A stretch of DNA of 11,016 bases from Pseudomonadota bacterium. GTDB taxonomy: Bacteria; UBA10199; 2-02-FULL-44-16; JBDRGF01. The notes beneath the pieces are model-generated. The model saw nothing but the letters and a program-made list of their open reading frames with translations. It was not told the origin of the DNA and did no database searches. A program made the translations under genes and the position numbers. The stretch's first letter is position 1; every line of letters begins with the position of its first letter. Below are positions 1-11,016 of this stretch, piece by piece. Location: the NCBI GenBank assembly GCA_043818055.1, contig JBDRGF010000056.1, positions 1 to 11,016 of the forward strand, in the 5' to 3' direction.

Positions 1-134
1 TGCACCTTCGCTGCGGAGGGCTTCGACACCCGGATTACTCCGACCTGTCGCCTCCTTAGCTACATGTCGTATGGACAATTCACATGGTAAACTCCTTTCA
101 GCTTACAAGTCTGACCAGATTTATCCTGGCGCAC
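1..134 (-). mobile_element. 5' end (domain I start) of a group II intron, IIC-like architecture; the rest, including any RT ORF, lies beyond the left edge
   Basis: The minus strand from 134 reads GTGCGCCAGGATAAATCTGG..., matching the GUGYG 5' splice consensus. Successive hairpins follow: GTAAGCT-GAAA-GGAGTTTAC, CATGT...ACATG, a TAGCTAA linker, then GGAGG-CGACA-GGT-CGGA-GTAA-TCCG-GG-TGTCG-AAGC-CCTCC with a GNRA tetraloop. This matches the order of subdomains IA/IB/IC. The GTGCG also interrupts a REP-like palindrome where its GATGAC end would be. Confidence 0.8.
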
Positions 135-191
135 CATCCCTGCGAAGGCAGGGATCCAGGAAGATACTATTATATATGGATCCCCGCCTAC

Positions 192-322
192 GAGATTGTG
201 TCGTAATTGGCTTTTGGTGTCATCCTGAACGTAGTGAAGGATCTTAAGCGTTTGAAATAACAAGATTCTTCGTTTTACTCAGAATGACATTATATACAAA
301 ATCTCAATTGCGACACAGTCTC
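192..322. mobile_element. 131-bp non-autonomous element (MITE) with IS1182/IS5-like terminal inverted repeats
   Basis: TIRs GAGATTGTGTCGTAATTG (192-209) and CAATTGCGACACAGTCTC (305-322) are 16/18 complementary. They are flanked by a TAC direct repeat (189-191, 323-325), and there is no transposase inside. The family assignment is from recalled similarity of the ends only. Confidence 0.75.
218..289. repeat. Internal palindromic repeat pair (GTCATCCTGA...GAAGGATCT / AGATTCTTC...TCAGAATGAC type)
   Basis: TGTCATCCTGAACGTAGTGAAGGATCTT (218-245) and AAGATTCTTCGTTTTACTCAGAATGACA (262-289) are imperfect inverted copies located inside the MITE. Confidence 0.7.
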
Positions 323-606
323 TACGCGAGGATGACAGGGAATGGGAATGGCAATTGTAACTTAATCGGACAACGGGGATATTTGTAAATTTTTACATTT
401 TCTAATCGATCCTTTACGATATTGATATCTGTACTCGTCCAACCCTTTGAAAAAATAGCTACATCAATATCGGAGGTTTCGTTAAAGTTACCCGTCGCTC
501 TTGAACCAAAAATCACTATTTTTTCAACTAGTTTATATAACAGAACAATCTCGATTATCCTATCCACGGTCGATCCATTTAAACCGCATTTTTCACAGTA
601 AGGCAT
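322..606 (-). pseudogene. Minimal nucleotidyltransferase (MNT/Pol-beta-like), probably C-terminally truncated
   Basis: It has the IVIFGSRATGNFNETSDIDVAI motif (GS...DxD). After DRLENVK the sequence lacks the expected third-Asp strand and terminal helix and runs into repeat DNA. No HEPN partner follows. Confidence 0.65.
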
Positions 607-662
607 AATAAGATTCCTAATAGACTTCTTTCGTAACGTTTTTGTAACATATTGTTTTTATT

Positions 663-686
663 GTAGGGGCGGGGAAAACCCCGCCC
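663..686 (+). repeat. Single GTAG-family REP
   Basis: GTAG followed by the perfect hairpin GGGCGGGG-AAAA-CCCCGCCC. Confidence 0.75.
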
Positions 687-704
687 AAATCGTTTTATTA
701 CCCC

Positions 705-834
705 GAGATTGCCACGTCGCCTACGCTCCTCGCAATGACTCCAGGGAGGAGAGATTGCCAAGCTGAGTCCCGTTCTACGGGGTCGGCCTTCGGAAACCTT
801 CCGCCACAAATCGATGACGGACACACGCAATGAC
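705..834. repeat. Two tandem GAGATTGCCA...CGCAATGAC palindromic repeat units, the second with an expanded interior
   Basis: Unit 1 is GAGATTGCCA-CGTCGCCTACGCTCCT-CGCAATGAC (705-739). Unit 2 has the same ends (751-760, 826-834) around a 65-nt interior containing small hairpins. The pair lies just 3' of the rubrerythrin stop codon. Confidence 0.7.
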
Positions 835-840
835 ATAAAC

Positions 841-1416
841 CTACCACGCTTTAACGAAGAGTTCGAAGTAAGTCTGTGGATGAGCACAGGCGGGGCATGC
901 CTTTGGCGCCTCATCTCCCTCATGCAGATAGCCGCAATTCTGACACTTCCAGACGACCTTCTCATCCCTCTTAAAGACCTTTCCCTCTTCGATATTTTTC
1001 AAAAGACCTAAATAGCGATTCTCATGCATCTTCTCAGCTACCGCTATCGACTCAAAGACTTTGGCAATATCCTCAAAACCCTCTTCGCGCGCGACCTTTG
1101 CAAAGTCGGGATACATTCTACCCCACTCGTGATGTTCACCAGCCGCTGCTGCAGTCAAATTCGAAGCGGTGCTGCCGATAACGCCTGATGGAAAGGCCGC
1201 CTGAATCTCAACATCCCCACCCTCTAAAAACTTAAACAATCTCTTCGCGTGCTCCTTCTCCTGATTGGCTGTCTCTTCAAAGATCCTTGAAACCTGAATG
1301 AAGCCCTCATTCTTCGCCTTGCTGGCAAAGTAGGTGTAGCGGTTTCTCGCCTGTGATTCTCCTGCAAAAGCCGTCAGAAGATTTTTCTCAGTCTTTGTTC
1401 CATTCATCTTTCCCAT
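841..1416 (-). CDS. rbr: Rubrerythrin
   Basis: NLLTAFAGESQARNRYTYFA N-terminus, di-iron ExxH motifs (EKEH, EKMH) and a C-terminal rubredoxin domain (WKCQNCGY...CPACAHP). Strong SD GAAAGGAG upstream. Confidence 0.97.
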   Translation of the reverse strand: MGKMNGTKTEKNLLTAFAGESQARNRYTYFASKAKNEGFIQVSRIFEETANQEKEHAKRLFKFLEGGDVEIQAAFPSGVIGSTASNLTAAAAGEHHEWGRMYPDFAKVAREEGFEDIAKVFESIAVAEKMHENRYLGLLKNIEEGKVFKRDEKVVWKCQNCGYLHEGDEAPKACPACAHPQTYFELFVKAW

Positions 1417-1449
1417 TTTTATCTCCTTTCATCACTTATTAATTTTAAT

Positions 1450-2127
1450 TCATTCGTTAAAATACAAGACATCCTTCGGGCAGGCTTCAATACACACCGA
1501 GCACTTCAGACAATCCTTCGATTGATACACTCCCCCTTTAAAATGGTCAATGATTTGAAGATTAATGGGGCATTCCATCTCGCAGATTCTGCACTTCACA
1601 CAACCCTCTCTCATCTTCAATGGTTTTTTATGCCCTCCGATAACACTCTGCAGCGTCCCCATAGGACAAAATGAACACCATGTGCGCGGATGGTAAATGA
1701 TGGCGACGACCAGGGCTATGAGGGTAGTGATGACACATATCCGCACGAAGACCGCTCCCCAGTGATAAGGGTTCGAAACATCAAAGGCTATCTGCAGGGC
1801 CATGAGTCCCATCAGGACTGCAAATACGATCCACCTGAAATTATAGTTTCTGAAAAATTCAGGGATTTTCTTATGAGGGCTTATTCGCGAGACTATCCTG
1901 TCAAAAAATGCCCCCCTGGGACATAGCCAGCCGCAGACGAATCTACCGTGAAAAATAGACCCTACAAGGCCTGTGAGCATGACGAGTGGAACTATGTAAC
2001 CCAATATCGGATACTTGATCCCTCCAAAGATCGTGATCACAACCAGGAGCCACGCCATCGACTGAATCTTGTGCCTCAATTTGCTTTTGTTTTTTTCTAA
2101 TTTTTCCTCAAACTTGATATTATACAT
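1450..2127 (-). CDS. Membrane-bound 4Fe-4S binding protein (NapH/MauN-like polyferredoxin)
   Basis: Hydrophobic helices, GRFVCGWLCPRG and RTWCSFCPMG motifs, and two CxxCxxCxxxCP ferredoxin motifs at the C-terminus. It starts 1 nt after the permease stop. Confidence 0.9.
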   Translation of the reverse strand: MYNIKFEEKLEKNKSKLRHKIQSMAWLLVVITIFGGIKYPILGYIVPLVMLTGLVGSIFHGRFVCGWLCPRGAFFDRIVSRISPHKKIPEFFRNYNFRWIVFAVLMGLMALQIAFDVSNPYHWGAVFVRICVITTLIALVVAIIYHPRTWCSFCPMGTLQSVIGGHKKPLKMREGCVKCRICEMECPINLQIIDHFKGGVYQSKDCLKCSVCIEACPKDVLYFNE

Positions 2128-2128
2128 C

Positions 2129-3406
2129 CTATTTTTCCTTTTTTATATCGCCCACCGTGTACCCAACTCCTTCGATTATACTCCTGAGAACGTCTCTATT
2201 AAGGCGTGTGCCGTAGATCTCAACCTTTCCAACAGCTGTATCGAATACGACCCTTTGAACCTCACTCTCCCGCCCAAGTGCCTTTTCAATGATATGGGCA
2301 CAATGATCGGAATGCATATCCGTGACTATGATACTGATCTTTTCAAGCGCTGTATCGTCAAGCTCAAGGTCTGTGGCTTTAAGCCTCGGTTTGATGAGCG
2401 ATTTGAGCAAAATGAGGGTCAGAACAACCGCTGAAAGAAATTTAACCTCGCTTGGAATCATAAAGGAATGGGAGGGATGCGCAATAGCTAAGGTATATGA
2501 AAAAACGCTATCCAGCGCCAACCCTGACAAGAGCGCAGTTGCCATCACTGAAAATAGATAGACGATGGCCGTGCGCTTTCCCATGATCTTCCATATCGTC
2601 CCTATTGTCGCGGCATTGGTCGCTGGCCCTGTCATCAAAAAGACGAGCGCCGCCCCAGGTGAAACTCCCTTTGCAATGAGAACTGCGGCGATAGGCACGC
2701 TGGCCGTCGCACAGACATAGACAGGGATTCCCACAAGCATCATCACGAGCATCGTAGCAATCCCTCCACCAAGCACACTGGCAAAAAAATCGTCCGGCAC
2801 AAGGCCTGATATAACGGCAGCTACCAAAATGCCTATGATAAGCGCCCTACCGATGTCACGCGGCAGGACTCCGAAGCCGTAGTGAAATACATGTTTGATC
2901 TTTTTCCATAAGGTATCTGTGACACAACAGTCATCAGTGCAGCAACTCTTGTCCTTATGTTCAGGCTCCTCACCTTTCTCCCCAAATATCAAAACGAGGA
3001 TGCCACCAATGATCCCACTAAAAAAAGCGACGACAGGTCTTACGATCGCAAAGACTGGCCCCAAGAGGCTGTAGGTGACGAGGATGCTGTCCACACCGGT
3101 CTGCGGCGTGGATATCAGGAATGATGTAGTAGCAGAACGGCTCGCCCCATGCTTTCTCAAAGATGCCGCGACTGGAATAACGCCACAGGAACAGAGAGGC
3201 AGCGGCACACCGAAAAGGGAGGCCTTTATTATTGCTCCCAACTTACTACCGCCAAGATGCTTCTCCACCTTTTCAGCAGATATGAGAACTGAAAGGACCC
3301 CCGCCACAAAAAAGCCGAAGAGCAGATATGGCGCCATCTCCGAAAATGTGTAGAAGGCGCTAATTAGCAGATGTTTTAATATTACGATCAGATGAGCTGT
3401 GTTCAT
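2129..3406 (-). CDS. DUF318/ArsP-type (SO_0444-like) predicted metal permease with C-terminal HMA-like domain
   Basis: GVPLPLCSCGVIP, FLISTPQTGVDS, PVYVCATASVP and GAALVFLMTGPATN motifs, a Cys/His-rich linker (HKDKSCCTDDCC), and a C-terminal VTDMHSDHCAHIIEKAL...IEGVGYTV HMA-like domain. Confidence 0.92.
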   Translation of the reverse strand: MNTAHLIVILKHLLISAFYTFSEMAPYLLFGFFVAGVLSVLISAEKVEKHLGGSKLGAIIKASLFGVPLPLCSCGVIPVAASLRKHGASRSATTSFLISTPQTGVDSILVTYSLLGPVFAIVRPVVAFFSGIIGGILVLIFGEKGEEPEHKDKSCCTDDCCVTDTLWKKIKHVFHYGFGVLPRDIGRALIIGILVAAVISGLVPDDFFASVLGGGIATMLVMMLVGIPVYVCATASVPIAAVLIAKGVSPGAALVFLMTGPATNAATIGTIWKIMGKRTAIVYLFSVMATALLSGLALDSVFSYTLAIAHPSHSFMIPSEVKFLSAVVLTLILLKSLIKPRLKATDLELDDTALEKISIIVTDMHSDHCAHIIEKALGRESEVQRVVFDTAVGKVEIYGTRLNRDVLRSIIEGVGYTVGDIKKEK

Positions 3407-3431
3407 CTTCCCCCCCCAAATTCGAATAAAT

Positions 3432-3485
3432 GTAGGGGTAAGCCCCTGTGCTTACCCGCGGGCGACCACAGGGGGTCGCCCCTAC
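3432..3485. repeat. GTAG REP doublet (REPIN-like)
   Basis: GTAGGGGTAAGCCCCTGTGCTTACCC followed by the inverted copy GGGCGACCACAGGGGGTCGCCCCTAC. Confidence 0.85.
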
Positions 3486-3487
3486 AA

Positions 3488-4237
3488 TCATTGTATCAAC
3501 TCACAAAAACTATCATTCATATCATCTCTAATCCCAAAACGTGTTAAAGCAAAATCATATTTTACAGGATCGCTCGACTCAATTCTCCTAAAAAAATCTG
3601 TTATCTCCTCAGCTGTTCTAATATCAGCTGCTTTTCTTTCAGTCATCTCAAGCTTTCGTGAGATGCGGTGCATATGCACATCGAGCGGCACGATGAGTTT
3701 GGACGTGGGAATTTCATTCCAACCACCGGGATCGACAGCATCAGACCGCACCATCCATCTCAGATACAAGTTCAACCTCTTGCACGGGCTCTTCTTAAGC
3801 GGGTCTGGAAGAAGGGTGGATAAATTATGTTTGCCCGCCTTTTTAAGTTCATGAACAAAGTAAACTAACCCGTCATTCAAAGACTCCCTTTTGCAATAAC
3901 CTTCACAGAAGAGCTTCTCAAGAGAGCCATAGTTTTTCACTACCTTTTTTATTCCGCAGATCAGCGCTGAAATTTCCTCGCCTGTAGTAAATCGATGTTT
4001 GAAATTTAAGAGATGTTTTTTTGAGGCATCGAGCCTTTTCAGAACATGGGACACGCTTTTGAGTATTTGAGCCACCCTACCGTAGGCAAGCGCTGATGCG
4101 ATGAGCCCCACGACCTCGCGATCGCCGGCATTATCATAATTATACAAAAATTCGAGTGGATCGGGATGCACGAATTCCCGCTTATTGTATTTCGCATAAA
4201 GCCTGTTGAGAGTCTTTTTATCTATCTTTGCCATCAC
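3488..4237 (-). CDS. TIGR02757/DUF2400-family protein (helix-hairpin-helix-related, function unknown)
   Basis: DPLEFL, DREVVGLIASALAYGRV, SPCKRLNLYLRWMVR, DPGGW, PLDVHMHR and DPVKYDFAL motifs. SD AGAGG upstream; start is GTG 4237 or ATG 4234. Confidence 0.92.
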   Translation of the reverse strand: MMAKIDKKTLNRLYAKYNKREFVHPDPLEFLYNYDNAGDREVVGLIASALAYGRVAQILKSVSHVLKRLDASKKHLLNFKHRFTTGEEISALICGIKKVVKNYGSLEKLFCEGYCKRESLNDGLVYFVHELKKAGKHNLSTLLPDPLKKSPCKRLNLYLRWMVRSDAVDPGGWNEIPTSKLIVPLDVHMHRISRKLEMTERKAADIRTAEEITDFFRRIESSDPVKYDFALTRFGIRDDMNDSFCELIQ

Positions 4238-4250
4238 ACCTCTTTATAAA

Positions 4251-4281
4251 GATATAGACCGATCGCTTCGCAGAATGTCAA
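4251..4281 (-). promoter_or_regulatory. Possible sigma70 promoter for TIGR02757 and downstream genes
   Basis: Perfect TTGACA (4281-4276) with a weak -10 TATATC (4256-4251) at a long 19-nt spacing. Confidence 0.35.
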
Positions 4282-4321
4282 TTGGAAAAGACTAAATACT
4301 AATATCGTGCTCGGATTTTTT

Positions 4322-4383
4322 GTAGGGGAGGGTTTCAAACCCTCCCATTATAATAAGTGGGCAGGTTTTAAACCTGCCCCTAC
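4322..4383. repeat. GTAG REP doublet (REPIN-like)
   Basis: GTAGGGGAGGGTTTCAAACCCTCCC ... GGGCAGGTTTTAAACCTGCCCCTAC. Confidence 0.85.
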
Positions 4384-4406
4384 AACAGGACCCGAGTATA
4401 GCAATA

Positions 4407-5141
4407 CTACAAAAAACCGAGATACCAGATTGTTTTTTCGCGGCAGGAGACTAGGGCTGAGGGATAGAGCTTTATAGCCTTATCTGGTTCTTTCAGAATT
4501 AAATCGACGATATTCTTTTTCGTCTCATCGCTCACCAAAAAGAGGGCGTTTCTTGCCATGTTGATGATCGGAAGGGTCATTGTGATGCGCTCGCTTACAG
4601 GCATATCAGGTGGAGCCTCAGCTGAGACTACATATTTTTCCTTTTCATCCAAGGTGTAACTTCCGGGAAAGAGAGATGCCGTATGACCATCAGGTCCAAT
4701 CCCCATGAGCATCAGATCAAAAACAGGGTCAGCACTCCCAAAAAACGTGCGGATCTCCTTTTCATATCTGATGGCTGCCAGCTCAACTCCGTCTGCGTCA
4801 GTGGATATAGGATGAACATTTTCATCAGGAATCGGAACCTTCGAGATAAACGAAGAGTGGGCTAGCCAAAAGTTGTTCTCCTGATGATTTTGATCGACAA
4901 AGCGCTCATCCCCCCAGAAGAGGTGAACATCCTTCCATGGCATCTGTGAAAGATAAGGTTCCCTGGAAAAGAGCTCATAGAGAGGCTTTGGCGTGTGGCC
5001 GCCGCTCAAGACAAATGTGAACAGCCCCCTCTTCTCTACAGCATCCTTGGCCATCTGAGATACCAAGCTTGCGGAGGCCTTACTCAGTTCACTTGAGTTT
5101 TTGAAATGTGCTACTTCAAGGCCCATCCCAAGCTGCATCAA
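4407..5141 (-). CDS. pgl: 6-phosphogluconolactonase (DevB/Pgl type)
   Basis: LSGGHTP, HLFWGDERFV, FDLMLMGIGPDGHTASLFPG and RITMTLP motifs. SD GAGGTGA upstream; start is TTG 5141 or ATG 5138. Confidence 0.95.
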   Translation of the reverse strand: MMQLGMGLEVAHFKNSSELSKASASLVSQMAKDAVEKRGLFTFVLSGGHTPKPLYELFSREPYLSQMPWKDVHLFWGDERFVDQNHQENNFWLAHSSFISKVPIPDENVHPISTDADGVELAAIRYEKEIRTFFGSADPVFDLMLMGIGPDGHTASLFPGSYTLDEKEKYVVSAEAPPDMPVSERITMTLPIINMARNALFLVSDETKKNIVDLILKEPDKAIKLYPSALVSCREKTIWYLGFL

Positions 5142-5164
5142 TCACCTCGTTTTTTTTAGAAACG

Positions 5165-5528
5165 TCACTTAGTAGTTTTTGACGGATCAACTTTGACAGG
5201 TTTGTCTGTTGTTTTTGCAGGAGGCATTTTCATACCACGATCAGCCGCTTTCCCCTTCAGCAGCCTTTCAAGTTCCATCTCCCCCTTCGACATCGGCTTT
5301 GTCCTGCTGCCACTACCCTTATTTGAAGATGGCGGCCTTTGCGGCATCGCCTCTCTTTTCACTTCCGGGCTTTTCTGATGGCAGGAAATCTTCACCAGCC
5401 CCAGCATACTTAGATTGTTGAATGTATAATGAAAGGTGCCGATGATCAACAGCATCGATAGTCCGACAGAAAACCATGCTATGACCTTGAAAAAAAATTT
5501 TCCTCTTTATCAGCTGTATATCGGTCAT
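5165..5528 (-). pseudogene. Frameshifted or chimeric ORF: HEPN/DUF86-like first codons joined at a T8 tract to a TM helix and a Lys/Pro-rich tail
   Basis: ATG at 5528 is coupled to the MNT stop and gives MTDIQLIKRKIFF. Removing one base from the A8 run (5490-5497) continues into KVIAWFSVGLSMLLIIGTFHY... and on to the 5165 stop (120 aa). An independent 60-aa ORF from ATG 5347 (SD-like AGAGG) is an alternative. Confidence 0.45.
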
Positions 5529-5529
5529 A

Positions 5530-5940
5530 TTATTCAGCCTTCCTTTTTTTACCGTACGAAGAGAAAAAATTCAGTATTTCTAGATAATCAAAATATCGCG
5601 TCATAGTGTTGAATGCAAACTTTGCCGCAACACCCTTTTTTCTTTCAAAAATAAGAATCCCATATTTCAAGACCTGTTGACAAAGAGCGCTGTTAGCCCC
5701 ATTCAATATCACCAGATCCCCAGGCCGTCTTAGTGGCCTTTCAAGAGCGGCTGTCAGATCGGTTAAATAGCTCAATTTGTTAAGCCCCCTAACTTCTTTT
5801 TTAAGATAGATTGCGATATCGACATCTTTTGCATTCTCTCTACCTTTGGCTACCGAGCCGAAAAAATATCCAAGCATGACATTTGAATCAGCCTTCAAAA
5901 TTTTTGTGAGCCTCTGTAGCTTCTCCCTCTCCAATTTCAT
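5530..5940 (-). CDS. Minimal nucleotidyltransferase, MntA-like antitoxin (MNT-HEPN type)
   Basis: GYFFGSVAKGRENAKDVDIAIYL (GS...DxD), DLVILN, QVLKYGILIFE and RYFDY tail; 136 aa. Confidence 0.88.
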   Translation of the reverse strand: MKLEREKLQRLTKILKADSNVMLGYFFGSVAKGRENAKDVDIAIYLKKEVRGLNKLSYLTDLTAALERPLRRPGDLVILNGANSALCQQVLKYGILIFERKKGVAAKFAFNTMTRYFDYLEILNFFSSYGKKRKAE

Positions 5941-5995
5941 AGCATATCCTTACCAAATTTGAATAGACAGCTCAACCAGAATAAAGCGAAGGCGC

Positions 5996-7294
5996 TTAAT
6001 GAGATTTGAGATCTTTATGAGCAGTTTTAGCGATAGGAATCTCGTCCCATTTTGTCGTAAAGCGGTTTGATCGCTTTGAGCGTTTTATTCGCCAGTTTTT
6101 GTCCACACCCTCTGATGCAAACTGAATCGCTCCTTCGGCGATATTACGGTTGATCTCATCCAGCACCGCCATCGCTTTTCGTTTCCTATCCTCATTAGAT
6201 GGATCGTCAAAGATGTTCGTCTGCTGTTGATTCGCAGAGTGGATTCCGGTGAACATGATGCCGGCCTTCTTGTATTTGAGCCCCTTTTTGTAAATCTTTT
6301 TCAGCTCTATCAATGCATGTTCGATGAGAGTGGGAGTATAGGCCGTTGGAGTTAAGAGCTCTGCCGTGGAAAGATAAAAGAAGTTCCCCTTGTTTTTAAA
6401 GCGATCGGTCAGGATATAGACTTGGATGGATGATGCGAGGGAAGATTGAGCTCTCAGCTTTTCGGCCCCCCTTGCGATATAGGTCGAGACTGCCTCTTCG
6501 AGATCGCCAAGCTTTGTCACAGGGGAGCCAAATGATCTCGAGCATGTTATTCCCTTTTTAGAGGGCGGCTCATCTTCGAGCCCGATGCATGCCTCGCCTC
6601 TGAGCTCCAAAACAGTCTTCAACCCGACGATACTCATATGTTTTTTCACCCACGCGTCGGGCAGATCCTTCAGCTGCCGGGCGTTCTTTATTCCGTGCCC
6701 GATTAGAAACTCAGAATATTTTCTGCCTATCCCCCAGACATCCCCCACCTCAAGCGACTCGAACAGCGCATCGATATTTTCTGTGGCACTCAGATCGAGA
6801 ACTCCCTTATATATATCATTTTTCTTCGCCACCTCGTTTGCCGCTTTGGCTAGCGTCTTTGTCGGGGCGATGCCGACGCTGACGGGGATGCCCGTCCAAC
6901 GTTTGACCCTCGCCCTTATCTGCCTGCCATATTCTGTTATCTGATCCGGCGAGAGGCCTTCAAATGATAAAAAAGCCTCGTCTATCGAATAGACCTCCAT
7001 GTCGAAACCGAAGCTCCCGATGGTCGCCATCACGCGCTCAGACATGTCGCCGTAGAGCGCAAAGTTGGAGGAGAAAACCTTCACACCATGTTTTTTAAAT
7101 AGACCTTCGCACTTGAATGACGGCACTCCCATCTTGATGCCAAGTTTTTTGGCTTCGTTGGATCGGGCGATCACGCATCCATCGTTATTTGAAAGGACTA
7201 CGACGGGGACCCCTTCGAGAGAAGGGTCAAAGACCCTCTCGCAGGAGACGAAGAAATTGTTGCAATCGATAAGGGCGAAAAGCGTATGTAGCAT
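5996..7294 (-). CDS. umuC: Y-family DNA polymerase V catalytic subunit UmuC
   Basis: [44 protein letters not shown] and DVWGIG motifs, plus the C-terminal W...RS.RFTT.WDEI motif. Located downstream of umuD. Confidence 0.96.
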
Positions 7295-7373
7295 GTGGCA
7301 TGTAGCATGTGGTAAAAAACTTGTTAAACGAGCTTTTCCTACATGCTACATGCTACATTCTACATGCGCTTTT
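7278..7373. repeat. 35-bp inverted repeat built from tandem heptamers (CATGTAG / CTACATG)
   Basis: The left arm AAAAGCGTATGTAGCATGTGGCATGTAGCATGTGG (7278-7312) matches the reverse complement of the right arm (7339-7373) at 31/35 positions. About four heptamers per arm. Confidence 0.9.
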
Positions 7374-7380
7374 TGGCTTG

Positions 7381-7818
7381 TTAAAGCTTATGGATCACAT
7401 ACGTCACCACGCCCCAGACCTCGAAGCTTGAATCTTCAGTGACATCGATTGGAGAGAATTCTCTGTTTTCGGGCATGAGATAGATTTTGGTTCCGCTCTT
7501 CTTTATGCGCTTGACTGTGAGTTCACCATTTATGGCCGCTATCACGACCCTGTTGTTTGAGGCCTTGAGCGCCCTGTCGACGATGAGGGTGTCGCCCGAA
7601 TAGATGCCCGCCTCCCGCATCGATTCCCCCTCCACCTTTACAAAGAACGTGGCTGAAGGGTGCTTTATGAGGTGCTCGTTGAGATCGAGCTTGTTCTCTA
7701 CAAAATCGTCAGCGGGTGATGGAAAGCCGGCTTGAACACGGGCGATGAAGAGTGGGCGCTTCTGTTCAGCCCCTTTTTCGAAGGCCGAAATTTCAGTTAT
7801 CGTGAGATCCTTTTTCAT
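7381..7818 (-). CDS. umuD: UmuD (S24 autopeptidase subunit of Pol V)
   Basis: VQAGFPSPA cleavage-site motif, catalytic Ser (GESM) and Lys (TVKR), and the VWGVVTYVIH C-terminus. No N-terminal HTH, so it is not LexA. Confidence 0.96.
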   Translation of the reverse strand: MKKDLTITEISAFEKGAEQKRPLFIARVQAGFPSPADDFVENKLDLNEHLIKHPSATFFVKVEGESMREAGIYSGDTLIVDRALKASNNRVVIAAINGELTVKRIKKSGTKIYLMPENREFSPIDVTEDSSFEVWGVVTYVIHKL

Positions 7819-7831
7819 ACTTAGGTATAGC

Positions 7832-7891
7832 GTAGGGGTCGGCCCCTGTGCCGACCCGTTATAATGGGCAACCGCTGGGGGTTGCCCCTAC
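7832..7891. repeat. GTAG REP doublet in the umuD leader
   Basis: GTAGGGGTCGGCCCCTGTGCCGACCC ... GGGCAACCGCTGGGGGTTGCCCCTAC; same subtype as 3432-3485. Confidence 0.85.
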
Positions 7892-7930
7892 AATTTCAAT
7901 AAACATGTATTTTATTTTGCGACAGTTATA

Positions 7931-7957
7931 AGTATATCAGGGGTGGGAAGAGGACAA
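7931..7957 (-). promoter_or_regulatory. Candidate sigma70 extended -10 promoter of umuDC
   Basis: Minus-strand TG-A-TATACT (7939-7931) with TTGTCC (7957-7952) upstream at a short 15-nt spacing. Confidence 0.5.
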
Positions 7958-7972
7958 TAGGAAAGTTGATAT

Positions 7973-8035
7973 GTAGGGGCAGGTTTCAAACCTGCCCCAA
8001 AAACAATTCCGGGCGGGTTTGAAACCCGCCCCTAC
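7973..8035. repeat. GTAG REP doublet (REPIN-like)
   Basis: GTAGGGGCAGGTTTCAAACCTGCCC ... GGGCGGGTTTGAAACCCGCCCCTAC; same subtype as 4322-4383. Confidence 0.85.
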
Positions 8036-8076
8036 AAAAAATCGCACATGTGATGGGGTTTAAGCAAAAAAACCTT

Positions 8077-10680
8077 TTATTCATCTTTTTTTTTGAAGGT
8101 GATTTCAACTTCAGAATGATCACCAAGAAGCAGGCAATCTCCAACGGATATAGGAATTTGTGGTGTGGAAACCTCATAATATTGACCCGACCTTAACAAT
8201 ACAGCACTACCTGATCCCATATCTGTAACAAAGAGCTTTCCATCCTGATCTACGATCAATTTTGCAGCTTGATCCGGAATTTCAGCATTGTTGAACGTTA
8301 TATTTGCATCTCCTCCAGGATTTTTACCGATGATTATCTCTCTGTCCCCTTCTCCAATTCTTTGATCTTTTTGTAATTTTCCATTTACTTTAATTTGCAT
8401 TGTAGCCACACACCTTTGCAATGACGAAGTTCTTCCAACTCCTACCGCTTGCATATTTGGAATGGTATAAGCAGCTGTTTCGGCCTTAGGCGCAGGTACT
8501 ACGCTATACTGCTCGCCAATCTGAGTTTGAGGAGGAGGAATAGCCGGCATCCTGGGTTTTGTTTTGTAAGGATCCTCGATTGGAGGCGTGGCATTCGGCA
8601 GTGTGGCCTCGCCGGGGTCTTCGGGTTCAATTTTATTTAAAAAGAGTCCACCATTATATGAAACTTCATAACAGAGGCTTCCTCCTATTGATATCACATC
8701 TCCATGTGACAAACTCAGAACGTCTGCATCTGTCATATTTTCATTAATGACAGGGATTGAGTCTGGACCTAACAATAACTGAAGACTTGTCGTCCAGCCG
8801 AAAACCCCCAGGTTTCCATCTCCCTTTCGGAAAATTGATAAAATGCTCTCTGGAGAAAAATCTTCTAAAACAAGTAAATTAGATTCTCCTTTGCGGCTTG
8901 TATCTCCAGTAACAAGAAATGATCCTTGATCGCTCAATTTAATTTCAATTTGTTCCGGCGCTGTTGCTGTCATAAAAGCGGGTAAACTGGGAGCTGTTGG
9001 AGTTGAGTCTTCTTGACCAGTTTCTTCTAAATTTGGCAAATCTTTTCTTGTAGGCGTCTCTCCCGAGCCGTTTTCTTCTCGAAGACTACCTGTAGCATTC
9101 GGTGTATTCTCACGAATTTTTGCGGCAGGAGTTCCGGGTACAGTTGTTGGTTTATTGTCCTCTTCGACTTGTGCAGGTTGATCGAAAAATGATTCTTCTG
9201 AAATATCAATCTTAAATCTAAATCCGCAGACCTCGACTATGTCACCATCAACCAGATCTAAACCTTTTGACTTGGGTGAATATTCAACTTCACGAAGGGG
9301 ATTCGTATAATCCAAATTTTCAATTTTAACAGTAATGGATGAATGAGTTGGAGTAATAAAGATGTTATATTCCTGACTATCCGAATCATATAGCACTGTG
9401 AATACTACAAAAGGGGAATCTTCTGTTTGATTATCAACAAAAACAGCAGGCAGTTCGGCGTCAGGGCAAACGATAGAGGGTCTATGGGACGAGGTTGAAA
9501 AGGCCGTCGTTTTCACAAGAAACAGACGTTCATTTCTTAACTCATCGGTCATGCCAAATGGCGCCCTTTCAAATCTAAACGTCGGTATATTTCCCGTAAT
9601 TATTTTAGGAAATCTTATTTCATCACTTTGCGCTTGTTCTGGTTGATCTGCTACAAATCGAAAGAGAGGGTGGCTTTGTCCTGCTCTTGCAGTATGTGGT
9701 CCACCATTGAGAAGACTCTTCAGATGCCTACCGGAAGCAGCAGGGGTTGATGTAAAAACGGGGTTAAACCTTGTAACCGTATATGTAAACCCTCTTCCAT
9801 CATCATCAATCTTCTGAACCTTTACTAAACCACCCCCAATTTCAAAGGTAGTAAAATGATATTTTCTTTCCTTCTCAATTTCAAAATTATCTCCCTGTTC
9901 TAATCTGGAATCACCTTCTTTTACATTTGACCTCGCTCCAGTAACCTCTTCTTTTAGAGCGAAAAAATTTCCCTCTATATCGGTTTGTATGGCGATTATA
10001 TCCAACGTATCGAAGAGAATAATCGGATATCTGCACGCTGCTAATATCTTGGGATTTACACGCCCTGTGATAAGAGAGTTGCCGGGTTTTAAATTTCCGT
10101 TTGGATCGGTATCGAATTGAAAATCAAGCGGAAGAATTTGATCTTCAGGTCCGAGAAGACATGGCCATGTTTTATTTAAATCGGGTTCTTGAGCCTTTAC
10201 TGAATCTCTATTCTGATCTATTCTATACCCAATCTTCTGACCTTGAAATTCAATATTTCCCTCTTCCGGCAGCCAAAGACCATCAATTCCGGGGGGTAGA
10301 GGATTACCATTCAATCTCACACCTTCATTCATACTGGTCAAAAGCAACCAACGGCCAAAATCCCCAACTCCGCGACATTTTATTTCACACACCCTGTTCT
10401 TATGACCGACTGTGATAACGCCATCATTGATGCTTCCACCTATACCTATCTCCGTTCCAACATTCAAACGCCTCAATGGTAGAACCAACTGAGGTTCTCC
10501 ATTGACCGAAGAAATTCCCATATTCACATCGTGTAACGGATTTACCATCCAGCCTGACCAGTTTTGAGAGGATGCGGATTTGTTACTCAATGACTGAGCC
10601 CGAGCTGGTGCACTTGGTGGATTCAATTTCACTAATGAATTTGTGCCGACACCTGTGCCTGGTAATTTTCCAATACTCAC
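8077..10680 (-). CDS. Large hypothetical protein with multiple degenerate FHA-like domains and Thr/Pro-rich linkers
   Basis: 867-aa open frame with a GTG start and SD AAGGAG. The C-terminal EIIIGKNP...LFVTDMGS...ISVGDCLLLG resembles FHA. Similar L..GD.I.I/V endings occur near aa 260-268, 476-490 and 657-673, and GVRLNG occurs at aa 120-125. Confidence 0.75.
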   Translation of the reverse strand: MSIGKLPGTGVGTNSLVKLNPPSAPARAQSLSNKSASSQNWSGWMVNPLHDVNMGISSVNGEPQLVLPLRRLNVGTEIGIGGSINDGVITVGHKNRVCEIKCRGVGDFGRWLLLTSMNEGVRLNGNPLPPGIDGLWLPEEGNIEFQGQKIGYRIDQNRDSVKAQEPDLNKTWPCLLGPEDQILPLDFQFDTDPNGNLKPGNSLITGRVNPKILAACRYPIILFDTLDIIAIQTDIEGNFFALKEEVTGARSNVKEGDSRLEQGDNFEIEKERKYHFTTFEIGGGLVKVQKIDDDGRGFTYTVTRFNPVFTSTPAASGRHLKSLLNGGPHTARAGQSHPLFRFVADQPEQAQSDEIRFPKIITGNIPTFRFERAPFGMTDELRNERLFLVKTTAFSTSSHRPSIVCPDAELPAVFVDNQTEDSPFVVFTVLYDSDSQEYNIFITPTHSSITVKIENLDYTNPLREVEYSPKSKGLDLVDGDIVEVCGFRFKIDISEESFFDQPAQVEEDNKPTTVPGTPAAKIRENTPNATGSLREENGSGETPTRKDLPNLEETGQEDSTPTAPSLPAFMTATAPEQIEIKLSDQGSFLVTGDTSRKGESNLLVLEDFSPESILSIFRKGDGNLGVFGWTTSLQLLLGPDSIPVINENMTDADVLSLSHGDVISIGGSLCYEVSYNGGLFLNKIEPEDPGEATLPNATPPIEDPYKTKPRMPAIPPPQTQIGEQYSVVPAPKAETAAYTIPNMQAVGVGRTSSLQRCVATMQIKVNGKLQKDQRIGEGDREIIIGKNPGGDANITFNNAEIPDQAAKLIVDQDGKLFVTDMGSGSAVLLRSGQYYEVSTPQIPISVGDCLLLGDHSEVEITFKKKDE

Positions 10681-10713
10681 TTAAAACTCCTTTAGCCCCC
10701 CATACTGCTAATA

Positions 10714-10741
10714 TTATCGGATGAACTGCTGATTTTGTTGC
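10714..10741 (-). promoter_or_regulatory. Sigma28 (FliA/SigD)-like promoter
   Basis: Minus-strand TCCGATAA (10721-10714) is a 7/8 match to the GCCGATAA -10 box, about 33 nt upstream of the GTG start. The -35 (GCAA versus TAAA) is weak. Confidence 0.5.
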
Positions 10742-10890
10742 TAATTAACCGGCCAAAAAGTGTACTTTTTTTAGGTTGTTTTTAAGTTATTGTTTTTAAA
10801 AGATAATATTTTATCTGTTTTTCCATATTTTTGTCTCTTCGTAGTTTTTGAGCTTTTAAGATTTTTATTTTTCAGAAAATTCGCAGCCGA

Positions 10891-11015
10891 AGCTGTGGAT
10901 ATGTGGGAAAGTCGATGAGGTTGCGAAGATTGTGGACAGGGGGTGGAAAACGGTCTCTTTGTTTTCCACGCCCTGTCCACAATCTTCGCGTCGACTTTTC
11001 CATATATCCACAGCT
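10891..11015. repeat. 125-bp long palindrome carrying eight DnaA-box-like 9-mers
   Basis: Outer arms 10891-10915/10991-11015 pair at 23/25 and inner arms 10923-10951/10961-10989 at 28/29, with a 9-nt loop. It contains TGTGGATAT, TGTGGGAAA, TGTGGACAG, GGTGGAAAA and their mirror copies. Confidence 0.8.
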
Positions 11016-11016
11016 G

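Follow-up and report, generated by a model that had tools for sequence, protein, structure and literature searches.

A multicopy group II intron, best read as class F, in the tagged arms of CGTC-type REPs

Class F of the bacterial group II introns was reportedly defined by Simon et al. in 2008. Further traits of the class in its broad sense include an alpha' at the tip of a DId3 stem-loop, an extra DId3 bulge and an EBS3-IBS3 pairing. The g3 member Ni.ha.I1 and the basal introns Ge.ur.I1, So.us.I2 and Pe.th.I2, in the sections of the published descriptions drawn on here (PMC3552965; PMC3753933), resemble the intron presented below in a length of about 1.95 kb, in a 5-nt domain V loop, which is a mark of IIE and IIF introns (PMC3753933), in an RT-X protein without endonuclease and in the possession of both EBS1 and EBS2, the latter two features being known in the present lineage through relatives. 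The difference lies in the purine-rich IBS1 and the A at +1 of the intron described here. The loci of the three basal introns are recorded as 'putative non-coding sequence' in Table S2 of Toro and Martinez-Abarca (PMC3552965), and the available part of Nagy et al. (PMC3753933) does not mention repeat, palindromic, tandem or periodic sites. In the same part, Ge.ur.I1-1 is described as splicing also at two additional 5' sites, 9 and 19 nt upstream, which follow variants of IBS1.

The target strategies of bacterial group II introns covered in the available part of one review are homing sites, terminators and attC (PMC4424553). Class C (IIC) introns also insert beside palindromes, carry a CGC triad and have many intergenic sites; however, they lack EBS2 and read a stem-loop, as far as described in the sections cited (PMC4424553, PMC8643678), whereas the lineage presented here has EBS2, groups elsewhere, inserts without a T-run and occupies hairpin-less arms. 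RmInt2, a class D intron of Sinorhizobium meliloti, is likewise endonuclease-less and base-pairs to the inverted repeat of ISRm17, which doubles its sites, with one per strand (PMC4615759, in part). It belongs to another class and inserts at the end of a complete IS, whereas the target here is a 27-nt non-coding REP of about 100 copies. A selfish element that lives on another is thus already known from RmInt2, which limits the surprise.

The repeat itself resembles the CGTC-1 REPs, a family that includes the dRS3 of Neisseria and is characterised, in the portion of Di Nocera et al. drawn on here (PMC3733652), by a TGTC tag, an 8-bp stem opening with AT, a 4-nt loop, a CCA tail, a dimeric arrangement and the absence of a neighbouring tyrosine transposase; that portion does not mention introns. 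REPs are known targets of IS elements, and 2 of the 9 group II introns of Pseudomonas putida lie next to REPs according to a single table row (PMC1525189, in part). No report of class F or of any other intron lineage homing into REPs was found in the literature searched, outside which most subscription papers lie.

The stretch of DNA analysed here (the window, 11,016 nt) is the entire contig C56 of a Pseudomonadota genome assembly of 166 contigs. At its start, an initial annotation had recognised the 5' end of a group II intron, which is indeed real and runs on the minus strand from position 134 to 1, beginning 1 nt past a REP hairpin. As previously read, the 5' exon on that strand is ATCCCTGC-CTTC-GCAGGGAT-G, followed by GTGCG, whose first G, at 134, is the first base of the intron. 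The remainder lies past the contig end; since the window comprises the contig in full, there is no sequence to the left in which to trace the intron. The Rfam scan that the initial annotation had proposed returned a match to RF02003 (group II D1-D4-4) at 104-6, with 41.8 bits and an E-value of 1.1e-6, which is under the gathering score of 49 but specific for group II domain I. Positions 1-134 (minus strand) are annotated, from this match and from five identical stubs, as the 5' part of domain I of an intron here read as class F-type. Among the contigs of the genome, the same 5' stub is found at five contig ends, with 100% identity over 123-134 nt, the longest stub measuring 137 nt.

The domain V/VI that the initial annotation had sought is present in the genome as a 3' stub at six contig ends. 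Among the 10 matches listed in a genome search with RF00029, these six are one and the same stub (50 bits, against a cut-off of 40), while two come from an unrelated IIC intron and two fall under the cut-off. The 3' stub folds into a domain V with a CGC triad, a CG bulge and a 5-nt loop (GAAAU) and a domain VI with a bulged A at -7 from the intron end, with a fold z of -4.5 that none of 200 shuffles equals. All six stubs terminate in CTCTAC and are followed by ACAA; the AY 3' end followed by AC, foreseen earlier, thus occurs in six of six copies and restores the repeat as ATG|ACA. The hallmarks of group II introns that are present include the GUGYG-type 5' end, the catalytic triad, the bulged A and the AY 3' end. 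The two kinds of stub are tied together not by contiguous sequence but through the restored junction and through full-length relatives matching both, such as L053, which is 74% identical to the 5' stub and 91% identical over domain V. In comparison with the 5' ends of 75 relatives, the 5' stub reaches up to 76% identity, with a median of 69%, against 55% for the IIC intron of the genome and 51% for shuffles.

This pattern of stubs is that of a collapsed multicopy element of at least six copies, whose middle was left unassembled. The identity of the stubs across the copies suggests that the intron is mobile and has been recently active or has expanded. No RT of its lineage was found in the host genome assembly. 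The 3' stub closes a frame with GLVYL-stop, as in the relative L051, and the ORF of the window's intron would end about 37 nt before domain V. Sequencing runs were also considered, leaving out those that share fewer than five words with the stretch; in all four runs examined, two of which (X1 and X3) are possibly the source of this genome, a contig passes from the intron end into ATG. Run X5 holds a 2268-nt contig with at least 1802 nt of the intron, and REP arms other than that of the window appear in X1 and X5, in the latter beside the intron on this contig. Contigs of the intron are present in two RNA libraries, which is by itself no proof of transcription or splicing. The window's intron is probably RT-encoding, by analogy with its relatives, and would be self-splicing. 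Candidates for its own 3' flank are C51 and C75. The idea that C162 is a circle with a single intron was rejected, as its two flanks pair better with the flanks of other contigs.

The RT on C30 and C23 was also rejected as the protein of this intron, being part of a separate IIC intron with its own ends (L001, C30:1-1892, minus strand; and C23). That intron encodes a 467-aa RT and sits after a hairpin and a T-run, its IIC label having been assigned from its domain V and its terminator context. An internally deleted copy of it lies on C126 near 33.3-33.7 kb. Additionally, C71 carries near 54.8-55.3 kb (minus strand) the remnant of another group II intron, which has lost most of its ORF and has a long domain VI. 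L002:1036-2571 (plus strand) encodes a 511-aa RT, preceded by a 288-aa ORF, that is unrelated to group II introns in function and might, at a guess, be a defence-type RT.

Outside this genome, the 5' stub had no match among 92 other genomes of the host's phylum or in plasmids. The domain V pattern gave no viral matches and 28 loci in named genomes, none of which is the window's intron, and the exon-plus-intron pattern occurred in none of 401 genomes in the phylum of G093. Nine viral matches to this last pattern were set aside as chance, having no intron continuation. Among the metagenome matches listed, one locus has the same stub, L158, which ends after 118 nt and matches the site on C162, and is thus not independent.

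With regard to the target, each of the five upstream exons is a CGTC-tagged REP arm that ends in ATG and in which TCGC is followed by one or two bases and then by RGRATG, and all six downstream exons start with ACAA. The insertion therefore splits the TGTC tag of the repeat, and the split of ATG|AC by the intron, as initially proposed, is seen in all six downstream flanks. The insertion site is apparently the same in every copy of the genome. In the window, the target arm spans 135-158 (plus strand) and comprises the last C of the tag, an 8-bp stem pairing 136-143 with 148-155, a 4-nt loop and the CCA tail, the first three bases of the tag lying past the intron; together with the 3' flank, it thus has the tag, stem, loop and tail of a CGTC-1 repeat. 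On the minus strand, GGGATG at 135-140 is the putative IBS1 (RGRATG at all five sites), by analogy with the EBS1-IBS1 covariation in relatives, and TTCGCA at 141-146 is a candidate IBS2, considering the TCGC common to the five sites, which on C162 is displaced by one base relative to the other four, and the EBS2-IBS2 covariation in relatives.

The REPs of the window form a dimer of the CGTC-1 kind. The partner arm (177-337, minus strand) consists of two pieces, 177-191 and 326-337, and its end reads GGATGACA at 330-337 (plus strand), in agreement with the initial reading; it is an empty target with G at +4. Between the two pieces lies a nested element (192-322) with 17-bp terminal inverted repeats (192-208 and 306-322), flanked by a 3-bp duplication (189-191 and 323-325). 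Inside it, a second TGTC-tagged REP dimer (218-289) has arms at 218-244 and 263-289; neither of these two targets is occupied, and their +4 bases are C and T. The genome holds about 97 empty REP arms and 30-31 units with TGTC, an 8-bp stem and a 4-nt loop, 26 of which end in CCA; a related, bulged subtype is also present and is home to the C162 copy. The search for a tyrosine transposase beside the REPs yielded, at the two Y1 loci of the genome, one partial motif match and no dimer. When the flanks are joined, they match intact empty paralogues over the junction, at 94% over 52 nt for the C162/C140 pair and at 88% over 50 nt for the C62/C101 pair. Insertion destroys the conserved TGTC tag of the REP family.

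The nested element at 192-322 belongs to a set of small elements with GAG-starting terminal inverted repeats, also found beside the intron on C62 and C29. They nest in REP arms and carry further REP dimers, with up to four layers including the intron, and their ends presumably resemble those of IS5-type MITEs. Adjacent to it, a nucleotidyltransferase ORF (322-606, minus strand) matches only positions 2-58 of the 93 of Pfam Polbeta, and the repeat region appears to have taken the place of its C-terminal part. Another family of dispersed palindromes, which start with GTAGGGG, forms dimers at 657-690, 3432-3488, 4320-4387, 7832-7894 and 7972-8043; each of the five intron 5' ends found in the genome lies elsewhere. 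The window also contains an inverted repeat (7278-7373) whose arms, of 40 nt each, have a short internal period and which overlaps the start of a 432-aa umuC-like ORF, an 867-aa ORF (8077-10680, minus strand) with no Pfam match at E 0.001 and, at the other contig end, a long nested inverted repeat (10891-11015) in whose sequence C94 ends as well.

Among the relatives of the intron, the 28 domain V loci in named genomes are distributed over Acidobacteriota, Planctomycetota, Wenzhouxiangellaceae and others, and 11 of them have a 5' end like that of the window's intron, while an intron-only 5' pattern was found in at least 122 metagenome stretches. From the 34 metagenome matches with at least 1500 nt past the start, 22 were used, 10 having no domain V by the pattern and 2 being incomplete. 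All 22 complete relatives measure 1899-2038 nt and encode a Y/FADD RT; in the two that were scanned for Pfam domains (L114 and L055), RVT_1 and GIIM were found and no endonuclease family. A pyrimidine is present at +1 in 20 of the 22, against the A of the window's intron.

The flanks of these homologues, collected as the initial annotation had advised, show a preference for palindromic repeats. Among 111 distinct upstream exons, 45 either are periodic or have a partner in inverted orientation no more than 200 nt away, compared with 29 of 903 control positions. By motif, 61 are arms with a 9-nt period, 2 are CGTC REPs and 48 are other, a count that is descriptive as the 9-nt-arm motif was drawn by eye from the same exons; several of the 48 also look, by eye, like further repeat types. 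The two CGTC REPs are those of L158, the same insertion as that on C162, and of L128. The location in a multicopy REP family, as first suggested, holds within this genome, in all five upstream and six downstream flanks, and the lineage as a whole reaches beyond this family, as 109 of the 111 sites lie outside CGTC REPs: the lineage favours palindromic repeats and not the CGTC family in particular. The alternative splice sites of Ge.ur.I1-1 may be the trace of a 9-nt-period arm such as most relatives occupy. Other arrangements include relatives in head-to-tail tandem (L087), a relative immediately behind the 3' end of another intron (L137) and a repeat dimer that holds a relative in each of its two arms, on opposite strands (L139). 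A subgroup starting with GTGTG (L052, L127, L143; L054, L068, L076, L161) has different targets, its exons ending in GTATG, or in GTGC, ATGC or ATCC after GGCGCA, which suggests further retargeted branches.

When domain I is aligned across 73 sequences, three of its columns co-vary, in an antiparallel register, with exon positions -2, -3 and -5. EBS1 and IBS1 form on average 5.06 of 6 pairs, against 3.86 when shuffled (n=66, kinship uncorrected), a value reached in none of 5000 shuffles, and 55 of the 66 relatives have at least five pairs. An EBS2 loop, recognised in 61 of the 68 relatives examined for it, pairs with exon positions -7 to -12, the anchored comparison giving 3.62 of 5 pairs against 2.95 when shuffled (0 of 5000, n=61, kinship uncorrected); an earlier comparison with 30 sequences had shown a weaker signal (3.9 against 3.39, 2 of 3000). 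L128, which sits in the other end of a CGTC arm, carries a matching EBS1 (CGCAAA) and EBS2 (GACAA). This covariation indicates that the relatives home by IIB-type base pairing. EBS1 lies near intron position 200, past the end of the window's stub, so that for the window's intron an EBS1 near 5'-CAUUCY is a prediction, as is an EBS2 near 5'-UGCGA.

The class of the intron was approached through the RTs of its relatives. In a quick tree of 41 rows, 33 RTs of the lineage cluster together (SH-aLRT 96), and the two g3 class F references, Ni.ha.I1 and the A. caldus intron, are their sister group (SH-aLRT 95), with the IIC, D and g1 references outside; the reference branches are long, no class E or basal class F reference is included and the careful search is unfinished. 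Class labels follow those that Toro and Martinez-Abarca give in their Tables S1 and S2 (PMC3552965, in part). L170, taken as a stand-in for g2, carries YADD and not the FADD of g2, and is thus of uncertain class. The RTs of three relatives are 42-46% identical to that of Ni.ha.I1, against 32-34% for IIC, and the 33 RTs stand apart from the IIC RT of the genome in the tree that the initial annotation had suggested, contrary to the IIC assignment. The 5-nt loop of classes E and F is found in the intron's own domain V. The window's intron is thus best read as a member of the class F assemblage, an assignment that, like the homing mechanism proposed below, rests on relatives about 70-76% identical in the stubs.

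How the intron finds its site can be weighed against these results. As IIC introns use DNA stem-loops (in the sections of PMC4424553 and PMC8643678 cited), the RNP could read a DNA hairpin and insert just beyond its foot, with a short EBS1 pairing only. Folding of the last 30 exon bases of each occupied site gave strong stems for the window (-8.3 kcal/mol) and C96 (-9.1 kcal/mol), where the intron lies exactly 1 nt after a perfect 8-bp stem, and a weak, bulged stem for C162 (-1.7 kcal/mol), which would agree with such a mechanism, as would the dispensability of EBS2 for the in vitro splicing of IIE/IIF introns (PMC3753933, in part). However, no local hairpin forms on C62 (-0.5 kcal/mol) or on C29 (-1.5 kcal/mol), the left half of the stem being replaced by the inverted-repeat end of a nested element, and since empty arms of the same hairpin-less build are present in the genome, the intron could have entered such arms unaltered. 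A local hairpin does not look required. Furthermore, the lineage is not IIC and retains a co-varying EBS2, and the genome's own IIC intron, after its hairpin and T-run, looks different. IIC-type stem-loop recognition, which the initial annotation had favoured, is thus not supported, given the class F grouping of the relatives' RTs, the covariation of EBS1 and EBS2 with the target and the two hairpin-less sites among five, and appears quite improbable; its remark that this is not terminator targeting was right, and insertions of the lineage show no T-run.

A short sequence of about RGRATG|ACAA might alternatively suffice, the bias for REPs then arising from the supply of non-genic sites and the purging of genic insertions. 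RGRATG|A occurs 2733 times in the genome, about 97 of these being empty REP arms, and outside ORFs 85 REP occurrences stand against 311 others. The longer RGRATGACAA has 110 empty sites, 57 of them inside ORFs, and 31 of the other 53 are REP arms, so that with purging five occupied REP arms out of five would have a p of about 0.07, and the counts alone are no proof of a longer target. The A at +4, which all six downstream flanks have but which is present in 36 of the 97 empty arms (p about 0.003-0.007; the three empty arms of the window have G, T and C), also favours this reading; it might, as a guess, reflect a contact with the protein. Nevertheless, the TCGC that the five upstream flanks share at the IBS2 position, the covariation of EBS2 in relatives and the enrichment of the relatives in repeat arms over control positions make it unlikely that the short sequence is all that is read. 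Least probable of all, and only marginally credible, is that one or two insertions were multiplied passively by duplication of a composite repeat carrying the intron. The REPs do lie within nested, mobile-looking elements, and the C62 and C29 flanks are alike over the last 17-20 upstream bases, as are those of C101 and C162 over the first 17-18 downstream bases, which indicates paralogy and means that the sites are not fully independent; yet the occupied arms belong to at least three subtypes and have unrelated outer flanks despite their identical stubs, and further arms are seen in other sequencing runs. Recognition of the site by RNA–DNA base pairing, rather than by the shape of a hairpin, is most likely.

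We therefore consider it likely, with good though not full confidence, that this intron belongs to the class F assemblage, encodes an RT that lacks an endonuclease, has been active recently and retrohomes by base pairing into the ends of tagged REP arms. Its excised RNA, of about 1.95 kb and bound to the RT/maturase, would pair with RGRATG through EBS1 and with the TCGC just 5' of IBS1 through EBS2, reverse-splice between the G and the A of the tag's complement and then be copied into DNA. A replication fork would probably supply the primer, as has been demonstrated for introns of class D. Each strand of a REP dimer would carry one site, and about 100 arms, mostly intergenic, would provide the intron with many low-cost sites. 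The lineage would live in palindromic repeats and alter its EBS to suit the repeat that it occupies, and the window's intron looks like a retargeted branch of this repeat-homing lineage, tuned to CGTC REPs.

A broader reading is held more tentatively, with somewhat less than even confidence: this widespread class F lineage could be a specialist parasite of palindromic repeats that jumps between hosts, rewrites EBS1 and EBS2 for each abundant repeat family (arms with a 9-nt period, arms with a 7-nt period and CGTC REPs) and may exploit single-stranded or cruciform DNA at replication forks. A lineage at home in dispersed palindromic repeats, whose guide loops are retuned to them, offers a natural series for the evolution of EBS/IBS specificity, with a testable prediction in the EBS1 near CAUUCY, and its repeat-living habit could account for the unusual alternative splice sites of Ge.ur.I1-1. 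As a compact element without endonuclease, the intron is also a candidate for integration at multiple harmless intergenic sites. If the broader reading is true, it would represent a target strategy of bacterial group II introns beyond single homing sites, terminators and attC.
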